Source: Candidatus Daviesbacteria bacterium (GTDB lineage: Bacteria; Patescibacteriota; Microgenomatia; Daviesbacterales; UBA10151). Taken from it: a stretch of 64,000 nucleotides of DNA. Under the pieces are notes generated by a model. The model had not been told where the DNA came from. It made no database searches and saw nothing but the letters and a program-made list of their open reading frames with translations. Below, one piece after another: positions 1 through 64,000 of this stretch. Each line of letters begins with the position of its first letter. The first letter of the stretch is position 1. The stretch covers positions 404,550 through 468,549 of the forward strand of contig JAQUSJ010000001.1 of the NCBI GenBank assembly GCA_028715175.1. Direction: 5' to 3'. The position numbers and the translations under genes are program-made.

Positions 1-2
1 GG

Positions 3-599
3 GTAGTAAAGATTCCTAACGGTATAGATTTAGATAAATTTTCTCCGGAGGGTGAGAAAATAAAACTTGATTTGAAGAAACCGATTATTTTATCGGTAGG
101 GGCTTTGGTTTGGTATAAGCATCACGAGAAAGTTATAGATGCAGTTTCCCGATTAAGGAAAGGTTCTGTTTTGATAGTTGGTGAAGGAGAATTAAAAGAA
201 GACTTGAAGAAATTAGGAAAGGAAAAATTGGGTGACAGATTTATGATATCTAATTTTAGTTATGAAGATATGCCAAAAGTTTACCGGTCCTCTGACCTTT
301 TTACTTTGCCGTCTTGGGATAGGGAAGCTTTTGGAATTGTATATCTGGAAGCTATGGCCTCAGGTTTAGGAGTGGTGGCTCCGAATGATGTATCCAGAAG
401 AGAGATACTGGGAGACGCCGGTTTGTTTGCCGAGATTAGTAACCCCATAGATTATGCGGAAACTGTTAAGAAGGCTTTAGGGATTGACTGGGTAAAATTA
501 GCCAGGGCTCAAGCGGAAAAATTTTCCTGGGAGAAAGTGGCCAAGGAGTATGAAGAATTAATGTTAAATATGATAAAACAAAAAGGGTGTCAAAAATGA
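3..599 (+). CDS. Glycosyltransferase family 1 (GT4), C-terminal part; 5'-truncated by window edge
   Basis: Frame-3 translation from nt 3 reads VVKIPNGIDLDKF...KKPIILSVGAL, continuous with the track ORF. It has the GT4 C-domain motifs (E..FG.V.LEAMA.G.PVVA). Confidence 0.8.
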   Translation, partial: VVKIPNGIDLDKFSPEGEKIKLDLKKPIILSVGALVWYKHHEKVIDAVSRLRKGSVLIVGEGELKEDLKKLGKEKLGDRFMISNFSYEDMPKVYRSSDLFTLPSWDREAFGIVYLEAMASGLGVVAPNDVSRREILGDAGLFAEISNPIDYAETVKKALGIDWVKLARAQAEKFSWEKVAKEYEELMLNMIKQKGCQK

Positions 600-1336
600 T
601 CAGCGCAATTATTATTACTTTAAACGAAGAAGATAAAATAGGCCGGGCTATTAAAAGTTTAAAAGGATTAGCAGATGAAATAATTGTGGTTGATTCCGGC
701 AGCAGCGATAAAACTTTGGATATTGCTGAAAGTTTAGGCGCAAAAGTTTACTTTCGTAAATTTGACAATTTTGCCAATCAAAAGAATTGGGCCGTATCAA
801 AAACTAAGGGGGATTGGATTTTATCTTTGGATGCGGATGAGGAAATATTGGGCAGTTTAGCAGAGGAAATTAAAGAAGCTTCTAAAAGTAACAACTTTGC
901 AGGTTATTTACTGCCCAGGAGAAACTTTATCTTCAAAAAGGAGATAAAACATTCCAGATGGAGTCCGGATTTACATATCTGGTTATGGAAAAAAGATTGC
1001 GGCAGGTGGGTGGGGGATGTTCATGAAGAGGTGGTAGTTTCTGGAAAGGTAGGTTTACTGAAAGGAAGCAAAATTCATAATTCTCATGATACTGTAAGCA
1101 GTTTTATTAAAGCCAATAACTTATATTCAACATTAGATGCCCGGAAATTATTCAGAAAAAATATTAAATTTTCTTTCATAAAGATGTTTAGGGAAACTTT
1201 TTTTGAATTCTTTATCAGATTTTTCTACAAAAGGGGTTTCCTGGATGGAAGCGAAGGTTTTATTTTGGCTTATATAATGGGCATTTATAAACTGACTGTC
1301 TGGATAAAACTTTGGGAGCTGGAGAGAAAAGAATGA
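587..1336 (+). CDS. Glycosyltransferase family 2
   Basis: N-terminal IIITLNEE, then VVDSGSSDKT and a DXD-like LDADE motif, typical of GT2/LPS-core-type transferases. Its stop overlaps the next start (ATGA). Confidence 0.8.
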   Translation: MSKMISAIIITLNEEDKIGRAIKSLKGLADEIIVVDSGSSDKTLDIAESLGAKVYFRKFDNFANQKNWAVSKTKGDWILSLDADEEILGSLAEEIKEASKSNNFAGYLLPRRNFIFKKEIKHSRWSPDLHIWLWKKDCGRWVGDVHEEVVVSGKVGLLKGSKIHNSHDTVSSFIKANNLYSTLDARKLFRKNIKFSFIKMFRETFFEFFIRFFYKRGFLDGSEGFILAYIMGIYKLTVWIKLWELERKE

Positions 1337-2751
1337 TCTGGATTATTTTAGGTATAGGGGTTGTTTTGCGGTTGATTAGTTTAAACCAAAGTCTGTGGTT
1401 GGATGAAGGAATAAATATCATGGCTGCAAAGAGTTTTTCTTTGGCGGGCATGGTGACACAATATGCTGTTGCTGATTTTCATCCGCCTGGTTGGTTTATA
1501 ATTTTATGGTTTTGGGGAAAGTTTTTTGGTTACTCCGAGGTTGCAGTCAGGATACCCTCTGTAATTTTTGGTGTTATTACTATTTTTATAATTTATTTAA
1601 TAGGGAAAAAATTAGTTTCTAAAAATCTTGGGCTTTTGGCTGCATTGCTTCTAAGTGTTAATCCTCTGCATATTTACTACAGTCAGGAAGCCAGGATGTA
1701 TGCTTTGGCAACTCTGGCTGTTTCAGTTAATGTTTATTTACTAATAAAACTAATTAAGGGAGAAAAGGTCAATTTAATCTTTCTGATTATTAGTAATCTG
1801 GGGATATTATTATCCGATTATGTAGCTTATTTTATTTTTCCTGCGGAATTTATCTTTCTGTTGCTATCGAAAAAGAAAGAGTTTCTAAAAAAATGGTTTA
1901 TTGCTTTGGTTGCCGCGACAATATTGGGCAGTTGGTGGATTCCGATATTTTTAAGCCAACTTAATGTTGGAGCGGTCGTTTCAGCAAATTTGCCAACATG
2001 GAAATTTGTTGTGGGCGGGTTTGATTTTAAAACGGTTCCGCTTACGTTTGTAAAATTTATTATCGGCAGAATAAGTTTGACTGATAAAGTTCTATACTAC
2101 GCAATACTATTACCGGTTTGCAGTTTGTTTTTTTATTTAATATGGCAGGGAGCAAGGAAACTGGATAACTTACAAAAAAGTTTTCTAATAACTTGGGTAG
2201 TTATTCCTCCGCTCATTGCGACTGCTATTTCACTTGTAGTGCCTGTATACAATTATTTTAGAGTTTTGTTTATTGTTCCAAGTTTTGTTATTTTAGTTGC
2301 AACCGGTATTTTATCTTTTAAAAATCGATTAAGGTATATCTTTTTGGGTAGTGTAGTTTTAGTAGAAGTTTTTTGCGCTTTAGTTTATTTGATAAACCCT
2401 GTTTACCAAAGAGAAGACTGGAGGGGGTTAGTTGATTCTTTTCAAAGCCTTAAACCTTCAATTATTCTATTCGAAAGTTCCGGGACGCTGCCTCCTTTTG
2501 ATTACTATGCTAAAGGAGGCTTAAATGCAAAAGGGGCTTTGAAAGATTTTCCCGCCAGGGATGAGAATTCCGTTTCTGATTTGGGATCCCTTATTAAGAG
2601 TTATAAAGAAGTATATCTAGTCGATTATTTAGTACAGATTAGCGACCCAAACAGACTGGTTGCCGGGAAATTAACAGGTTTAGGATATAAAAAGGCAGGT
2701 ATTAAAAATTTTAATGGTGTTGGATTTGTCTATCATTACATCAAAGAATGA
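1333..2751 (+). CDS. GT-C-type integral membrane glycosyltransferase (ArnT/PMT, GT39/83-like)
   Basis: Many predicted TM helices. GGAGAG SD 7-9 nt upstream of ATG 1333. The N-terminal loop has acidic residues (LWLDEG) as in GT-C enzymes. Confidence 0.55.
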   Translation: MIWIILGIGVVLRLISLNQSLWLDEGINIMAAKSFSLAGMVTQYAVADFHPPGWFIILWFWGKFFGYSEVAVRIPSVIFGVITIFIIYLIGKKLVSKNLGLLAALLLSVNPLHIYYSQEARMYALATLAVSVNVYLLIKLIKGEKVNLIFLIISNLGILLSDYVAYFIFPAEFIFLLLSKKKEFLKKWFIALVAATILGSWWIPIFLSQLNVGAVVSANLPTWKFVVGGFDFKTVPLTFVKFIIGRISLTDKVLYYAILLPVCSLFFYLIWQGARKLDNLQKSFLITWVVIPPLIATAISLVVPVYNYFRVLFIVPSFVILVATGILSFKNRLRYIFLGSVVLVEVFCALVYLINPVYQREDWRGLVDSFQSLKPSIILFESSGTLPPFDYYAKGGLNAKGALKDFPARDENSVSDLGSLIKSYKEVYLVDYLVQISDPNRLVAGKLTGLGYKKAGIKNFNGVGFVYHYIKE

Positions 2752-4106
2752 AAAGTATTTTTTTCAAGAGACCTTCAATATATTTGACACTCTTTTTAAT
2801 TGTAGCAATTCATGTATTTATATTAACTAAATTGATTTATTTTCCGTATCCGGAACTATTTATTTATCCGTATCTTACTAATCACGGTTTAGCTCCTTAC
2901 GTCCAGATTTTGGACCAGCATTTTCCGGGACTTTTGTTTTTACCAATCAATTTAAATAATTTAGGGATGAATACACCCGAGACAGCCAGAATTTGGTCAA
3001 TCGCCGTAGTTATTTTAATCCAGGTGATATTATTTTTTGTTAGTAGTGAAATACTAAAAAGCAAAACCAAAGCACTTCTGGTAAATATCCTTTATTTGAT
3101 ATGGCAGCCTTTTTTTGAGGGTTGGGTTTTATGGATAGACAGCTTTTTACCGCTCCTGCTTCTGCCTGCTCTTTATTCTCTCTACCGCGGTAAGATTTTT
3201 GCCGCAGGAATATTGTTGGGACTGGCTGTTATGTTTAAACAAACCATAATTCCTCTTTCTGTGTTTGTTTTAATTTATATATTTTGGAAGACGCGCAGTT
3301 TTAAAAATTCCTTTAGATTTTTAGGAGGGTTACTGATTCCTGTAGTGCTAATGGTTGTATATCTTGCCAGTATAGGGGTATTTTCTGATTTTTGGTACTG
3401 GACGGTAACATTTAATCTGACAACATTTGCCCAATTTGGCAGAGGCGCGGTTCCGACTCTGGCCCATTTTTTAAGGGTGCTGTTTGTATTTGGTTTGCCG
3501 TTTTTAATACTTAAATGGATTAGATTGGCGGAGGTACAAATCCTGCTAATTTTTCTGATAGGAGCACTGGCAGGTCTTTCTACCAGGTTTGACTTTGTGC
3601 ATTTTCAACCTGCCTTGCCGTTTGCCCTGATTGCTTTTGTCTTTGTATTGGGGCGATTAGGGAAATTAGGACGGTTAGGGATTATGAGTCTGTACGGCTT
3701 GATTTTAGTATGGTGGCTCATTATTTTTTATAAGGGTCATTTAGGGGATCAAGTGATATCATTTGGTCCTAATACCAGAGAACTTGCTGTTAAAATTAAG
3801 AGCAGTACCAGTCCCGGTGAGAAAATTTTTATATATGGTGTACAGCAGCATCTATACCAGATGTCTGATACATTGCCTGCAGGGGATATTTTTGTTTTCC
3901 AGTTTCCCTGGTTTATGCAAGTAGCAGAAAGTAGAATCCTGGAAGGAATTATAAAAGATAAACCCCGAATTGTAATTTCTGACAGAGAAGTTTTGATTGA
4001 GAACCGGAAGATTACGGATTTTGCCAGAGATATTGATCAATATATTCAAAGTAATTACCAAAAAATTGACAGTGTGGGAACTGCAGAAATTCTGCAAAGG
4101 AAGTAA
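2748..4106 (+). CDS. Polytopic membrane protein, GT-C-like glycosyltransferase (putative)
   Basis: More than 10 hydrophobic helices followed by a soluble C-terminal domain. Sits inside a glycan locus and is translationally coupled (ATGA overlap) to the upstream GT-C gene. Confidence 0.45.
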   Translation: MKSIFFKRPSIYLTLFLIVAIHVFILTKLIYFPYPELFIYPYLTNHGLAPYVQILDQHFPGLLFLPINLNNLGMNTPETARIWSIAVVILIQVILFFVSSEILKSKTKALLVNILYLIWQPFFEGWVLWIDSFLPLLLLPALYSLYRGKIFAAGILLGLAVMFKQTIIPLSVFVLIYIFWKTRSFKNSFRFLGGLLIPVVLMVVYLASIGVFSDFWYWTVTFNLTTFAQFGRGAVPTLAHFLRVLFVFGLPFLILKWIRLAEVQILLIFLIGALAGLSTRFDFVHFQPALPFALIAFVFVLGRLGKLGRLGIMSLYGLILVWWLIIFYKGHLGDQVISFGPNTRELAVKIKSSTSPGEKIFIYGVQQHLYQMSDTLPAGDIFVFQFPWFMQVAESRILEGIIKDKPRIVISDREVLIENRKITDFARDIDQYIQSNYQKIDSVGTAEILQRK

Positions 4107-4115
4107 GATACTAAT

Positions 4116-5159
4116 ATGGATACAAAAATACGTGTCGGTATGGATATATCGCAGCTTGCTCACTTGGGAGGGGTTGCAACTTATACTAAAAATCTTACTG
4201 ACAACCTCTCAAAATTATCAGGACTTGAGATGGTCTATTTTTATTCTTCTTTAAGAAAGACGTATAAAGGAAAGCTGAAAAACGTTAAATCATACCGGTT
4301 GCCTCCAACGCTTTTTGAAATGCTCTTTAATAGATGGAGGAATGTTGGTGTTGAAAAGTTTACCGGACCTTTGGATATTTTCCATAGTTCAGATTGGACG
4401 CAGCCAAAAAGTAAGGCCAAAAAAGTTACTACCTATCATGATGTAGTTCCCTTGAAATATCCTCAATGGTCTCACCCAAAAATAGTTGCTGTTCACAAAA
4501 GAAGATTAGCTTTGGTAGAAAAAGAAATTGATATGGTGATTGCAGTTTCAGAGTCTACAAAGAAAGACCTATTAGAAATTACAAAAATTCCCGAGAACAA
4601 AATTAATGTTATTTATGAAGGCCCAACTATATCCGATAGTATTAGACTCCAAGGGGACGCCTTGGAGCCTGATAAGATAAAAAAGTTTAAAGAGAAATAT
4701 AACCTGCCGGATAAATTTATTCTGGCAATCGGAGGGATAGGAGAGAGAAGAAATTTAGAGAGAGCAAAAGAAGCCACGCGTGGATTAAATTTGGTTATTG
4801 CAGGGGTGACTCTTCCCTGGTTGAGCATGGAAGAGCTGGGGCTTTTATATCACAGCGCTAGAGTGTTGTTGTACCCCTCCCTTTATGAAGGTTTTGGTAT
4901 TCCCATACTGGATGCATTTTCGACAGGAACCCCGGTAATTACATCTAATGTTTCTTCCATGCCGGAGGTAGGAGGAAATGCAGCTATTTATGTTAATCCG
5001 CAAAGTGTTGAAGATATAAAAGAAAAACTCAATACGGTGTTAAACGATGAAAAGCTAAGGCAGGATTTGATTAAGAAAGGTTTTGAAAGAGTAAAAGGGT
5101 TTAGTTGGGAAAAAGCGGCTAAAGAAACCGCCGTAGTATACCGGAGGCTGCTGGAGTGA
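4116..5159 (+). CDS. Glycosyltransferase family 1 (GT4)
   Basis: EGFGIPILDAFSTGTPVITSNVSSMPEVGG is the GT4 nucleotide-sugar binding C-domain. Confidence 0.85.
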   Translation: MDTKIRVGMDISQLAHLGGVATYTKNLTDNLSKLSGLEMVYFYSSLRKTYKGKLKNVKSYRLPPTLFEMLFNRWRNVGVEKFTGPLDIFHSSDWTQPKSKAKKVTTYHDVVPLKYPQWSHPKIVAVHKRRLALVEKEIDMVIAVSESTKKDLLEITKIPENKINVIYEGPTISDSIRLQGDALEPDKIKKFKEKYNLPDKFILAIGGIGERRNLERAKEATRGLNLVIAGVTLPWLSMEELGLLYHSARVLLYPSLYEGFGIPILDAFSTGTPVITSNVSSMPEVGGNAAIYVNPQSVEDIKEKLNTVLNDEKLRQDLIKKGFERVKGFSWEKAAKETAVVYRRLLE

Positions 5160-6349
5160 AAATTTGGATTGACGGATATGAGGCGAATGTTTTACAAAGG
5201 TTGGGTTCATCCCAAGTAGCTTTCGAGCTTTTAAAAAGCCTGGAAAAAATTGATAGCAGAAACGATTATGTAATTTTATTACCTGCTCTCCCGCTGGGTG
5301 ACCTGCCAAAAGAAAGAGCCGGATGGAGATATAAAATACTCCGACCCAGGAAACTTTGGACCAGGATTGCCTTACCTTTGGCGCTTTATAGCGCAAGGCA
5401 AAAACCGGATATATTTTTTTCTCCAACTCACTATATCCCCAGGTTTACTCCTGCCGGTATTAAAAGAGTAGTTACGATATTTGATTTATCTTTCCTCCGT
5501 TTTCCGGAGATGTTTGAAAGCCGTGATCTTTGGCAGCTTAAGAATTGGAGTAAGTTTTCGGTAGATAATGCGCAGCATATAATTACTATTTCCAACGCCA
5601 GCAAAAAAGATATTATCGGGCAGTATGGGGTGAGTAAAGACAGTATTACTGTTGCATACCCAGGGTACGATAGGGAAAAATTCAAAACTCAAATGTCAAA
5701 TGTCAAAACTGAAAAGATAATAAGAAAATATAAAATAGGGGATAACTACATTATATATGTTGGGACCATTCAGCCGAGGAAGAATCTGAAAAGACTGATG
5801 GAAGCATTTGCACACGTCATCCTGGAGAGAGCGCAGCGACCGATAGGATCCCGGAAGGATTCTATCGCTTCGCTCCAGAATGACAGTTTGGAATTAGTTG
5901 TAGTGGGTAAAACTAGCGGTGAAGGTAGACAAGGTTGGATGTATGAAGATATACTGAAGGCTCCAAAAACTTTGGGTATTGAGGATAAAGTAAAATTTTT
6001 GGGGTTCGTGCCCATAGATGATTTGTCTTATCTTTTATCTGGCGCTTTAGCTTTTATCCAGCCTTCTTTATGGGAAGGGTTTGGGATACCGGTGGTAGAG
6101 GCTATGGCAACCGGCATACCGGTTATTGTTTCTAATGTTTCCTCTTTGCCGGAAGTGGTAGGAGAGGCTGGATTTTTAGTAGATCCTTATTCTGTTGATC
6201 AAATAGAGCAGGCAATTAGAACGGTGGCAACTGACAAGAAACTGAGGCAGAAGCACTCAAAGGCAGGAATTGTACAAGCCAAGAAATTCTCCTGGGACAA
6301 AATGGCAATAACGGTGCTAAGAGTTTTTGAGAAGGCAGTTAGTAGTTAA
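5156..6349 (+). CDS. Glycosyltransferase family 1 (GT4)
   Basis: GTG start overlapping the previous stop. [33 protein letters not shown] motif. Confidence 0.85.
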
Positions 6350-6381
6350 TTTTGGAGATTGACAAGCAGGAATAAACTTTG

Positions 6382-6408
6382 CTTTGGGATGTTGGCCTCG
6401 TGTATAAT
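6382..6408 (+). promoter_or_regulatory. Sigma70-like promoter (TTTGCT-17-TGTATAAT) giving a leaderless transcript for the acetyltransferase
   Basis: Extended -10 TGTATAAT ends 6 nt before ATG 6415. No SD is present. Confidence 0.45.
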
Positions 6409-6414
6409 CTTTGT

Positions 6415-7017
6415 ATGGCTTTCTTTAGGGATCGGATGGGTGAATCCTTAACTGCAGCTGAGGCTTCCCGGAAAATTGTAAATAGGGCATATAATTGGAT
6501 TTTGGATCTGGAATTATTACTGGTGACTTGGGCAGGATTGGTACCGTTACACTTATTTCGTTTGCTAATCTACGCTATGGCAGGTGTAAAGATAGGAAAA
6601 GGTTCCAGAATACATATTGGAGCCAGGTTTTTTTATCCGGTTAATGTTCAAATCGGAGAAGGTTCAATTTTAGGTGACAATATTTTTTTGGACGGCAGGG
6701 ATAAATTAATAATTGGCAACCATACAGATATTGCCTCAGGGGTGATGATTTTAAACTCCGAACATGACATTAATTCAGAAGATTTTCATGCTACTTCTTC
6801 CCCTGTTGAAATAGGGGATTATGTATTTATTGGTCCAAGAGCCATTATTTTGCCCGGGGTTAAAATCGGTAAAGGAGCAGTAGTGGCAGCCGGAGCAGTA
6901 GTGACTAAGGATGTGGGTGAATTTCAGATTGTTGGTGGTGTACCGGCTGAAGTGATAGGGGAGAGAAAGAGTAAAGATTTGCATTATAGGTTGGGTCGGG
7001 CAAGACTATTTCAATGA
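6415..7017 (+). CDS. Hexapeptide-repeat (LbH) sugar O-acetyltransferase
   Basis: Repeated [LIV]G..x..x hexapeptides (IGEGSILGDNIFL, IGNHTDIASGVMIL, IGDYVFIGPRAIILPGVKIGKGAVV). The track ORF starts at TTG 6379; the in-frame ATG at 6415 is preferred. Confidence 0.7.
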   Translation: MAFFRDRMGESLTAAEASRKIVNRAYNWILDLELLLVTWAGLVPLHLFRLLIYAMAGVKIGKGSRIHIGARFFYPVNVQIGEGSILGDNIFLDGRDKLIIGNHTDIASGVMILNSEHDINSEDFHATSSPVEIGDYVFIGPRAIILPGVKIGKGAVVAAGAVVTKDVGEFQIVGGVPAEVIGERKSKDLHYRLGRARLFQ

Positions 7018-7568
7018 TGAAGAAATTTTTTCTTATATTTTCCGTACTGCTTTTAGTTTATATGATTTGGCCGGGGCCAACAAAAATTGCCGATTTTAAG
7101 CCACTTCCCTCCTCTGTTAAATCTACACTTGCGGGAGACAATATAGAACAGGTATCCAATGTAGCAGGGTATTTTTCAGATAACTTCAGACCGTTTGTAA
7201 CCTCTTTCTATAAATCAAATTATTGGCAAAAAACTTTATTGCCATTTCCTCCGATAGAATTAATACATCCTCCGGAGTATGCTTTTGTAATAATAAAAAA
7301 ACACACCGACAGTACTTACCTTGAAGAGCTGGTTTATCCGTTAAGGGATTCTTTGTATGTGAATGGTTTTGAACCATTTTATTCCGATGGGAGTCCAAAA
7401 TTCTGGGGGTCAACGAAATTTGATGTTGACGGGGACAGTTTTTATACTAAAACCACACTCCGGTTTTACCCTTCACCGATTTTTGTAAGAATATTAGTTT
7501 GGTTAGGAATTGTAGTTTCGGTTTACGGGCTCAGTAAAGTAGGAAAAAAAATCTTGTTTAATATATGA
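7014..7568 (+). CDS. Hypothetical membrane protein (N- and C-terminal TM helices)
   Basis: ORF with coupled overlaps on both sides. Hydrophobic N- and C-termini. No recognisable motif. Confidence 0.45.
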   Translation: MMKKFFLIFSVLLLVYMIWPGPTKIADFKPLPSSVKSTLAGDNIEQVSNVAGYFSDNFRPFVTSFYKSNYWQKTLLPFPPIELIHPPEYAFVIIKKHTDSTYLEELVYPLRDSLYVNGFEPFYSDGSPKFWGSTKFDVDGDSFYTKTTLRFYPSPIFVRILVWLGIVVSVYGLSKVGKKILFNI

Positions 7569-8983
7569 AAAAACTAAACAAAACTCTAGAAAAATTCTTA
7601 TTATATTTGATCCTGTTTCTCTTTGTGTTTATTCCTCTTTACCCAAAGTTTCCACTATTTAATGTTGCGGGAACATTTGTTGCAATAAGATTGGAAGATT
7701 TAGTAATAGGATTAACTTTAGGGCTTTGGGCAATTTATTTAGTAATTTCTAATCAATTAAGAACATTTCTGAAAGATAAACTGAACTTAGCGATATTGCT
7801 GTTCTTTTTTGTGGCGGCTGTTTCCATATTTTCTGCAAATTTTTTGACACATACTGTTACTTCACACATTAGCATTCTTCATTATCTTAGAAGAATTGAA
7901 TTCCTTCTGCTTCTTCCTGTTGTAGCAAGTATTGTAAAAAATAAGAGAGATTTAATTTTGATAATGATCTTTTTAGCAATTACCGCAATATTAGTAAATC
8001 TATATGCTTTAGGTCAGATTTATTTGGACTGGCCTGTGATTTCAACCAGTAATTCTGAGTTTTCAAAAGGATTAATATTACGCTTAACTCCGGGGGCCCG
8101 CGCTAATTCCACTTTTGCAGGGCATTATGATTTAGCGGTGTATCTTGCCATGGCGATTTCCCTGTTAACAGCAATTTTCTTCTCAGTTTCAAAGAAGCTT
8201 AAATTTGGCGTACTGTCACTAGGGATTTTATCATTAGTTGTATTAATTATGACTGCAGCAAGGTTAGCTTTTGTTGCGGCTTTTATTGGAATAATTTTAT
8301 CACTCCTTTTTTCAAAAAAGACGAAGTATATTTTGTTTATTCTTTTTATTGCCACGGCGATATTAATATATCCATCTCAACTTAGAGACAGGTTAATTTC
8401 TACAGTCACAGTAAATCTATTTTCTCAAGGTCAGCGGTATGTAGGGCAAACAACCGATCAGCAGGTAAGAAGCAAATTAAATATTCCAACATTGGCAGTG
8501 AAAACCTCAAGCACTTCAGGATTAACATCAACTTTCGCATCTTCTTCCGGTCAAACCGCGACGGATATCACGCCGGGAGAGCCGATAGATACGACACAGT
8601 TGGGCGTATACAGGTCTTTTGAGATCAGGTTGAAGGTTGAATGGCCAAGAGCGGTGACAGCTTTTATTAAAAATCCCTTGCTGGGAACCGGATATTCCTC
8701 TATTGATATAGCAACAGATAATGATTTTTTAAGATCTTTGGGGGAAGTTGGTTTGTTAGGAACCTTGGCTTTGATTTTAGTTTTAGTAGAAGTCGCTAAA
8801 AGGATATTTTTTTTGCTTAAAAGTGAAAGTAAACTAGTCAGGTTTTTTTCAGCCGGAGTATTATCAATGTTTTTTACCTTTATTATTAATGGATTATTTA
8901 TAGATGTTTTTGAAGCTTCCAAGGTGGCATCGCTTTTTTGGATGATGCTTGGATTAAATTTAGCTGTTTTAAGATTTAAATAA
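7565..8983 (+). CDS. O-antigen ligase/polymerase-like membrane protein (Wzy_C-like)
   Basis: About 10 TM helices with a large loop carrying a Ser/Thr-rich linker. The arrangement resembles Wzy/WaaL-family proteins. Confidence 0.5.
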   Translation: MKKLNKTLEKFLLYLILFLFVFIPLYPKFPLFNVAGTFVAIRLEDLVIGLTLGLWAIYLVISNQLRTFLKDKLNLAILLFFFVAAVSIFSANFLTHTVTSHISILHYLRRIEFLLLLPVVASIVKNKRDLILIMIFLAITAILVNLYALGQIYLDWPVISTSNSEFSKGLILRLTPGARANSTFAGHYDLAVYLAMAISLLTAIFFSVSKKLKFGVLSLGILSLVVLIMTAARLAFVAAFIGIILSLLFSKKTKYILFILFIATAILIYPSQLRDRLISTVTVNLFSQGQRYVGQTTDQQVRSKLNIPTLAVKTSSTSGLTSTFASSSGQTATDITPGEPIDTTQLGVYRSFEIRLKVEWPRAVTAFIKNPLLGTGYSSIDIATDNDFLRSLGEVGLLGTLALILVLVEVAKRIFFLLKSESKLVRFFSAGVLSMFFTFIINGLFIDVFEASKVASLFWMMLGLNLAVLRFK

Positions 8984-8991
8984 ATGAAAAA

Positions 8992-10458
8992 ATGAAAGTT
9001 TTTAAGATTTTTGCAAATCAATATTTTTGGCTGACATTAATAATTGTATTCGGTTTTTTGGTCAGGCTTTATAAATTAGATTCTCCGATTGCGGATTGGC
9101 ATTCATGGCGGCAAGCAGATACCGCAGCTGTCACAAGAAATTTTATAAAACTCGGGTTTAACCCCCTTTTCCCCAAATATGACGATATGTCCGGGGTTGC
9201 GGAGAAACCTATTATTAATCCGGCGGGATTCCGATTTGTGGAATTCCCCGTTTATAATATTGTAGTTTATCCCTTGTATTTATTATTTGGAATTGATGAT
9301 AAATATCATCGTTTAGTTTCCATAATTTTTTCGCTGGGAAGTACAGCATTTTTATTTTTTATAGTTAAAAAATATGCGAGTACCGCAGCAGGTCTTTTAA
9401 CAGCTTTTACTTTTGCTGCCTTACCGTTTAATGTCTTTTTCTCGAGGACAACCTTGCCCGAGACAACTTTTGTATTTTTTGCATTAGGTATGATTTATTT
9501 TGTAGACAAATGGATTTGGGAAGGTAAAAAAAGTTTGGGTTTACTGGGATTTGTGTTTACCTCAATTGCTTTTTTAACTAAACCTTGGGCAATATTTTTC
9601 TATTTGCCGCTTTTGTATTCTCTTTATTTCAAACAAAAATCAAGAAAATTTTGGATAAAATTTTTGGCTTTGTCTTTAGTTGCACTTTCCCCTTTTATAT
9701 TATGGAGGCTTTGGATACTTCAACAACCTGAAGGCATTCCGGCTTCAAATTGGCTGTTCAACGGCGACGGAATACGTTTCAGGCCTGCATTTTGGTGGTG
9801 GATTATTTCAGAGCGGGTGGGGAGAGAAATTCTGGGAGCAACGGGAATTGTGCTATTTTTTATTGGGTTAATCAGCAGACCAAAGAGTGGTTACTTCTTA
9901 CATTTTTGGGCTTTATCTTCTTTTCTATTTATTGCTGTTGTTGCAACGGGGAATGTCAGGCATAATTATTATCAAATTTTGTTTATACCGGTGGTGTGTA
10001 TATTTTTTGCACAAGGATTTATTCAGCTTCTCAAAGGAAATAGTGTCTTTATACCAAGAATTTGGACAATCCTTTTAGGATTAATCCTCTTTCCGCTTGC
10101 GTTTTATTTTGGGTTTAAGACGACAAAAGATTTCTATAATGTAAATAATCCCAGTATTGTTGAAGCCGGTAAAATGGCTGATAGAATTCTCCCAAAAAAC
10201 GCAATAGTATTGGCGCCTTATAACGGAGACACTGCTTTTCTTTATCAAACAAACCGTTTGGGATTTGCAGCAGGAGCATTGCCAATTCCGGAATTGGTTG
10301 CAGATTTTGGTGTTAGCTATTACATATCTACAACAAAAGATGATAAAACACGCTGGGTAATGCGCCATTTTGAAGTTTTGGTGGATGACCCGCATTTTGT
10401 CATTGCAAGCTTAACAAAATTTAAAGTACCTATTGAAAGTAGCGACCCCGAACCATAA
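8992..10458 (+). CDS. GT-C-type integral membrane glycosyltransferase (GT39/ArnT-like)
   Basis: Polytopic membrane protein. N-terminal region WHSWRQADTAAVTRNF resembles ArnT/PMT first-loop motifs. Confidence 0.5.
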   Translation: MKVFKIFANQYFWLTLIIVFGFLVRLYKLDSPIADWHSWRQADTAAVTRNFIKLGFNPLFPKYDDMSGVAEKPIINPAGFRFVEFPVYNIVVYPLYLLFGIDDKYHRLVSIIFSLGSTAFLFFIVKKYASTAAGLLTAFTFAALPFNVFFSRTTLPETTFVFFALGMIYFVDKWIWEGKKSLGLLGFVFTSIAFLTKPWAIFFYLPLLYSLYFKQKSRKFWIKFLALSLVALSPFILWRLWILQQPEGIPASNWLFNGDGIRFRPAFWWWIISERVGREILGATGIVLFFIGLISRPKSGYFLHFWALSSFLFIAVVATGNVRHNYYQILFIPVVCIFFAQGFIQLLKGNSVFIPRIWTILLGLILFPLAFYFGFKTTKDFYNVNNPSIVEAGKMADRILPKNAIVLAPYNGDTAFLYQTNRLGFAAGALPIPELVADFGVSYYISTTKDDKTRWVMRHFEVLVDDPHFVIASLTKFKVPIESSDPEP

Positions 10459-10468
10459 CAACTTAACG

Positions 10469-11659
10469 ATGAAATTATTAATGCTTACACCCTACCTTCC
10501 TTATCCTCTTTTGACAGGAGGGCAAACGCGATCATTTAATTTAATTAAAAGACTTTCGGCGCTGGGACATGAAATAACCCTTTTTAGTCTGGTCAAAAGC
10601 AATGATGAAAGAAAGTATGTTGGGCAGCTCCAAAAGTTCTGCAGGGAAGTTCACGTTTTCTCCAGGTCCGAAAAACCGTGGATACCTAAAAATATTCTAA
10701 AGACCGGATTCAGCTTTTATCCTTTTTTAGTTATTAGAAATTGGGCTAAAGGGGAAAAGGCAGCGATTGAGCAAAAAATCAGGCATGAAAAATTCGATCT
10801 AATTCATGCTGAAACTTTTTATGTCATGCCGCATATCCCGAAAACGGAAATACCGATACTTTTGGTTGAGCAAACCATTGAACACCTGGTTTACCGGCAC
10901 TTTGCAGATGAATTTAAATTTCCGCTTTTGAAATTGCTGTTATACATAGATGTTTTAAAGATGAAATATTGGGAACTTTTATATTGGAAAAAAGCTAAAG
11001 CGGTTGTGGCAATGTCCGAGGAAGACAAAAAAATGATGATGAATGAGGTTTTGGGATTAGATGTTGATATCGTACCAAATGGGGTGGATAGCAAATTTTT
11101 CGGCGAATCTGTTATAGAAAAGGCAAAGGAACCGATCATACTTTATCTGGGGAATTTTACCTGGTTGCAGAATAGAGAAGCAGTCCAGATTTTATTAACT
11201 AAAGTATGGCCGAAAATTAAACAAGGATTACCAAAAGCAAAACTTTGGATTGTCGGCAAGGAAGCCGGAGATTTTTTCGCAGATTTGGCATCCGAAGATA
11301 TTTTAGTTTCGGAAATTGCGGACGTAAGAGAGGCTTATCAAAAAGCATCCATATTAGTTGCTCCAATATACGGCGGAGGGGGTACCAGATACAAAAACTT
11401 TGAAGCTTTTGCGTCAGGTTTACCGGTTGTTACCACCTCAATCGGCATAAGAGGGACAGATGCACAGGATGGTAAGGAAGTTATCATCAGGGATGATCCG
11501 GATGAGATCGCAAAGGCTGCCATTAAATTACTTAACGATAAAGCTCTTTCTAAAAGGATTGCTGAAAATGCAAAAAAGATGGTACGGGCAAAATATGATT
11601 GGGACCCTATTGCAAAAAAATTAAGTAATATATATGAAAATCTAGGTAAAAAAAATTAA
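10469..11659 (+). CDS. Glycosyltransferase family 1 (GT4)
   Basis: MKLLMLTPYLPYP...GGQTRSFNLIKRL is the GT4 N-domain; the C-domain has PIYGGGGTRYKNFEAFASGLPVVTT. ATG 10469 is preferred over the track start 10433. Confidence 0.85.
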   Translation: MKLLMLTPYLPYPLLTGGQTRSFNLIKRLSALGHEITLFSLVKSNDERKYVGQLQKFCREVHVFSRSEKPWIPKNILKTGFSFYPFLVIRNWAKGEKAAIEQKIRHEKFDLIHAETFYVMPHIPKTEIPILLVEQTIEHLVYRHFADEFKFPLLKLLLYIDVLKMKYWELLYWKKAKAVVAMSEEDKKMMMNEVLGLDVDIVPNGVDSKFFGESVIEKAKEPIILYLGNFTWLQNREAVQILLTKVWPKIKQGLPKAKLWIVGKEAGDFFADLASEDILVSEIADVREAYQKASILVAPIYGGGGTRYKNFEAFASGLPVVTTSIGIRGTDAQDGKEVIIRDDPDEIAKAAIKLLNDKALSKRIAENAKKMVRAKYDWDPIAKKLSNIYENLGKKN

Positions 11660-11663
11660 ATTT

Positions 11664-12782
11664 ATGCGAATAGTTATTGACGGGAGGATGTTTAATGAAT
11701 CGGGGGTAGGCCGGTATATCAGAAATTTAATTAACAATTTAGCGATTTTAGATAAAAAGAACGAATATTTTATTCTGCATCTGAAGGAAGATTATAAAAA
11801 TTTGGAATATCAGGATAATTTCCGCAAAATTTTAGCTAATTTCCGCTGGTATGGGATTGAGGAACAAATCAAGTTATCAGGATTAATAAAATCTCTGAAT
11901 CCAGCTTTGGTGCACTTCCCCCATTTCAATGTGCCGATTCGCTATGGCGGTAAATTTGTGGTAACCATTCACGATCTAATCCACCAGCATTTTAGTATGG
12001 AAAGATCAACTACTCATGGGCTGCTGGTTTATAAATTAAAGCGGTTAGGGTATAGAAAAGTTTTTACGACAGCAATTAATAAATCGCTGGCAATACTGGT
12101 ACCTTCTTATTTTGTTAAGGGTGAATTAATCAAGGATTGGGCAGTTTCAGAGGATAAAATATCAGTTACACATGAGGCAGTTGATGATAAATTATTTACT
12201 ATATTGAACGAAATGAAAATGGAAGATATAAAATCACTCAGAGATAAATTTAACATACGAAACCCTTATTTATTTTATGTAGGCAATGCCCATCCGCATA
12301 AAAATGTTGAAGGGTTGATCAGAGCGTTCGGGGTATTAAGGGAAAAGTACCCGGACTTAGGACTGGTGTTGTCCGGAAATGACCATTATTTTTGGCAAAA
12401 AATCAGGAAAGAATTTCAACAGGAAGGTGTTATTTATGCTGGTTCTGTTTCTGATGAAGAATTGGTCGGGCTTTATAAAGGCGCAACAGCGTTTGTCATG
12501 CCGTCTTTGGAAGAAGGATTCGGGATACCTATTTTGGAAGCTTTTGCCTGTGAGTGTCCGGTGATTTCTTCAAATAAAGGAAGTTTGCCGGAAGTAGGAG
12601 GGGATGCTGTTGTTTATTTTGATCCGGCTTCGCCGGATGATATGACGGCAAAAATTTCGCAAGTATTGGATGATAAAAAATTATGGCAGCAGTTGATAGA
12701 AAAAGGGTTGAAAAGATACAAACAATTTAGCTGGAAAAAATTAGCCCAGAAGACATTGGAGGTTTATCTAAAATGCGTGTAG
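11664..12782 (+). CDS. Glycosyltransferase family 1 (GT4)
   Basis: EEGFGIPILEAFACECPVISSNKGSLPEVGGDA. Confidence 0.85.
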   Translation: MRIVIDGRMFNESGVGRYIRNLINNLAILDKKNEYFILHLKEDYKNLEYQDNFRKILANFRWYGIEEQIKLSGLIKSLNPALVHFPHFNVPIRYGGKFVVTIHDLIHQHFSMERSTTHGLLVYKLKRLGYRKVFTTAINKSLAILVPSYFVKGELIKDWAVSEDKISVTHEAVDDKLFTILNEMKMEDIKSLRDKFNIRNPYLFYVGNAHPHKNVEGLIRAFGVLREKYPDLGLVLSGNDHYFWQKIRKEFQQEGVIYAGSVSDEELVGLYKGATAFVMPSLEEGFGIPILEAFACECPVISSNKGSLPEVGGDAVVYFDPASPDDMTAKISQVLDDKKLWQQLIEKGLKRYKQFSWKKLAQKTLEVYLKCV

Positions 12783-13819
12783 CTATTGTACATGATGATC
12801 TTGTTCAGTGGGGTGGAGCAGAAAGAGTTTTGCTTGGGCTTTCCGAGATTTATCCGGATGCGCCTATTTATACATCTGTGTTTGACCGTACCAATACTGC
12901 GTTATTGCGAAATTTTGGTACCAAAAAAGTTTATACTTCCTTTTTGCAAACAATACCCGGGTGGAAAAGTTTATATAAGGCACTACTCCCTTTTTACCCG
13001 ATAGCATTTGAACAATTTGATTTTTCCCGGTTTGATTTAGTCATTTCCCACACCACCCGTTTTGCTAAAAGTATTATTACAAAACCGCAAACTTTACATA
13101 TTTGTTATATGCATACGCCGCCGCGGTTTTTGTGGCATTTTTCCGGAGAGACAAATTTCGGCTTAGGGGAGATACTCCTGACGAAACTCAGGCTTTATGA
13201 TCAAGTTTCAGCCCATCGGGTGGACTATTTTTTAGCCGGTTCTGAGAATGCAAAAAAAAGAATTAAGAAAGTATATAACATAGAATCGAGAGTTGTTTAC
13301 CCGTTTGTGGATCTTGAACGGTTTAAAGATATTGAAAGTTTTGACGGAGGGTATTTTGTGATTATTTCAAGAGGTAATAAATACAAAAGAGTGGATTTGG
13401 CAATAAAAGCCTGTTTTGATTTAAGACTACCGTTAAAAGTCATCGGGGGATTCAGGGAATCCGGGAATTTTAAGAGAGTAGAGTTTTTAGGTAGTTTAGA
13501 TGATGAGACGGCAGTTAGTGTTTTAGCTGGATGTAGGGCATTAATTATTCCCGGGGTAGAAGATTTTGGATTAACCAGTTTAGAGGCTCAAACTTTGGGT
13601 AAGCCTGTTATAGCATTTAAAGAAGGAGGCGCTTTGGAAACTGTAATTCCAGGTAAAACAGGTATTTTTTTTGATGAGCAAACGGAAGAAAGTTTGGGCG
13701 ATGCGCTTCTGCGGTTAAATTCTCTGGGTATAGATCCACAAGATTGCATGAAGAATGCCGTAAGGTTTAGCAAAGAGGTGTTTATTAAAAATTTTAAAGC
13801 ACAAGTTGCTTCTTTGTAG
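12773..13819 (+). CDS. Glycosyltransferase family 1 (GT4)
   Basis: MRVAIVHDDLVQWGGAERVL N-terminus and GLTSLEAQTLGKPVIAFKEGGALETV C-domain. Confidence 0.8.
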   Translation: MRVAIVHDDLVQWGGAERVLLGLSEIYPDAPIYTSVFDRTNTALLRNFGTKKVYTSFLQTIPGWKSLYKALLPFYPIAFEQFDFSRFDLVISHTTRFAKSIITKPQTLHICYMHTPPRFLWHFSGETNFGLGEILLTKLRLYDQVSAHRVDYFLAGSENAKKRIKKVYNIESRVVYPFVDLERFKDIESFDGGYFVIISRGNKYKRVDLAIKACFDLRLPLKVIGGFRESGNFKRVEFLGSLDDETAVSVLAGCRALIIPGVEDFGLTSLEAQTLGKPVIAFKEGGALETVIPGKTGIFFDEQTEESLGDALLRLNSLGIDPQDCMKNAVRFSKEVFIKNFKAQVASL

Positions 13820-13835
13820 TACACTAAAACAACGC

Positions 13836-14465
13836 ATGATATATGATTTTCTAAAACGGATAACAGATATTATTGGATCTTTGACCGGTTTAATTATTCT
13901 TTCCCCCCTTCTTTTGTTGGTATCTTTGGCTATTAAACTTGATTCACTGGGTCCAATTATGGCTGATACGCCAATGAGAGCAGGTAAAGACGGTAAGCTT
14001 TTTAGCATCTATAAATTCCGTTCTATGGTCCAAAATGCTCACGAGATTTTGGAAAAAAACCCTAAGCTTCTGGAAGAATATAAGAAGAATAGTTACAAGA
14101 TATTTAATGATCCGCGCGTAACCAGGGTGGGAAAATTTATTAGAAAATATTCTATTGATGAATTCCCGCAATTTTTTAATATCCTAAAAGGGGAGATGAG
14201 TTTAGTGGGACCAAGGGCGTATTATCCTTATGAGTTGGAAGAGCAACAAAGAAATTACCCGCAATCAAGAAAATATGTTAAGATTATTTTATCCGGCAAA
14301 CCCGGTTTAACCGGGGTATGGCAAGTGACCGGCAGGTCGGAGATTAATTTTGATAAACGGGTGAAGATGGATGCGGATTATGTAAAAAGAAAATCTATTC
14401 TTTATGATTTTTGGTTGATACTCAAAACTATCCCTGCTGTAATATCCGGAAGAGGGGCAGTGTAA
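13836..14465 (+). CDS. Initiating sugar-phosphate transferase (bacterial sugar transferase, WbaP/PglC family)
   Basis: Single N-terminal TM. KFRSM, DEFPQFFNILKGEMSLVGPRA and GLTGVWQV signature motifs. Confidence 0.85.
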   Translation: MIYDFLKRITDIIGSLTGLIILSPLLLLVSLAIKLDSLGPIMADTPMRAGKDGKLFSIYKFRSMVQNAHEILEKNPKLLEEYKKNSYKIFNDPRVTRVGKFIRKYSIDEFPQFFNILKGEMSLVGPRAYYPYELEEQQRNYPQSRKYVKIILSGKPGLTGVWQVTGRSEINFDKRVKMDADYVKRKSILYDFWLILKTIPAVISGRGAV

Positions 14466-16316
14466 ATGGACAAGAGATATTTAAAGAAAAGTTCAAATAA
14501 AGCCAGGAAAAGATTAGTAGTTATTTTAGTTATCCTGGCCATCGCTTTAATAGTGCCGTCAATTTTTACTTACTTAGGGCTAAAAAGCGCTATGTCCCAT
14601 GGCAAGGGGTTAGTGGCTGCATATAAAAATCAGCAATTTGAAAGTTTAAGGACGGAAGTTACTGCTTCGAAAAACGGAATGCAGGGAGCTAATATATCTT
14701 TGGGCTTTTTGTTTTGGCTGCGACTTATTCCTTTTCTGGGCGGTTATTATTCGGATGCAAAGGGTTTTGTGGGGGCCGGAGCAGAAGCGCTTGTTGCTTT
14801 GGATACGGTTCTTATCAACCTAGAATCTGCAAAAGACGAGTTGGGTTTTAACGGTTATCCAAAAAGCGGACCCGAAAGGGTGACACAGGCAGCAAATATT
14901 TTAAATAAATCACTCCCCTTTTTAGATAAAATACAGGTTAATCTAGCTAAAGCAGGAGACAGCGTCAAAAATATTGATACGGGTAAATATCCTGATAAAA
15001 TTGGCGCTATTTCTATTAGGAAAAATGTTGAAGTGGTGAAGAATTTTGTTTTGGGTGCTTCGGTGGCAATAAAAGAAGGCAGGCCGGCTTTAATGGCGAC
15101 TCCCAAGCTTTTAGGTATACCGGAAAGTAAAAATTATCTTTTGCTTTTTCAAAACGATAAAGAAATCCGGCCTACCGGAGGATTTATGACTGCTTACGCA
15201 ACATTAACAATCAATAACGGGCAAGTCAGCGCCACTACTTCGGATGATATATACAGGCTTGACGAGAAATTGCTAAACGTTTGTTTGACCAAAATTTGCT
15301 CCTTGTCCCCCCCTGCACCAATTGTAAAGTATTTACCGGAAGTTTCAGGAAAACCAAGAACTGCCTGGAGTATGAGGGATTCAAATATCTCACCTGATGT
15401 GTCCTCTTCTGCTAAAGAATTTGAAAGGATGTATCAGCTTCTAGGAGAAGGTTTGCCTTTTGACGGAATTATATTTATTGATACACAAGTAGTTGAGGAG
15501 CTGATTGAAGTTACCGGATCGATTGACGTATTTGGGACAAAATATTCTGCGGAAGTTGATAAAAGGTGTAATTGTCCGAACGTGATTTATGAGCTGGAAT
15601 CTTATGCAGAAATCGCGGCAAAAGGAGAAAAGGATAGAAAAGCAATCTTAGGAGTACTGATGCAACAGATTTTGGCCCGGTCAGTCGGGGCAGATGTTGA
15701 AAAATTACCGCAACTGGTTGAAACAATTGCCAGGCTGGCAAACCATAAGCATATCATGTTTTATATGCATGATGAGGTGTCGCAGAGCGCTTTAGCTAAA
15801 TTAAACTGGACAGGGGAAATTAAAAGTTACGGCGGGGATTACCTGCATATAAACGATTCAAACTTTGCAGGCGGGAAATCTAATTTGTATGTTGAGCAAA
15901 AAGTTACCCAGGAGATAAATATCCAAAAGGATGGGACGGTTAAGAAAAAAATTACTATTGAGTATAAAAATGATCAACCTTTTGGAATTTGGTTAAACGG
16001 GATAAACAGGGATTATGTCAGGTTTTATGTGCCGAAAGGAAGTAAGCTCGTATCTTCCAGGGGTTCGGAAGATACGGTTAACACCATAGAAGATTTAGAT
16101 AAAACAGTCTTTGAGGCGTTTATCCAGGTCAGGCCGCAAAACACCAGGAAGTTAGAGATGGAGTTTACTTCACCTTATAATCCCAAGGGAGAGTATAAAA
16201 TTATGATCCAAAAACAACCGGGGGCTAAGGATTTCCGCTATATTATTAAAATCAACGGTTCAACCAAAGCAGACTTTAAATTAGACCAGGACAGGGAATT
16301 TAAGTTTAATATTTAA
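14466..16316 (+). CDS. DUF4012-like membrane-anchored protein
   Basis: N-terminal basic stretch plus TM. Central LLFQNDKEIRPTGGFMTAYATL resembles the DUF4012 core as I recall it. Confidence 0.5.
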   Translation: MDKRYLKKSSNKARKRLVVILVILAIALIVPSIFTYLGLKSAMSHGKGLVAAYKNQQFESLRTEVTASKNGMQGANISLGFLFWLRLIPFLGGYYSDAKGFVGAGAEALVALDTVLINLESAKDELGFNGYPKSGPERVTQAANILNKSLPFLDKIQVNLAKAGDSVKNIDTGKYPDKIGAISIRKNVEVVKNFVLGASVAIKEGRPALMATPKLLGIPESKNYLLLFQNDKEIRPTGGFMTAYATLTINNGQVSATTSDDIYRLDEKLLNVCLTKICSLSPPAPIVKYLPEVSGKPRTAWSMRDSNISPDVSSSAKEFERMYQLLGEGLPFDGIIFIDTQVVEELIEVTGSIDVFGTKYSAEVDKRCNCPNVIYELESYAEIAAKGEKDRKAILGVLMQQILARSVGADVEKLPQLVETIARLANHKHIMFYMHDEVSQSALAKLNWTGEIKSYGGDYLHINDSNFAGGKSNLYVEQKVTQEINIQKDGTVKKKITIEYKNDQPFGIWLNGINRDYVRFYVPKGSKLVSSRGSEDTVNTIEDLDKTVFEAFIQVRPQNTRKLEMEFTSPYNPKGEYKIMIQKQPGAKDFRYIIKINGSTKADFKLDQDREFKFNI

Positions 16317-16339
16317 CTTATTATGGTAAACTGCATGTT

Positions 16340-17008
16340 ATGCAAGGGGTTAGGGTTGAGGGGATTATCTTAAAAAGAAAGAATTTAGGGGAAGCGGATA
16401 GGATTTTGACTGTTTTTACATATCAAAAAGGTAAAATTTCGATTCTAGCTAAAGGAGTAAGAAGAATTACCTCCAGAAGATCCGGCAATGTTGAACTTCT
16501 AAATAGGGTTTCTATGTATTTGCACCAAGCTAAAACATTTCTGATTTTAACAGAAGCCTCCAGTTTAGATACATATCAAAAACTTAAAGAAGATTTAACG
16601 CTTTCTACGTATGCTTTTCATATTGTGGAGTTAGTTGATAAACTAACTGCGGAAAACCAGGAAAGCAGGATTTTGTATGAAGATTTGGTTAATGTTTTAC
16701 AAAGATTGTCCAGGAATCCCAGACAGATTTTGGTTAGGGCTTTTGAGGCAAAGATACTTTCACTCTTAGGTTTTATGACATTTCGAAGCTCCACCCCGGG
16801 AGTGTCAATACAAATCCACCCCAGGGGTGGATTAGGTGGACACCAGGGGAATCTATTAGGAAATTTAGAGGAAATGAGTTGGGATGAGATTGAGAAGCTA
16901 AAGATCAATGGAAAACAGGCTCTGGAATTGGAACGCTTACTGCGATATCATGTAGAAAGAGTGATAGAAGGGAGATTGAAAAGCAGACAGCTATTAAGGA
17001 AATTATGA
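16340..17008 (+). CDS. recO: DNA repair protein RecO
   Basis: N-terminal OB-fold signature (GIILKRKNLGEADRILTVFT...GKISILAKGVRR). Size about 220 aa. Confidence 0.8.
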   Translation: MQGVRVEGIILKRKNLGEADRILTVFTYQKGKISILAKGVRRITSRRSGNVELLNRVSMYLHQAKTFLILTEASSLDTYQKLKEDLTLSTYAFHIVELVDKLTAENQESRILYEDLVNVLQRLSRNPRQILVRAFEAKILSLLGFMTFRSSTPGVSIQIHPRGGLGGHQGNLLGNLEEMSWDEIEKLKINGKQALELERLLRYHVERVIEGRLKSRQLLRKL

Positions 17009-18309
17009 ATAATGATTTAATGGATAAAATTGTGGCGCTTTGCAAAAGGAGAGGATTTATTTATCCCGGCTCCGAAATATACGGAGGATTGGCAAATTCC
17101 TGGGATTATGGTCCTTTAGGGGTTGAGCTTAAGAATAATATTAAACAGGCCTGGTGGAAAAGGTTTGTGCATCTAAGAGAAGATATTGTCGGCATTGATG
17201 CAGCTTTAATCATGAATCCAAAAGTTTGGGAAGCTTCCGGACATGTGGCAAATTTCCAGGATCCGCTAATAGAGTGTAAAAAATGCCATGAGCGGTTTAG
17301 GGCAGATCATATTAATGATGGAGGTTGTCCAAGTTGCGGAGCAAAGTCGTTTACTTCCGAGCGGATGTTTAATTTGATGTTTAAGACATATATTGGTCCG
17401 GCAGAAGAGTCCTCCAATATAGCATATTTTCGGCCGGAAACTGCCCAGGCTATGTTTGTGGATTTTAAGAGTGTTTGTGATACCACCAGGATGAGATTGC
17501 CTTTTGGAATTGCCCAAACCGGTAAAGCTTTCAGAAACGAAATTACTCCCGGGAATTTTATTTTTAGGACCAGGGAATTTGAACAGATGGAAATTGAATA
17601 TTTTATATCTCCTCCAAAAAATGATAGTGACTGGCAGGGTTCTTTTGAACTTTGGAGGAAGGAGATATTAAGCTGGATTAAGGACGATTTGGGGGTGGAT
17701 ATGAATAAGATACATGAACATGAGATTGAAGCAGGGGAAAGGGCCCATTATTCAAAGAGGACAATTGATTTTGAGTATGATTTCCCCTTTGGCTGCAGCG
17801 AATTATACGGACTTGCTTACCGGACTGATTTTGATTTGAAAAACCATGAGAGATTTTCAGGGCAAAATTTAAAATATAAAGACCCGGAAACCGGTGAGGA
17901 ATTTGTACCACATGTGATAGAACCTACCTGGGGGGTGGATAGATCCGTGTTGGTTGTATTACTGGATGCTTATAGTGAAAAAGAGGAAAGAGTTGTTTTG
18001 AAACTTCAACCGAAGCTTGCTCCGTATAAAGCAGCTGTATTTCCGCTTCTTGCCAATAAACCTGAACTAATAAAGCTTGCCCGTAAGGTTTATCTTGACC
18101 TCAAACAAAATTTAATGATAGCTTGGGATGATAGGGGTAATATCGGAAAAAGGTATGCATCACAAGATGAGATCGGTACCCCGTTTTGTATAACAGTGGA
18201 TTTCCAAAGTTTGGAAGATTTGACGGTTACCGTAAGAGACAGGGATACAACTAAACAGGATAGAGTGAAAATTGCCGATCTTATGAAATATTTTACAGAA
18301 AAAATCTAA
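17005..18309 (+). CDS. glyQS: Glycine--tRNA ligase (dimeric alpha2 type)
   Basis: RRGFIYPGSEIYGGLANSWDYGPLGVELKNNIKQAWW is the diagnostic N-terminus of class-II GlyRS. Translationally coupled to recO. Confidence 0.9.
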   Translation: MNNDLMDKIVALCKRRGFIYPGSEIYGGLANSWDYGPLGVELKNNIKQAWWKRFVHLREDIVGIDAALIMNPKVWEASGHVANFQDPLIECKKCHERFRADHINDGGCPSCGAKSFTSERMFNLMFKTYIGPAEESSNIAYFRPETAQAMFVDFKSVCDTTRMRLPFGIAQTGKAFRNEITPGNFIFRTREFEQMEIEYFISPPKNDSDWQGSFELWRKEILSWIKDDLGVDMNKIHEHEIEAGERAHYSKRTIDFEYDFPFGCSELYGLAYRTDFDLKNHERFSGQNLKYKDPETGEEFVPHVIEPTWGVDRSVLVVLLDAYSEKEERVVLKLQPKLAPYKAAVFPLLANKPELIKLARKVYLDLKQNLMIAWDDRGNIGKRYASQDEIGTPFCITVDFQSLEDLTVTVRDRDTTKQDRVKIADLMKYFTEKI

Positions 18310-19200
18310 ATGGAAAAGATAAAATCTTTGTTTTTTGCGCATAAGACTACAGTGATTTTGGTGGTGGTACTTATTTTATTAGGAGGAGGGGGACTGGTAG
18401 CTTTTCAAAAGTTTACAGCCAAACCGACAGGACTCATTGAAGAAGTTGATCTTTTTTTTGATCCTGAAGGTCCTTATGCCACACTCTTTCCAAGACGTGA
18501 CGGGAACGCTCTAGTTTTAAACCTTAAAAGAACAAGTTCCTATGACGCTATTACTTATGAACTTGCCTATACCAGCAGTCCCGATGAAACAGTAGTCAAA
18601 GGCAACAAAATTATGGATGATGGTGAAGACAACAAGACTGGCGGCTCAATAGACCGGGGGGTGCAAGGGACGATTGATACCAAAGATAAAAAGGGAGAGT
18701 ATGAGCAGGAAATTTTATTCGGGACTTGCAGTAAAAATGTTTGCAAATATGACCAAGGTGTCGAAAACGGGACTTTAACTTTGCATATCAAAAAGGGCAA
18801 TAAAGCTTACAGGATGGTGACGCAATGGCATCTGCAAAAACCTGATGTGGCTTTGGGGAATTTAACTTCTGGTGACGGACATTTAATCTACAAAATAGAT
18901 GGTGATAGGCAAACTTTATCAAATATAGGATTTTCAATAATTAACGATCTAACCGGTGTACCAAAACTGCCTTCAGGAAAGCAGGTTTCAGGTAAGGTTT
19001 ATTCCCTGAATGTGCCAATTGCTAAGCAGTTGACCAATGGTTCAGTCAGTTTGGAACTGGCAGAGAGTCCGCCTGATGGAGCAAAGATTTACCGGTATGA
19101 TAATGAATGGAAAGAGCTGGATACAAAGATAGATGGTAGCAAATTATCCACCAGGACAGATGGCGCAGGGATATTTGCAGTTTTGGTTTCTTCAAAATAA
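18310..19200 (+). CDS. Hypothetical membrane-anchored extracytoplasmic protein
   Basis: N-terminal TM (VILVVVLILLGGGGLVAF). Remainder hydrophilic, no motif recognised. Confidence 0.5.
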   Translation: MEKIKSLFFAHKTTVILVVVLILLGGGGLVAFQKFTAKPTGLIEEVDLFFDPEGPYATLFPRRDGNALVLNLKRTSSYDAITYELAYTSSPDETVVKGNKIMDDGEDNKTGGSIDRGVQGTIDTKDKKGEYEQEILFGTCSKNVCKYDQGVENGTLTLHIKKGNKAYRMVTQWHLQKPDVALGNLTSGDGHLIYKIDGDRQTLSNIGFSIINDLTGVPKLPSGKQVSGKVYSLNVPIAKQLTNGSVSLELAESPPDGAKIYRYDNEWKELDTKIDGSKLSTRTDGAGIFAVLVSSK

Positions 19201-19201
19201 G

Positions 19202-19348
19202 TAAGCAGCTTGTCGCACTACAAAAAATCGCTCGTACGGTAGAGACTTACTCGCTTGTGAGGATTTTGTGGAAAGCAATTTCAAGATTCTGAAATAAGTT
19301 AAGCACAAAATCCTCAACATTTTTTGTTAGTTTGCGACTTCGCTACTT
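19202..19348 (+). repeat. Structured intergenic repeat, copy A: long nested inverted repeats with an embedded intrinsic terminator (stem GAGGATTTTGTG/CACAAAATCCTC + T-tract, 19259-19326)
   Basis: Near-identical 5' (about 40 nt) and 3' (about 80 nt) segments recur at 34184-34356. Confidence 0.7.
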
Positions 19349-19388
19349 AGTCTGATAGATGTAAATTTTACCCCTTGACAAGTTAGTA

Positions 19389-19444
19389 GAAAATGGCAGA
19401 AAATGGTTATAGATGGTGAAAAAGGGTGATCCGTCAGCTGACGG
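19389..19444 (+). promoter_or_regulatory. Putative MraZ operator: four 10-bp phased direct repeats (AGAAAATGGC / AGAAAATGGT / TATAGATGGT / GAAAAAGGGT) followed by palindrome CCGTCAGCTGACGG; TTGACA at 19375-19380
   Basis: ATGG/AGGG cores at 19393, 19403, 19413 and 19423 show exact 10-bp periodicity, about 95 nt upstream of mraZ. Confidence 0.5.
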
Positions 19445-19522
19445 ACCCTAAGATATCTGCCCAGAAAGTCCGCCTTCGTCTCGATTGATCGGGACTTCGG
19501 TCGGGTAAAAGAGGATGTCCTC

Positions 19523-19933
19523 ATGTTTTTGGGTGAGTATCAAACAAAATTCACAGGAAAAGGTCGAGTGGTTCTGCCTCATAAGTTTAGGCAAGAGCTT
19601 AAGGGTAATGAAGTTATCTTAAGCCGTGGTTTTGAAAATTGCATTTGGGGATTTGATTTAAAAGATTTTGAAAAAGAGGCAAGGAAGCAGCTTGAAATAT
19701 CTGCTACGGAAGAACGGGCCAGGTATATGCGAAGATATATTTTCGCAAGCAGCGAATCAGTGGAGTTGGACGCTCAAGGTAGGATTATCATACCGTCGGC
19801 TCTGCTTGATTTTGCTAGCGTTAAAGACGAAGTTACAGTTATAGGCGCGGGTGACCATTTTGAGATTTGGGATGTCAAGCTTTGGGAAAAGCATATGAAG
19901 GAAGTGGAGGTATTACTTGGAAGGGTATCATAG
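19523..19933 (+). CDS. mraZ: Transcriptional regulator MraZ
   Basis: MFLGEYQTKFTGKGRVVLPHKFRQEL and a second DxxGR(I.IP) half are characteristic of the duplicated MraZ fold. GAGGA SD. Confidence 0.9.
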   Translation: MFLGEYQTKFTGKGRVVLPHKFRQELKGNEVILSRGFENCIWGFDLKDFEKEARKQLEISATEERARYMRRYIFASSESVELDAQGRIIIPSALLDFASVKDEVTVIGAGDHFEIWDVKLWEKHMKEVEVLLGRVS

Positions 19934-20861
19934 GTCCGTTCTTCTTAAGGAAACAGTAGATGCTCTAGTTATTAAGGAGGGTAGATGGTATCTGGATCTG
20001 ACTTTGGGGGATGCAGGGCATTCGATAGAGATAATTTCGCGGGGCGGGAAAGTGGTCGGAATAGATGTTGACCCGCAGGCCCTTAGTAGAGCGCAGAAGA
20101 GGTTTAAAGATTTAGAAGTTGCAGAAGATAAATATAAATTAATTTTAGGTAATTTTAGAGATTTGAAAAATTTAATACAGTCCGCCTTCGCCAAGGCTTC
20201 GGCGGACAAGCAGACGGAGCTGAGACAGAAATTTGCAGGGGCAATTTTTGATCTCGGGGTTTCCAGTTTGCAACTTGAAAGCCCTGAGAGGGGTTTTTCT
20301 TTTGGAAAATCAGGACCCTTGGATATGAGAATGGATCCAAGTCTTAACGTGGAGGCGTCTGATCTAGTAAATTCTTTAACAAGAAAGGAATTATATGAAT
20401 TATTTGCAAAAATGGGTGAAGAAAAATATTCTTGGGCCGTGGCTGGTGCTTTGGTGCTCGCCCGTGAGGTAAGCCCGATCACAAATACTTTAGAGTTTGC
20501 CGAGATAGTGGAAAGGGTTGTAGGCGGTAGAGGAAGAAAGATCTTCGCTGGAAAGGTTTCGGCGGGCAAGCATCCGGCAACGAGAGTATTTCAGGCTTTG
20601 CGGATTGCAGTGAATGATGAGCTAAATGCCTTAAAGGAAGGATTAAGCAGTGCCCTGGATTTAATTGAAAAAGATGGCCGTATTGCGGTAATAAGCTTTC
20701 ATTCATTGGAGGATAGGATTGTTAAGAATACTTTTAAAGCATGGGAAACTGCAGGGACTGGCCAAGTTCTAACTAAGAAACCGGTAGTGCCGAATGATGC
20801 GGAAGTAGCAGAGAATTCTAAATCAAGGTCTGCAAAGATGAGAGTTTTTAAGAGGTTATAG
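19917..20861 (+). CDS. rsmH: 16S rRNA (cytosine1402-N4)-methyltransferase RsmH (MraW)
   Basis: HRSVLLKE...DLTLGDAGHS, FDLGVSSLQLE, FHSLEDRIVK motifs. Confidence 0.9.
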   Translation: MEGYHRSVLLKETVDALVIKEGRWYLDLTLGDAGHSIEIISRGGKVVGIDVDPQALSRAQKRFKDLEVAEDKYKLILGNFRDLKNLIQSAFAKASADKQTELRQKFAGAIFDLGVSSLQLESPERGFSFGKSGPLDMRMDPSLNVEASDLVNSLTRKELYELFAKMGEEKYSWAVAGALVLAREVSPITNTLEFAEIVERVVGGRGRKIFAGKVSAGKHPATRVFQALRIAVNDELNALKEGLSSALDLIEKDGRIAVISFHSLEDRIVKNTFKAWETAGTGQVLTKKPVVPNDAEVAENSKSRSAKMRVFKRL

Positions 20862-20885
20862 ACGTGGACTGTAATCTAATCGATT

Positions 20886-21182
20886 ATGACAATTATACAA
20901 AAATTTGAACCGGCTGAACAAAAAAAGGGATTTTCGAAAAAATATGCATGTTTAGTAGCGATAGGTCTTTTTATTCTTATGCTGGCAGAGATCTGGGCCA
21001 GTAATAATGTTGTTGAGTATGGTGAAAAGTTGGAAAAATTATCGCTTTTGTCAAAAACATTGAGTACGGAAAATCAACTTTTGGAAAACGAGATAGCTTC
21101 GGGCGGATCATTGAGTAATGTTGCATCCAGATCCGCAGAGCTTGGTTTTTCGTCACCCGAGAGTATACAATATATTCGTTAA
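20886..21182 (+). CDS. ftsL: Cell division protein FtsL-like (small bitopic membrane protein)
   Basis: 98 aa with a single TM and a coiled-coil-like C-terminal part. Positioned between rsmH and ftsI. Confidence 0.5.
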   Translation: MTIIQKFEPAEQKKGFSKKYACLVAIGLFILMLAEIWASNNVVEYGEKLEKLSLLSKTLSTENQLLENEIASGGSLSNVASRSAELGFSSPESIQYIR

Positions 21183-21185
21183 TAC

Positions 21186-22871
21186 ATGCGAATATTTTGG
21201 ATTAGGGCAATTTTTCTAATATTTCTTTTTCTTGTCGCAGTCCGTTTATTCTATTGGCAAGTAGTCCGCGCAGAATTTTTGCAATCTCAAGCAGACAACC
21301 AACATTTTACAGATACCAAGTTGGATGCTGTTAGAGGAGATATCTTTTTTTCAGACGGGTCTATTTTAACTTCTTCCAATCCCTCGTTTACCTTATACGG
21401 TTTGCCTAAAGAGATAGCAAAAGATCAGAAAATTCAAACTTCCTACTTATTAGCCAAAATTTTATCGGAATCGCAAGACTATGTAGATGGCCTGGCAAAG
21501 GAATTAGTCAATAAATTAGAGCAAGATTTTTATTGGGTGCCATTAAAAAAGAATATTTCTTTTGATCAAAAAAAACAAATTGAAAAACTAAATCTAGCGG
21601 GTATCGGTTTTAATCAAGACAGCAGCAGATTTTATCCTGAAGGTTCATCTTCCGCGCATTTGCTGGGTTTTGTGAATTCCGATGCCAAAGGTAATTTTGG
21701 ACTGGAAGGTTATTTTGATGGAGAGTTAAAAGGTATTTCAGGATCAATAAGACATGAAAAAGATGCTTTAGGTTTACCGATATTGATAGGAAAATTTTTA
21801 ACAACTGATGCAAGAAACGGGAAAAATTTAATCTTAAACATTGACAGATCAGTCCAGTATATTGTTGAACAAACCCTTAAAACAGGGGTTGCAAAATATG
21901 GCGCTAAAGCAGGTTCGATTGTGGTGATGGAGCCTGGTACAGGGGGAATTTTAGCAATGGCGTCTTTTCCCAATTATAATCCGGAAAAGTATTTTGATTA
22001 TCCGAAGGAATTCTACAGGAATCCTGTTGTTGCCGACCATTACGAACCGGGATCGACTTTTAAAGTTATGGTTATGGCAGCTGCCTTAAATGAAGACTTG
22101 GTAAGGCCGGATACGAAGTGTAACAGTTGTTCCGGCCCGATTTCTGTCGGCGGTTTTTCTATAAGAACCTGGAATAATAAATATTATCCGGATTCTACTT
22201 TAAAGGATGTGATAATTCATTCCGATAATACGGGAATGGTTTTTGTAGCCCGGAAGCTAGGATTGGATAAATTTTATTCCTATCTTGAAAATTTTGGATT
22301 TGGGGCTTCTACGAATATTGATTTACAGGATGAATCCACTCCTGAGATCAGGGCAAAAAATAGTTGGAGAGAAATTGATCTGGTAACAGCATCATTCGGT
22401 CAAGGTATTGCAGTTACACCGATACAGATGGTTACTGCGGTCTCGGCTATTGCGAATGGTGGAAATTTAATGGAACCGCATGTAGTAAAAGAAATTACCA
22501 ACGAGCAGGGGAGTTTTGCGATAACCCCAAAAGTTGTAAGAAGAGTGATTAAAGATTCGGTATCCCAGGAGGTAAAGGAGATGATGGTTGCGGCAGTCGA
22601 AGAAGGTGAGGCAAGAACGTTTAAGCTTAAAGGATTTAAAGTTGCAGGCAAAACAGGAACTGCTCAAATTCCGGTTGCCGGCCATTATGATGCAAATAAA
22701 ACAATAGCCTCTTTTGTAGGTTTTGCGCCGGCGGATAATCCGAAATTTGTGATGCTGGTGCGTTTTGATGAACCTTCGTCTTCTATTTTCGGCTCAGAAA
22801 CAGCAGCCCCTACTTTTTTTGAAATAGCCAAACAGCTCCTTTTCTACTATAAAATTGCTCCTTCTGAATAG
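21186..22871 (+). CDS. ftsI: Penicillin-binding protein / peptidoglycan transpeptidase FtsI
   Basis: N-terminal TM. STFK (EPGSTFKV), SDN (HSDNTGM) and KTGT (AGKTGTAQ) motifs. Confidence 0.85.
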   Translation: MRIFWIRAIFLIFLFLVAVRLFYWQVVRAEFLQSQADNQHFTDTKLDAVRGDIFFSDGSILTSSNPSFTLYGLPKEIAKDQKIQTSYLLAKILSESQDYVDGLAKELVNKLEQDFYWVPLKKNISFDQKKQIEKLNLAGIGFNQDSSRFYPEGSSSAHLLGFVNSDAKGNFGLEGYFDGELKGISGSIRHEKDALGLPILIGKFLTTDARNGKNLILNIDRSVQYIVEQTLKTGVAKYGAKAGSIVVMEPGTGGILAMASFPNYNPEKYFDYPKEFYRNPVVADHYEPGSTFKVMVMAAALNEDLVRPDTKCNSCSGPISVGGFSIRTWNNKYYPDSTLKDVIIHSDNTGMVFVARKLGLDKFYSYLENFGFGASTNIDLQDESTPEIRAKNSWREIDLVTASFGQGIAVTPIQMVTAVSAIANGGNLMEPHVVKEITNEQGSFAITPKVVRRVIKDSVSQEVKEMMVAAVEEGEARTFKLKGFKVAGKTGTAQIPVAGHYDANKTIASFVGFAPADNPKFVMLVRFDEPSSSIFGSETAAPTFFEIAKQLLFYYKIAPSE

Positions 22872-22942
22872 ATGACTCTGTTATAATCGCTTTGCGATTA
22901 CATCGCAATGCTTCTTGTAACGCGTTGCGTTATAATGCCTTA

Positions 22943-24202
22943 ATGAAGAAATTAATTAAGGGAATTTTTTCGCAAAGACTAATTAATATTTTTTATCATT
23001 TGCCAAAAGCCGTACTGGCAAATATAGTTTATGGCTTCCCTACCAGGGGGCTTAAAGTTATTGGGATAACCGGAACTGACGGTAAAAGTACGACTACCAA
23101 TATGGTTTATCAGACTTTAAAGGCTGCCGGTAAAAAAACTTCCATGGTTTCTACAATTAATGCTGTGATTGGCGGAAAAGCATATGAGACAGGTTTTCAT
23201 GTCACATCACCTGATCCTTTTACCGTACAGAAATTTGCCAAAGAGGCGCTAGATAACGGTGATAAATTCCTGGTTTTGGAGGCAACCTCACATGCTTTGG
23301 ATCAGTATAGATTTTGGGGAATTAAATTTGATGTGGGGGTAATTACCAATGTTACCCATGAACACCTGGATTATCATAAAACTTTTGAAAATTATTTAAA
23401 AACAAAATTCAAGTTACTGCACGATGTTAAGTTTGCGGTTATCAATCTGAATCTTAGCCAATATACAGGACGATTACATAAGTTATTGACGAAGGGAAAA
23501 ATTATCACTTTTGGGTTAGATAAAGGTGATTTTAATCAAAAGGATCTTAAACTAAACTTGAAAATTCCGGGTGATTATAACATAGAGAATGCGCTGGCTT
23601 CCCTGGCCGTTGCTTTTGTTTTAGGAATTGATAAAAAAATTGCCCTCAGAACCCTGGATAATTTTACAGGTATAAGAGGTAGAATGGAGGAGGTTAAAAA
23701 TCGAAAAGGCATCAAGATTATTATAGATTTTGCTCATACCCCAAACGGCCTAAAGCAAGTTTTAACAACTTTACGCTCCCAGGCGAGGCCCGGACGGCTG
23801 ACAGCTATTATCGGGGCAGAAGGTTATAGGGATGTAGGAAAGAGGGCGATGATGGGAGAGACGGCTCAAAGACTGGCTGACTTTGTTGTAGTTACCGCCG
23901 TTGACCCTCGCGGTCAGTTGGATATAATTAACAGGCAGATTAGCGATGGTGCAAAGAAAGCTGGAGCAAAAAAGGGTATTAATTTCTTTATAATAGACGA
24001 CAGAAGCGAGGCAATAAAATTTGCCATAAACAGGCTTGCTAAAAAGAAAGACGTGGTGGGGATTTTTGGAAAAGGTCATGAAGCTTCTATGAATTTGGAT
24101 GGTAAAAAGGAAATTCCCTGGTCGGATTTTGAGGCGGTTCAATTTGTATTAGCAAAGTCAGCTCGTCACGGCGCAAAAAACCGTTCGACCACTGAATCTT
24201 GA
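22943..24202 (+). CDS. murE: UDP-N-acetylmuramoyl-L-alanyl-D-glutamate--2,6-diaminopimelate (or Lys) ligase MurE (short N-terminus)
   Basis: GITGTDGKSTTT P-loop, EATSHALDQYR, TNVTHEHLDYH, DFAHTPNGL, GAEGYRD...AVDPRGQ, GKGHE motifs. ATG 22943 is preferred; the 17 residues upstream in the track ORF look non-coding (promoter-like TATAAT x2). Confidence 0.75.
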   Translation: MKKLIKGIFSQRLINIFYHLPKAVLANIVYGFPTRGLKVIGITGTDGKSTTTNMVYQTLKAAGKKTSMVSTINAVIGGKAYETGFHVTSPDPFTVQKFAKEALDNGDKFLVLEATSHALDQYRFWGIKFDVGVITNVTHEHLDYHKTFENYLKTKFKLLHDVKFAVINLNLSQYTGRLHKLLTKGKIITFGLDKGDFNQKDLKLNLKIPGDYNIENALASLAVAFVLGIDKKIALRTLDNFTGIRGRMEEVKNRKGIKIIIDFAHTPNGLKQVLTTLRSQARPGRLTAIIGAEGYRDVGKRAMMGETAQRLADFVVVTAVDPRGQLDIINRQISDGAKKAGAKKGINFFIIDDRSEAIKFAINRLAKKKDVVGIFGKGHEASMNLDGKKEIPWSDFEAVQFVLAKSARHGAKNRSTTES

Positions 24203-24261
24203 AACATTTAGTGATTCTCTGGTCTCACTTGAGGCTCGTCAATCGACTACCTGCTGCACAA

Positions 24262-24298
24262 TTGACTCGCCACATTTTTTGACTGCTCGTGACTTCGC
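24262..24298 (+). repeat. Partial third copy of the 3' end of the structured intergenic repeat (ACATTTTTTG-N10-GACTTCGCT)
   Basis: CCACATTTTTTGACTGCTCGTGACTTCGCTATC versus CAACATTTTTTGTTAGTTTGCGACTTCGCTACT in copy A. Confidence 0.4.
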
Positions 24299-24894
24299 TA
24301 TCTTTTTATATGGATTCTAAATATAAACTAATAATTGATTCTTTTGGGAAAGACAGATTTAAATTTAATGAGCCTTTGAAAAATCACACGACTTCCGGAT
24401 TTGGGGGACCTGCCAGGATATTTTTTATTGCCTTTAGCGCCAAAGAATTAATTAAAATAATCAGTATGTGTAGGCAGTTGGGTTTACCGTATTTTTTATT
24501 TGGAAGTGGTTCTAAAATTATGATCTCCGATTTGGGATTTGACGGGTTAATAATCAAAAATCGGATAAAAGATATCCAGACAATTTCCGTTAAGGGTAAA
24601 GTGACAAAATACGGGATAGGAGTTCAGGAGGCTGCAATAGAAGCGGAATCCGGTTTGAGTATAAAAAAATGGGTTGAATATCTTAATGCTCAAAATCTGG
24701 AAGCTCTGGAGTTTATGAATTTACCGGGTACTATCGGCGGGAATTTATTCTTGAGCAAATCTTTGCAAAACCATGCTAAAAGTATTAAAGTATTAGACTT
24801 GAGATCTGAAATCATAGAGATTGCTGCCGAGAATTTAAATCCAAGAAAGCATATAATAATATCTGCGGTATTTAGAATTAAGGCAAAAAAATAA
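24289..24894 (+). CDS. murB: UDP-N-acetylenolpyruvoylglucosamine reductase MurB-like (short, about 200 aa)
   Basis: LKNHTTSGFGGPARIFF then FLFGSGSKIMISDLGFDGLII resemble the MurB FAD-binding N-domain. The protein is much shorter than canonical MurB. The true start may be ATG 24310. Confidence 0.5.
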   Translation: MTSLSFYMDSKYKLIIDSFGKDRFKFNEPLKNHTTSGFGGPARIFFIAFSAKELIKIISMCRQLGLPYFLFGSGSKIMISDLGFDGLIIKNRIKDIQTISVKGKVTKYGIGVQEAAIEAESGLSIKKWVEYLNAQNLEALEFMNLPGTIGGNLFLSKSLQNHAKSIKVLDLRSEIIEIAAENLNPRKHIIISAVFRIKAKK

Positions 24895-26154
24895 ATGCGG
24901 TATATCATTAACGGTGGAAAAAAATTAAAGGGGTCGATTAAAGTATCCGGTAACAAAAATTCGGTTTTTCCTTGTATTGGGGCCGCACTGCTGACAGAAG
25001 ACGAAGTCACTTTAGAGAATGTGTCTAATCTTAAGGATACGGAAATCCTGATACAAATTTTACAAAAATTAGGGGTAAAGGTGCAAAAAGAGAGTTCTAC
25101 GCTCAAAATTAAAGCTTCGAATATACACCACTCCACTTTGCCGGAAGATTTAATGGTTAAACTGCGGGGATCGCTTGTATTGGTAGGGGCTATGCTGGCA
25201 AGAGCAGGCAAAGTAAATTTTTATCATCCCGGAGGAGATATCATCGGTAAAAGAAGTATAGAGACTCATCTTGAAGGTTTTAAAGCCTTAGGGGCATCTT
25301 TCAAAAAGAGTAACTCAAAATATAGCCTGAGCATTCCGCAAGTTTCCAGCGGAGATTACCATATTTTCTTACGGGAAGCCTCAGTTACGGCAACGGAAAA
25401 TCTAATTTTGGTTTCAGTGTTAGGGCAAAGGCAAGTAATTTTAGAAAACTGCGCCAAGGAACCCCATGTTGTGGATCTTTGTAATATGCTTTCACAAATG
25501 GGTGCCCGAATTGAAGGTACAGGAACAGAAACTTTAATTATTACGGGAGTTACTAAATTAAGCGGAACCAGCTTTATGATCGGGGCAGATCACATTGAAA
25601 TAGGTACGTATATAGTAGCTTCGGCAATAACAGGAGGAGAAATTAAAATTGAAGGGCTTAGGGGAGTCTGTTTGGATCCTATTTTAAGGCCGCTTCAAAG
25701 TTTTGGTATTAAACTGGAAAATATCGGCAGCAGCATTGTCGTTTATCCGTCAAAACTTAAATCAGTGTCGGCGCTTATTACCAACATTTGGCCCGGATTT
25801 CCGACTGATTTGATGAGTGTTGCTATAGTTCTTGCAACGCAAGCTAAAGGGATAACTTTATGCCATGATTGGATGTATGAAGGAAGAATGTTTTTTACGG
25901 ACAAATTAATTAAGATGGGCGCCAAAATTACTTTGGCTGATCCGCATAGAGTATTAGTGTATGGGCCAAATAGGCTGCGGGGACGAGCACTGGAAACTCC
26001 GGATATCAGGGCAGGAATGGCTTTAGTAGTTGCTGCATTGGTTTCTAAGGGTGAAAGTGTCATTAATCAGGCAGAGTTGATTGAGAGAGGTTATGAGGGT
26101 GTAGTAGAGAAATTAAAAGCTCTTGGTGCGGATATTAGCAGAGCTGAGGCATAA
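24895..26154 (+). CDS. murA: UDP-N-acetylglucosamine 1-carboxyvinyltransferase MurA
   Basis: MRYIINGGKKLKGSIKVSGNKNSVFPCIGAALL N-terminus and fosfomycin-site Cys region. Size 419 aa. Confidence 0.9.
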   Translation: MRYIINGGKKLKGSIKVSGNKNSVFPCIGAALLTEDEVTLENVSNLKDTEILIQILQKLGVKVQKESSTLKIKASNIHHSTLPEDLMVKLRGSLVLVGAMLARAGKVNFYHPGGDIIGKRSIETHLEGFKALGASFKKSNSKYSLSIPQVSSGDYHIFLREASVTATENLILVSVLGQRQVILENCAKEPHVVDLCNMLSQMGARIEGTGTETLIITGVTKLSGTSFMIGADHIEIGTYIVASAITGGEIKIEGLRGVCLDPILRPLQSFGIKLENIGSSIVVYPSKLKSVSALITNIWPGFPTDLMSVAIVLATQAKGITLCHDWMYEGRMFFTDKLIKMGAKITLADPHRVLVYGPNRLRGRALETPDIRAGMALVVAALVSKGESVINQAELIERGYEGVVEKLKALGADISRAEA

Positions 26155-26240
26155 AAACCTGCTTCGCGCTTCGTTATATGTTATATTATAACTCGCGCTC
26201 GCAGAACTTTGCCTTTTGCTGACGCAAAACGTAATTACTC

Positions 26241-27440
26241 ATGGATATCGCAAAGCATCCGATTTGGGATCAAGTAACACCTTATAAAACAAAAATTTCT
26301 GCTTTTAAAAAACCATTCCATTTGTTTAGGATATATCTGGCTAAACAATATGCTAGATTATACAAACCGGAAACATTTATCGGCGTGACAGGTTCTGTCG
26401 GGAAAACTACTTGCGTAGAAGTTGCTAAAGCAGTTTTATCACAAAAATATAAAACTATTTCAACAAAACCGAATTTGGATCCTGTATTAAATATTCCGTC
26501 TACAATTCTTAGAATGAATCCCGCAATCCAGAAAGTCATTTTAGAGATGGGGGTAGAATATAAAAATGAAATGGATTTCTATCTCTCGCTCGTTAAACCT
26601 AAGATTGTTGTCATTACCAAAATTGCCTATGCCCATAGTGAATACCTTGGAGGAATAGACGGGATTTTAGAAGAAAAAGGTAAGCTAGTGGCAAGTTTAA
26701 CTCCGGATGGGGTGGCGATATTAAATTATGATGATCCTAACTGTAGAAAATTGGCGGAGAACTGTGATGGAACTGTTTTCTATTATGGCATGGATTCCAA
26801 AAATTGTACTGTTTGGGCAGGCAATCCTAAAATAGAAAATTTTGCGACAACCTTTGAATTAAATCTTGGCGTAGAAAGAGTTAAAGTTAATTTCCAACTT
26901 TTAGGATTACACCAGGTCTATTCGGCGCTTGCCGGTGCGCTTTTAGGGGTAGTCAGCGGTATCCCGTTAACAAAAATAAAATTGGCTTTAGAATCAATAA
27001 AACCATCAGAGCATCGTTTGCAAGCAGTTCAAGGTCCTGGTAACTCGATTTTATTGGATGATACTTATAATTGCTCACCGAGCGCTCTGGAAGCTTCAAT
27101 AGATGCCTTACTTGCTGTACCGGCAAGACGGAGGATAGTTGTGTTGGGCGAAATGAGAGAACTAGGTCCATATTCCGAGAAGTTGCACAGAGCAGTTGCG
27201 CAAAAAATATACAAAGAAAAATTGGATTTTGTTTTTTTGGGCCAGGGAGATACGGAATTTATAGCAGATGAATTAAAAAGTTTGGGGTTTCGGGAAGACA
27301 GGCTGGAATCAAATTTAGGAAATTCCGATCTTGTTTCAAAATTACTCCGGATACTTGAGAAAGGTGATGTTTGTTTGATTAAGGGATCCAGAGCAGTAAG
27401 ATTAGATGAGGTTGTGAGAAGAATTGCAAAAAAAACATGA
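26241..27440 (+). CDS. murF: UDP-N-acetylmuramoyl-tripeptide--D-alanyl-D-alanine ligase MurF (lacks N-terminal domain)
   Basis: GVTGSVGKTT P-loop, LDDTYNCSPSALEASIDAL, VLGEMRELG, KGSRAV motifs typical of MurF. Confidence 0.7.
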   Translation: MDIAKHPIWDQVTPYKTKISAFKKPFHLFRIYLAKQYARLYKPETFIGVTGSVGKTTCVEVAKAVLSQKYKTISTKPNLDPVLNIPSTILRMNPAIQKVILEMGVEYKNEMDFYLSLVKPKIVVITKIAYAHSEYLGGIDGILEEKGKLVASLTPDGVAILNYDDPNCRKLAENCDGTVFYYGMDSKNCTVWAGNPKIENFATTFELNLGVERVKVNFQLLGLHQVYSALAGALLGVVSGIPLTKIKLALESIKPSEHRLQAVQGPGNSILLDDTYNCSPSALEASIDALLAVPARRRIVVLGEMRELGPYSEKLHRAVAQKIYKEKLDFVFLGQGDTEFIADELKSLGFREDRLESNLGNSDLVSKLLRILEKGDVCLIKGSRAVRLDEVVRRIAKKT

Positions 27441-28447
27441 CTCAATTACTTGGATTAGTTTTATTATCATTTGTAGTGACATCAGTTTTTATAGTGCCAT
27501 TTATTGATTTGCTTTTTTATTTAAAGAGGCGTTTTGAGCGGATTCAAAGAGGAGACGTGAAGAAATCTGAAACCCCTATACACGACCAATTGATGAAGAA
27601 AGACATTGATACCCCATCCGGCGGCGGAATACTTTTAATTTCCATCCTGGTAATTTTGAGTGTTGGATATACTTTTTTAAATCCTGCTGTTGATAAAATA
27701 TCATTGGGAATTTTGCTTTTTACTCTTGTTTCTTTCGGATCCTTAGGTTTAGTTGACGATATTAAGCTTATCGTTACCAGAAGAAGAGGTAAGTTGTTAG
27801 GGCTTGGCAGAAGAAAAATGTTATTAATTCAAGCTATTTTGGCCTTTATTATTTCGGTAATGCTTTATTGTATGGTAGGGTTAAATAATTTTTATATTTC
27901 AGGCTTAGGTAATTTTATTATTTATGCCTGGTATATTCCGCTGGCAGCCTTTGTAATTATTGCATTTGCGAATGCTTATAACATTTCAGACGGTTTGGAT
28001 GGTTTATCTGCAGGACTTTTGCTTATTTGTTTATTTGCTTTTTTAGCGCTTAATGCTCAAGGTTTAAATTTATCCCTTGCATCGTTTATAGGGATCTGGG
28101 TTGGTTTGCTTTTTGCCTTTCTCTATTTTAACATTTGGCCTGCCAGAATTTTTTTAGGTGATGCAGGCGCTTTTGCTTTTGGTGCAACATTGGCGGTTGT
28201 GGGACTCCTGACAGGTAAAATTTTGGCTCTGGCAATAATTGGCGGCATGTTTATCGTTATTGTTTCTTCATCGCTGATTCAAATACTATCCAAAAAAATT
28301 CTAAAAAGAAGAATTTTTCCGGTTTCTCCGGTTCATATGTATTTTAAGTACATCGGTTGGGAGGAACCGAAGATAGTTAGCAGGTTTTGGTTAGCAGGCG
28401 GAGTATTTGCAATTTTAGGTTTATGGATAGCTTCACTTTCAAGATGA
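27437..28447 (+). CDS. mraY: Phospho-N-acetylmuramoyl-pentapeptide transferase MraY
   Basis: NAYNISDGLDGLSAG and GDAGAFAFG motifs; 10 TM helices. Confidence 0.9.
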   Translation: MTQLLGLVLLSFVVTSVFIVPFIDLLFYLKRRFERIQRGDVKKSETPIHDQLMKKDIDTPSGGGILLISILVILSVGYTFLNPAVDKISLGILLFTLVSFGSLGLVDDIKLIVTRRRGKLLGLGRRKMLLIQAILAFIISVMLYCMVGLNNFYISGLGNFIIYAWYIPLAAFVIIAFANAYNISDGLDGLSAGLLLICLFAFLALNAQGLNLSLASFIGIWVGLLFAFLYFNIWPARIFLGDAGAFAFGATLAVVGLLTGKILALAIIGGMFIVIVSSSLIQILSKKILKRRIFPVSPVHMYFKYIGWEEPKIVSRFWLAGGVFAILGLWIASLSR

Positions 28448-29523
28448 GATCTCAAGAAAAACGTATGGATTTACCTCTTCTCGTAACGACCGCGGTACTG
28501 GTACTTTTTGGTTTATTAATAGTTTACGATGCTTCGGTAATTAAAGGTTTAAATGATTTTAAGGATAATCTCTATTATATAAGACAACAGCTTGTTTGGA
28601 TGGCGATTGGCGTTTTTTCGTTGATTTTCTTTACCAGGTTCAATTATAGAAAATTTAAATTTCTTGCGGTTCCATTGCTTGTTTGTTCATTATTACTATT
28701 GGTTGCAGTCTTTATTCCGGGACTGGGGGTTTCGGGTGGAGGAGCCCACCGTTGGTTAAGATTTGGAAATGTGACAATTCAACCAGCTGAAATAATTAAA
28801 TTAACGGGAGTAATTTATTTGGCAGTGCTTTTTGAAAAGAAAATTAGAGCAGTCCCCTTTTTAATGTTGGTTGCGGGTATTACTTTTATCACTGCAGTTT
28901 TGCAAAAGGATCTTGGCTCTTCAGCTGTTTTTGTTTTTACTAGCTTTGCTATTTATTTTGCATCCGGGGGTCCGCTTTGGCATTTTGTTTTAACTATTCC
29001 GGTTGGAATAGCAGCTGCTGCGGCCTTAGTGTTAACTTCCGGTTACAGGAGCAAGAGAATACTGGCATTCTTAGATCCATTTTCTGACCCGCAAGGCTAT
29101 ACTTATCATATTCTTCAAGTTTTAATAGCGCTTGGATCCGGGGGGTTATTTGGCTTAGGTTTGGGGCATTCCAGGCAAAAATTTGCATATATTCCTGAGG
29201 CTCATACGGACTCCATTTTTGCTATTATCGGAGAGGAATTGGGATTTATGGGTGGGATTTTCGTGGTAGTATTATTTGCTATTCTCTTAATAAGAGGTTT
29301 TAGGATTGCACAAAATGCGGAAGACAATTTTGGAAAAATTTTAGGTTTGGGACTTACTTCCTGGTTGGGGATTCAAGCAATAATTAACCTCTCATCTATG
29401 ACATCTTTGCTCCCGCTGACAGGAGTGCCACTCCCTTTTATTTCATATGGAGGCTCTGCTCTGGTGGCAAATTTAACAGCAGTAGGGATTCTACTTAATA
29501 TTTCAAAACAAACGATGCAGTAA
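28444..29523 (+). CDS. ftsW: SEDS-family cell division protein FtsW
   Basis: ATGA overlap with the mraY stop. QPAEIIKL, SGGLFGLGLGHS and DSIFAIIGEELGF motifs of the FtsW/RodA family. Confidence 0.85.
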   Translation: MRSQEKRMDLPLLVTTAVLVLFGLLIVYDASVIKGLNDFKDNLYYIRQQLVWMAIGVFSLIFFTRFNYRKFKFLAVPLLVCSLLLLVAVFIPGLGVSGGGAHRWLRFGNVTIQPAEIIKLTGVIYLAVLFEKKIRAVPFLMLVAGITFITAVLQKDLGSSAVFVFTSFAIYFASGGPLWHFVLTIPVGIAAAAALVLTSGYRSKRILAFLDPFSDPQGYTYHILQVLIALGSGGLFGLGLGHSRQKFAYIPEAHTDSIFAIIGEELGFMGGIFVVVLFAILLIRGFRIAQNAEDNFGKILGLGLTSWLGIQAIINLSSMTSLLPLTGVPLPFISYGGSALVANLTAVGILLNISKQTMQ

Positions 29524-29569
29524 TTTATATGTTAATAGCGTAGAATTGTTACATGGAGAAATTGGAAAC

Positions 29570-30676
29570 ATGAAGATTTTAGTTACGGGGGCGCATTTTA
29601 CGCCGGCAGTGGCAGTTATTGAAGAACTGAAAAAGTTTGATGGGGCGAAAATAGTTTATGTTGGCAGAAGGACTACTTTGGAGGGTGATGGCTCTGCTTC
29701 ACCTGAGTCTCAAGTATTACCTGCGCTCGGGGTTAAATTTATTCCGATAATAACTGGCAGACTACAAAGATCTTTTACAATATACACCATCCCTTCTCTT
29801 TTTAAAATTCCTGTTGGTTTTATTCAGGCTTTATACATAATTTTATCGGAAAAGCCGGATGTAATTTTATCCTTTGGCGGATATGTGGCAGTGCCTGTTG
29901 TAATAGCTGGTTGGCTTTTTTCGATTCCGATTATTATTCATGAACAAACTCTGGTGTCGGGTTTGGCCAATAAAATAAGTGCATTTTGTGCAGATAAAAT
30001 TGCTGTATCTTTTGAACCAGATGTATTTAAGAGTGAAAAAGTTATTTTAACAGGTAATCCAATCAGGCGTGAAATTGTCGAAATATCCCAAGGTGTCAAG
30101 CTAACCCACCCTAGGGGTGGGTTAGAAGTGCCGACTATTTTAATCATGGGGGGTAATCAAGGGTCACATATTATTAATTTGGCTGTTGAAGAAGTTTTAA
30201 ATAAATTGACAAAATTAGCTTATGTGATTCATGCAACCGGAGATAATAAATATGGAGATTTTGAGAGGCTGGAGAGCTTGGGGAGATTTGGGGAGAGGTA
30301 TTTGGTAAAGAAATGGATCGGGAAAGGATATGGAGCAATTCTAAAAAAAGCCGATTTGGTAATTTCACGGGCAGGGATAAACACCCTGACAGAGTTAGCC
30401 TATTTGGGAAAGCCCGCATTAGTTATTCCAATTCCATATCTTTATCAAGACGAACAAAACAAAAATGCCGGATATTTTGAAAAACTTGGGTTAGTAAGAA
30501 TCCTGCCGCAGTCCAAATTGTCCGCAGAAGCATTATTTAAAAATATCAGGGTTATGTTAAGTGATTTGAATCAATTAATAGAAAGAGCGAAAAAAGCCAA
30601 GAAAGTTATCGTTCCCGATGCTGCTAAAAGATTAGCGCTTGAGACAATGCTTTTGGCAAAAAATCCTGAGGTGTGA
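29570..30676 (+). CDS. murG: UDP-GlcNAc:lipid I GlcNAc transferase MurG
   Basis: MKILVTGAHFTPAVAV, GGYVAVP, GNPIRREI...ILIMGGNQGS architecture of MurG (GT28). Confidence 0.8.
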   Translation: MKILVTGAHFTPAVAVIEELKKFDGAKIVYVGRRTTLEGDGSASPESQVLPALGVKFIPIITGRLQRSFTIYTIPSLFKIPVGFIQALYIILSEKPDVILSFGGYVAVPVVIAGWLFSIPIIIHEQTLVSGLANKISAFCADKIAVSFEPDVFKSEKVILTGNPIRREIVEISQGVKLTHPRGGLEVPTILIMGGNQGSHIINLAVEEVLNKLTKLAYVIHATGDNKYGDFERLESLGRFGERYLVKKWIGKGYGAILKKADLVISRAGINTLTELAYLGKPALVIPIPYLYQDEQNKNAGYFEKLGLVRILPQSKLSAEALFKNIRVMLSDLNQLIERAKKAKKVIVPDAAKRLALETMLLAKNPEV

Positions 30677-30714
30677 GCCTTGTACACACCTGGTGTGGGT
30701 AAATTTAAGAAAAT

Positions 30715-31518
30715 ATGGTTAGAAAAGAAAAAAGAAGATTTTTAAGATTTTCAAAAATTATTTTTTTATCACTTTTGGGTTTATTTATTTTAATAATTTT
30801 ACTGGCCACCCGTTCCAGTTTTTTTAGTATCAAACAAATAGAAATTCTAGGGGACAAAATAGGCTGTGCGGATAGCGACCAATTGAAAAATGAATCGGGT
30901 TTGTATGGACAAAATTTTTTCTTACTGAATAGTAAAAAATTACAAGAAAGACTAAGGACAAAATTCATCTGCATAAAGACTGTTACGGTTGGCCGTTTGA
31001 TTCCTGATAAAGTAAAACTGAAAATTGCCTCCAGGAAACCGGATGCAATTTTACTTAATCTTAAAGATAAACAGGCTTCCCCCAGTTTCTTAATTGAAAA
31101 TATTGCAACTCCCGAAGCCGCAGCGGCGCAGGATTCTTACGTGGTAGATAATGAAGGTGTGGTTTTCTCCAAAAGTATAGATAATTTGGATATTCCAAAA
31201 ATTTACATTTATGATTCAGATATTGCCGTTGGGAAGAAGTTGAAAAATAGTTTAATTAATAATTCTTTGAAGATTTTGGATAGAATTAAAAAATTTGGTG
31301 TAATTGCAAAAAAAAGCTTGATCGCTGAAAATTTTTTCATCATAAATCCGGACACAATGGATCCCAAAATAATTTTTCGATTAAATGACCAAATCGATAT
31401 TCAACTTGCATCTTTACAATTGATCCTGACTGACGCTAAAATAGACTTGAGAGAGCTCATGTTTATCGATTTAAGATTTGATAAACCGATTGTGAGATTT
31501 GCCCCTAAAAAGAATTAA
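30715..31518 (+). CDS. ftsQ: Cell division protein FtsQ/DivIB (POTRA)
   Basis: N-terminal basic stretch plus TM, then a POTRA-like I.I.G sequence. Position between murG and ftsA. Confidence 0.65.
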   Translation: MVRKEKRRFLRFSKIIFLSLLGLFILIILLATRSSFFSIKQIEILGDKIGCADSDQLKNESGLYGQNFFLLNSKKLQERLRTKFICIKTVTVGRLIPDKVKLKIASRKPDAILLNLKDKQASPSFLIENIATPEAAAAQDSYVVDNEGVVFSKSIDNLDIPKIYIYDSDIAVGKKLKNSLINNSLKILDRIKKFGVIAKKSLIAENFFIINPDTMDPKIIFRLNDQIDIQLASLQLILTDAKIDLRELMFIDLRFDKPIVRFAPKKN

Positions 31519-31580
31519 GAATGAGAAAACAATTAACCTTAATAAATAGTTTTAGGGAAGTACCGGATTAGTCCAAAAAA

Positions 31581-32885
31581 ATGGCAAAAGATAAAATTAT
31601 TTGCGGAATAGATGTCGGTTCATCAAAAATAGCAACTCTTATTGCATCAGTGGATGAATCCGGTAAAATAAATTTAATTGGAGTTTCTTCAACAGTTTCA
31701 AAAGGCGTAAAAAAAACACAGGTAGTTGATATAGATGAAGCAGTGGAAGCTATAACAGAATCTGTAGAGGCGGCCGAACGAATGGCCGGTTATTCTATTT
31801 CGCAAGCATTCATATCTCTCGGCGGACCTCAAATAGAAAGCGTTAATCAGCATGCAGTCGTAGCTGTTTCCGAGCCTGAAGGTGAGATTAAGGAATCAGA
31901 TGTGAGAAGGGTAAATGATGCGGCCCGGGCAATGCCGCTTCCTTCATCAAGAGAAATACTTCATGTGATCCCGCGTACTTTTACAGTTGATGGACAGGAA
32001 GGTATAAAAGATCCGACAGGAATGACCGGAGTGAGGCTTGAAACGGAAACACACATTATTACCGGCTCTGCAACTTCAATGAGAAATCTTGTCAAATGCA
32101 TTTCGCAAGTAGGAATTGATGTAACGGAATTAGTTTTTTCAGGTATTGCCTCGGCGTTGGCTGTTTTAACCGATACGGAAAAGGAATTAGGGGTGGTATT
32201 AGTCGATATTGGCGGAGAAACAACAGATGTTGTCGTTTTTATAGATGGATCTGTTGCTTATTCGTCAGTTGTACCGATTGGTGCACGTCATATCACTTCA
32301 GATATGGCTGTAGGGCTTCGGGTGTCACTCGAATCGGCAGAGAAAATCAAATTGTCGTTGAATAAGATTCCAAAAATTCCCGCAATGGCTGAAGAAGCAG
32401 AAGAAGAAAATAGTAAAGCTAACCTAAATCACAAGAAAAAAGATGAGGAGGTAATAGATGTTAAGTCTTTGGGGATTCAGGAGGACATACAAAAAATTTC
32501 CCGCAAATCAGTAGTTGACGGAATTATTAAACCCCGATTACAGGAGATATTTAAATTTGTTGGTAAAGAAATTAAAAAGAGCGGTTTTGGAACACAAACA
32601 CCGTCTGGTTTGGTGCTCTGCGGAGGCGGTGCCCAAACGATTGGAGTTTTGGAGCAGGCAAAATATGTACTCGGTTTTCCTGCAAGGCTTGGTACTATTG
32701 AAGGCTTGTCAGGACTTGTAGAAGAAATAGATTCTCCTGCGTTTGCATCTGCGGCCGGACTTATTTTTTATGGGGCGACACAAAATACTCAAGGTCAATT
32801 GCATATACCTGTTTTATCCGGAAGCTTACCGATTAAAGGAATGATTCAAAAAGGAATAGATTTAGTAAAATCATTTCTGCCCTAG
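31581..32885 (+). CDS. ftsA: Cell division protein FtsA
   Basis: IICGIDVGSSKIATLIA actin-fold phosphate-1 motif. VLVDIGGETTDVVVF and LCGGGAQTIG motifs. Confidence 0.9.
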   Translation: MAKDKIICGIDVGSSKIATLIASVDESGKINLIGVSSTVSKGVKKTQVVDIDEAVEAITESVEAAERMAGYSISQAFISLGGPQIESVNQHAVVAVSEPEGEIKESDVRRVNDAARAMPLPSSREILHVIPRTFTVDGQEGIKDPTGMTGVRLETETHIITGSATSMRNLVKCISQVGIDVTELVFSGIASALAVLTDTEKELGVVLVDIGGETTDVVVFIDGSVAYSSVVPIGARHITSDMAVGLRVSLESAEKIKLSLNKIPKIPAMAEEAEEENSKANLNHKKKDEEVIDVKSLGIQEDIQKISRKSVVDGIIKPRLQEIFKFVGKEIKKSGFGTQTPSGLVLCGGGAQTIGVLEQAKYVLGFPARLGTIEGLSGLVEEIDSPAFASAAGLIFYGATQNTQGQLHIPVLSGSLPIKGMIQKGIDLVKSFLP

Positions 32886-32940
32886 GCTCTTGCAATTTTA
32901 AATAGTAATCTGTTATATTCTGCCCATAAGGAAGCTTTCA

Positions 32941-33007
32941 GTCATCAGACGTCAGTCGTCAGACAAAATTTTTGAAGTCTGATAGCTGATAGCTGATAGC
33001 TGACGAC
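32941..33007. repeat. Inverted repeat containing a (CTGATAG)x3 tandem repeat immediately upstream of the ftsZ start
   Basis: GTCATCAGACGTCAGTCGTCAGAC...GTCTGATAGCTGATAGCTGATAGCTGACGAC. No SD before the ftsZ ATG at 33012. Confidence 0.6.
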
Positions 33008-33011
33008 TATT

Positions 33012-34172
33012 ATGTTAATAAAACCTGATGTTCAACGATTTGCCAAGATTAAAGTGATGGGATTGGGAGGTGGCGGTTCCAATTCTTTAAACTTAATGAT
33101 CTCCATGCAACAGATTCAAGGAGTAGAGTTTGTGGCTGTAAATACAGATGCCCAGGCTTTGCTTAATAACCAATCTCCTACTAAAGTTCAAATCGGAGAA
33201 ACTTTAACCAAGGGATTGGGCTCGGGAGGAGATCCCGAAGTGGGCAGGCAAGCTGCTGAAGAATCCTCGCAAAAACTTGAAGATGTGTTGTCTGATGCCG
33301 ATATGGTATTTCTAACTGCCGGAATGGGCGGAGGAACAGGAACAGGTTCCATACCGATTGTGGCTCAGGTTGCAAAAAATCTGGGCGCTTTGACTGTTGC
33401 TGTTGTTACCAAGCCTTTTTCTTTTGAAGGTACAAGACGCATGATGGTGGCGGAAGAAGGGATAGAAAAACTTAAAGATAAAGTAGATGCCTTGATTGTT
33501 ATTCCTAATCAGCGGCTTTTGGAAACGGTTGAAAAAAATATGACTTTACAGGAGGCATTCAAATTGGCAGATTCGGTGTTGGGTCAGGGCGTCCAGGGTA
33601 TTTCCGATTTGATTACAATGCCGGGTCTTATTAATGTTGATTTTGCCGATGTAAAAACTATTATGTCTAATGCCGGTTCGGCACTCATGGGAATCGGTGT
33701 GGCAGGCGGAGACAATCGGGCTGCCGCGGCGGCCAGGATGGCAATAGCATCACCGCTTCTCGAAGTTTCAATTGAGGGAGCAAAAGGCGTGCTTTTCAAT
33801 ATTGTCGGCGGATCTGATTTGTCAATGACAGAGGTGAATGAAGCTGCTCAAATCATTGCCCAGGCTGCAGATCCGGATGCCAATATAATCTTTGGTGCAA
33901 CTATTAAAGAAGATCAGTTGGATCAGATAAAGATTTCGGTTATAGCAACAGGTTTTGACGAAACAAGAAGAAGGTTGCGGGAGTATATAGGGACCGGTAT
34001 AGGCTCCGGTTCTCTTCAACAACAAACTAATCCCTGGGTAAAATCAACTCCGGTAGCGGATGAGCCCGAAATACCGCAAGCATTATCAGAGCAAGAAGAA
34101 ACCGTCAATGAACAGACTAATGAAAATGATGAAGATTTAGAAATCCCCGCATTTCTGCGGTCTAACCGCTAA
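33012..34172 (+). CDS. ftsZ: Cell division GTPase FtsZ
   Basis: [20 protein letters not shown] and GGGTGTGS tubulin signature, plus an acidic C-terminal tail. Confidence 0.95.
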
Positions 34173-34183
34173 TATTCAAACTA

Positions 34184-34356
34184 ATAAGCAGCTTGTCACA
34201 CTACAAAAAATCGCTCGCACGGTATAAGCAAGCTTGAAAACGTTGTTTTTAAACTTGCTCGCTTGCGAGTATTTTGTGGAAAGCGATTCCAAAATTCCGA
34301 AGTAAGTTAAGCACAAAATCCTCAACATTTTTTGTTAGTTTGTGACTTCGCTGCTT
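34184..34356 (+). repeat. Structured intergenic repeat, copy B (with extra internal hairpin), with embedded terminator 34267-34334
   Basis: Shares its 5' and 3' segments with 19202-19348. Sits directly after the ftsZ stop. Confidence 0.7.
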
Positions 34357-34357
34357 T

Positions 34358-34386
34358 TTGACAAAAGATTAAGAAATTGGTATTAT
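34358..34386 (+). promoter_or_regulatory. Consensus sigma70 promoter TTGACA-17-TATTAT
   Basis: Perfect -35 and a near-consensus -10 with a 17-nt spacer. Predicted TSS is about 7 nt before the leader-peptide ATG. Confidence 0.65.
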
Positions 34387-34399
34387 CTTGAGTATTGTT

Positions 34400-34468
34400 A
34401 TGAATATGCGAAGAATAGAAATTATTGACATTATTATTGCCCCCAGGAAGGGAGGGTTCTTCGCGTAA
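34400..34468 (+). CDS. Putative Ile-rich leader peptide MNMRRIEIIDIIIAPRKGGFFA (22 aa) of an ileS attenuator
   Basis: 6 Ile codons within 8 consecutive codons (34415-34438). Enclosed by stem GCGAAGAA/TTCTTCGC. A GGGAGGG inside it can pair with the downstream CCTCCC. Confidence 0.5.
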   Translation: MNMRRIEIIDIIIAPRKGGFFA

Positions 34469-34496
34469 CTTAAATTAAGTTTCGCAGAAAGGAGAA

Positions 34497-34521
34497 CCTC
34501 CCAAAATAGGGAGGTTTTTTT
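34497..34521 (+). terminator. Intrinsic terminator (CCTCCC-aaaata-GGGAGG + T7) acting as attenuator
   Basis: 6-bp GC-rich stem plus a 7-T tract. The alternative pairing partner GGGAGGG at 34450-34456 gives an anti-terminator. Confidence 0.6.
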
Positions 34522-34911
34522 GTGGAAAAAATGAGTGCAGTAGAAGTAGATGACTTTTTCACTCCCGAGGAGAGAAGTACAATAGTAGATTGTAGTTACC
34601 GGTTTGCATCCGGACAAATATGTCTTGATACATCATCGCGACCATTCTTAAATCTGGGAGCAAAGGGTTTTCTTATATCGAAAGGTTTAGATCCTCACGA
34701 ACGCGCTGTATTAGAACAACTGGGTAGAGTCTGGGGTTTCTATGAGATTTTTGATCAGATAAAGGGAAGACTAGAAGCATTACGGGATCCTGCTGATTTT
34801 ATTGCTAGTCAACTTGGTATTCAATCAGAAACGTTAGCTAAGGGACAGTTATCACCTGGGCAGAAGTTTAGAATTTTAAGTGAAGCAGTCGATCTTTGTT
34901 ATCGGGGTTGA
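34522..34911 (+). CDS. Hypothetical protein (129 aa) between attenuator and ileS
   Basis: GTG 34522 lies 7 nt after GGGAGG (the terminator 3' arm doubles as SD); an alternative ATG is at 34531. No motif recognised. Confidence 0.4.
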   Translation: MEKMSAVEVDDFFTPEERSTIVDCSYRFASGQICLDTSSRPFLNLGAKGFLISKGLDPHERAVLEQLGRVWGFYEIFDQIKGRLEALRDPADFIASQLGIQSETLAKGQLSPGQKFRILSEAVDLCYRG

Positions 34912-35003
34912 ATTTGATAGCAAAACATTCGACGGTCGTGTATCAGTTTGTTATTTGGTTGTTATGCTGGTTTGGAATGGATTTTTTTGTTAGAATTCTT
35001 TAT

Positions 35004-37811
35004 ATGAGCAAATTTAAATCAGTTTCTTCGCAAGTTGATTTTCCTCAACTTGAGGAAGAGTTACTTGGGTTTTGGAAAAAGGAAAAGATTTTTGAAAAAT
35101 CTATCGACACCAGACCCGAGGATAAAAAATGGACCTTTTTGGATGGGCCTCCCTTTGTAACTGGTACGCCTCATTACGGCTCCCTTTTATCCAGCATTCC
35201 AAAAGATGTATTCGGTAGATATTGGACAATGAAAGGTTACAGAGTTCGAAGGGTTTGGGGGTGGGATGGACATGGTCTGCCGGTAGAAAATAAGGTAGAG
35301 ATAGAGCTTAAAATTAAAAGAAAAAAAGACATTGAGGAAAAAGTTGGAGTAAAGAGGTTTATTGAGGAGTGCTTAAAGTATGTTAATCAGGTTTCCTCTG
35401 AGTGGGAATGGTACATTACTCATATTGGCAGATGGGTTGATTTTCAACATGCTTACAAAACCTGGGATCTTTCTTACATGGAATCAGTGATGTGGGTTTT
35501 TAAGCAAATGTATGATAAAAATTTAATTTACAAAGGCTTGAGAGTTTCGCTGTATTGCCCGCATTGCGCCACGCCGATTTCTAATTTTGAAGTTGCCATG
35601 GATGCTGATAATTACAAAGATATAAAAGAGTTAACTGCAGTTTATAAATATCAACTTAAAAAAGATAAAAATACTTATCTTTTGGCCTGGTCAACAACCC
35701 CGTGGAATAAATTAGTGACCTCAGGATTGGCAGTAAACCCGAAACTAACTTATGTCAAAGTTTCCCAGGGTAAAGAAAATTATATTTTAGCTAAAGACAC
35801 ACTGAAAGTACTAAAAAACGAGCAATATAAAATATTAGAAGAGTTTAAAGGCAAAGATTTGTCAGGAACAGAATTTGTGCCTTTGTATAATTTTTATAAA
35901 ATTGAATCTGGGAAAAAAGCATTTATTGTAGTAGGGGATGTATTCGTTACCTCAGAAGAAGGTACAGGGGTAGTAACTTTAGCTCCATATGGAGAAGAAG
36001 ATTTGGCTGTAATGCAAAGAGAGAATATTCAAATGGTTCTGCATATAGATGATGAGGGGATGATTAAAGATTCTGTACCAAAGTTTGGAGGAATGCATTA
36101 CCTCGATGCAGACAAGTTAATAATTGAGGATTTAGAGCAAAGAAATGCTGTATATAAGTTAGATGAATATACTCACTCCGTGCCTCATTGTTGGCGCTGT
36201 TCCACTAGACTTTTTTATGCGCCAAAAGACGCCTGGTATGTAAATATACAAAAACTTAAACCGCAACTGTTTAAAAATAATGAACCAATTAATTGGTTTC
36301 CTAAACATTTTAAGTTTGGTAGGTTTGCCAAAAGCATGGAAGCTGCCCCTGACTGGAATATTTCCAGAAACAGGTATTGGGGTTCACCTGTGCCGGTTTG
36401 GGAATGTGAATGTGGAGAGTTAATAGTGCCCGGTTCTATAAGGGAGTTAGAAGAGCTTTCCGGTAAAAAAATTACTAACCTTCATAAGCCGGATATTGAC
36501 GAAGTAAAAATAAAATGTCCGAAATGCTCTAAATTTGCAAAAAGGGTTCCTGAAGTTTTGGATTCCTGGATTGAAGCAGGTTCTGCTTCTTTTGCCGAAA
36601 GACATTTTCCTTTTGAAAAAGATATTAAGCTAGAAGATTTTTTCCCGCCGGATTTTATAGCAGAATATACAGGTCAAATCAGAGCCTGGTTTTATGTTCT
36701 TCATGTGATTGGAACAGCGCTCTATGACTCTGCGGCTTTTAAAAATGTTTTGGTAGAAGGGGTGATGCTGGGTACTGATGGTAGAAAGATGAGCAAAAAC
36801 TACAATAATTATCCGGATCCTAAGGAGCTAATGCAAAAGCATGGAGGGGATGCGTTAAGACTTTATCTTTTAGGCTCCCCTATTATGAAAGGAGAGGATG
36901 TTAATTTTTCAAATGATGGAGTACCAGAGGTTACAAGGGGTTTTATGTTGATTTTATGGAACTGCTATAAATATTTTGTTGACTATGCAACCACTTTTGA
37001 GTGGGAAAAAAGTAATTTGCAAAACTTAAATATTTTGGACAAATGGATTTTATCAAAGCTTGCAAAACTTATCATAGAGGTAACAAAAAGTTATGAAAAA
37101 TACGATACTTTTTCGGCTGTAAAACTACTACGGGAGTTTATTGTTAATGATTTATCAACCTGGTATATCAGAAGGTCAAGGGAGAAAATTAGCGGTGGAA
37201 GTGATGCTGTAAGAAATACATCCTTAAGCGTATTATACAAAGTTTTAGTAACTTACTGCAAAATTCTCTCCCCTATTGCTCCTTTTGTATCTGAGGAAAT
37301 TTTTAAGAATTTGACTGGAGACGAATCTGTTCACTTGCAGGAGTTTCCTGGTGAAGATAAATCAATGTTGGATGAAAAATTAATGGAAGATATGATTGTG
37401 GTAAGAAAAATTGCAGAAACCAGTCATGCCAAAAGAAAAGAGACGGGGATTAAACTGAGACAACCTCTTACCTCTGTTTTATACAAATTGCCAGAGAGAT
37501 TAAATGAAGAATTGGAAAAAATTCTTGCGGAAGAACTTAATGTTAAACATGTTGAGTATAAAAAGTCCTCATCTGCGGAACAGCAGGTAGTTTTGAATAC
37601 TAATATTACTCAAGGGCTGGCAGAGGAGGGGGTGGCAAGAGATTTGATTAGGAAAATACAACAACTTAGGAAGCAGCAAGGTTTAACTTTAGCTGATAAA
37701 ACTAAAATTATTGCCCCCTCTTGGCCAAAATCTTTTGAGAAACAAATAATCGCGGGTACGGCTTCTGTTTCAATAGAAAAAGGTCCAGAATTCAAGGTTT
37801 TGAAGGTATAA
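35004..37811 (+). CDS. ileS: Isoleucine--tRNA ligase
   Basis: PPFVTGTPHYGS (HIGH-type) and GRKMSKN (KMSKS) motifs, plus a CWRC...CPKC zinc knuckle. Length 935 aa from ATG 35004; the track's upstream extension from 34896 looks non-coding. Confidence 0.9.
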   Translation: MSKFKSVSSQVDFPQLEEELLGFWKKEKIFEKSIDTRPEDKKWTFLDGPPFVTGTPHYGSLLSSIPKDVFGRYWTMKGYRVRRVWGWDGHGLPVENKVEIELKIKRKKDIEEKVGVKRFIEECLKYVNQVSSEWEWYITHIGRWVDFQHAYKTWDLSYMESVMWVFKQMYDKNLIYKGLRVSLYCPHCATPISNFEVAMDADNYKDIKELTAVYKYQLKKDKNTYLLAWSTTPWNKLVTSGLAVNPKLTYVKVSQGKENYILAKDTLKVLKNEQYKILEEFKGKDLSGTEFVPLYNFYKIESGKKAFIVVGDVFVTSEEGTGVVTLAPYGEEDLAVMQRENIQMVLHIDDEGMIKDSVPKFGGMHYLDADKLIIEDLEQRNAVYKLDEYTHSVPHCWRCSTRLFYAPKDAWYVNIQKLKPQLFKNNEPINWFPKHFKFGRFAKSMEAAPDWNISRNRYWGSPVPVWECECGELIVPGSIRELEELSGKKITNLHKPDIDEVKIKCPKCSKFAKRVPEVLDSWIEAGSASFAERHFPFEKDIKLEDFFPPDFIAEYTGQIRAWFYVLHVIGTALYDSAAFKNVLVEGVMLGTDGRKMSKNYNNYPDPKELMQKHGGDALRLYLLGSPIMKGEDVNFSNDGVPEVTRGFMLILWNCYKYFVDYATTFEWEKSNLQNLNILDKWILSKLAKLIIEVTKSYEKYDTFSAVKLLREFIVNDLSTWYIRRSREKISGGSDAVRNTSLSVLYKVLVTYCKILSPIAPFVSEEIFKNLTGDESVHLQEFPGEDKSMLDEKLMEDMIVVRKIAETSHAKRKETGIKLRQPLTSVLYKLPERLNEELEKILAEELNVKHVEYKKSSSAEQQVVLNTNITQGLAEEGVARDLIRKIQQLRKQQGLTLADKTKIIAPSWPKSFEKQIIAGTASVSIEKGPEFKVLKV

Positions 37812-37826
37812 TTTCACCTTAAGAAG

Positions 37827-38903
37827 ATGAAAATTCAAAAGCTTATTAATTTACCAATCAGTTTGGTCAGTTTCCTGCTTGTATCAATTGGCATATTGGT
37901 TATTTATTCTTCCTCAAAAGAGTTAGCCGTTCAGCAAATTATATTTACAATTATTGGTATGGTTTTTTTCTTTTTTATTTCACAATTTGAACTCCAATCA
38001 CTTAAACATTTGGTAAAACCGCTTTATATTCTTATTGTTATTACGCTTGCGGCCGTGTTTATTTTAGGTATAGAAACAAGGGGAGTTTTTCGTTGGTTTT
38101 CTTTAGGAATTTTTAATATTCAACCGTCAGAATTTGCTAAACCAATTTTAATTTTATTTTTGAGCAAATTCTGGTCGGAAAATAATCCTTCCTGGCGAAA
38201 TATTTTTAAGAGTATACTCTGGTCTGCGCCTGTTTTTTTGCTTATTTTTAAGCAACCGGACTTAGGTTCCGCACTGACTATAATCGCAATTTGGCTGGGA
38301 TTATTATTTGCGGCCCATATCTCTATAAAGAAAACATTAATACTTGTTTTAATTACTATTTTTATAATTCCGACAAGCTGGTCTTTTCTACACAGCTACC
38401 AAAAAGAACGCATTGTAAGTTTTTGGGCACCCGAATCGGATCCTTTGGGCAAAGGTTATAATTTGATTCAATCAACGATTGCAGTGGGATCCGGCCAACT
38501 TCTGGGAAGGGGTTTGGGCAGGGGAACGCAGTCAAGATTGCAATTTTTACCGGAATTTAGGACAGATTTTATTTTTGCTTCTATTGCAGAAGAAATGGGT
38601 TTTTTAGGGTCTCTCCTGATTTTATCGCTATACCTATTTTTATTAAGTTACTGTCTAAGGGAGGCGCAAAAAACAAACAACTCATTTAACCTGCTGGTAA
38701 TATTCGGTGTGGTTTCGATGCTTTTGTTTCAGATTGTTGTTAATATTGGAATGAATATAGGGTTACTGCCGATTACAGGCATTACTTTGCCATTGATATC
38801 GTATGGCGGGAGTTCGCTAATCTCAACCTTTTTATCTTTGGGGATGGTTGCATCTTCTGCCAAGGGTAGAGCGGACTCTGATTCAATCGTGGTTGACTTA
38901 TAG
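37827..38903 (+). CDS. rodA: SEDS-family peptidoglycan polymerase RodA
   Basis: QPSEFAKP, IAVGSGQLLGRGLG and DFIFASIAEEMGF motifs. Confidence 0.8.
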   Translation: MKIQKLINLPISLVSFLLVSIGILVIYSSSKELAVQQIIFTIIGMVFFFFISQFELQSLKHLVKPLYILIVITLAAVFILGIETRGVFRWFSLGIFNIQPSEFAKPILILFLSKFWSENNPSWRNIFKSILWSAPVFLLIFKQPDLGSALTIIAIWLGLLFAAHISIKKTLILVLITIFIIPTSWSFLHSYQKERIVSFWAPESDPLGKGYNLIQSTIAVGSGQLLGRGLGRGTQSRLQFLPEFRTDFIFASIAEEMGFLGSLLILSLYLFLLSYCLREAQKTNNSFNLLVIFGVVSMLLFQIVVNIGMNIGLLPITGITLPLISYGGSSLISTFLSLGMVASSAKGRADSDSIVVDL

Positions 38904-38928
38904 CTTGGGAAAGGATAAAATCTTCTTC

Positions 38929-39234
38929 GTGTTAAACTACGCTATTTGTGAAATTTCAGGAAAACAATATAAGATTATTCCAGGTAAAGTTTTTGAAATT
39001 AGCCTTCAGAAAGAGGGAGAAGATATCGAGGCGGACGTTTTGCTTTTATCCGAGGACGGAAAATTAGAGATAGGCACGCCATATCTCAAAAAAAAGTTAA
39101 CAGTTAAACGGGTGGAAGATGTGAAAGGATCGAAAATAAGAGTCAGTAAATTTCACGCGAAAGCAAATTACCGGCGGACAACCGGTTATAGATCAAAAAT
39201 TACCAGAGTAGTATTACCTGTGAAAAGAACTTGA
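38929..39234 (+). CDS. rplU: 50S ribosomal protein L21
   Basis: YAICEISGKQYKIIPGKV...SKFHAKANYRRTTGYR matches L21. GTG 38929 is preferred; the track ORF start overlaps rodA. Confidence 0.85.
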   Translation: MLNYAICEISGKQYKIIPGKVFEISLQKEGEDIEADVLLLSEDGKLEIGTPYLKKKLTVKRVEDVKGSKIRVSKFHAKANYRRTTGYRSKITRVVLPVKRT

Positions 39235-39267
39235 CAATATTTTTCACGGAGTGTATTTTAAGATCCT

Positions 39268-39513
39268 ATGGCACATAAAACAGGTGGAGGAAGTACCAGA
39301 AAAAATAGAGATTCAATTTCCAAGAGATTGGGAGTAAAGCTCTATGGCGGAGAGAAAGCGCAGTCCGGGAATATTATAGTACGCCAAAAAGGGAATAAAT
39401 TTTATCCGGGAGCAGGTACAAAACAGGGTAATGATTATACAATTTTTGCTACCGTTTCAGGAAAAGTTGTATTCAAAAAGAGAGTAGATAAAATCGTTAT
39501 AGATGTAGTTTAA
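39268..39513 (+). CDS. rpmA: 50S ribosomal protein L27
   Basis: [29 protein letters not shown]. Confidence 0.95.
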
Positions 39514-39515
39514 GT

Positions 39516-40373
39516 ATGGATCAACAAGAACAGATTTACGAACTTGAGATAGATTTACTACAGCCCAACCCGCTACAACCAAGAGGATTGATCAGCCCCG
39601 AATCTTTATTGGAACTTGCAGAATCGATAAAATCCCACGGAATTCTGGAGCCTTTAGTTGTTGCGAAAACTCCTGCCGGATACCAGATTATAGCCGGCGA
39701 GAGGAGATGGAGAGCTTCTAAGATTGCTGGTTTACCAAAAGTACCGGTGATAATCAGGGAAACCAGCCCTCAAGGAATGCTGGAAATGGCTATAGTTGAA
39801 AATGTGCAAAGGATAGATTTAAACCCGCTGGAGAGGGCACAAGCGTATAGAAGATTAATGGATGAATTTGATTTGACTAACCAGGAAATTGCAGAGAGGG
39901 TGTCGAAAAGTCCTTCATATATTTCCAATACGATCAGGTTATTAATTTTGCCGGATGCGCTCAAAGATGCCTTAATGTCCGGAGCCACGACAGAAGGTCA
40001 TGCAAGAGGATTGGCTGCACTGGAAGATCCGCATCTGATAATAAATGCTTACAAAGAGGTGTTGAAAAGAAATCTTTCCGTACGCGGGACGGAAGAATTG
40101 GTCCGCCGGATTAGAACAAATATGGGTATTGGTCCGAAAAAAATGGCAGACATTCCACATATGCGGATTATCTCCGAAGAGGTTGATAAAATACAGTCGG
40201 ATATTGGTAATGTTTTATCCTCTGTAACAGATAAATCGCAGACTAAATGTTTCTTAAGCGGAAAAAGGGCCAAGCTGGAATTAATTATTGAAGGCGATCC
40301 AAGTAAAACTACACCGGTTTTAGAAGATTTACGTCAGGCAATCGTCGGGTATTTTAAATTAAAGACGGGCTAG
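39516..40373 (+). CDS. parB: Chromosome partitioning protein ParB/Spo0J
   Basis: GILEPLVVA and IIAGERRWRASKIAGL ParB-box motifs; HTH region. Confidence 0.9.
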   Translation: MDQQEQIYELEIDLLQPNPLQPRGLISPESLLELAESIKSHGILEPLVVAKTPAGYQIIAGERRWRASKIAGLPKVPVIIRETSPQGMLEMAIVENVQRIDLNPLERAQAYRRLMDEFDLTNQEIAERVSKSPSYISNTIRLLILPDALKDALMSGATTEGHARGLAALEDPHLIINAYKEVLKRNLSVRGTEELVRRIRTNMGIGPKKMADIPHMRIISEEVDKIQSDIGNVLSSVTDKSQTKCFLSGKRAKLELIIEGDPSKTTPVLEDLRQAIVGYFKLKTG

Positions 40374-40385
40374 CCCGCGAGTCGT

Positions 40386-40970
40386 CTATTTATTGGTTAG
40401 TAAGCCAATATCAGATATTGGATAATATCTAAAAAATGCTTTTCCAACGATGTCTTCTTTTGTGACCGGACCCCAATCTCTGGAGTCGGAGGAATGTTCC
40501 CGGTTATCTCCAAAAACAAAGTATTGATTGCTTCCTGCCTTAATAATATTACTTTCCTGCATAAAGGCGCCTGCCCGGGTTTGAGTGTCGGGCGGCAGAT
40601 AATTCTCTTTTATTATTTGGCCGTTAACAAAGACAGAGTTCTTGCTTATTTGTAAAGAATCACCCGGTACGGCAATGATTCTTTTAATGAAGTCCTGACT
40701 TTCATCCCGGGGATTTTTTAAAACCACAACTTCTCCATGTTTTGGATTTCTAAATCTATAGCTGATTTTTTCCGTGATTAAATAATCGCCATTGTGAAAG
40801 GTTGGCACCATTGAATTGCCTTGGACTTTGTGGAATTGCGCGATGAATAAATAAATTGAGACAAATATCGCCCCGAAAATGACAACCGTTTCAAAAAATT
40901 CGATAAAATAGCCGCCTAAACTGGCGAAAAAACTTTTCTTGGGAAGTTCTCCGTAAAGATCAGGTTCCAT
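40386..40970 (-). CDS. lepB: Signal peptidase I
   Basis: N-terminal TM, then GNSMVPTF (catalytic Ser box), KRIIAVPGD and VFGDNREHSSDSR boxes. Confidence 0.9.
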   Translation of the reverse strand: MEPDLYGELPKKSFFASLGGYFIEFFETVVIFGAIFVSIYLFIAQFHKVQGNSMVPTFHNGDYLITEKISYRFRNPKHGEVVVLKNPRDESQDFIKRIIAVPGDSLQISKNSVFVNGQIIKENYLPPDTQTRAGAFMQESNIIKAGSNQYFVFGDNREHSSDSRDWGPVTKEDIVGKAFFRYYPISDIGLLTNK

Positions 40971-40996
40971 TCTATTGAATATATCAAAGATCTCGG

Positions 40997-41025
40997 TTGT
41001 GAAGCAAGAGGGGGAATGGTAAAAT
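40997..41025 (+). promoter_or_regulatory. Promoter for tRNA-Val (TTGTGA-17-TAAAAT)
   Basis: Hexamers with a 17-nt spacer about 25 nt upstream of the tRNA 5' end. Confidence 0.4.
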
Positions 41026-41049
41026 TTGTTAGTCTAAGGGTGCTTAGCT

Positions 41050-41121
41050 GGGTACTTAGCTCAGTGGTAGAGCGCTGCATTCACATTGCAGATGTCGGGG
41101 GTTCAAATCCCTCAGTACCCA
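41050..41121 (+). tRNA. tRNA-Val (anticodon CAC); CCA not encoded
   Basis: Cloverleaf: acceptor GGGTACT/AGTACCC, D-arm TAGCTCAGTGGTAGAGCG, anticodon loop TTCACAT, T-loop GGTTCAAATCC. Confidence 0.85.
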
Positions 41122-41455
41122 CAAGTTAGTTCAATCATGTCAATTCTACTGTTGCACACCGGGTGTGTGTAAGTCATCTTGACACTTTTGATCGCAAAAG
41201 TGTCCAAAACTCCTGCAAGTGATGTTCGAGCTAAAATCTTGTCTTTGCTCCTCGGGGAGTTTGCCCCTCTGGTATTCCTGCACTAAAGTGCTAGTCAGTA
41301 CCAGCTTCCCCTGAGTCGCAAATCCTACGATTTTTATACGCTCTCTGCATCAATTGCAGAATGAAATTTTAGTGCATTTGTTCCAAGTCAAAGATAAAAA
41401 AGAACTTTTCAAAAATTTCTTTGTGATTTTAGATTATTCCAAACTAAACCCGAAG

Positions 41456-44400
41456 TCAAGATGGTCTTAAAAAGATTCCAAGACCGGATCGAACTAAGTG
41501 TGCAGCAATTCTGGGTGTCTCTCTTTTGTTTAAGGAACCTAGTAACATTCTGAATAATTCAGAACTGCTGAATCCGCTTGTATAGGTACTAAGTTTTGAA
41601 GTTGCCAATATCACCGAGGTTAGCATTTCAGGAGGTTGAGTTGAAGCCTTTTGGCTTGCCCGAAGTAACCTCAAGGTATTTTCTGCAAAGTTAAACCTTG
41701 TAAGCCCCAAAGCATTATTACCTAAATCCCACCCCATATTTTTAAGGGTGTTCTTCAAGTAAGCTTCATTACCTGAAGCTAAACCAGCAACTAAAGAAAT
41801 TGTTGCAAATCTTTGTTCAGTAGTAAGGTTTTGATGCATGCCTAAATCAATAAATATTAAGTTCCCTTGTTGATCCACAAAGATATTGCCGGGGTGCAAA
41901 TCTGCATGGATATTACCAGTGGTAATAAGTTGCGATAAGGCTTCTGTTACTATAGTTTGATTAATAACTTGTCCTGATAATGCGCCATAACCACTGGTTA
42001 TTAACTGATCCGCACCTTGCTCTCTTAAATCCCTGTAAGCTCGCAAGCTTATACCAGGGGCTACACTTTCCAGCATTACATCCTCTGATGTGAAATAAAT
42101 TTTAGGTATTGATACCTGTTGTCTCCTTTTAGAATTCCTTTCTGCAAGATCGGCTCTTAATTGGTCACTAAACTGTTTTTCCCTAGTAAAATCAAGCTCT
42201 TTATTAACAGCGTCACTAATTTGGGCTGAAAAATCCCTCGGCAAACTTTCTGCATATCCCCTCTGGTTTAATACTTCAATAATCTGTCGCATAACTCTTA
42301 GATCATGCTCGATGTTTTCTTTTTTTTGAGCTGATGGTCTTTTAAATTTACCCACTACTTGATAGCTTCCTTTTGGTAAGCCAACTGATTCATCTGTGAC
42401 TTCAACTGTTAGAAGGCAAGCCTGCTTATTTGAAGCAGCACCAATCAAATCATCAAAGGAGATTATTCTAATAGGACTGGTCGGATCTAATAAACCTGCA
42501 TCTTCAGCTAGAACCATCAATGCTCTTTTGGGAACTGTTTCACCTTCTGACTGAGATCTACGCAACGTTTTTCTGTAGGAATCCGGTACCCAATCTAATT
42601 CAGCTAAAGATTGAGATACTTTCTTACCAACTACTCCAAGCTCATTCAAGCTGATGGCTATAACCTCCTCAGGCGGTAATTTTTTCCCTCCAGCCTGAGC
42701 ATCTATAAAACTATTGAGTAGCTTAACTAAGGTCCTGCTGGCATGAGGTGGATCAGAGGATTCTAAAACAGATGTAAAAATATCTCTAAACAAAGCCACG
42801 TTCGGCATATCTTCCGGTAAAAATTCCGCTGCTAAAGCTCCGATAAATTCCTTTCTTTGATTTCTGGCTTGTTCCGCTTGCTCTAAAGGTACTGCTTCTA
42901 AATCCAAAACTCCCTCTGCACCTAAAAATAACCTTTTGAACAAAACTTCCCTTTCTACTCCTGTACTTACTGCTACTGTTTGAGGTAATCCATTTAAATG
43001 ACCATCAAAATTTCTCTCAATACCTAATATCGCTTTAGACTTTTCATTTGATAATCCTAAAAGCCAGAGAGTGGTTGCAATTTTATCTTCTCTATTCTGC
43101 TCTCCTATTTTATCAATTACAAAAACCATCGGCGAGCTATCCTGCTTATCCTTTTTACCCTCAGATGAGATCCTCAAACTATCCAGAACTTGCAATTGTT
43201 CAGGCGAAAGCCTAGCTGTGTTTTCAAAATTATTTAGGAAATGATTGCGCTGCAATGAAGCCTTAGGTAAGTAATATAAAAGTAAGTTAGTAAATTCATT
43301 AAAGTCTTTATGTAACTCCGGCCTTAAACTCAACTCTGAAGAAAACACAATTGCTGCTAAATGGTTTCTTAACCCAGAATCAGGTGTAAACAAAGGCAGT
43401 AAAGTTTTACCTGCAATTACTCTTTCTTGTGGTGTTTTAGCAGTATTTAGGGCGGCTTCAAGCATCATTTCTAAATGAATATCTCTTACAACAGAAGGTG
43501 AAGCTGCTACTCTTTGTAGTTCTGTAACCCGTTCTTCTAATGAGTACTTATTATCAAATAGAGTGTTTTCTACCCACAATAATCTTTGCGCCTGGAAACG
43601 TTGACGAATTGATCCATAATCTGAAGAATTACGGCCCGAAAGAGATCGTGATGTAGCAAAAGAATGCCGCCTTTTTAAAAGATCATCAAAATTTTCGCCC
43701 ACTCTGCCTAATCCTCTCCATGCCGGAAAGATTCTCTGCCAATCTTCAGATTTGATTGACCTTTTTTTAATCAGATAATCATCATAGTTGGTTGACGAAT
43801 GTTTGGTATCATCGCCTTCATCAGGAGAGAAAACTAAGTAGGCAGGCATTTTTTCAATATAGTTAGTTTTTAATTCTTCAGAAGCAAGCTCATAAAGCGA
43901 TAATAAATATTTTTCTCTATTGATGGAGGAGGGAAAATTAGATACGACCCATTCAACTGCCTGGTCTTGATATTTGTTTATTACAGCCTGCAACCCAATT
44001 TCCAAATCACCAACCTTCCATCCTTGATTACGATCCTCAAAACTTTTATCTAAATTTGATTCATTTAATTCTTCATCCTTAAATGTTTTTCTTTCGTCAA
44101 AAGGTATTTGTGCATAAAACAATAGACTTTCGTAAAATCCTGTTTGTCTTTGGCGTATTGTTGGACTTTTATTTAAGTAACTTAATATCTGTTCTATTTG
44201 GGCATCAGTCATATCAGAGAAGCATTCTCCAACATCTACACGTCTATCATGATCCAACCAAATTTGCCCAAATCGCTGTAGTTCTCCAAGGTTTATATCT
44301 TTATCGGCTACAGAAATTATCGCCTTGACTAAAGCTTCTTGGTAGGATTGGCCTTGCTGAAGGTTTTGAGAAAAGAATCTGCTTAAGAATTCAAAAGATA

Positions 44401-46846
44401 CGTTTGATTCCAAATCTGGGTTCCAGTTTTGGTATGTTTTCTTACCACCTACAACTCTAATGATTCTAACTAAACTATCTAATTCTTCATCTGTAAATTT
44501 GCTAAAGTTATGTACATCCTGGCAATCTAAGTATCCATCCACGAGCTCTTTAAGTTGATCCGGTGGCCAAGGGGGGTTTTTCATCAGAAGCTCCATATCT
44601 GTCGCCGGAATTACATATTTTTTTGACCATTTTGGCCATTCTCGAATTTTACCTAATTCTGCGGTTAATCTCTGATCAGGTGTTTGGCCTGCTTCAATTT
44701 GTTTTATGTAGCAATAAATAAAACCTATTGCTCTTAGTTCAGCAAACTGCTTATTGTCTACCTTACTAAGAATTAACCAATCTTCAAGGGGCAGATTTAC
44801 ATTGTTGTACCTAACAACTGTTGCGCGAGGAGAACCTAGCTCTTTTTGCATGATACCATCTAAAGGTTCTGTTACTGCCATATCGTATATTTCCTGCCCC
44901 AGCATTTCTTTAATTTGTGCAGTTATACCCCCAAGCTCATCTGGCTTTGATCCGATTGAAACACTTAAAGCTTTATGAATTGATCTTCGCGGGGACAGTT
45001 TGATACCATCTCCAAAATCCAGTTGGTCAAATGCGTTCAAAGCTCTTAAATAAAGATCTTTATTTCTTTGAGCTAACACATTCGTCCATTCATCATCTGT
45101 CCTCCATCTTCCATATGATAACGACATGTAACTTTTAGCTGTAGATGATGCTAAATTAGGAGGTAAACCAGTTTCTTTTGATATAAGACTAGCTAACTGG
45201 TTAATAATTTTTTCATTTGGCTGATAAAAATCTCCAATGCAGTCTACAGCTATTCCAACCTTAATTTGATCTATAATTTGATTTCTAATATGGCTATCCG
45301 TAAAATCAATAGATAGTTCCGTAAAATCTGCTCGATCTCTCCTGCCGCTTGCTCTATCTTCTTCCGCTCTTTCCTGATACTCTTGCTGATTACGGGTCTT
45401 ATCTAACTTTAAGTAGGCAGTTCGCATAACGTTTTCAGTGATTTGATTTGTTCTGTAACAACTAGCTGTTTCTTCCAGAAATTTCCTTTCTGGTGCGCTT
45501 ATATTTTGAGTAACTAATAGCGCAAAACCATCCTGGCATACATGGTCTAAAAATCTTTCAAAGTCTTGCAATAAAACAGCTTGAGCTCTAACAGTATCGG
45601 TAGGAAGTGTAATAGGTTTAATTAGGCCCCTAAATTCATAGCTGGCGTTTGCCTCCATTAAAGCCTCCTCTGCACGAATCATCTCTGTCCAAGTGCTGGC
45701 TATATCACGGCTGGGTATATCTCCCTCAGGCCTATAACCCAACTCTTTTTCTTGTGTATACCATGATTGATCCTCACGTAATTCAATTCTTTCTTCTTTG
45801 CCATCAACAATATAAGTGTGCTGGCAAAGAGCTTTACAAATAACCACCTTTTTAGCGATTCTGTCATAAAGTTCTTGTTGTTCAACTATTGCTCCCTTCG
45901 CAACTCCGACTCTTTCAACATGCTCTTTTAATATCTGAATATCCCAAAATTCCTTTTGACTCTTTGATTGCATAAGCATTTGATCAATATCTTCCATGGG
46001 CTTTGCAATAACAGTTTCAGTCGTTTTGTAGATTTCACTATCTTGGGAGATCCAATTAAGCAGATTAGGATCTGTTATTACTTGTCTGTCTTTGGAGGTA
46101 TTCGGGATTGGATGTTCGTCATCAGCTAACTCGTCCTCTAACTTCCTTATTCTATCTATAATTTCTGGATGGGAGATGTCACCCCTACCCATAGTTAAAG
46201 AGAATGACTTAAAAATCTCTATCATGGCATTGGGGTTATACTTAGCTCTCGCTAACCGCCTCATCCCTTCTGCATCGGCTCGATATTCTTCAGCATGAGA
46301 AAAAGAAGCTTTTAATCTTTCCCAGAAACTTTCATCCAGTTTTTTTACATAATCATCTCCCAATACCTCAGCATGTTTTAGTTCGTGAGCAATCACTGCG
46401 GCTATATGATCTTCGCTAAACTGAATTCCAGCTTTAGGGAGTCCTTCCTGAAGATGCCTTGCAAAACCGCGGCTTAAAACAACAGTTCGGGACCTAGGAT
46501 TAAAAAAAGCAATCATTTCTTCTGTATCAACAGTTACAACTTCTGTTTCTCCAGGAATGCCCAATTTTTCGGAAGCTCTTTGTACTAATTGCGAAAATTC
46601 ATGTGTTTGAGGAAGAATTTCCCCTTTTGTTTCTAAACTGGATCTAAGCTGCTCTCTTTGGGATGAATAATTAACTGCTGCAAAAGATATATCTGGATTT
46701 CTTGCTATTGTCATCCATTGGCTTGGGTTTGCCAGAGAAGCAAATTCTGTCTTTGAAGCTAGTCTGCCGCCGACATCTGGTTTAGGGATAACAGCAGCTT
46801 TTCCCTCTGTCTGCATTCCTTCGGTTTCTGTAGCACCAACAGTCAT
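41456..46846 (-). CDS. Giant multidomain protein (1796 aa): N-terminal soluble M48-like Zn-metallopeptidase domain + about 1200-aa unknown central region + C-terminal ABC1/UbiB-type atypical kinase domain
   Basis: N-terminus has VVLSRGF...AVIAHELKHAE (HExxH) then SHAEEYRADAEG, the HtpX/Ste24-type third-ligand motif. C-terminus has HADLHPGNIFVD...IDLG, the ABC1/ADCK catalytic and DFG-like motifs. No TM helices. Confidence 0.7.
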   Translation of the reverse strand: MTVGATETEGMQTEGKAAVIPKPDVGGRLASKTEFASLANPSQWMTIARNPDISFAAVNYSSQREQLRSSLETKGEILPQTHEFSQLVQRASEKLGIPGETEVVTVDTEEMIAFFNPRSRTVVLSRGFARHLQEGLPKAGIQFSEDHIAAVIAHELKHAEVLGDDYVKKLDESFWERLKASFSHAEEYRADAEGMRRLARAKYNPNAMIEIFKSFSLTMGRGDISHPEIIDRIRKLEDELADDEHPIPNTSKDRQVITDPNLLNWISQDSEIYKTTETVIAKPMEDIDQMLMQSKSQKEFWDIQILKEHVERVGVAKGAIVEQQELYDRIAKKVVICKALCQHTYIVDGKEERIELREDQSWYTQEKELGYRPEGDIPSRDIASTWTEMIRAEEALMEANASYEFRGLIKPITLPTDTVRAQAVLLQDFERFLDHVCQDGFALLVTQNISAPERKFLEETASCYRTNQITENVMRTAYLKLDKTRNQQEYQERAEEDRASGRRDRADFTELSIDFTDSHIRNQIIDQIKVGIAVDCIGDFYQPNEKIINQLASLISKETGLPPNLASSTAKSYMSLSYGRWRTDDEWTNVLAQRNKDLYLRALNAFDQLDFGDGIKLSPRRSIHKALSVSIGSKPDELGGITAQIKEMLGQEIYDMAVTEPLDGIMQKELGSPRATVVRYNNVNLPLEDWLILSKVDNKQFAELRAIGFIYCYIKQIEAGQTPDQRLTAELGKIREWPKWSKKYVIPATDMELLMKNPPWPPDQLKELVDGYLDCQDVHNFSKFTDEELDSLVRIIRVVGGKKTYQNWNPDLESNVSFEFLSRFFSQNLQQGQSYQEALVKAIISVADKDINLGELQRFGQIWLDHDRRVDVGECFSDMTDAQIEQILSYLNKSPTIRQRQTGFYESLLFYAQIPFDERKTFKDEELNESNLDKSFEDRNQGWKVGDLEIGLQAVINKYQDQAVEWVVSNFPSSINREKYLLSLYELASEELKTNYIEKMPAYLVFSPDEGDDTKHSSTNYDDYLIKKRSIKSEDWQRIFPAWRGLGRVGENFDDLLKRRHSFATSRSLSGRNSSDYGSIRQRFQAQRLLWVENTLFDNKYSLEERVTELQRVAASPSVVRDIHLEMMLEAALNTAKTPQERVIAGKTLLPLFTPDSGLRNHLAAIVFSSELSLRPELHKDFNEFTNLLLYYLPKASLQRNHFLNNFENTARLSPEQLQVLDSLRISSEGKKDKQDSSPMVFVIDKIGEQNREDKIATTLWLLGLSNEKSKAILGIERNFDGHLNGLPQTVAVSTGVEREVLFKRLFLGAEGVLDLEAVPLEQAEQARNQRKEFIGALAAEFLPEDMPNVALFRDIFTSVLESSDPPHASRTLVKLLNSFIDAQAGGKKLPPEEVIAISLNELGVVGKKVSQSLAELDWVPDSYRKTLRRSQSEGETVPKRALMVLAEDAGLLDPTSPIRIISFDDLIGAASNKQACLLTVEVTDESVGLPKGSYQVVGKFKRPSAQKKENIEHDLRVMRQIIEVLNQRGYAESLPRDFSAQISDAVNKELDFTREKQFSDQLRADLAERNSKRRQQVSIPKIYFTSEDVMLESVAPGISLRAYRDLREQGADQLITSGYGALSGQVINQTIVTEALSQLITTGNIHADLHPGNIFVDQQGNLIFIDLGMHQNLTTEQRFATISLVAGLASGNEAYLKNTLKNMGWDLGNNALGLTRFNFAENTLRLLRASQKASTQPPEMLTSVILATSKLSTYTSGFSSSELFRMLLGSLNKRETPRIAAHLVRSGLGIFLRPS

Positions 46847-47085
46847 ATTATCAGTCTATTACATTCATAGTTTTAGTGCTACTTTAATCGTCAATTAGAA
46901 AACTATTGTAATTACCGGTTAGGTTGGGCAGAGGGGGTAGCAGGTTTGGGTTGAATAGGAGCAGGATTAGAATAAACAGGAGTAGATTTATCTCCTGTAT
47001 CAAAAATATTAACTTCTTTTAACCTCGTCCATTTTTCTTGCCTAATTATTGCACAAAGGGGAGTTAGGGTCTGGTGCAGTTAGTT

Positions 47086-47145
47086 CACCTCGAAGGAGTC
47101 TCCTTCGACTACGCTCAGGATTTTAAAAAGCTCACCTTCGAGGTG
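47086..47145 (+). promoter_or_regulatory. Nested inverted-repeat element upstream of otsA (CACCTCGAAGG...CCTTCGAGGTG with inner GAAGGAGtcTCCTTC)
   Basis: 11-bp perfect outer arms separated by 38 nt. The inner palindrome competes for the same 5' arm. Confidence 0.5.
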
Positions 47146-47207
47146 TTGTTAAATAGGTTGGACAGAAGTGGAAGTTTGGCTCATTTTGGAGTAGAATATC
47201 CAGATTC

Positions 47208-49442
47208 ATGAAACAAGTTATTGCAGCGCTCCTTGTTATCATAACCATAATTACTCTTTTTGTCGTTGCATTTACTGTTAATCAGGTAGGGGAAGAAGAG
47301 CAAAGACTTAAATCCGACCTGCAATACCGGTCCATGCTTCTTACCGAGAGCCTAAAAGCAACAGTTGAACCGAACCTTACTAGCGAATCAGCAAATTATT
47401 TACAAAGTGCGGTAGAGAAGTTTGCTAATAAGGAAAGGGTCACTGGTTTGGTAATTTATGACAATAAAAGTAAGGTGATGGCGGTTTCTTCTACAATTCT
47501 TGAGGCTACTTCTGCGGCTTCCGAGATAGTTACTAATGCCATGGATGCGGATAAAGCGAATGGAAATTTTGAGACACTGGAAAATAAAAAAGTTTATATT
47601 TTAGCAGTACCAATGCATGATGACAAAAGTGTAGTGGGCGCGTTGATGGTGATACAAAATGCCGGATATATTGATGACCGCTTAAATGAAATCTGGAAAA
47701 ATAATCTTATCAGGTTGGTCGTTCAGGCATCACTGCTCTCTTTTGCTACACTGCTTTTAATACGCTGGATTATTTACAAACCAATCCGTGGTTTGGTTGA
47801 GACATTAAAATTAGCAAGAATGGGAGGATCAGAACAGCTCCCCAAAGGTTTAACAAGCTCTTTTTTCTTTCGACCCCTTGTTGAAGAAATTTCAAATATG
47901 AGAAGCAGTTTAATGGAGGCCAGAATTTCCGCCAGCGAAGAAGCCAGGCTTCGCCTGGAAAAATTAGATTCTCCGTGGACAGCAGAGAGATTGAAGGAAT
48001 TTATCAAAGATATTTTAAAAGGAAGGACTATTTTTATGGTTTCCAACAGGGAGCCTTATATTCACACAAAAACAGGTAGAAAAATCGATTATTATTTTCC
48101 GGCCAGCGGCGTGGTTACGGCAATTGAGCCGGTGATGCAGGCTTGCGGCGGGGTCTGGATTGCCCATGGAAGCGGTGATGCAGACCGGCTGGTTGTTGAT
48201 AGCAACAGCAAAATAAAAGTTCCGCCCGATGAACCAAAATACGTACTGCGGCGTATCTGGTTAACTGAGCAGGAAGAAGTAGGTTATTATTACGGCTTTT
48301 CAAATGAAGCATTATGGCCTCTTTGTCATATAGCTTACCAGAGACCGATCTTTAAAAAAGAAGATTGGGAAGAGTATAAAAAAGTCAATCAAAAGTTTGC
48401 CGATGTTATCCTTTCCGAAATAAAAAACCATGATCGGCCGATTGTTTTAATTCAGGATTTTCACCTGGCTTTGGTTCCGAAAATGGTCAAGATGCAAAGA
48501 CCAGGGGCTGTCGTAGGGATTTTTTGGCATATTCCCTGGTCAAGCCCGGAATCTTTTAGTATCTGCCCCTGGAAAAAGGAAATTTTAGACGGCATGTTGG
48601 GAGCGGATCTTATTGGTTTTCAGACTCAACTTCACTGCAATAATTTTATTGAAACGGCAGGTAGAGAACTTGAATCCCTCATAGATTTTGAACGGTTCGC
48701 AATTACCAGAAGCAACCATACCTCCTATGTCAAACCATTTCCAATCAGTATTGCTTTTCCAGACGGTTTTGATAAAACGAAAGATCTGGATGGAAAAGAG
48801 GAAAAAGAGCGCTTGCTCAAGAGCTTAAGGATTAAGACTAAATATATCGGGCTGGGGATTGACAGGCTTGATTATACCAAAGGAATTTTGGAACGGTTTA
48901 AAGCGATTGAGATTTTCCTAAATAGATACCCGCCTTACAAAGGTAAATTTACCTTTGTCCAAATTGCCGCCCCCAGCAGAACCAGAATTAAAAAATACCG
49001 TGATTTTGCAATTGAGGTAGAAAACGAAGCGGACAGAATCAATGCTTTATTTAAAGCAAAAACCTGGAAGCCGATTATACTTTTGGCAAAACATCACAGC
49101 CACAGTGAAATCCAGAAATTTTACAGAGCGACGGATTTTTGTCTGGTGACATCCTTACATGACGGAATGAATCTGGTGGCAAAAGAATATGTGGCCTCAA
49201 GATATGATGAAAAGGGAGTTTTAATTTTGAGCCAATATACCGGTGCTTCAAGAGAGTTGAAAGATGCCTTGATTGTCAATCCCTACAATGGAGAACAAAC
49301 AGCAGACGCCATAAAGAAAGCGCTGGAGATGACTGCAAAAGAGCAGACCAAAAGGATGCGCAGCATGAGGGAAATAATCAAAAATTATAATGTTTACCGC
49401 TGGTCGGCAGAACTTTTAAAGACTATAGTCAATTTAGGGTAA
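47208..49442 (+). CDS. otsA: Membrane sensor (TM-periplasmic domain-TM-HAMP-like) fused to trehalose-6-phosphate synthase (GT20)
   Basis: Two TM helices (res about 5-23 and about 165-190) bracket a roughly 140-aa extracytoplasmic domain. The GT20 catalytic domain follows (FMVSNREPY, GIFWHIPW, LHDGMNLVAKEY). Confidence 0.8.
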   Translation: MKQVIAALLVIITIITLFVVAFTVNQVGEEEQRLKSDLQYRSMLLTESLKATVEPNLTSESANYLQSAVEKFANKERVTGLVIYDNKSKVMAVSSTILEATSAASEIVTNAMDADKANGNFETLENKKVYILAVPMHDDKSVVGALMVIQNAGYIDDRLNEIWKNNLIRLVVQASLLSFATLLLIRWIIYKPIRGLVETLKLARMGGSEQLPKGLTSSFFFRPLVEEISNMRSSLMEARISASEEARLRLEKLDSPWTAERLKEFIKDILKGRTIFMVSNREPYIHTKTGRKIDYYFPASGVVTAIEPVMQACGGVWIAHGSGDADRLVVDSNSKIKVPPDEPKYVLRRIWLTEQEEVGYYYGFSNEALWPLCHIAYQRPIFKKEDWEEYKKVNQKFADVILSEIKNHDRPIVLIQDFHLALVPKMVKMQRPGAVVGIFWHIPWSSPESFSICPWKKEILDGMLGADLIGFQTQLHCNNFIETAGRELESLIDFERFAITRSNHTSYVKPFPISIAFPDGFDKTKDLDGKEEKERLLKSLRIKTKYIGLGIDRLDYTKGILERFKAIEIFLNRYPPYKGKFTFVQIAAPSRTRIKKYRDFAIEVENEADRINALFKAKTWKPIILLAKHHSHSEIQKFYRATDFCLVTSLHDGMNLVAKEYVASRYDEKGVLILSQYTGASRELKDALIVNPYNGEQTADAIKKALEMTAKEQTKRMRSMREIIKNYNVYRWSAELLKTIVNLG

Positions 49443-49444
49443 TT

Positions 49445-50230
49445 ATGGATTTATGGAAAGATTTAAACAAAATTACCGCTCTTTTTAAGAGAGGCCCCAT
49501 AAAAATTTTAATGCTGGATTTTGACGGCACTTTAGCTCCGATTGCCGGATCTCCGGATAAAGCAAAGCTTTCAAAAGAATCTAAAAATTTATTAATCAAG
49601 CTTAGCAAAAAGAAGGGGTTTTATTTGGCAATTATCAGCGGTAGAAGCTTAAGCGAGCTGAAAAAGAAAGTTAACTTAAAAAACATCATCTATGCTGGCA
49701 ATCATGGGTTGGAGGGAGAAATTTTTCAGCAAAAGTATGCCTTTCCTGTCCCGGACAAAGCTTTAATGACTTTAAAAAATATCCGCGGGCAACTTGATAA
49801 AATAGCCGGCCGGTTTAAAGGGGTCTTTATTGAGGATAAAGGTTTAACATTAAGTTTTCACTACCGGCTGGTCAGTAAACAACAAGTACCTCCTGTTAAA
49901 TTACTTTTTAAGAAAACGCTGAAGTCTTATCTTAAAACTGGCTTAATTTATATCATGACGGGAAAAATGGTCTTTGATGTACGACCAAGACTAAATTGGA
50001 ATAAAGGCAGTTTTGCAAAGCTGGTAATTAACCAAATACATATACAAACAAAAACAATACCGGTCGTCGTTTTTATTGGTGACGACAAAACCGATGAGGA
50101 CGTTTTTCAAAAAGTTGGAAAAGGAATTACTATAAAAGTAGGCGGTGATTACCGGTCAAACGCTAAGTATCGGTTTAGTAATACCAAAGATGTTTTTAAG
50201 TTTCTTGAGTGGATAGCAGATAATTTCTAG
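49445..50230 (+). CDS. otsB: Trehalose-6-phosphate phosphatase (HAD family)
   Basis: LMLDFDGTLAPI (HAD motif I), ISGRS and GDDKTDED (motif III). Confidence 0.8.
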   Translation: MDLWKDLNKITALFKRGPIKILMLDFDGTLAPIAGSPDKAKLSKESKNLLIKLSKKKGFYLAIISGRSLSELKKKVNLKNIIYAGNHGLEGEIFQQKYAFPVPDKALMTLKNIRGQLDKIAGRFKGVFIEDKGLTLSFHYRLVSKQQVPPVKLLFKKTLKSYLKTGLIYIMTGKMVFDVRPRLNWNKGSFAKLVINQIHIQTKTIPVVVFIGDDKTDEDVFQKVGKGITIKVGGDYRSNAKYRFSNTKDVFKFLEWIADNF

Positions 50231-50263
50231 TCACTATAAATAATTTTCTGATATAGTAAATAT

Positions 50264-51475
50264 ATGGCGGATATAAAAGAGGAATGTCGTCGGATTTTTT
50301 CAAATAACCGACGTAAAGTTAGAGATCTTCAATATACCGTTCCTTCTCCCAGCGCTTATCCATATCAGTGGCTATGGGATTCTTGCTTTCATGCCATAAT
50401 TTTGGTTCACTTTAAAACAGGTGATGCAAAAAAAGAAATTCTGTCGCTTTTGTCAAAACAGTTTCAAAATGGGATGATCCCTCATATGATTTATTGGAAA
50501 AAATATAAAAAGACCAATTTCCCCCGGATTAAGTGGGGAAAAGAAGAAACCAGTACTATTACTCAACCGCCAATGCTCGCATTTGCAGTGTGGCAGATTT
50601 TTCAAAAGGAAAAAGATAAACTTTTCTTAAGATCGGTTTATCCTCATCTTTACCACTTTTACAGATATTTGCTAACCGAGCGCGATCCTCATGAAAATCA
50701 TCTGATTGGAATTATGAATTCTGATGAATCCGGCGAAGACAACTCTCCCAGATTTGATTTACCTTTAGGATTACCGCCGGTGCAGACTCTAAAAGAAAAT
50801 ATTAAAAGAAGGCTCAAATTAGTGGCTCAAAATATTGAGTGTAAATTTGATGCCCCATTTTGTATGAGGAATTTTTTCTGGGTTAAAGATATATCTTTTA
50901 ATTCCATTATGGTAGCAAATTTAGCTTTTTTGGCAAAACTTGCCGGGGAGTTGGGTAACAGCGAGGATGCTGCCTATTTTATTAAAGTAGCAGAAGATAT
51001 ATCTTCTGCTATGAGACAATTTATGCGGGAAGATGGTGTTTTTTACTCAACTTATGGGGAGGAATACAAAAAGATTAAAGTTAAGACTTGGGCCATATTT
51101 GCTCCGCTTTTTGCTAAAATCCTTAAGCCTCAGGAGGCGAAACAATTAGTTAATCGGCACTTGCTTAACAAGAAGGAGTTTTGGACGAATTTTCCGATTC
51201 CTACTACTTCTTTAGATGAACCGTCCTTTGACCCCCAAGGCTATTGGAGAGGACCGACATGGATAGCGACTAATTGGTTTGTCTATAAGGGTTTGTTAAA
51301 TTACGGCTTCCGGGACATAGCAGAAGAGATTAAAAAATCCTCTACTGGTTTAATTCAAAAATCCGGCTTCCGTGAATATTTTAATCCCCAAACAGGGGAG
51401 GGATTAGGGGCAGAGAATTTTACTTGGGGCGGGCTAGTTATAGATATGGATGGATTTGGTACAATTAATGAGTGA
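50264..51475 (+). CDS. Six-hairpin (alpha/alpha)6 glycoside hydrolase (GH63/GH37/GH15-like; trehalase or glucosylglycerate-hydrolase-like)
   Basis: YQWLWDSCFHAIIL and later WRGPTWIATNWFVYKGL resemble (alpha/alpha)6-barrel glycosidase motifs. Placement after otsAB. Confidence 0.5.
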   Translation: MADIKEECRRIFSNNRRKVRDLQYTVPSPSAYPYQWLWDSCFHAIILVHFKTGDAKKEILSLLSKQFQNGMIPHMIYWKKYKKTNFPRIKWGKEETSTITQPPMLAFAVWQIFQKEKDKLFLRSVYPHLYHFYRYLLTERDPHENHLIGIMNSDESGEDNSPRFDLPLGLPPVQTLKENIKRRLKLVAQNIECKFDAPFCMRNFFWVKDISFNSIMVANLAFLAKLAGELGNSEDAAYFIKVAEDISSAMRQFMREDGVFYSTYGEEYKKIKVKTWAIFAPLFAKILKPQEAKQLVNRHLLNKKEFWTNFPIPTTSLDEPSFDPQGYWRGPTWIATNWFVYKGLLNYGFRDIAEEIKKSSTGLIQKSGFREYFNPQTGEGLGAENFTWGGLVIDMDGFGTINE

Positions 51476-52695
51476 GAAGCATACTTAAACAAACTTCCTG
51501 GTTGTTTTTTTTTCAAACTATAACCAGAATAATAGGCTTTTTCTATGTGATTTATTTAGCCAGGATTTTAGGCGTTTTTGATTTTGGTTTACTAACCGCT
51601 GCTCTGGCATATTTTTCAATCATTTCTTCTATTGCCGACTTTGGATTTAACAGATTTTTAATCAGGGAAGTTGCAAGAGACAGGTTGCAGGCGCCTCAAC
51701 TCATTTGTAATGTGGCTGTATTTCGATTAACGCTAACTTCGGTTTTATTCGCGGTATTTTCTATATTTTTGTATGCGTTGGATCAGGATAAAATGAGGAT
51801 TAGCTTGATTTTGTTGGCGACACTGGCGATTTTACCTCAATCTATTGCCTTTACCTTTGATGCAATTTTCGTTGCAATTCAAAAATTGCAGTTTTCTGCC
51901 GGCGCTCTTTTTATCTCCAGTTTAACAACCGCCCTTGCCGGTTTAATCTTAATTGAAAACGGTTTTGGTGTTTGGGGCGCAGTGAATGCTTTAATTCTGG
52001 GGCAGTTTATTTATGCGGCTACCCTAACTTATCTTTTATATAGACAACAAGGGATATTTTTATCGGCGGTTAAATCACGCGTAATTAAGGAGGCAATACT
52101 GGGGTCTTTGCCTTATGGTTTACTTTCGGTATTAGGGCTCTTGTATTTCAGGATTGATAGCGTTTTACTTTCTTATATCAAAGGAAATTTCGAGACGGGC
52201 ATTTACGGAGTTGCCTATAAGTTTTTAGAAGCTGTGATATTTATTCCCGGAGCTTTTTCGCTGGCTCTGTTTCCAATTTTGGCGAAGCTGCATGATGACA
52301 GGACAGATGAAATGAGAAAGCTATATTTTAAGAGCATTAAGCTGATGGGGGTAGTAGGCATAATGTTATTTCTCGTATATTTTTTGATATTGCCTTCATT
52401 AATAAGACTTTTTTTGCCAAATTATTTGCAATCTATAGAAGCCATAAGGATACTTTCTTTTTCAATTCCGTTTATATTTATAGCTGCTCCCGGCGTACAA
52501 GTTTTATTATCATCCGAAAAATATTTAAAATTAGTGGTATTGCTTTCGCTTTTTACAGTAGCATTTAACATTATATTGAACCTGATTTTTATTCCACAAT
52601 TTGGGTTTAGGGCAGCAGCCTGGATTACGGTTGCATCGGATATACTTTCTTTTGCAATCTTTTACCTGCTGATTGTTAAGAAGATTTTTAAATGA
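51472..52695 (+). CDS. Oligosaccharide flippase (Wzx/MOP superfamily polysaccharide biosynthesis protein)
   Basis: 12-14 TM helices. N-terminus FFQTITRIIGFFYVIYLARILGVFDFG is typical of Wzx/PST transporters. Confidence 0.7.
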   Translation: MRSILKQTSWLFFFQTITRIIGFFYVIYLARILGVFDFGLLTAALAYFSIISSIADFGFNRFLIREVARDRLQAPQLICNVAVFRLTLTSVLFAVFSIFLYALDQDKMRISLILLATLAILPQSIAFTFDAIFVAIQKLQFSAGALFISSLTTALAGLILIENGFGVWGAVNALILGQFIYAATLTYLLYRQQGIFLSAVKSRVIKEAILGSLPYGLLSVLGLLYFRIDSVLLSYIKGNFETGIYGVAYKFLEAVIFIPGAFSLALFPILAKLHDDRTDEMRKLYFKSIKLMGVVGIMLFLVYFLILPSLIRLFLPNYLQSIEAIRILSFSIPFIFIAAPGVQVLLSSEKYLKLVVLLSLFTVAFNIILNLIFIPQFGFRAAAWITVASDILSFAIFYLLIVKKIFK

Positions 52696-53672
52696 AAAAA
52701 ATTAGGGCTTCGGTAGTAATCCCAAACTGGAATGGAAAAAATTTATTGGAAGATTGTCTGCAGTCTTTGGAAAATCAAAGCCTTAAGGATTTTGAAATAA
52801 TTCTGGTGGATAATGGTTCGGAAGACGAGTCAATAAAGTATGCACAGGATAATTTTCCTCAAGTAAAGATAATTAAATTGGAGAGGAATTTTGGTTTTGC
52901 CAGGGCTATTAATGAAGGGGTTAAAGCCTCAGTTGCCGAGTATGTAGTATTTTTGAACAATGATACGGAAGTTGATAAAGAATGGTTGAAAAATCTAATT
53001 TATTGTGCTAGAGGGTATCCCGAGGTAATTTCTGTTAATTCCAAACTATTAAATTTTTATGACAGGAAGATAATAGACGGGGTAGGAATTTTGATTAATG
53101 AGATAGGTCAGGCCAGGTCTGTTGGTTGGCAAGAAAAAGACCTTGGTCAGTTTGATAAGGAGCAGTATATTTTTGGGGCAACCGGCGGGGCGTCGCTTTT
53201 TAGAAGGGCAGATTTTATTAAAGTAGGGGGGTTTGATGAAAATTATTTTATGTATTCGGAGGAAGTTGATTTTGCCTTTAGGGCTCAGTTTCAAGGATAC
53301 AAGTCAATTTTTTGTTCCAAAGCAGTGGTATACCACAAGCATAAGGCCTCGGCCCGGGGAAAACCGCAACATATTGAATATTGGCAGTTTCGCAACATGA
53401 CCCAGACAATTATTAAAGATTTTCCAACGAGCGTTTTATTTAAAAGATGGCGATGGTTAAAAATAATTGCCGTGCATTTAAATACAATTTTTTATCAAGT
53501 TAGAAATGGATATTTTTGGCCACCGCTTTTGGCTATGCTTTGGATACTTTTTCACCTGCCTAAACTTTTAGATGAAAGAAGGAAAATCCAGATAAATAGA
53601 AAAGTAAGTGATGAATATATTGAAAATTTTTTGAAAGAAAAGAAGATTACTTTTTGGGGATTGTGGAGATAA
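52692..53672 (+). CDS. Glycosyltransferase family 2
   Basis: SVVIPNWNG, VDNGSEDES and FLNNDTEV (DXD) motifs. Confidence 0.85.
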   Translation: MKKIRASVVIPNWNGKNLLEDCLQSLENQSLKDFEIILVDNGSEDESIKYAQDNFPQVKIIKLERNFGFARAINEGVKASVAEYVVFLNNDTEVDKEWLKNLIYCARGYPEVISVNSKLLNFYDRKIIDGVGILINEIGQARSVGWQEKDLGQFDKEQYIFGATGGASLFRRADFIKVGGFDENYFMYSEEVDFAFRAQFQGYKSIFCSKAVVYHKHKASARGKPQHIEYWQFRNMTQTIIKDFPTSVLFKRWRWLKIIAVHLNTIFYQVRNGYFWPPLLAMLWILFHLPKLLDERRKIQINRKVSDEYIENFLKEKKITFWGLWR

Positions 53673-54795
53673 TCATTATCCAGGCGAGGATCGGAGGATA
53701 GAAGAAACTGTTGGCAAAAAAGGAATGGATAAGCAGTCCGGTAAGTCCTGAGATTAAAATTAAATTCTTGCCGGTTGAAGATTTGATGAGAGTCCATAAG
53801 AAATAAAGATAGGAAATCAGCCCCAGAATGCCGGTTGTTGATGCTACAAAGAGAAGGGAAGAGTCGTTGCTGGAAGCGCCGTGGCTTTTTAGAAATTGTT
53901 CATCTCCTAAGCTATATTCTCTGATTGCATACCTGTAGGTATTAAATCCTATTCCTAAAATAGGATTTTTTTGGAAAATTTGAAAACCCTGTTGCCATGT
54001 ATTAAGACGCAGTGAGGCAGATTGTTCTCTATTGATATTTCGCGGTGTAGCCACAAGACGGTTGTAAATTTGAAAACTCAGCAGCAAGAAAGTAAAAAGA
54101 AGCAAAGTTATGATGACATATTTTTTTGATTTTTTAGAAAGAGAAAATGTTAAACCGCTGACTAAAAACATAAAATAACTGCTACGGGAGAAAGTAGTTA
54201 AGAGAGCTGCATAAGTTATTATAAAAAACAGTGTATTCCATTTCTTGGCCATTGCCAAATTTTGGAATATTAATATTAAAGTCAGGACCAGAAAAGCTCC
54301 GGCAAAATTTGGGTCTAAAAAAGTGGAAACAGTTCTATAGTAGTGCGGATCCCATCCACTTGTTGATAAAAATCTTAAATCAGGCAAAAATATAAATTGC
54401 AAAAATCCCAGTACTGCAAAAGAAATTCCGGCAAGCAAAAGTGTTTTTTGTAAACTTTTCCTGAAATCACCAAATGCATCTGAAAAGATAAGCCAGGCAA
54501 TGAGAATATACAGAGCAAAACGGATAATATACAAAAAACCGGTAATATATTCATTTAATTTAAGATGTAAAGGAGTAAGAACAAGGGAAGCAATTGCCAG
54601 GGAAATGAAAATAAGCGCTGCGGTAATCCGGGCAGGGGGTTTGCGGAGTTGGAGTTTTATTTTGAGTAATCCCCACAGACAGAAAAAAGTTATAGTAATA
54701 TCTAAAATTGTGATGCCGCCATTTGCAAAAGGTATCCTAATCAATTGACCCGCTGATATGGCGAATGCTAGAATTAAACCTAAAAGATTGGTCAT
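53647..54795 (-). CDS. O-antigen ligase/polymerase-like membrane protein (Wzy_C-like)
   Basis: Polytopic membrane protein with a large loop. The 3' end overlaps the GT2 gene by 26 nt (convergent). Confidence 0.5.
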   Translation of the reverse strand: MTNLLGLILAFAISAGQLIRIPFANGGITILDITITFFCLWGLLKIKLQLRKPPARITAALIFISLAIASLVLTPLHLKLNEYITGFLYIIRFALYILIAWLIFSDAFGDFRKSLQKTLLLAGISFAVLGFLQFIFLPDLRFLSTSGWDPHYYRTVSTFLDPNFAGAFLVLTLILIFQNLAMAKKWNTLFFIITYAALLTTFSRSSYFMFLVSGLTFSLSKKSKKYVIITLLLFTFLLLSFQIYNRLVATPRNINREQSASLRLNTWQQGFQIFQKNPILGIGFNTYRYAIREYSLGDEQFLKSHGASSNDSSLLFVASTTGILGLISYLYFLWTLIKSSTGKNLILISGLTGLLIHSFFANSFFYPPILAWIMIISTIPKK

Positions 54796-54809
54796 GCAAT
54801 ATACTTTTT

Positions 54810-55850
54810 ATGAAATTTTATTCTAAAGTTGTTTCCATATTCATCATTTGGCTTGTATCGGTTTTGTTTATTACCTATTTTGGTTTTTCTACTTTACCAC
54901 ATTCCAATAAATTTGAGTATGATTTTTTTGGAAGTTTCGGCAATTGGGACGGCGGACACTTCCTGGGAATTGCCAAAGCAGGTTACAGCCAAAAATTCCA
55001 GTATGCTTTTTTTCCGTTGTATCCTTTGGCGATTAAAGTCTTAAGTTTAGTGACCCACAATTATTTGCTGGCAGCGGTTTTGATAAGTATGGTTGCAACT
55101 TTTTTAGGATTGAATCTTTTGTATAAGCTGGTGATAGAGGATTTTGACAAGAAAATTGCTACAGAAACGGTTTTAATTTTTTTATTTTTTCCCACGTCTT
55201 TCTTTTTATTGACCGCTTATTCCGAAGGATTATTCTTTTTTCTGGCCGTTTTGACGTTTTATCTTTTGCGGCAAAAAAAAATATTTTGGGGAGTTACCGC
55301 AGCCGCTTTAGTTTCCGCCAGCAGACTAGCCGGTCTGGCAGTAGTAGCAGGATTAATAACAGAGGTGATATTGACTCAAGGGTTTAACCGTAAAAATTGG
55401 TACATAATATTTGCTCCGGCAGGATTTGTGATCTATTGTGTTTATCTTTATCTCCAGACAGGCGACCCGTTTTATTTTATTACGGCTGAAAATCATTGGC
55501 AAAGAACATTGGCCGTACCAACAGCCGGTTTCTGGCAAGCCTTAACAAATGTCACAAGTTTTAATATTTTCCTTGATTTAATTTTTGCCATACTGGGAGT
55601 GGGGTTTGCTGTAAGGTCTTTGCGGTTTTTATCTCCTTCCCTGGCTATTTATAGTTTACTGTCGGTCGGTATCCCTCTTTTTACCGCCACCCTTTCATCG
55701 ATGCCGCGATTTCTACTGCCTGTATTTCCGATATTTATTTTAATGGCATTAATAAAAAAACCGCTGGTAAGCATAAGTCTGCGGGTTTTTTCTATTATGT
55801 TGCTGGCGGAATTCAGCACTTTATTTATAACCGGCTACTTTGTTTCTTAA
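54810..55850 (+). CDS. Polytopic membrane protein, putative GT-C-type mannosyl/glycosyltransferase
   Basis: ATG 54810 is preferred (divergent, 14 nt from the start of the minus-strand gene). Multiple TM helices with an early acidic/aromatic loop (FGNWDGGHF). Confidence 0.4.
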   Translation: MKFYSKVVSIFIIWLVSVLFITYFGFSTLPHSNKFEYDFFGSFGNWDGGHFLGIAKAGYSQKFQYAFFPLYPLAIKVLSLVTHNYLLAAVLISMVATFLGLNLLYKLVIEDFDKKIATETVLIFLFFPTSFFLLTAYSEGLFFFLAVLTFYLLRQKKIFWGVTAAALVSASRLAGLAVVAGLITEVILTQGFNRKNWYIIFAPAGFVIYCVYLYLQTGDPFYFITAENHWQRTLAVPTAGFWQALTNVTSFNIFLDLIFAILGVGFAVRSLRFLSPSLAIYSLLSVGIPLFTATLSSMPRFLLPVFPIFILMALIKKPLVSISLRVFSIMLLAEFSTLFITGYFVS

Positions 55851-56578
55851 GGACTATAGTTAATTATTCTTTGGACTTCACTTTGATTTAAAGCAGAATC
55901 CTGTGCTTTTATGGAAATAGTATTATCGCCGTCGTTTAAAGATTGGTCAATTGTGAAACTCCCGTCACCGTTGACAATCGCCTGGGTATTGTTGACAAAG
56001 ACTTTTGCGCCAGGCTCGGTTTTACCTGAAACTTTTACTTTCCTGTCGCCGCCCTGGATTTTTTTGTTGTCTTCGGGTTCGCTTACGATAAGAGACGGTT
56101 TTTCGCTGTCGTAAATTAATTTAATGGTTTTTGATGGTAAGCTTTCTTTTTCCTGTTCGTCCAAAGTAGTGCCGTAGATGTTATTTATGCCGAGATATAA
56201 AGTTACGTTTGCAAAAGTAAAGCTGCCCTCACTTGAGACATCAACAGTTTGTAGTGACTCACCGTCAATATAAAGCCTGACGCGGGAGCCGGGACTTGCA
56301 AATCCTTGAATATCAATTTGAGCAGAATTTGTAGCCTCGAAAGGAATATTTAAAACCGGCGGAGCCAGGGAAGCATTTTGGGCTGATTTAGGAGTTAGTG
56401 CCTGGGGAGGTTTGATAATATTTTTAATAACCCCAACGCTGCCGATGAAGTACGGTAAAACCCAGTTTAAGGTGGCATAGATTAAAAATATGATGATAAC
56501 TAAAGTAACTATGAAATTCCTTCTACTTTTGCGGGCTAATCTTCTGGTTGATCTTCTGGAGCGGTATCTATAGCTCAT
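55847..56578 (-). CDS. Hypothetical membrane-anchored protein with beta-rich extracytoplasmic domain
   Basis: Arg-rich N-terminus then a TM helix. No motif recognised. Confidence 0.45.
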   Translation of the reverse strand: MSYRYRSRRSTRRLARKSRRNFIVTLVIIIFLIYATLNWVLPYFIGSVGVIKNIIKPPQALTPKSAQNASLAPPVLNIPFEATNSAQIDIQGFASPGSRVRLYIDGESLQTVDVSSEGSFTFANVTLYLGINNIYGTTLDEQEKESLPSKTIKLIYDSEKPSLIVSEPEDNKKIQGGDRKVKVSGKTEPGAKVFVNNTQAIVNGDGSFTIDQSLNDGDNTISIKAQDSALNQSEVQRIINYSP

Positions 56579-56617
56579 ATTCAGAGTATATCAAAATCTG
56601 GTAAAATGTGACGGATA

Positions 56618-56691
56618 GCGGGATTGGTTCAGTGGTAGAATACCGCCTTCCCAAGGCGGGGACGCGAGTTCGATTCTCGTATCCCGCTCCA
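56618..56691 (+). tRNA. tRNA-Gly (anticodon CCC), CCA encoded
   Basis: Acceptor GCGGGAT/ATCCCGC, anticodon stem CCGCC/GGCGG with loop TTCCCAA, T-loop GTTCGATTC. TAAAAT -10 about 12 nt upstream. Confidence 0.85.
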
Positions 56692-56748
56692 AAAGTGACA
56701 GAAATGTACAGAAAATTACATTAAATTACAATAAGGGAGGTGAGAAAA

Positions 56749-57147
56749 ATGGAAGAAAAAGGAACTATTATCTGGAACGAATTAGTAACAGCAGATCAAA
56801 AGAAAGCAGGAGATTTTTACAGCGGTTTGCTAGGTTGGACTAGAAAAGAAGTTGATGCTGGCCCATTAGGTACGTATACACTTTTTCAGAAAGATGGTAA
56901 AGATGTTGCAGGAATGATGAACCCAACTGCAACAGATTACGAACAAGCATCTAAACCACCCCGTTGGAATGCCTATATTGCAGTGGATAACATTGACGAA
57001 GTCACGGCTCGCGTAACAGAACTTGGAGGTAGAGTTTTAGAACTGGTTAACGATGTGCCTGGAACTGGAAAAATTAGCATGATTGCAGATCCAACTGGGG
57101 CAATGATCTTGCTTATGCAGCCAGAGCCAACGCCAGAAAATCCTTAA
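56749..57147 (+). CDS. VOC-family (glyoxalase/bleomycin-resistance fold) protein
   Basis: WNELVTADQKKAGDFYSGLLGW...GGRVLELVNDVPGTG is typical of small VOC proteins. AAGGGAGG SD 8 nt before ATG 56749. Confidence 0.7.
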   Translation: MEEKGTIIWNELVTADQKKAGDFYSGLLGWTRKEVDAGPLGTYTLFQKDGKDVAGMMNPTATDYEQASKPPRWNAYIAVDNIDEVTARVTELGGRVLELVNDVPGTGKISMIADPTGAMILLMQPEPTPENP

Positions 57148-57276
57148 AGATAGGGTTTTAGTTGGTGGCAGAGAAGGATGTTATGCCCATATAATCTTTA
57201 AGAGCTTGAATCTGCAATCCCAATTCGGGTGTTACAAGTGTCCTTAGGTTCGAGCGAAGTACGGTCACCAGCTCCA

Positions 57277-57348
57277 GCCGGTGTAGCTTAGTGGAAAAGC
57301 ACCACTTTCGTAAAGTGGGGAGCGACGGTTCGATCCCGTCCACCGGCT
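57277..57348 (+). tRNA. tRNA-Thr (anticodon CGT)
   Basis: Acceptor GCCGGTG/CACCGGC, D-arm GCTTAGTGGAAAAAGC, anticodon stem CCACT/AGTGG with loop TTCGTAA, T-arm GACGGTTCGATCCCGTC. Confidence 0.8.
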
Positions 57349-58997
57349 CATTTATTGGTTTCCAGGAGCTCTTGTTTTAGTATTTGATTGTCTGGGTCAA
57401 TGTTTAGAAGTTGTTTAAAAATTTCCCTTGCTTTGTCTTTATCCCCCATGTTCAAATAAATAATTCCGATAGCATTCTGCAACGAGAGGTTTTTTGGATT
57501 TATTTGGGCGGCCTTTTGAAAATTCAAAAGGGCAAGATCGTATTTTTTTTGCTCAAAATATACTGCTCCGATATTTTGATAAGATTGCCATAAATTAGGA
57601 TTATATTTAAGGGCATTTTGATAATTTTCCAGGGCTTTTTCCGGTTCATTCAGCTCTTTATAGGTATTTGCTAAATTGTGATAAGCGTCGCCATAGTCAG
57701 GTTTTAGCGCAATTGCTTTTTGGAATTCCTGCAAAGCTGTAAACTTATCGCCTCTTCTTCCGTAAACGTCACCTAAATTATTGTGCGCATTAGGGGAAGA
57801 TGGTGAAGTTTTTCCGGTTGCTATCCAAAGATTATCCTCAGACCTCCAGTCTATATTTCTGACAATAGTCCTTGAAGTAAATAAAATAATTGTTATAGCA
57901 AATAGAATATATCCGGTTTGCCTGAATTTTGCAGAACTTACTAGTTTATCAAACCAGAGTCCTGCCAAGGCCAAAATTCCAACAATAGGAAGGTATAAAT
58001 ACCTTTCGGCAACAACCCAGTTTAACCTGAGGGGGGTTAAAGTCGGGGATAGGGCAATCAGGAAAAATGATAACCAAAAAAAGATGAATTTATTTTTCTT
58101 AAAGCTAATTAAGGTCCCAGCTAACAAGGCAATAGTGATTAGTAATCTGATGATAAACTGGATTTGGCTGAAAGCCAGTTCAGAATGGTAAAGCGTCAGC
58201 GTTTTGGGAAAAAAGATCATCTCAAGATATGAAGTTACGGCAATAGTGACAATTGCGATGGGATTATCAATCCCTCTTTGCTGATAATGTACGGATCTTA
58301 AAGTAGTTTCCCGTTCCGGTAAGGCATTTAAAGTAATCAATGCAAAAAATAGCGAGATAAAAAGGTAGGGGAGCATTTTAGGCCAATTTTTTTTAAGTCC
58401 GCCGGCCGCCGAACCAAACGTGACTTCAAAGAGGGGAAATATTAAAAAAAGCGCTAAAGGCATTTGCGGGTGCGACATGAGAGAAAAAAGGTAAGTTGCT
58501 ACAGAGAGCCAATACAGGAAAACTCTCTTTTTTGAAAGCAGATATAGAACAAAAGAGAGCAAAAAGAAGAATGCATATTGTGTATACATACCTCCGGAGA
58601 TCCAAACTACGGCTTCGGAAATTGCCGGATGGACAGCAAACAAACTGGCTACGAAAAAGCCTAAACGTTTGGAATAAAGAAGATTAAACAAGGCATAAAT
58701 TAGAAAAACCGAGCCAAGGTGAAAAAAGATACTGGATAACCTAAAAAGGGCCGGATTAAGTCCTCCAATTTGAAAAATAAGCCAGTATAGAAATGGTCTT
58801 ATGAAGCCAAACGCGCGATTAAAGATATTACTGAAGCTACCGATGTTGGGATTCTGGACGATTTCAGTAAGATCGTCTGATAAAAAAGCATTGTTTAGTG
58901 AATTGCCATATGCAACCAAGACCAGTATTAACAGGAAAAGCAAACTAAACCGGTGTTTTCCGATTGCTTGGGCAAAGATCATTGTTAAAGTATACAA
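57348..58997 (-). CDS. TMTC-like protein: N-terminal polytopic GT-C/DUF1736-type domain + C-terminal TPR repeats (putative protein O-mannosyl/glycosyltransferase)
   Basis: N-terminal AYGNSLNNAFLSDDLTEIVQNPNI motif and about 10 TM helices. C-terminal TPR repeats (NNLGDVYGRRGD..., YHNLANTYKEL..., YQNIGAVYFEQ...). Confidence 0.7.
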   Translation of the reverse strand: MYTLTMIFAQAIGKHRFSLLFLLILVLVAYGNSLNNAFLSDDLTEIVQNPNIGSFSNIFNRAFGFIRPFLYWLIFQIGGLNPALFRLSSIFFHLGSVFLIYALFNLLYSKRLGFFVASLFAVHPAISEAVVWISGGMYTQYAFFFLLSFVLYLLSKKRVFLYWLSVATYLFSLMSHPQMPLALFLIFPLFEVTFGSAAGGLKKNWPKMLPYLFISLFFALITLNALPERETTLRSVHYQQRGIDNPIAIVTIAVTSYLEMIFFPKTLTLYHSELAFSQIQFIIRLLITIALLAGTLISFKKNKFIFFWLSFFLIALSPTLTPLRLNWVVAERYLYLPIVGILALAGLWFDKLVSSAKFRQTGYILFAITIILFTSRTIVRNIDWRSEDNLWIATGKTSPSSPNAHNNLGDVYGRRGDKFTALQEFQKAIALKPDYGDAYHNLANTYKELNEPEKALENYQNALKYNPNLWQSYQNIGAVYFEQKKYDLALLNFQKAAQINPKNLSLQNAIGIIYLNMGDKDKAREIFKQLLNIDPDNQILKQELLETNK

Positions 58998-58999
58998 GA

Positions 59000-59602
59000 T
59001 TATCTGGGGATAGTTAAGATAGTCCCGGGTTCAATCAAATCCGGATTTTGGATGTTATTTGCTTTGGCAATTTTATCAAAGGCGTATATATCCCCATAAG
59101 CGCGACCGGCTATTTTGGAAAGCCAGTCGTTCTCCACAACTGTGTATGTGTCGCCATCAATCTTTGGTCCCCAAATAGTCATATTTCCTCCACCTGTACC
59201 TAAGGTTTCTGTTGAGGTCTCTGTTTGGGCTTGTTGAACTTCCAATTTTGGAATTTCAAGTACTTGTCCTGTTTCGACTTGGTCGGGATTTGTTAAATTA
59301 TTTGCCTGGGCAATCTCCGTATATTTATAGCCGTCTTGATAGTATTTATCCGCGATCATGAATAAGGTATCACCATCTTTGACAGTATATTTACCAGGAA
59401 GTTTGTTTGGTGAAACATCTGTTTCTGCTTGCGTTTGTTGAGCAGGACCTAAACTGGATTTGCTTTGATTGAGGTAATTAAAGATTAAAATTCCAATGAC
59501 TAAAATAATTAACACGCCTAAAACTAAACTAACTCTGGATTGATTAGATTGAATTTCTTTTTCAAGTTTCTCTAAATAATTACTGGAAGTTTTTTTAGCC
59601 AT
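59000..59602 (-). CDS. LysM-domain protein (two LysM repeats, N-terminal TM anchor)
   Basis: YTVKDGDTLFMIADKYY and YTVVENDWLSKIAGRAYGD LysM motifs. Confidence 0.8.
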   Translation of the reverse strand: MAKKTSSNYLEKLEKEIQSNQSRVSLVLGVLIILVIGILIFNYLNQSKSSLGPAQQTQAETDVSPNKLPGKYTVKDGDTLFMIADKYYQDGYKYTEIAQANNLTNPDQVETGQVLEIPKLEVQQAQTETSTETLGTGGGNMTIWGPKIDGDTYTVVENDWLSKIAGRAYGDIYAFDKIAKANNIQNPDLIEPGTILTIPR

Positions 59603-59677
59603 TTTTTTTGGGGCAGTCCGCCAGCTGGCGGATGAGGACAGTTATTAACTTTTACTTTTTATTCCAAATTAGCTTAT

Positions 59678-59707
59678 TTGTCAAGAGGGTAAATATTTTG
59701 TTACAAT
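59678..59707 (+). promoter_or_regulatory. Promoter for tRNA-Asp (TTGTCA-18-TACAAT)
   Basis: Good hexamers about 15 nt upstream of the tRNA 5' end. Confidence 0.5.
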
Positions 59708-59721
59708 ATCCAACGTATCTT

Positions 59722-59795
59722 GGGGCCGTAGCTCAGTTGGTTAGAGCGTCTGGTTGTCAACCAGAAGGTCGCGGGTTCAAGTCCCGTCGGCCCCG
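59722..59795 (+). tRNA. tRNA-Asp (anticodon GTC)
   Basis: GGGGCCGTAGCTCAGTTGGTTAGAGC...anticodon loop TTGTCAA...GGTTCAAGTCC...CGGCCCCG, followed by a T-tract. Confidence 0.9.
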
Positions 59796-59895
59796 CATTT
59801 TTTGTACGAAGATCCAATTTTGGAACACCTTTTTGAAGCTACATCATTCTCCTGAGGTTGACTTTTAGCCTATAAGGCTATATTATTCCTAATAT

Positions 59896-60840
59896 ATGTT
59901 ATTAAAAGAAGCAAGCGAAGTGATGCCTGATCTAGACAGGATAGCTATCATAGAACAAGCTAAACCCTTTGATCCTCTTACCCGTTTGGCAGAATTTACA
60001 AGCAGGTTTCCAGTTGCCATAGAAATTCTAAGGGTAGGCGGTGTTCATCCTACCGAAGATGCAAAAATGGACAATCCTTACACTGGTAAACCCCATGATG
60101 AATCCTTTACTAATATTGGTGAACATTGTTTAGCAGTCGCCTCCCTTGCCAGTACATTAGCTTTTAGACTACACGAAAGAGGAGCTTTATCAGTAGCAGA
60201 AGCAGAGTTAGTTACCAGCAGAGCTTTAATTCATGATGCCAATAAAAGGATTGAGATTATGCGTAGAAATGCGGTTAGAGAAGGAGTTGTTGAAGAGGCT
60301 TATACACCCAAAGCTTATGAAACTATTAAACCCATTTTAGAAGCTAGAGGAGTGGATCCAGAACTTGTTAATTATATGGTTGATGCAGGAAAAGAAACTG
60401 GGCATTTAAGCATCCGGGATTTTCTGATGCTTGTAGATGGAGCACCTACTTTAGTACCAAACAGAATGGCTGAAAGGATTATTCATTTAGCAGACGATAT
60501 GACTTCAACAAGTATTCCTAACCCTGGCGAGAGGCCTCTAACTGTTTATTTAACAACTTGGGAAAGAATGGTTGCCTCAGAATTTCCCAATAGATACCCA
60601 TTCCTATGGAAAGAAGGGTTAGCATTTGATAAGGATGGAGGAGTTACAGTTGTACAGGACATTGAATCAGCTGACCGCAGTCTGAGATGGATTGGAAACT
60701 ATGCCTATTGGCAACCATCTGTATCGAATGAAATTTGCGGAGGAATTCAGTCAATGATTGATCCTGGAAACAAACAAAGACCTGAATATTTTGTCAAGGA
60801 TTTAGTTAATAATGCGTTAGTTCCTGCAACTAATACCTAA
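59896..60840 (+). CDS. Hypothetical protein, possible HD-domain phosphohydrolase
   Basis: H (GEHCLAVA) then ALIHDANK then LADD spacing is reminiscent of HD-domain metal ligands. Weak. Confidence 0.4.
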   Translation: MLLKEASEVMPDLDRIAIIEQAKPFDPLTRLAEFTSRFPVAIEILRVGGVHPTEDAKMDNPYTGKPHDESFTNIGEHCLAVASLASTLAFRLHERGALSVAEAELVTSRALIHDANKRIEIMRRNAVREGVVEEAYTPKAYETIKPILEARGVDPELVNYMVDAGKETGHLSIRDFLMLVDGAPTLVPNRMAERIIHLADDMTSTSIPNPGERPLTVYLTTWERMVASEFPNRYPFLWKEGLAFDKDGGVTVVQDIESADRSLRWIGNYAYWQPSVSNEICGGIQSMIDPGNKQRPEYFVKDLVNNALVPATNT

Positions 60841-61036
60841 CTGTTGTAAAGTCTTATATTGGTATATTAAACTTCTGTATAGGTGTTCAAGATTTTTACT
60901 CTTGAACTCGCATAGGCACGAAATATTAGGAATCTACCGAAATCTTTCGAAAATCGAGGCTAAAAGTGTTCCAATTAACTCAAATAGTAGAAGCCTATAG
61001 TTGCCTTTACTTCTCTACAGCCATAACTAACAACTC

Positions 61037-61954
61037 TTGGCTATTACGATTAGAGCGCATATAATAAAGCCTATGTTAAAAGGTGGACCAGAAATAGAAA
61101 AAGGAGCATCAATAACCGTTGAGACTGTACTACAAAGTATTGAACAAACAGAAAGCTGGTGGGGGCAATTACAAGCTTTGATGCAACAAGGTAAGCCAGT
61201 AAAAGGTTTTATCTCAGATGTTATAGAAGTTTGGAGTCAACTGGAAATAGCTGCTCAAAATCTCCAATCTCAACTTCCTCAAAATCCAGCAGAAGCAGCA
61301 AAAATAAAAGCATTATGGATTATTTCAGCTCCTGGTACTTATTTTCAAGCTTCTAAACAAGATCGCTACGTCAGTAAACCTTGGTCTCGTTGGATGGATA
61401 GGCAAAGAATAAACTATGCTCTGCAAATTGGTAGAAAACTTGCTGAAATGAAATTAGGACATCCGATTAGCAATAATTGGGCAGATGCAGAAAGGGAATT
61501 GACTGAGCAAGGTCCTCTGGTAGTATATAATGGCACGCCTGCAGAAAATGCAGCTGTTTTGGAAGCAAAGAAAGCACCTTGGTTTCGTATCCCTGAAGCT
61601 AATATTTATCCAGGCAACAAAATACTTGTTATTAGCCCAATAGCAGATATTGATAACACTGTTGACCAAATAAAAAGTTTTCACTTACCACCAGTGTTTG
61701 ATATTAATTTAAGAGATGAAATTGGAGTAGTTTTACATGCTCCCCAAGCAGTAAGGTTTCTGTATATGCTAGCTAATTTCCAAGAGACGGTTCCAGAAGG
61801 AGCTAATATGCGGGTATTTGCTTTACCTACCCCAGAAGGTGGATTTCCGGAATATCCAATGCAAGAGTTAAGGGGTACAACTTATTACCGTTTTATTGCA
61901 AATCCTCCAATAGCTGCTGAATCTCCTTATCCATTTAAAAATCTATCCAGCTGA
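61037..61954 (+). CDS. Hypothetical protein (305 aa, soluble)
   Basis: Long ORF, no recognised motif. Confidence 0.45.
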   Translation: MAITIRAHIIKPMLKGGPEIEKGASITVETVLQSIEQTESWWGQLQALMQQGKPVKGFISDVIEVWSQLEIAAQNLQSQLPQNPAEAAKIKALWIISAPGTYFQASKQDRYVSKPWSRWMDRQRINYALQIGRKLAEMKLGHPISNNWADAERELTEQGPLVVYNGTPAENAAVLEAKKAPWFRIPEANIYPGNKILVISPIADIDNTVDQIKSFHLPPVFDINLRDEIGVVLHAPQAVRFLYMLANFQETVPEGANMRVFALPTPEGGFPEYPMQELRGTTYYRFIANPPIAAESPYPFKNLSS

Positions 61955-61993
61955 GCCCACTACGTTCATGTGAACTAAACGTGGTTCGCCAAG

Positions 61994-62002
61994 TGGTATA
62001 CT
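61994..62002 (+). promoter_or_regulatory. Extended -10 (TGgTATACT) giving a leaderless PolX transcript
   Basis: -10 ends 6 nt before GTG 62009. No SD. Confidence 0.4.
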
Positions 62003-62008
62003 ATTTTT

Positions 62009-63760
62009 GTGGAAATATCTAATCAACGATTGGCTAAAATCCTCCGCAATGTATCAGCTGCATACACTCTTAAAAAAATCGGTAATATTTTTCAAATTCG
62101 CGCTTATGAAAATGCCGCTGATGCAATAGAGCATTCAACTGCAGAAATTCAGGATCTTTGGCAGGAAGGTAAACTCTCAGAAATTCCAACATTGGGAGAA
62201 AAACTCCAGGATTATTTGGATGAATTGTTTACAAAAGGGAAAGTTAAGCATTTTGAGCAGGTCGAGAAAGGTATCCCTGCTGTAGTGTTTGACTTACTTG
62301 ATATCGGCGGAGTGGGGCCAAAAAATGCGGCCAAGTTAGCTGAATTGGGTGTAAAGGATCTGGAGGATTTAAAAAAGAAAATTAAGTCAGGTGAGCTAGT
62401 TAGTAAAGGTTTTTCTGCTAAAATCGCCCAAAATATCATGTCAGGTCTTCTTGACTTAGATCAACAGGAGCACAGGATGCTTTTGCCATATGCTTTTGCG
62501 CAAGCTGACAAGATTTTGAATTATCTAAAAAAGAACCCTGATATATTAGAGGTACACCCCTTAGGTTCCTTGCGGAGAATGGCGGCAACAGTAGGGGATT
62601 TGGACTTTTCAGTCAGCTCGGAAAAAGAAAAAGAAGTGGTGGAATATTTTTGTAAGATGCCGGGAGTTTCCCGGGTGGTTGATAAAGGAGAAAACAAGGC
62701 TACGATAGTTTTGACAAGCGGTATTCAGGTTGACTTATTGGTTGGTAAACCTGAAAGTTATGGAGCCCTTTTGCAGCATTTTACAGGCTCCAAAGCTCAC
62801 AATATTAAGCTGAGGACTCTTGCTCAGCAAAAAGGTTTCTCTTTGTCTGAATATGGAGTCAAAAATGTCACAAGTAACAAGCTGCAAGAGACAAGAACAG
62901 AAGAAGAGTTTTACAAATTGCTGGGAATGCAGACTCCTCCGCCGGAGATAAGGGAAAATAGCGGGGAAATCGAGGCTGCGTTAAAGCATAAATTACCTGA
63001 TTTGGTGACATTTGAAGACATAAAAGGGGATTTGCATGTTCATTCAAACTTCAAAATAGAAAATCCTTCGCACGGAGCCGGTGTCGATTCTATAGAAAAT
63101 ATTATTAAAAGAGCGGAAGAGCTGGGTTATGATTATGTGGGAATTGCAGATCATCCACCTGGTTTTACAGCTGTTAGCAGAGAACAAATAATTAAATGGA
63201 TAAAAAAGAGGACAAAATTTATTCAACAAATCCGTCAGCCGTCAGAGAGTACAAAAAGTGTTCGAGTAATAAATAGTCTCGAAGTAGATATACTTAAAGA
63301 TGGGTCTTTGTCTGTGCCTGACGAAGCTTTGGCTATGCTTGACTTATGTATTGCAGGAATCCATTCAGGTCATAGAGGTTCGAGGGGAGAAATTACTAAG
63401 AGATTGATGAGGGCTTTAGAAAATCCTTATGTAGATATTATTTCTCACCCTACCAACAGACTGCTTAACGAGAGGGAATCATCGGATGCTGACTGGGAAG
63501 AGATTTTCAAAGTTGCTTCCGAAAAAAATAAAATTTTGGAGATTAATGCTTATCCTAACAGGCTGGATTTAAGAGATGATCTGGTGAGGGCGGCTTTAAG
63601 CTTCGGGGTTAAATTCATTATAAATACGGATGCGCACGAAATTTCGCAGATGGATAATATGAGGTTTGGGGTAGCAGTGGCCCGCAGGGGTTGGGCTACA
63701 AAAAAAGATGTAGTTAATACCTGGGACTGGACAGATCTTGCAAGATGGTTTAAACTTTAA
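62009..63760 (+). CDS. polX: DNA polymerase X family protein with C-terminal PHP phosphoesterase domain
   Basis: HhH motifs, GSLRRMAATVGDLDFSV nucleotidyltransferase motif. The PHP domain has LHVHSNF, GIADHPPG, ISHPTNR and INTDAHE. Confidence 0.85.
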   Translation: MEISNQRLAKILRNVSAAYTLKKIGNIFQIRAYENAADAIEHSTAEIQDLWQEGKLSEIPTLGEKLQDYLDELFTKGKVKHFEQVEKGIPAVVFDLLDIGGVGPKNAAKLAELGVKDLEDLKKKIKSGELVSKGFSAKIAQNIMSGLLDLDQQEHRMLLPYAFAQADKILNYLKKNPDILEVHPLGSLRRMAATVGDLDFSVSSEKEKEVVEYFCKMPGVSRVVDKGENKATIVLTSGIQVDLLVGKPESYGALLQHFTGSKAHNIKLRTLAQQKGFSLSEYGVKNVTSNKLQETRTEEEFYKLLGMQTPPPEIRENSGEIEAALKHKLPDLVTFEDIKGDLHVHSNFKIENPSHGAGVDSIENIIKRAEELGYDYVGIADHPPGFTAVSREQIIKWIKKRTKFIQQIRQPSESTKSVRVINSLEVDILKDGSLSVPDEALAMLDLCIAGIHSGHRGSRGEITKRLMRALENPYVDIISHPTNRLLNERESSDADWEEIFKVASEKNKILEINAYPNRLDLRDDLVRAALSFGVKFIINTDAHEISQMDNMRFGVAVARRGWATKKDVVNTWDWTDLARWFKL

Positions 63761-63763
63761 TCA

Positions 63764-64000
63764 ATGACAGTTTATATCCTGATCGGAGTGGGAGTTTTAT
63801 TGTTATTCTGGCTATTTGCTACATACAACTCGCTTGTTACTTTGCGTAATCGTGTTCGTGAAGCCTGGTCTCAAATCGACGTGCAACTGAAAAGACGGTC
63901 ATCTTTAATCCCAAACTTAGTCGAAGTTGTGAAGGGTTATGCCAAGCATGAAAAGAGCGTTTTTGAAAATGTTACAAAAGCAAGAAGTGCCCTTTTGGGT
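63764..64000 (+). CDS. lemA: LemA family protein; 3'-truncated by window edge
   Basis: N-terminal TM then [43 protein letters not shown], the conserved LemA core. Confidence 0.8.

Follow-up and report, generated by a model that had tools for sequence, protein, structure and literature searches.

A repeated intergenic element in a compact Candidatus Daviesbacteria genome belongs to a previously undescribed family, which probably consists of lineage-specific, small, non-autonomous palindromic repeats of the bacterial MITE type that parallel the RPE, ERIC/YPAL and Correia elements. It was recognized in a 64-kb stretch of DNA, referred to here as the window (Candidatus Daviesbacteria, CPR/Patescibacteria; GCA_028715175.1, contig JAQUSJ010000001.1, positions 404,550-468,549 of the forward strand). 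An earlier note on the window had proposed a dispersed, structured family of MITE or REP-like character, and this proposal is borne out by the number of gene junctions occupied, by covariation in the stems and by the coexistence of filled and empty sites. As expected of MITEs, the element is small and without coding of its own, ends in terminal inverted repeats and occurs as dispersed copies at sites that are filled in some genomes and empty in others. Searches of Rfam in gathering and E-value modes returned no family for the element, the best sub-threshold matches on its copies being at chance level (E above 0.5), and the only matches in the window at gathering score were tRNAs. No prior description was found in the literature on Daviesbacteria or CPR repeats, and a 2024 review of MITEs does not mention such elements in CPR bacteria. 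The note had also offered a conserved 3'-UTR non-coding RNA as an explanation, for which neither an Rfam family nor an independent non-coding RNA gene is indicated.

The window segment is compact and AT-rich, and its + strand holds nearly every gene. A search of the 64 kb with the family covariance model (R1) detected exactly three copies, A, C and B, all on the + strand, and no fourth (Table 1). Copy A lies between a 296-aa hypothetical gene (stop codon at 19198-19200) and the promoter region of mraZ, and copy B has the ftsZ stop (34172) on its 5' side and a promoter-like site (34358-34386) on its 3' side. Their predicted folds (-46.1 kcal/mol, z -4.3, for A; -55.2 kcal/mol, z -5.4, for B) agree with the nested inverted repeats described earlier. 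The two copies do share a 5' and a 3' block, the aligned copies being ~90% identical; the window contains the 27-nt 3' motif CATTTTTTGNNNGNTNGNGACTTCGCT three times and the 5' block twice, whereas neither appeared in 100 shuffles. The extra internal hairpin ascribed to copy B is likewise present and is located in the loop of the first inner hairpin. The segment 24262-24298, previously taken for a partial copy with a truncated 3' end, is instead the 3' arm of the complete but divergent copy C, which has the same three-helix fold as A and B (-40.5 kcal/mol, z -2.4) and whose 5' arm falls within the 3' end of the murE reading frame.

Table 1. Copies of the repeat in the window, with the stem segments of copy A and the element-encoded end of murE (MFE, minimum-free-energy fold).
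Feature	Position in window	Strand	Description
Copy A, full element	19199-19352 (core 19207-19344)	+	R1 match 144.2 bits, E 3e-34
Copy A, outer stem P1, 5' strand	19203-19227	+	AAGC-AGC / GTCGC / ACTA / CAAAAAA segments; pairs with 19320-19348 in MFE fold
Copy A, inner hairpin P2	19230-19254	+	GC-TC-GTA ... TAC-TC-GC, conserved 2x2 internal loop; helix 4 of family alignment
Copy A, inner hairpin P3	19258-19319	+	TG-TGAGGATTTTGTG ... CACAAAATCCTC-A-CA, variable distal part; helices 5-7
Copy A, outer stem P1, 3' strand	19320-19348	+	starts with T6 tract 19320-19325; MFE fold and family helices
Copy C, full but divergent element at murE/murB junction	24152-24307	+	R1 match 97.5 bits, E 2e-22
Element-encoded murE end, last 14 codons and stop	24161-24202	+	ARHGAKNRSTTES; ORF 22892-24202 extends 42 nt into element
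Copy B, full element, extra hairpin in P2 loop	34182-34360 (core 34190-34352)	+	R1 match 130 bits

Scanning one genome per species with the 3' arm returned seven loci, all from Daviesbacteria MAGs save one labeled Gammaproteobacteria, and scanning metagenomes with the 5' arm returned 34 loci that were Daviesbacteria or Daviesbacteria-like. Viral contigs scanned with the 5' arm gave no match, and hence no hint of a phage origin. After removal of duplicates and addition of copies found only by the model, 40 distinct copies matched R1; two further copies in subsequently fetched loci bring the family to ~42 distinct copies, and the copies occupy about 27 different gene junctions, as judged by the flanking proteins. 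Copy number is low (four exact 3'-arm matches in one relative that was scanned whole), which counts against a mobile repeat. One MAG with the element is labeled 'uncultured Gammaproteobacteria' (L008, CAZAZW010000001.1); its 399,694-bp contig encodes the Daviesbacteria-type protein P0006, 68% identical to P0001, and the taxonomic label is therefore probably wrong. The length of the element has a mode of 139 nt and ranges from 87 to 195 nt. Short variants of 87-107 nt (L013, L033, L034, L029, L035 and L037) have lost the distal part of P3, inserts lengthen other variants to ~175 nt (copies B and L041 have theirs in the loop of the first hairpin), and the copies of L038 and L026 are truncated. 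Within the 3' arm of one copy (L042, 2068-2278) is nested a ~100-nt foreign segment, flanked by the direct repeat AGCTCGCAAGCTATGC and probably derived from a second small repeat family.

All copies fold into one three-way junction, whose long, bulged outer stem opens into two inner hairpins. The outer stem is formed by imperfect terminal inverted repeats of ~28 nt, whose 5' AAGCAGCTCGTCACAGTACAAAAAA arm pairs with the 3' TTTTTTGTTTACTTGTGACTTCGCTGCTT arm across 22 model positions, interrupted by bulges. In the 40-copy alignment, which was fitted to the covariance model and thereby favors structure, 93.3% of pair cells hold standard pairs, versus 33-46% when the 3' partners are slid by 1-3 columns. 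The covariation across copies that the earlier note had suggested looking for is present: 33 of the 41 pairs show compensatory change, with 207 cells changed on both sides, and none of 500 shuffles reached any of these measures. An independent MAFFT alignment analyzed with RNAalifold gave the same helices and compensatory change in 13 of 32 pairs. All seven helix segments contribute. Helices 1-3 (P1) are 88-98% paired across the family and show compensatory change in 15 of 22 pairs, pair 33:130 in helix 4 (P2) alternates between C-G (20 copies) and U-A (17 copies), and every one of the 14 pairs in helices 5-7 (P3) has changed in a compensatory manner. Unpaired motifs are conserved as well, namely CGGTAGAGACTT in the P2 loop and TCATTAAG in the P3 loop. 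The paired positions contain 45 G-U pairs versus 30 A-C mismatches, G-U being slightly commoner, and the minus strand folds slightly better than the plus strand in 25 of 32 copies. These two measures point weakly in opposite directions, so that no RNA strand was assigned, and the near balance of G-U and A-C together with the minus-strand folding makes a DNA-level hairpin equally compatible with the data. A self-cleaving ribozyme was rejected by inspection, as the junction has 0-2 unpaired nucleotides and no conserved core.

Comparison of related genomes showed that the element is inserted DNA. The window FtsZ protein is identical to that of the Candidatus Daviesbacteria MAG GCA_028712705.1 (STB_119), whose contig is 88-97% identical to the window over the aligned blocks; exact-protein look-ups with MraZ and P0002 returned no record. 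L001 is the STB_119 locus bearing the dcw cluster, and L004 and L005 are other loci of the same MAG. L045, L046 and L047, also from Daviesbacteria and with the same dcw gene order, served as further relatives at this cluster; the MurE proteins of these three are 81%, 74% and 72% identical to that of the window. STB_119, a relative of 95-97% identity, has copies A (99.4% identical, L004) and C and is without copy B (L001); at site B, where the window has 176 nt from the ftsZ stop to the promoter-like sequence shared by both genomes, STB_119 has 8 nt, and the junction is not clean. L045, L046 and L047 have nothing at site A, upstream of mraZ, or at site C, and L047, the one locus reaching site B, is empty there, with ftsZ and ileS 36 nt apart. 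In these three relatives murE and murB abut or overlap, and the alignment shows ~165 nt inserted exactly there in the window. L047 has a copy of its own that follows the recO stop codon and precedes the start of a gene for a class II aminoacyl-tRNA synthetase; the site is empty in L046, and in the window the two genes overlap by 4 nt. A short tandem repeat (three copies of GCGATAT, L047 4219-4245) lies between this element and the synthetase start codon. Different lineages thus bear the element at different junctions of one conserved 20-kb neighborhood, with gene order kept.

At orthologous sites filled in several divergent genomes, the element is 79-89% identical, versus 71-81% for the flanking 300 nt of coding DNA, and the differences within its stems are mostly compensatory (6 versus 2, 10 versus 4 and 12 versus 4). 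In divergent copies even the best-conserved arm sequences covary: the in-gene copy of L043, from a species with 72% identity at the protein level, has exchanged GTCAC/GTGAC for GTTTG/CAAAC and AGC/GCT for AGT/ACT with zero broken pairs. Conservation at least equal to that of the flanks, compensatory change and the intact pairing within a gene suggest that persistence reflects a host-level function rather than the neutral decay of selfish DNA. Persistence at shared sites could result from purifying selection in place or from replacement by other members of the family.

Pairing extends 4-8 nt past the conserved core in a subfamily-specific manner (AAAGC/GCTTT, GAGAGC/GCTCTC or GGT/ACC). In 33 of 38 copies each flank has a TA dinucleotide no more than 10 nt away, the flanks being AT-rich. 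In 28 of 38 the 3' TA is 4-7 nt beyond the core, for which the rough expectation in AT-rich flanking DNA is ~1/5. Site C can be read as a TA insertion (...GTAT/TA/TATGG...) and is the sole site fitting a TA duplication, site B not being clean. TA is likely the duplicated target, and TA termini are typical of Correia, ERIC and RUP elements (PMC2229807). In the fetched loci no copy had its arms split by a transposase gene, and no parent insertion sequence with ends matching those of the element (AAGCAGCTCGTCAC...GTGACTTCGCTGCTT) was seen, which again counts against a mobile repeat. A HAD-hydrolase gene and a gene for a 237-aa Y1 (IS200-like/RAYT-type) transposase are present between ftsW and murG in STB_119 (L001 4885-6632) and absent from the window (29523-29546); a perfect hairpin beside this transposase gene, GGTGTATCCTT...AAGGATACACC, is unrelated to the element. 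A Y1 transposase gene occupies the same position in the dcw cluster of L046.

The core usually begins 2-18 nt past the stop codon of a same-strand upstream gene, and this stop often lies in the outermost stem. The ribosome-binding site or start codon of the next gene is often only 5-30 nt downstream of the element, which leaves no room for a promoter, so that many downstream genes must be transcribed through it. According to crude stop-to-stop ORF calls, ~25 copies share the orientation of the co-directional genes that flank or contain them; two further copies have convergent neighbors and one has divergent neighbors. The only clearly antisense copy between co-directional genes is that of L018, and the L039 homolog of its downstream gene has a sense copy at the same position. 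L024 carries two copies 3.5 kb apart in opposite directions, each matching its neighbor gene, which indicates that orientation tracks transcription and not a fixed direction of replication. So strong a strand bias is a further point against a mobile repeat. The downstream genes are functionally diverse (glycosyltransferases, PfkB kinase, purD, purC, inositol monophosphatase, thyA, gatB and O-antigen ligase), so the element is not a pathway-specific regulator, and a riboswitch or leader was rejected on the same grounds.

Placement at operon ends, as the element had first been described, is not what the family shows: it occupies gene junctions in general, the next start codon is often within the short distance given above and three copies are inside genes. 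Nor is intrinsic termination a conserved property. Although the inner hairpin and the T6 tract outline a terminator, P3 has an AU-rich stem and a loop of ~35 nt; a terminator scan of the window did not call the inner hairpin, and about 5 of 40 copies have exchanged the A6/T6 tracts for compensatory alternatives such as CAAAGTAC/TTACTTTG. Canonical terminators are found elsewhere in the genome, for example at 34490-34522. Termination is a possible effect of individual copies, but a conserved terminator role is not supported. An outward promoter in the 3' arm was rejected by inspection, since some copies contain a TTGACT -35-like hexamer with no properly spaced -10. Copies A and B are each followed, in the flank, by a promoter-like site, and the one after B is also found at the empty site.

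The region immediately after copy B (34358-34522) has the appearance of an Ile/Leu leader-peptide attenuator, here in a CPR bacterium. It contains a near-consensus promoter-like site (TTGACA-17-TATTAT, with an upstream TG), then a 22-codon isoleucine-rich ORF (MNMRRIEIIDIIIAPRKGGFFA) and a canonical hairpin with a T7 terminator, and it sits upstream of a 129-aa ORF and ileS. A weak, sub-threshold resemblance to the Rfam family Phe_leader was recorded (27.6 bits, E 0.013). In STB_119 the same leader precedes leuA (L001 11342-12883); at the place of leuA the window (34522-34911) has only the 129-aa ORF, which has no Pfam match, a difference in gene content.

Three copies lie in frame within genes. 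The copy in polA of STB_119 (L005) is located between the 5'-3' exonuclease and polymerase domains, is free of stop codons and leaves the downstream frame intact. In the translation of this gene (residues 1-438) the 5'-3' exonuclease domain leads almost directly into the polymerase domain through a linker of 47 element-encoded residues, and there is no counterpart of the 3'-5' exonuclease-like domain, which comprises ~200 residues in Pol I structures. A further genic copy is inside a conserved hypothetical gene encoding 326 aa (P0001); the same 46-residue insert is present in 5 of 15 aligned orthologs (P0001-P0005), the others being shorter or having unrelated sequence there. In the alignment of P0006-P0009 and P0034, the loop after FLPNW holds other low-complexity peptides (LPRSLRSLAMT, RQPRSLARQRKRP...LGLAAFG) that resemble in-frame translations of other repeat families, and the loop may be an insertion hot spot. 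In the window, murE has no stop at the ancestral position and its C-terminus is derived from the element: Mur_ligase_C ends at residue 395 of 436, and orthologs of ~400 aa cover ~92% of the query.

The genic copies and the murE tail all use the same frame of the element (ARHGAK.. ... HFLTARDFA). This frame is stop-free more often than any other, in 13 of 36 copies, and contains stops in the remaining 23; the commonest element length fits a 46-codon insert. A profile of the insert peptides, compared with 1.84 billion protein representatives, matched only eight ORFs of 30-89 aa, all within elements. Genic insertion is thus occasional, in-frame insertion as a common event being rejected on this count, and gene callers sometimes annotate the element as a small gene, although it encodes no protein of its own.

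Under the preferred MITE-type explanation, the family would have spread, at present or in the past, by transposition in trans, probably into TA dinucleotides. The fold may be kept because the mobility of the element, or its tolerance, depends on it, and the relevant hairpin would form either in single-stranded DNA or in the co-transcribed mRNA. The strand bias could then reflect selection on the transcript, one orientation being tolerated in operons and the other not, while effects on termination or mRNA stability would be secondary and specific to particular copies. Copies that landed in a permissive part of a gene keep its reading frame, to which they add either 46 inserted codons or a new C-terminus.

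A possible but rather unlikely alternative is that the element serves its host as a cis-acting RNA, the co-transcribed hairpin acting between cistrons as a signal for processing, stabilization or leaky termination. The element would have dispersed long ago and selection would now maintain its function; this explanation overlaps the MITE-type one, and the transcripts of ERIC and Correia elements provide a precedent. It would account for the location of nearly all copies on the strand of their flanking genes, directly after stop codons, for an element identity equal to or above that of flanking coding sequence, for compensatory conservation even at orthologous sites and within a gene, for the conserved unpaired motifs of the P2 and P3 loops and for the hairpin-then-T6 form that occurs in the family. 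However, selection in + strand RNA alone should strongly favor G-U pairs, which only modestly outnumber A-C mismatches, and it is the minus strand that folds slightly better in most copies. Furthermore, most orthologous junctions are free of the element, with genes that simply overlap, which implies that it is dispensable; the T-tract has been lost through compensatory change in ~5 copies, the distal part of P3 is deleted in six, and the flanking genes have no function in common. A different idea, judged distinctly unlikely, is that the repeat is a selected structured module and not just selfish DNA. It could punctuate operons as an RNA that a lineage-specific factor binds or cuts, or it could be acted on by an undescribed transposition system for single-stranded DNA that recognizes structure. 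The latter would jointly explain the bulged three-way junction, the compensatory evolution and the near-absolute strand bias.

Single-stranded folding also enters the highly improbable case of a structure-specific recombination site similar to the attC sites of integrons, in which a tyrosine or HUH recombinase recognizes the folded strand and genes move as cassettes. The element is an imperfect palindrome of attC-like size, lies directly after the stop codon in the orientation of the upstream gene and has a stem with conserved bulges and a variable distal part; the near-symmetric G-U and A-C mismatches fit a structure at the DNA level, and two relatives have a Y1 transposase gene in the dcw cluster. 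Its neighbors, however, are core housekeeping genes in conserved order (dcw, recO, aaRS), among which the element varies and the genes stay, and elements do not border the segments in which the gene content of the window differs from that of STB_119. The ends (AGCTCGTCAC ... GTGACTTCGCT) contain no GTTRRRY/RYYYAAC core, no recombinase or integrase was found among the 20 window ORFs scanned, and the hairpin flanking the Y1 transposase gene of L001 is a different one. That the repeat is an independent small gene, either for a self-transcribed sRNA, possibly of the minus strand, or for a protein of ~50 aa, is extremely improbable. The slightly better folding of the minus strand, with its purine-rich internal loops, and the eight predicted proteins in public data that are translations of the element would agree with a gene. 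Against it, no conserved promoter or terminator is found outside the element, the flanks of different copies being unrelated; the supposed protein frame is interrupted in most copies, the changes are compensatory at the level of base pairs and not synonymous, and the repeat is multi-copy with presence/absence variation.

The Daviesbacteria family, read as MITE-type repeats, fits a known class of short bacterial repeats (100-200 bp). Members of this class have inverted repeats at their termini, give stable stem-loop transcripts, contain frames able to fuse to host genes, occupy sites that are filled in one relative and empty in another, and affect mRNA in an orientation-dependent manner (PMC2229807, PMC10969869, PMC2649163). 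Within this class it behaves most like RPE and ERIC/YPAL, and it is unusual in its branched fold, extensive compensatory change and very strong strand bias. RPE are likewise palindromic repeats: they are ~105-150 bp long, have inverted repeats at their ends and are predicted to form a long stem-loop, and they occur between genes and in frame within conserved protein genes whose reading frame stays open (PMC2229807, PMC10969869), as seen here in polA, P0001-P0005 and murE; their hosts, too, have small, compact genomes. The RPE hosts belong to an unrelated phylum, so that the comparison concerns behavior; RPE-1 has 19 genic insertions in one genome, whereas only three host genes and spurious small ORFs are affected here, and the three-way junction, the extent of compensatory change and the same-strand bias set the Daviesbacteria element apart. 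The ERIC/IRU and YPAL elements are imperfect palindromes of 127-168 bp with TA termini and filled or empty sites between close relatives; they are co-transcribed with flanking genes, have orientation-dependent effects and contain ORFs able to fuse to genes (PMC2229807). The Daviesbacteria element, as known from sequence data, differs in its apparently lower copy number, host lineage and sequence. The Correia elements of Neisseria (CREE/NEMIS) are similar in size (100-155 bp), in their terminal inverted repeats of ~24-26 bp, in a TA target, which is likely for the Daviesbacteria element, and in being gene-adjacent and co-transcribed, with length variants that arise by internal deletion (PMC2649163, PMC2229807); their IHF site, outward promoter and RNase III cleavage are not established features of the Daviesbacteria element. 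REP/BIME sequences resemble it as extragenic palindromes after genes, and a Y1 (IS200-like/RAYT-type) transposase gene is found in relatives of the window genome. REPs, however, are single hairpins of 20-40 nt in hundreds of copies, often flanking a RAYT gene, whereas the present element is 4-5 times longer, branched and low-copy, and the hairpin of the Y1 gene in L001 is unrelated to it.

CPR/Patescibacteria have small, tightly packed genomes, which are usually portrayed as containing little mobile DNA. The present family indicates that a MITE-like element can still colonize a few permissive positions of such a compact genome, including junctions in the essential cell-division and cell-wall cluster, the C-terminus of MurE and the linker of PolA. 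The family model helps annotators to avoid spurious 50-aa ORFs and artificially extended gene ends. With a structure conserved over ~40 copies, the family offers a test case for whether such repeats are kept for their mobility or have been recruited as mRNA signals.

Follow-up and report, generated by a model that had tools for sequence, protein, structure and literature searches.

The closest described systems to the element reported here are the enterobacterial leaders trpL, ilvL/ivbL, pheL, leuL, hisL and thrL, in which a short open reading frame (ORF) carries a run of codons for the cognate amino acid, four RNA segments can pair in alternative ways (1:2, 2:3 and 3:4), an intrinsic terminator precedes the first gene and the position of the ribosome is decisive. 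Leader-peptide attenuation is also associated with cognate aminoacyl-tRNA synthetase genes, at pheM-pheST of E. coli and, as predicted attenuators, at trpS and leuS of Streptomyces (PMC1262725). For ileS, the same comparative study describes T-box control only, in Actinobacteria (PMC1262725), and we found no leader-peptide attenuator of ileS in the literature searched. In Firmicutes and Actinobacteria, T-box leaders of ileS choose between terminator and antiterminator when tRNA-Ile is uncharged or scarce. In mycobacteria, leaderless polycysteine small ORFs (the Cys 'ribulon') act on translation by unmasking a downstream ribosome-binding site (bioRxiv 10.1101/834739).

Here, we describe an element at 34358–34521 of a 64-kb stretch of DNA from Candidatus Daviesbacteria, the whole of which we call the window. 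Sequence comparison and folding indicate that it probably works as a self-contained transcription attenuator of the trp/ilv/pheM type, with the ribosome as mediator and charged tRNA-Ile as the signal sensed. The mechanism itself would be textbook; new are the lineage (CPR), the genes controlled and a 5' leader predicted to be almost absent. If this reading is true, genes behind the leader are switched on when isoleucine is scarce, in tiny uncultivated CPR bacteria. The element is absent from Rfam 15 and was not found in the searchable literature.

With the enterobacterial leaders, the element shares the codon run, the four segments, the terminator and, on the proposed mechanism, the dependence on ribosome position, and the genes that it would control in relatives include some of the Ile pathway (cimA-like, ilvA and ridA), but it has no sequence or Rfam relationship to these leaders. 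The best match, to RF01859 (Phe_leader), lies below threshold (27.6 bits versus a gathering score of 55) and comes mostly from the terminator, and no further Rfam leader family was matched at E <= 10. Unlike those leaders, the element has no Shine-Dalgarno (SD) sequence, its ORF would be nearly leaderless and it occurs in a CPR lineage (Daviesbacteria); in addition, segments 1 and 3 are anti-SD-like (CCUCC) and segments 2 and 4 SD-like (GGAGG), the whole ORF is enclosed by an additional outer stem, and the first gene that would be controlled encodes a small protein without assigned function. Compared with pheM-pheST and the Streptomyces cases, the amino acid is Ile, a cargo gene always lies between attenuator and synthetase gene, and the synthetase gene keeps a promoter-like box of its own. 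Like the element as read here, the mycobacterial ORFs are unannotated, (near-)leaderless sensory ORFs rich in one amino acid, present in several copies per genome and exerting operon-level control via ribosome stalling, whereas the element here has a canonical intrinsic terminator (hairpin and U7), the hairpin of which contains no downstream SD.

Promoter and leader ORF

All features described below lie on the + strand, and each sequence feature listed in the original prediction was recovered at its given coordinates. A sigma-70-type promoter occupies 34358–34386 (direct reading and scan), with TTGACA at 34358–34363, a 17-nt spacer and an extended -10 box, TG-g-TATTAT, at 34378–34386, just as the original prediction had stated for TTGACA-17-TATTAT. 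Matching the consensus at 11 of 12 positions in addition to the extended -10, it is the top-scoring promoter-like site between 30000 and 40000. From its position, transcription is predicted to start at about 34393, 5' of a leader ATG that follows the end of the -10 box (34386) by 13 nt; the leader 5' UTR would thus comprise about 6 nt. Further upstream, a terminator-like hairpin followed by ATTTTGTGG (34253–34270, pattern scan) is probably the end of the ftsA-ftsZ transcript, in which case the attenuator would be a separate transcription unit.

The leader ORF (34400–34468) runs from an ATG at 34400 to a TAA at 34466–34468 and encodes, in 22 codons, MNMRRIEIIDIIIAPRKGGFFA (direct reading). No SD precedes it, so its translation would rely on leaderless or near-leaderless initiation. 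At 34415–34438, six of eight consecutive codons specify Ile (ATA GAA ATT ATT GAC ATT ATT ATT, IEIIDIII), forming the putative regulatory run that had been proposed from this sequence. No other eight-codon stretch with at least six Ile codons occurs in any of the six frames of the window, and the chance of one is about 1e-5 per eight-codon window at 8.8% Ile.

Conservation and codon identity

Seventeen distinct Ile-type copies, comprising promoter, Ile-rich ORF and terminator, are present in Daviesbacteria-like and other Microgenomates contigs. A search of the lineage for an Ile-run ORF and terminator upstream of ileS had been suggested as a check, and both the 22-codon ORF with its Ile run and the alternative pairings proved to be conserved. 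The copies were gathered by blastn around ileS, by a DNA pattern in metagenomes and by homology to the downstream 126-codon gene (ORF126), the last being independent of any DNA pattern; the metagenome pattern itself forces ATTATT and segments 1–4, and hence its matches carry no independent evidence on those features. Among the 80 nearest GTDB species (80 ileS loci), only six carry the element. Most family members have a TTGACA-16/18-TAnnnT promoter ending 6–17 nt 5' of the leader ATG, with a predicted leader 5' UTR of 0–10 nt overall.

Within flanking DNA that has diverged, the attenuator unit is kept across genomes whose IleRS proteins are only 67–87% identical. A chance assembly of an ordinary ORF126 promoter, an AT-rich ORF and an accidental hairpin, imaginable in a genome of 38% GC where ATT-rich stretches are common, is already refuted by this conservation and has a negligible probability, given also the single Ile-rich stretch in six frames of 64 kb and an expected count of 0 for the terminator pattern.

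In all 17 Ile-type members, the leader ATG, its frame and its stop codon are kept, indels are multiples of three, and 4–7 Ile codons are present. Across the family, Ile accounts for 97 of 217 in-frame codons of the run region (45%), compared to 9 of 200 (4%) and 4 of 200 (2%) in the other two frames. The synonymous codons ATT, ATA and ATC all occur in the runs, and both the position and the identity of the non-Ile codon inside the run differ among members. The frame-specific Ile codons, in-frame indels, invariant ATG and fixed stop suggest that the leader ORF is translated.

Two Levybacteria-like contigs (L088 and L101) carry a Tyr/Phe/Trp run (YFWFYF) on the same scaffold, between rplT and pheS, with a leader peptide beginning MKSNL(V/L)NYFWFYFTPSKG..., and Leu-rich and Leu/Val/Ile leader versions exist too. 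The Phe/Tyr/Trp version fills the slot of pheM (rplT, leader, pheS within thrS-infC-rpmI-rplT-pheST), which makes the comparison with pheM-pheST drawn in the original prediction an apt one. In L101, this leader is followed by a DAHP-synthase-like gene (141 bits), and in L088 a terminator-like hairpin lies between the cargo gene and pheS. The exchange of codons on one scaffold is a strong argument for ribosome-mediated sensing.

These observations also bear on whether a translation-independent leader RNA, such as a riboswitch or an element that binds a tRNA or a protein, might act on the same terminator. The missing SD would suit such an RNA, as would the divergent, sub-threshold T-box-like leaders found 5' of ileS in other Microgenomates (L023, 51 bits, and L036, 38 bits, versus a gathering score of 93). 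T-box leaders of ileS occupy the same neighbourhood and follow a like physiological logic, but the window lacks a Stem I, a specifier loop and a T-box sequence, and sensing here would fall to the translating ribosome. In line with the reported lack of a T-box consensus, RF00230 gave no match at E <= 10 over 33900–35300, nor did 14 related loci yield one at gathering score, and no Rfam family reached threshold. Moreover, conservation of single-stranded sequence is confined to the in-frame codon run, which varies synonymously and has indels that keep the frame, the spacing to the stop codon is fixed and codon identity shifts with the neighbouring pathway, leaving a translation-independent element very unlikely.

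Alternative RNA structures

The 138-nt RNA folds more stably than its shuffles (z = -4.8). In the minimum free energy structure, an outer stem (P0) encloses the Ile run, its 5' arm at 34405–34416 pairing with 34456–34467; the stem GCGAAGAA (34408–34415)/TTCTTCGC (34457–34464) noticed earlier is present as part of it. Covariation was assessed on a 15-sequence MAFFT alignment with 500 shuffles: 21 cells of the outer stem are altered on both sides versus 8.3 in shuffles, none of the 500 reaching 21, and 85% of cells are paired versus at most 60% with the partner slid.

Segment 1, CCCCC at 34440–34444 (CCTCC in most relatives), begins 2 nt past the last Ile codon (1–6 nt across the family) and, by folding and family comparison, pairs with segment 2. 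This small 1:2 hairpin (CCYCC/GGAGG) right after the Ile run had been missed in the original reading of the antiterminator, the alternatives of which are otherwise present. Segment 2 and its extension, GGGAGG-G-UUCUUCGCG (34450–34465, with GGGAGGG at 34450–34456), make up the antiterminator's 5' strand and can instead pair with segment 1 and with the 5' arm of P0. From the first base of the last Ile codon to the beginning of segment 2 there are 14–15 nt, and every member keeps a distance of 15 nt between the start of GGAGG and the stop codon. Overlapping the stop codon, a small middle hairpin (AACUUA-AAU-UAAGUU, 34467–34481) caps the antiterminator helix in the fold and has a counterpart of different sequence in all members. 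The 3' strand of the antiterminator (CGC...GGAGAA-CCUCCC, 34483–34502) ends in segment 3 (CCUCCC, 34497–34502), which doubles as the 5' arm of the predicted intrinsic terminator at 34493–34521 (direct reading, fold and pattern scan). This terminator has a stem 34493–34502/34509–34518, a loop AAAAUA and U7 at 34515–34521; its core pattern, CCTCCC (34497–34502), AAAATA, GGGAGG (34509–34514) and T7 (34515–34521), occurs once in the window versus 0 expected.

The motifs CCYCC, GGAGG, CCUCCC and GGGAGG-U7 are found in all 17 Ile-type copies and permit the 1:2, 2:3 and 3:4 pairings; these switch helices are sequence-invariant, so covariation can offer no proof of them. We folded 17 members, namely 15 Ile-type copies, the Phe/Tyr/Trp copy of L088 and the Leu-rich copy of L097. 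Counterparts of the originally proposed antiterminator (GGGAGGG, 34450–34456, with CCTCCC, 34497–34502) and terminator (34497–34521) are both foldable in 17 of 17, and the 2:3 structure is predicted in every one at -17 to -25.5 kcal/mol, with GGGAGGG:CCTCCC growing into a helix of about 12 bp plus an inner hairpin (-17 to -25 kcal/mol), compared to -10 to -15 for the terminator hairpin alone in the same set. The 2:3 structure loses stability when its interior is shuffled (z -0.7 to -4.8). With a stalled ribosome masked, the terminator state of the full-length window RNA is still the lower one at equilibrium (-27.7 versus -24.6 kcal/mol), so that the antiterminator must win kinetically, as in classical attenuators.

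With footprint sizes that are general for bacterial ribosomes, a ribosome on the Ile codons is modelled to mask segment 1 while leaving segment 2 free, and one at the stop codon to mask segment 2; by spacing and folding, the stalling geometry put forward originally fits the window and every relative. On the attenuator reading, the strong promoter would give an almost leaderless transcript, the first 22 codons of which would be translated. Without a ribosome, segment 1 and the outer stem would sequester segment 2, and the 3:4 terminator would stop transcription at about 34521; a ribosome at the stop codon may also cover segment 2, with termination at the same site. When Ile-tRNA is scarce, the ribosome would stall at the last Ile codons (34430–34438), covering segment 1 with the outer stem already melted, and segment 2, starting just beyond the footprint, would pair with segment 3 once the latter is made. 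The 2:3 helix, lengthened by UUCUUC:GGAGAA, GCG:CGC and the middle hairpin, would preclude the terminator, and RNA polymerase would proceed into ORF126 and, with no terminator between the two, past it into ileS.

Genes behind the probable attenuator

The first gene after the attenuator is ORF126 (34531–34911, 126 codons, with conserved homologues), and not ileS, which had been taken for the next gene. ORF126 is a rare but real all-alpha protein family, itself linked to this leader, and its C-terminal half is possibly a winged-helix. The isoleucine--tRNA ligase gene ileS (35004–37811; TIGR00392, 768 bits, above its cutoff of 621) starts with an ATG that lacks an SD. Seven nucleotides before it ends a conserved extended -10 box, TGTTAGAAT (34988–34996). 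In the window, such a TGnTAnAAT box lies 6–10 nt 5' of the SD-less ileS ATG, as it does across the Microgenomates, attenuator-free genomes among them; of about 40 Microgenomates ileS loci, attenuator-bearing or not, most have it at the same distance. Judged from its sequence and position, TGTTAGAAT probably marks a promoter of ileS itself, from which the mRNA would be leaderless. As ileS has its own conserved -10 box, the direct target of the attenuator would be ORF126; the proposed 'attenuator for ileS' thus stands as an Ile leader-peptide attenuator, but not in its direct target.

An attenuator dedicated to ileS, in which regulated IleRS would come chiefly from read-through and ORF126 would be a passenger or belong to an extended 5' region, would account for nine distinct contigs showing leader, cargo gene and ileS in this order, for an ORF126–ileS interval in which a pattern scan found no terminator (nor was a terminator or stable structure found in 34900–35015), and for the Phe-type element adjoining pheS, a co-location with the cognate synthetase gene that is otherwise hard to explain. 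Against it stand the -10 box of ileS, kept even in attenuator-free genomes, the internal SD-less ileS start, which may be poorly translated on a read-through mRNA, the conservation of ORF126 as a real protein, and members without ileS nearby (L086/L094, L087, L088 and L093), making it unlikely. Read-through into ileS is nevertheless plausible from the open interval and the recurrent gene order, and control of ileS by the attenuator, as a secondary effect, is uncertain, the case for and against it being about evenly balanced.

In almost all members, the U-tract is followed within 10–70 nt by the next gene. This speaks against a stand-alone small gene, for a 22-aa hydrophobic peptide or a trans-acting small RNA of about 128 nt, that senses no Ile, as do the conserved C-terminal residues T-S/P-K-K-G-G-F-F-A, which match the RNA pairing segments exactly, the covarying outer-stem positions, which entail amino-acid changes such as Ala to Val, and the paralogous copies, which hold the RNA scaffold but swap Ile for YFWFYF or Leu/Val runs fitting the neighbouring genes. 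Such a gene would explain the combination of strong promoter and strong terminator, the highly structured terminated RNA (z = -4.8) and the L086/L094 element, after which there is no obvious gene, and Sinorhizobium rnTrpL/peTrpL gives precedents for trans-acting attenuator small RNAs and leader peptides; overall, we regard it as distinctly unlikely. A peptide or small RNA role of its own is compatible with attenuation.

Downstream start codons have their own SD where one is present. The majority of cargo genes have neither an assigned function nor an evident link to Ile, and in other relatives the leader is followed by a homologue of the 126-aa protein and then ileS. In L001 and L078, the gene between leader and ileS belongs to the citramalate synthase family (TIGR00977, 402 bits, under its cutoff of 450), and in L087 the leader is followed by RidA and IlvA (NF006390, 611 bits).

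Architecture of the element upstream of ileS

The window derives from a MAG assigned to Candidatus Daviesbacteria (CPR/Microgenomates) and carries ftsA, ftsZ (33012–34172), the element, ORF126, ileS (35004–37811; TIGR00392, 768 bits), ftsW/rodA and rplU, in that order. Direct reading of positions 33800–35300 recovered, exactly where it had placed them, all features of the original prediction, which proposed a peptide-based Ile attenuator on ileS. After a terminator-like hairpin at 34253–70 that probably ends the ftsAZ transcript, the forward strand carries a promoter consisting of TTGACA (34358–63), a 17-nt spacer and TATTAT (34381–86), with a TG at 34378–79 forming an extended −10; a pattern scan ranked it as the top-scoring promoter-like site between positions 30000 and 40000. 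The leader ORF, on the same strand, extends from ATG 34400 to TAA 34466–68, encodes MNMRRIEIIDIIIAPRKGGFFA and contains the Ile run at 34415–38. A stem, GCGAAGAA/TTCTTCGC, is read directly around this ORF, and an outer stem pairing 34405–16 with 34456–67 encloses it.

Four segments on the forward strand provide the alternative pairings. Segment 1 (CCYCC, 34440–44) lies immediately 3′ of the last Ile codon, segment 2 (GGGAGG, 34450–55, within the GGGAGGG at 34450–56) runs on as UUCUUCGCG, segment 3 is (GGAGAA)CCUCCC (34491–502) and segment 4 is GGGAGG-U7 (34509–21), with a middle hairpin (34467–81) spanning the stop codon. Segments 1 and 2 can form a hairpin (1:2), segments 2 and 3 the antiterminator (2:3), and segments 3 and 4 the terminator (3:4), CCTCCC-AAAATA-GGGAGG-T7 (34497–34521).

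This arrangement exceeds chance. At least six Ile in eight codons occur in a single place across the six frames of the 64 kb (chance of about 1e-5 per eight-codon window, with Ile making up 8.8% of codons), the terminator pattern occurs once against zero expected, and the 138-nt RNA folds at −42.5 kcal/mol (z = −4.8). A covariance model detected no second copy within the 64-kb window. The element matches no Rfam 15 family; membership of Phe_leader was rejected, as the match was sub-threshold (27.6 bits against 55) and driven by the terminator, and the Rfam scan of 33900–35300 upheld the reported absence of a T-box.

Conservation of the Ile-type leader

To survey relatives, 80 ileS loci were fetched from GTDB species representatives, among which blastn and a covariance model placed the element in four (L001, L010, L016 and L078), along with a degenerate copy in L015; the four clear copies of the covariance model had all been detected previously by blastn, and L015 was borderline. 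A looser scan of the 80 loci for Ile runs returned, beyond the true members, few and chance-like matches, and in many other Daviesbacteria ileS follows ftsZ by 20–35 nt without the element. A pattern scan of metagenomes added loci L081, L085, L086/L094, L087, L088, L092, L093, L095, L096 and L097, with three further matches (L082, L091 and L098) discarded as GC-rich false positives, and a scan of viral contigs for the scaffold gave no matches. The copies in L099 and L100 were found without any DNA pattern, upstream of homologues of the ORF126 protein. Conservation of an Ile-run ORF with a terminator among relatives, a check that the original prediction called for, is borne out by 17 distinct Ile-type copies.

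The leader peptides share the consensus M-x(5-7)-I-I-(I/E)-x-I-I-(I)-T-(S/P)-K-K-G-G-F-F-(A/V)-stop. Their ATG is invariant, copy lengths differ by multiples of three, and the stop codon lies 15 nt 3′ of the start of GGAGG in every copy. Ile accounts for 45% of in-frame codons of the run, compared with 4% and 2% for the two alternative reading frames, with ATT, ATA and ATC all in use, and the non-Ile codon that interrupts the run varies in both identity and position. Judged from sequence, these shared properties are signatures of a translated ORF, apparently selected for its Ile codons and not for its peptide. The pattern scan imposed ATTATT and segments 1–4 on its own matches, and therefore only the remaining features count as independent evidence in those.

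Covariation and alternative RNA structures

RNAalifold retrieved the outer stem, the 1:2 hairpin and the terminator. In a 15-sequence MAFFT alignment the outer stem covaries, with 21 cells changed on both sides compared to 8.3 in shuffles (0 of 500 reaching the observed value), and 85% of its cells are paired, against at most 60% with a shifted partner; the same alignment shows no variation in the 1:2 and 3:4 helices.

The footprint of bacterial ribosomes reaches roughly to +12/13 nt. A ribosome stalled with codons 11–13 in its A site would accordingly cover segment 1 and end just before segment 2, which could then pair with segment 3 and permit read-through; a ribosome that reaches the stop codon would instead cover segment 2, allowing 3:4 to form. 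GGAGG sits 7 nt 5′ of the P site of this terminating ribosome, and since 7 nt is the canonical SD spacing, it might, speculatively, hold the ribosome in place.

With a ribosome mask, equilibrium folding gave the terminator for most members, as the outer stem was able to close again around the ribosome. This procedure was replaced by folding the RNA 3′ of the stalled ribosome, whose A site was placed at the final Ile codon, both with segment 4 still absent and with it present. Six copies were tested. In the four that the truncation handled, the RNA lacking segment 4 adopts the 2:3 antiterminator (−22.5 to −24.6 kcal/mol), which in the remaining two is the lowest-energy structure of the full 3′ RNA. 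The RNA from segment 2 to segment 3 alone adopts the 2:3 structure in all 17 copies tested (15 Ile-type copies, the Phe/Tyr/Trp copy of L088 and the Leu-rich copy of L097) at −17 to −25.5 kcal/mol, compared to −10 to −15 kcal/mol for the terminator hairpin alone; shuffling of the interior weakens it (z from −0.7 to −4.8). For the full transcript of the window, the terminator state is slightly favoured at equilibrium (−27.7 versus −24.6 kcal/mol). The choice must therefore be kinetic, as in classical attenuators. The ribosome-free leader folds on itself at −19.3 kcal/mol with segment 2 sequestered, which makes termination the default.

In family members, the −10 box of the promoter ends 6–17 nt 5′ of the leader ATG and no SD precedes this ATG in any of them, so initiation on the leader would be leaderless or nearly so. 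The shared layout of ileS and pheS makes such initiation plausible in this lineage: in L088, L101 and L104, as at ileS, an extended −10 box lies close to an SD-less pheS start. A role for the GGGAGG of the terminator as the SD of the downstream gene was rejected on L001, where the GTG 7 nt past GGGAGG is out of frame with that gene and the conserved ATG lies 17–20 nt further on.

Codon-swapped versions of the scaffold

The same scaffold occurs with other codon runs. In two Levybacteria-like loci, L088 (4217–4346, reverse strand) and L101 (1456–1587), it encodes MKSNL(V/L)NYFWFYFTPSKG..., giving the Tyr/Phe/Trp-rich leaders MKSNLVNYFWFYFTPSKGVLMS and MKSNLLNYFWFYFTPSKGGFLMS, respectively, situated between rplT and pheS inside thrS-infC-rpmI-rplT-pheST. 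A DAHP-synthase-like gene (141 bits) follows the leader in L101, and a 96-aa ORF without assigned function follows it in L088. Uncharacterised small ORFs lie downstream of a Leu-rich leader, MSKVIAIDLKRVELLSLLSLVLVLSAYLGGLFR, in L097 (791–937, reverse strand) and of a Leu/Val/Ile leader, MNSRNLVISLVVNLLIGGGNGVLRTD, in L093 (2670–2845). One scaffold bearing Ile, aromatic or Leu/Val runs beside matching pathway genes amounts to a near-controlled natural experiment; this natural codon swap supports codon-based sensing, and the paralogous copies are the strongest support for the Ile specificity of the element. The scaffold family could also be used to annotate uncharacterised CPR genes, each according to the amino acid that induces it when scarce.

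In the complete Levyibacteriota chromosome CP066685 (L103, 1–2498), a prephenate dehydrogenase/dehydratase fusion, chorismate mutase and an aminotransferase lie directly 5′ of pheS, so that this CPR genome groups genes of amino-acid biosynthesis with the matching synthetase.

Downstream genes and control of ileS

The original prediction had taken ileS to be the next gene after the terminator, overlooking the 126-codon ORF126 (ATG 34531 to 34911). A word-indexed protein search with ORF126 returned only itself, and an exhaustive search of 1.84 billion cluster representatives identified four true relatives (a fifth match, P0006, was a repeat-protein artefact). The very rare family, located at 34531–34911 in the window and present in L092, L099 (1180–1566) and L100 (864–1283), always stands behind an Ile leader. 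In the window and L099 this cargo gene is followed by ileS; the L092 and L100 contigs end earlier. ORF126 has no Pfam match, and its confident AF2 model (pLDDT 85) is all-alpha with a short beta-hairpin; Foldseek found nothing significant in the PDB, and the predicted fold may bear a weak resemblance to a winged helix. An HMM search against PDB sequences reached sigma region 4 at only E ~1, and this match was not used. The attenuator would mark this family as an Ile-starvation-induced protein worth characterising.

Elsewhere, the element precedes a citramalate-synthase family gene (TIGR00977, 402 bits, cutoff 450) and then ileS (L001 and L078), or 65–72-aa Cys-rich ORFs and then ileS (L010 3742–3957, L016 3766–3963 and L096 302–520), whose products share the motif C-x2-C ... 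PG-x2-C and have no Pfam match. In L087 it precedes RidA (160 bits) and IlvA (611 bits), in L015, L081, L085, L088, L093 and L095 small proteins without assigned function, and in L086/L094 no obvious gene. Pfam scans of eight cargo proteins gave no match. The association with Ile enzymes and with ileS speaks for specificity to Ile.

At ileS itself, a TGnTAnAAT box ends 6–10 nt 5′ of an SD-less ATG in the window (TGTTAGAAT, 34988–96, forward strand) and in most of about 40 Microgenomates ileS loci (L002–L040, L078, L081, L096 and L099). Since this box is also present in genomes that lack the attenuator, ileS is probably transcribed from a promoter of its own into a leaderless mRNA. The stretch from ORF126 to ileS contains nothing resembling a terminator (z = 0.45), and ileS, with an internal, SD-less AUG, would accordingly be part of any read-through transcript. 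In L088, the cargo gene and pheS have a terminator-like hairpin between them. The designation as an ileS attenuator is thus correct only in part: ORF126 comes first and ileS has its own conserved box. The recurrent siting of each sensor beside its cognate synthetase argues for some functional link.

A broader reading, which we consider rather unlikely, is that the element belongs to a Microgenomates (CPR) set of interchangeable near-leaderless sensors built on a CCUCC/GGAGG scaffold, whose Ile, Phe/Tyr/Trp, Leu and Leu/Val/Ile versions would each lie directly 5′ of the cognate synthetase's leaderless promoter and drive a small cargo protein (for example the winged-helix-like ORF126 family or the Cys-rich mini-proteins) as starvation effector or regulator. 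If so, the cargo might, for example, regulate the promoter of the neighbouring synthetase or the way amino acids are acquired from the host, amounting to a ribosome-directed starvation regulon in organisms mostly unable to make amino acids.

At L005, L009 and L011, a reverse-oriented gene (~224 aa, minus strand) lies between ftsZ and ileS, which suggests that this junction is an insertion hotspot.

Relation to known systems

To our knowledge, gene regulation in CPR/Patescibacteria is almost entirely unexplored; these uncultivated bacteria have reduced genomes and rely on their hosts for amino acids. A leader-peptide attenuator conserved among them would imply that they couple transcription to translation and monitor the charging of individual tRNAs. 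Beside synthetase genes, leader-peptide attenuators are known from pheST. They have been predicted for Streptomyces trpS and leuS, and in Actinobacteria ileS is preceded by T-boxes (PMC1262725); in mycobacteria, Cys-rich sORFs that are leaderless serve as attenuators of translation (10.1101/834739). Full-text literature searches found no report of leader-peptide attenuation for ileS or in CPR. The mechanism is classical; what is new are the lineage, the pairing of amino acid and gene, the near-leaderless layout, the modular scaffold and the cargo genes. With this element, Ile/ileS would join the few cases of attenuators linked to synthetases, namely pheST and, as predictions, trpS and leuS.

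Divergent T-box-like leaders lie directly 5′ of ileS in a Gottesmanbacteria MAG (L023, 683–845) and an unclassified MAG (L036, contig CAZYQZ010000040, 3808–3970), scoring 51 and 38 bits where the gathering score is 93 (E-values 8e-9 and 2e-5); both include GGTGGTACCACGG and have a terminator immediately adjoining the ATG. In a single superphylum, ileS would stand beside either a T-box-like leader or a leader peptide. Elsewhere in the window, the minus strand carries a very large ORF of 1796 aa (41456–46846).

Follow-up and report, generated by a model that had tools for sequence, protein, structure and literature searches.

A gene in the 64,000-nucleotide stretch of Candidatus Daviesbacteria DNA that we analysed (the window) encodes a protein, here called sensor-OtsA, in which the input half of a membrane receptor is joined to a trehalose-synthesis enzyme. 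The design is conserved and has apparently not been described so far. The fusion proteins are everywhere annotated just as 'trehalose-6-phosphate synthase', and in the literature we found no paper describing this GT20 fusion or the GCS2 fusion discussed below. The window product is 100% identical to the NCBI entry 'trehalose-6-phosphate synthase [Candidatus Daviesbacteria bacterium]'. Based on the architecture, the exceptional conservation of the junction and the finding that the module also occurs on another enzyme, we consider it probable that sensor-OtsA is a one-protein transmembrane receptor with a biosynthetic enzyme as its output, in which an external signal gates the synthesis of trehalose-6-phosphate.

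The locus has three open reading frames, whose layout agrees exactly with the first-pass annotation (Table 1). The order that the annotation gave for the first product, a TM helix, an extracytoplasmic domain, a second TM helix, a HAMP-like linker and a GT20 domain, agrees with hydropathy, the Pfam GT20 match and family profiles.

Table 1. Features of the sensor-OtsA locus, in window coordinates
Feature	Position	Strand	Description
Nested inverted repeat	47086..47145	.	lineage-specific, upstream of -10 box
Putative -10 box	47192..47197	+	TAGAAT
Sensor-OtsA gene	47208..49442	+	744 aa, one ORF: TM1, sCache, TM2, HAMP, junction, GT20
TM1, signal-anchor helix	47217..47279	+	residues 4-24; hydropathy 3.17
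Single-Cache domain, extracytoplasmic	47280..47705	+	residues 25-166; WalK-like, PAS-like alpha/beta
TM2	47706..47774	+	residues 167-189; hydropathy 2.1
Divergent HAMP domain	47775..47927	+	residues 190-240; AS1 with Pro192, connector from Gly206, AS2 with invariant Glu227
Family-specific junction	47928..48029	+	residues 241-274, 34 aa; SASEEARLRLEKLDSPWTAERLKEF
GT20 (OtsA-type) catalytic domain	48030..49442	+	residues 275-744; Pfam PF00982 E 3e-117
otsB, trehalose-6-phosphate phosphatase (HAD-IIB)	49445..50230	+	261 aa; starts 2 nt past otsA
GH63 (MGH1-like) alpha-glycosidase, cytoplasmic	50264..51475	+	403 aa; PF22422 E 4e-82, (alpha/alpha)6

The receptor half and the junction

The N terminus of sensor-OtsA is cytoplasmic, and a WalK-like single-Cache domain lies outside, between TM1 and TM2. 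The Kyte-Doolittle profile of the 744-residue protein rises to two pronounced maxima, one at residues 4-22 (3.17) and one at residues 167-189 (about 2.1), which are about 142 residues apart. In the AF2 model, TM1 is part of a helix spanning residues 2-58, and an unbroken predicted helix (residues 153-205) runs from the C-terminal helix of the Cache domain through the membrane as TM2 into the first HAMP helix, AS1. The Cache and HAMP segments of the window copy fall below Pfam thresholds; both assignments come from family-level profiles and predicted structure. The extracytoplasmic domains of family members matched dCache_1 (17/33), Cache_WalK (10/33) and sCache_3_2 (9/33) in Pfam, and the family profile matched the extracellular domain of Staphylococcus aureus WalK (E 2e-4) and KinD (5e-3). 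WalK was also the top structural match in Foldseek, with a target-normalised TM-score of 0.69-0.79 for its extracellular domain and 264 columns aligned with the full-length model 9a5d_A; 4ywz, 7dud, 5is1 and a WalK-YycH integrative model matched as well. Weak N-terminal profile hints pointed to YfiN/DgcN and a YfiR-associated kinase. Among the 68 genes compared, conservation reaches 90% or more at 24 of the 142 Cache positions, which include many polar residues (D37, R41, Q66, R77, S94, D113, D115, Y130, Q150, Y154). As a counterpoint to gating, the role of a folded domain on the outside could be to localise the protein or to bind a partner and not to sense a ligand.

The linker that the first-pass annotation called HAMP-like does match HAMP at the family level, but it is divergent, and a Pfam HAMP search with the window's own copy gave no match. 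Pfam recognises HAMP in 5 of 19 family members (best E 3e-4). In hhalign, the family profile aligned over 48 columns with seven authentic HAMP domains from E. coli at a probability of 77%, not above 95%, and with an uncertain AS2 register (E 2e-5); the score of 26.8 compares with 9.0 +/- 1.8 and a maximum of 14.5 for 200 column-shuffled controls. Of the cytoplasmic parts of the protein, the HAMP helices show the lowest conservation (mean pairwise identity 0.42), another counterpoint to gating.

The best-conserved segment of the whole protein is the junction, with a mean pairwise identity of 0.71 versus 0.65 for GT20 and with invariant columns among family members. In the predicted model it consists of the end of the helix continuous with AS2, a loop (residues 249-258) and a helix (residues 259-270) that immediately precedes GT20 strand beta1, which bears Ser279-Asn280-Arg281. 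High-GC Acidobacteriota-type members retain the junction motif, and the GCS2 fusion proteins lack it.

In its order of TM1, single-Cache, TM2 and HAMP, sensor-OtsA resembles WalK (YycG), its best match by both fold and profile, and other Cache-HAMP sensor histidine kinases. Unlike WalK, it lacks PAS, DHp and catalytic ATPase domains as well as a response regulator, and its output is a glycosyltransferase. In sensor-OtsA, Pfam detected neither HisKA nor HATPase, and neither a receiver nor any other output domain of signalling proteins, in keeping with the earlier proposal that the protein contains no two-component relay. The resemblance to WalK bears on two other ways in which the module might work. 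Its Cache domain might bind another membrane protein, in the style of B. subtilis WalK-WalH/WalI, or signalling might run inside-out, as in LapD, with the state of GT20 being reported outward. The WalK extracellular domain works with partner proteins, and a WalK-YycH model is among the structural matches. However, our comparison of locus neighbourhoods found no partner gene conserved beside otsA across different lineages, and the extracytoplasmic domain has no evident output-type surface. Both variants are drawn from analogy alone, and we hold them to be highly improbable.

The catalytic domain, its neighbours and their product

The GT20 domain aligns end to end with OtsA/Tps1 (GT20, GT-B fold; E. 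coli 1GZ5/1UQU, Mycolicibacterium thermoresistibile 5JIJ), with PDB matches of 1e-74 to 1e-60 and a Pfam match spanning residues 276-740 of 744. Unlike canonical OtsA, which is soluble and begins at strand beta1, sensor-OtsA has 274 extra N-terminal residues, comprising the two TM helices, the outside Cache domain, HAMP and the conserved junction. R281, G301, Y361, W370, D417, H441, R553, K558, R591, D652 and E660 are all kept; they correspond, in the same order, to R9, G22, Y76, W85, D130, H154, R262, K267, R300, D361 and E369 of E. coli OtsA, residues for substrate binding and catalysis that include the contacts with glucose-6-phosphate and UDP-glucose. In OtsA structures Arg9, the equivalent of Arg281, binds the phosphate of glucose-6-phosphate.

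The adjacent otsB reported earlier is well supported, as its product scores 157 bits against the NCBIfam T6PP equivalog TIGR00685 (cutoff 68) and matches Pfam Trehalose_PPase (E 7e-41). An otsB gene lies downstream of otsA in 35 of 65 informative loci, in 32 of these within 150 nt.

The third gene encodes an (alpha/alpha)6 glycoside hydrolase, as previously noted, but not one of a known trehalase family. In the PDB it matches the mannosylglycerate hydrolase TTHA0978 of Thermus best (1e-52), and its closest solved relatives cleave mannosylglycerate or glucosylglycerate. One GH63 glucosylglycerate hydrolase is MhGgH of Mycolicibacterium hassiacum (5OHC; PMC6608630). The hydrolase shares the (alpha/alpha)6 fold, the Asp/Glu pair and the -1 subsite with MhGgH and with Thermus Tt8MGH (2Z07/4WVA-C), and neither the -1 subsite nor its catalytic residues D159 and E371 vary. 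The +1 aglycone contacts of these enzymes are replaced: in all 17 hydrolases compared, MhGgH Trp177 has become Asp and Tyr88 is exchanged for a small or polar residue (17/17), and Tyr375 is variable. Judged from its sequence, the hydrolase lies outside the known trehalase families and has a remodelled aglycone subsite. Because these contacts are changed, its specificity is not assignable to trehalose, which is just one candidate substrate. Unlike glycosylglycerate hydrolases, its gene is linked with otsA/otsB and not with glycosylglycerate synthesis genes; linkage to otsA occurs in just 15 of 65 informative loci, in two gene orders. The complete make-and-break trehalose cycle proposed in the first-pass annotation is therefore not established.

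It is conceivable that the GT20 domain makes a different product, for example glucosylglycerol-phosphate or some other phosphorylated sugar, which the GH63 enzyme would recycle. Sensor-OtsA scores 424.7 with the NCBIfam OtsA equivalog, below its cutoff of 564.85, and 282 bits with the GgpS model; the hydrolase belongs to a family of characterised glycosyl-glycerate cleavers, and no otsB lies beside otsA in 30 of the 65 informative loci. On the other hand, OtsA models outscore the GgpS model by far, all the E. coli OtsA substrate contacts compared are retained, the neighbouring phosphatase exceeds the T6PP cutoff, and the glycerate-binding positions of GH63 are not conserved. We find a different product very unlikely.

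Distribution and the upstream region

We confirmed 180 fusion loci in species-representative genomes, covering CPR/Patescibacteria and Acidobacteriota. A frameshift or a chimeric contig merging two genes, either of which would make the fusion an artefact, is excluded, because the open reading frame is uninterrupted, the N-terminal module is in frame with GT20 in all 80 independent related loci, and the full architecture recurs in more than 120 clusters of proteins about 744 aa long, from many studies and contigs of up to 770 kb; no observation favoured an artefact. In five clusters from a small Parcubacteria clade, the input module (TM1 up to where AS2 ends) is also joined to a GCS2 ligase, an unrelated enzyme, compared with about 110 GCS2 homologues that are soluble. 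Since it occurs on both GT20 and GCS2, the module appears from these comparisons to behave as a portable signalling input.

The module may also just tether and dimerise OtsA at the membrane, for example so that trehalose is made near the bilayer or envelope-glycan machinery, without transmitting any signal. Genes for a Polysacc_synt flippase, GT2, Wzy_C and a PIG-V-like mannosyltransferase adjoin sensor-OtsA in the window and in loci L006 and L007, and the moderate conservation of the HAMP helices would fit such a passive role. This neighbourhood is not kept in other lineages, however. One TM helix would suffice as an anchor, making HAMP and a 142-residue Cache domain with conserved polar residues superfluous, and neither the top conservation of the junction nor the use of the module on GCS2 is expected of a tether, which we regard as unlikely.

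Since the putative -10 box lies 10 nt before the ATG, the otsA mRNA appears to be leaderless or near-leaderless, with a simple promoter and often co-expressed with the hydrolase. The box is kept as TAnAAT in relatives, the hexamer ending 6-10 nt ahead of the start codon in 38 of 69 loci; an SD-like motif was found in only 5 of 72. At one locus there is no intergenic space upstream of otsA, and no upstream region is conserved. The inverted repeat suggested earlier as a regulatory switch does exist, with perfect outer arms of 11 nt (47086-47096/47135-47145) and nested arms of 9 nt (47090-47098/47100-47108), but the switch function did not hold up. The repeat occurs once in the window and is absent from the 91 related loci searched, the closest relative (L014) alone keeping a simpler outer hairpin. 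Its fold is no more stable than that of shuffled sequence (z = -0.68), and an Rfam search gave no match. As it lies upstream of the -10 box, it is probably outside the otsA transcript and would not act as a switch there.

Proposed control of trehalose-6-phosphate synthesis

With such a simple leaderless promoter, control of sensor-OtsA is expected at the protein level and not at transcription. Like other Cache-HAMP receptors, sensor-OtsA would work as a dimer. An envelope cue or a ligand acting on the Cache domain would move TM2, and the HAMP bundle would convert this movement into a change of the junction helices, which may alter the geometry of the GT20 acceptor site, lobe closure or the arrangement of the protomers. 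Trehalose-6-phosphate synthesis would thus be turned on or off inside sensor-OtsA itself, and OtsB would then free trehalose.

A transmembrane sensor and HAMP exert direct control over an enzyme on one polypeptide in HAMP-linked second-messenger enzymes, such as the mycobacterial HAMP adenylate cyclase Rv3645 and diguanylate cyclases of the YfiN/DgcN type. The outputs of these proteins serve signalling, and both protomers of the dimer contribute to their active sites, whereas sensor-OtsA has an enzyme of primary biosynthesis as its output and yields a protectant and not a messenger. In OtsA, a single protomer holds the active site between its two Rossmann lobes, and HAMP is not known to control a site of this kind, which speaks against gating. 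If external gating of sensor-OtsA is true, a signal from outside would turn a metabolic enzyme on or off with no change in gene regulation.

Architecture and distribution of the sensor-OtsA protein

The trehalose region of the window (window G+C, approximately 38%) contains three closely packed ORFs on the plus strand, and ORF calling reproduced the coordinates and lengths that the first-pass annotation had assigned to them. An NCBI protein of a Candidatus Daviesbacteria MAG, named only "trehalose-6-phosphate synthase", matches the 744-aa product of the first gene with 100% identity. All database copies encountered here that have a functional name carry this same one, and the others are unnamed or "hypothetical protein". 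A frameshift or mis-merged gene, which had been raised as the possible source of the N-terminal part, is ruled out because there is a single ORF, the module is in frame with GT20 in 80/80 fetched loci, and a full-length search returned more than 120 full-length clusters of approximately 740 to 745 aa (65 to 81% identity) from Daviesbacteria, Curtissbacteria, Levybacteria, and other Patescibacteria. With this recurrence, an assembly or annotation artefact has practically no chance of being the explanation.

Coordinates of the genes and elements discussed (window positions unless a related locus, L plus number, is named)
Feature	Location	Strand	Length or description
Giant M48-peptidase/ABC1-kinase gene	41456-46846	-	1,796 aa; N-terminal M48 metallopeptidase, C-terminal ABC1 atypical kinase
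GTG-start ORF	47074-47211	+	45 aa
Nested inverted repeat	47086-47145		63-122 nt upstream of ATG
TAnAAT hexamer	47192-47197		
Sensor-OtsA ORF	47208-49442	+	744 aa
otsB ORF	49445-50230	+	261 aa
GH63 ORF	50264-51475	+	403 aa
tRNA-Met/tRNA-Val of relatives	L016:4862-4935; L013:4193-4266; L021:4918-4994		immediately upstream of sensor-otsA
GH63 gene of relatives	L006/L007 8235-9419		directly after otsA
GCS2 fusion loci	L098:5001-7049; L099:2119-4167		

A profile search with the N-terminal module retrieved 1,956 representatives (50% clustering, E <=1e-3), 166 of them at E <=1e-30, and 8/10 of the longer representatives scanned were GT20 fusions. Among GTDB species representatives there are 180 confirmed loci. 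The 80 that were fetched belong to Microgenomates, Parcubacteria, Doudnabacteria, Peribacteria, and Saccharibacteria, plus one bin labelled Limnocylindrales, and two clusters bear Acidobacteriota or Terriglobales labels. Many "binchicken" MAGs with the CPR-type gene (L015, L019, L022, L026 to L028, and others) are titled "uncultured Gammaproteobacteria bacterium", which looks like a placeholder or a wrong taxonomic label.

Hydropathy gives TM helices at residues 4 to 24 and 167 to 189, with 142 residues between them. Since a cluster of basic residues lies behind TM2 and GT20 enzymes need the nucleotide sugars of the cytoplasm, we infer that the N-terminus is inside, the middle domain outside, and the HAMP and GT20 parts inside. 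A search with residues 1 to 275 yielded 44 homologues, many of which run on into GT20. In a Pfam scan of 33 homologues, dCache_1 was hit in 17 (best E, 8e-7), Cache_WalK in 10, sCache_3_2 in 9, CHASE8 in 4, and SMP_2 in 22; the Cache segment of the window protein itself is sub-threshold (SMP_2 at 0.0047). By sequence alone, the family profile reaches the extracellular domains of WalK (E 2e-4) and KinD (5e-3). The AlphaFold2 model of residues 1 to 275 (mean pLDDT 81.3) has a single-Cache topology, which opens with a long helix (2-58), continues with a PAS-like core built from five strands and two helices (62-73 and 100-114), and then has one unbroken helix (153-205) that passes through TM2. The best Foldseek match of the model in the PDB was a full-length WalK model (9a5d_A, E 4.8e-11, 264 aligned columns), followed by crystal structures of the Staphylococcus aureus WalK extracellular domain (target-normalised TM-score 0.69 to 0.79) and then KinD. 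The membrane-sensor layout of the first-pass annotation is thus upheld for both TM helices by hydropathy and for the Cache domain by family-level Pfam hits, profile, and fold.

In the extracytoplasmic domain, 24 positions are at least 90% conserved among 68 complete genes, and many of them are polar, as would be expected of a domain that binds a ligand or a partner. Partner-dependent or inside-out signalling is an alternative that we consider very improbable. One metagenomic family member, P0168 (913 aa), has the extracytoplasmic domain tandemly duplicated, with approximately 170 extra residues ahead of TM2, HAMP, and GT20.

The segment after the last TM helix had been described as a HAMP-like linker. 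It comprises about 50 residues with a helix-connector-helix pattern (model helices 153-205 and 219/222-248/254), a proline at the start of AS1, and a glycine at the start of the connector. P192 is at least 90% conserved, as is G206 in alignments of the N-terminal part. Pfam HAMP (PF00672) does not match the copy in the window protein; it ranks first for this segment in 5/19 diverse members (best E, 3e-4), and the genuine HAMP domain of Escherichia coli PhoQ also falls under the Pfam cutoff (21.5 bits, E 2.9e-4, versus 25). With hhalign, the family was compared to an alignment of reference HAMP domains, delimited by Pfam, from Tap, Tar, Tsr, EnvZ, NarX, CpxA, and PhoQ. This gave a probability of 77%, an E value of 2e-5, and a score of 26.8 over 48 columns, with Pro192 and the connector glycine in register, whereas 200 column shuffles of the family alignment gave a mean of 9.0 (sd 1.8, maximum 14.5) and the reversed control gave 7.1. 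An HMM-versus-sequence search of the PDB returned no HAMP chain and only spurious Exo70 and ClpB matches, and is superseded by the profile-profile test. The latter argues for the linker as a divergent HAMP domain, and we accept this predicted assignment; by analogy, it would form a dimeric parallel four-helix bundle.

The junction, the catalytic half, and a second enzyme with this input

Between the HAMP and GT20 parts lies a junction (residues 241 to 274, 'SASEEARLRLEKLDSPWTAERLKEF...') that soluble OtsA enzymes lack. As modelled for the full-length protein (mean pLDDT 81.1), the second HAMP helix reaches approximately residue 248 and is followed by a loop (249-258) and a helix (259-270) that leads directly into strand beta1 (275-279), which bears the Ser-Asn-Arg281 acceptor-site motif. 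The mean pairwise identity over the 68 complete genes is 0.40 for TM1, 0.50 for the extracytoplasmic domain, 0.53 for TM2, 0.42 for HAMP, 0.71 for the junction, and 0.65 for GT20. The junction value is the highest of all segments, making it the most constrained part of the protein, and its core, EEAxLR...WTxERL...SNREPY, is kept in the high-GC, non-CPR members. The N-terminal module could also be a passive anchor or scaffold, but we think this unlikely for a module that is followed by so constrained a junction.

The GT20 half matches PF00982 over its full length (E 3e-117, residues 276 to 740 against profile positions 4 to 471 of 473), and OtsA/Tps1 structures in the PDB match from about residue 271 to 299 onwards at 1e-74 to 1e-60. 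The NCBIfam OtsA models rank first for this half, yet they stay under their equivalog cutoffs (TIGR02400, the OtsA equivalog, 424.7 bits versus 564.85; NF011071, 491 versus 634), and the glucosylglycerol-phosphate synthase model scores 282 bits. The domain is therefore too divergent from OtsA for automatic equivalog naming, although OtsA is the best-scoring family. It was aligned to E. coli K-12 OtsA (from NC_000913), of which we take R9, G22, Y76, W85, D130, H154, R262, K267, R300, D361, and E369 to be the catalytic residues and those that bind UDP-glucose and glucose-6-phosphate; the letters in the E. coli sequence agree with all of these numbers. Their equivalents are all present in the window protein (R281, G301, Y361, W370, D417, H441, R553, K558, R591, D652, and E660). 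As all these residues are kept, the GT20 domain looks catalytically competent and is predicted to form trehalose-6-phosphate. The sub-cutoff scores leave some room for a different product, but with the complete residue set we regard this as improbable.

The same input is also found on a second enzyme. In P0204 (690 aa), the module profile matches over positions 3 to 233 (E 3.5e-52), and what lies beyond is a carboxylate-amine ligase of the GCS2/YbdK type. This fusion occurs in five clusters (P0204 and P0311 to P0314; 682 to 717 aa, 72 to 100% identity, contigs of up to 316 kb), of which the named members are Parcubacteria/Paceibacterota, and approximately 110 further GCS2 homologues are soluble and about 450 aa long. 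The alignable part of the GT20-type and GCS2-type sensor modules (30% identity, E 2e-34) begins at TM1 and extends through the second HAMP helix, and the two start to diverge exactly where the GT20-specific junction begins. This is how a portable input behaves, and it suggests that the TM/Cache/TM/HAMP module acts as one.

Upstream region and neighbouring genes

The nested inverted repeat upstream of the gene had been proposed as a regulatory switch, which was not borne out. It has no second copy in the window and does not occur in any of the 91 related loci searched for it; L014, the closest relative, keeps only a simple hairpin. Its fold has no extra stability compared to shuffles (z = -0.68), an Rfam search gave no match, and it is lineage-restricted and lies upstream of a conserved -10 box, and for these reasons a riboswitch or attenuator was rejected. 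This box is a TAnAAT hexamer approximately 10 nt before the ATG. Within the 60 nt ahead of the gene (loci L012 to L091), the hexamer ends 6 to 10 nt short of the start codon in 38/69 loci, and only 5/72 have an SD-like motif. The position of the hexamer and the rarity of SD-like motifs suggest leaderless or near-leaderless expression, as appears to be the case for the family, and the inverted repeat would then be outside the otsA mRNA.

Other readings of this region were also rejected. A tRNA remnant was considered and ARAGORN finds no tRNA at the window position; in some relatives, tRNA-Met or tRNA-Val lies immediately upstream of sensor-otsA. The repeat and intergenic region are unmatched in a phage collection, which speaks against phage or mobile DNA, and the sole terminator-like match is a 5-bp minus-strand stem without a gene to terminate. 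None of the small intergenic ORFs is convincing. One of them, a 45-aa GTG-start ORF, overlaps the repeat and ends within the otsA start codon region, and no support was found for it as a gene. The window is syntenic with the related loci L006/L007 except for the 5.4-kb giant upstream gene and the presence of otsB. As the giant gene is absent from these otherwise syntenic loci, it was inserted or lost between the signal peptidase gene and otsA, and in the case of an insertion the repeat would sit at its boundary. Envelope-polysaccharide neighbours were discarded as a functional clue because they are conserved only in one Daviesbacteria synteny block.

The otsB gene begins 2 nt past otsA, and its product exceeds the T6PP equivalog cutoff (TIGR00685, 157 bits versus 68). 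Of the 65 loci that have 1.5 kb or more of downstream sequence, 35 carry otsB there (at most 150 nt away in 32) and 15 carry GH63. Both are present in 11 loci, in the order otsA-otsB-GH63 in nine and otsA-GH63-otsB in two (L022 and L023), and GH63 occurs without otsB in four. In some Daviesbacteria (L006/L007, L021, L028, and L034), GH63 directly follows otsA with no otsB between them or in the flank.

The claim of a complete make-and-break trehalose cycle is not established, because the hydrolase is a GH63 enzyme outside the known trehalase families GH37, GH65, and GH15. Its best family is PF22422 (MGH1-like GH63, 4e-82), Trehalase PF01204 reaches just 2.5e-12 over 148 residues, and among solved structures the enzyme is closest to the Thermus mannosylglycerate hydrolase (1e-52), the mycobacterial glucosylglycerate hydrolase, and YgjK. 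Using the residue list for the Mycolicibacterium hassiacum glucosylglycerate hydrolase (PMC6608630), except for the unmapped Arg216, we compared 17 distinct otsA-linked GH63 sequences (the window, L007, L011, L013 to L016, L022, L023, L026, L028, L032 to L035, L040, and L055). The catalytic D159 and E371 as well as W38, D39, G157, and W328 are invariant in 17/17, and Q101 is kept in 16/17. In characterised enzymes, Tyr88 and Tyr375, plus Trp177, are conserved glycerate-binding (+1) residues (PMC6608630). Here, Trp177 is Asp in 17/17, Tyr88 is replaced by N, D, S, G, A, or T in 17/17, and Tyr375 is kept in 4/17. The otsA-linked enzymes thus share the catalytic pair and the -1 subsite with the mannosyl- and glucosylglycerate hydrolases but differ in the aglycone contacts. 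A glucosylglycerate hydrolase was rejected on the changed +1 residues, and the combination predicts an active alpha-glycosidase with a different aglycone. These enzymes probably form a functionally distinct GH63 subgroup, for which trehalose is a possible substrate.

A proposed route from receptor to metabolite synthesis

HisKA and HATPase_c gave no match in the sensor-OtsA protein at E values up to 0.1. Compared to a WalK-like sensor histidine kinase, the DHp and ATPase domains are absent and GT20 is in their place. We consider it fairly probable that a dimeric Cache-HAMP receptor switches trehalose-6-phosphate synthesis at the protein level via the conserved junction. The receptor would work as a dimer, a conformational signal would travel through the junction to the acceptor-site strand or to the lobe arrangement of GT20, and synthesis would be switched within the protein itself.

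Receptor outputs in signal-transduction censuses are kinases, chemoreceptor signalling domains, cyclic-nucleotide enzymes, phosphatases, and DNA binding, and a biosynthetic glycosyltransferase as the output of a Cache-HAMP receptor is outside this list. A census of Cache domains reports them exclusively from proteins that carry signalling output domains (PMC4822843). The sensor-OtsA protein departs from this expectation, as its cytoplasmic domains are HAMP and GT20 only, and a Cache protein without a signalling output domain is a point of novelty. Literature searches for Cache/HAMP-GT20 proteins, membrane OtsA, and CPR trehalose synthase architecture returned nothing relevant. What is new here is the widespread combination of a known enzyme, OtsA, with a known Cache-HAMP receptor, undescribed in the literature searched. 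Because the Cache and HAMP segments are under the Pfam thresholds, the receptor is invisible to domain-based annotation.

A broader and more tentative reading, for which we would put the chances at slightly under even, is that these proteins belong to an unrecognised class of "receptor-enzymes", in which a WalK-like Cache-HAMP input is wired to OtsA in CPR and Acidobacteriota and, in some Parcubacteria, to a GCS2 carboxylate-amine ligase. The synthesis of a stress protectant or metabolite would then respond to an extracellular cue without a kinase, second messenger, or transcription step, and the EEAxLR...WTxERL junction would be dedicated to coupling HAMP with the GT-B fold.

CPR bacteria have small genomes and few regulators. 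If the signalling is real, it would show how such organisms couple the outside world to protectant synthesis, and it would offer a new and testable example in which HAMP output is coupled to a GT-B enzyme, as well as a natural blueprint for ligand-switchable glycosyltransferases. For metabolic reconstructions of CPR bacteria, the architecture cautions against equating "OtsA present" with constitutive trehalose synthesis.
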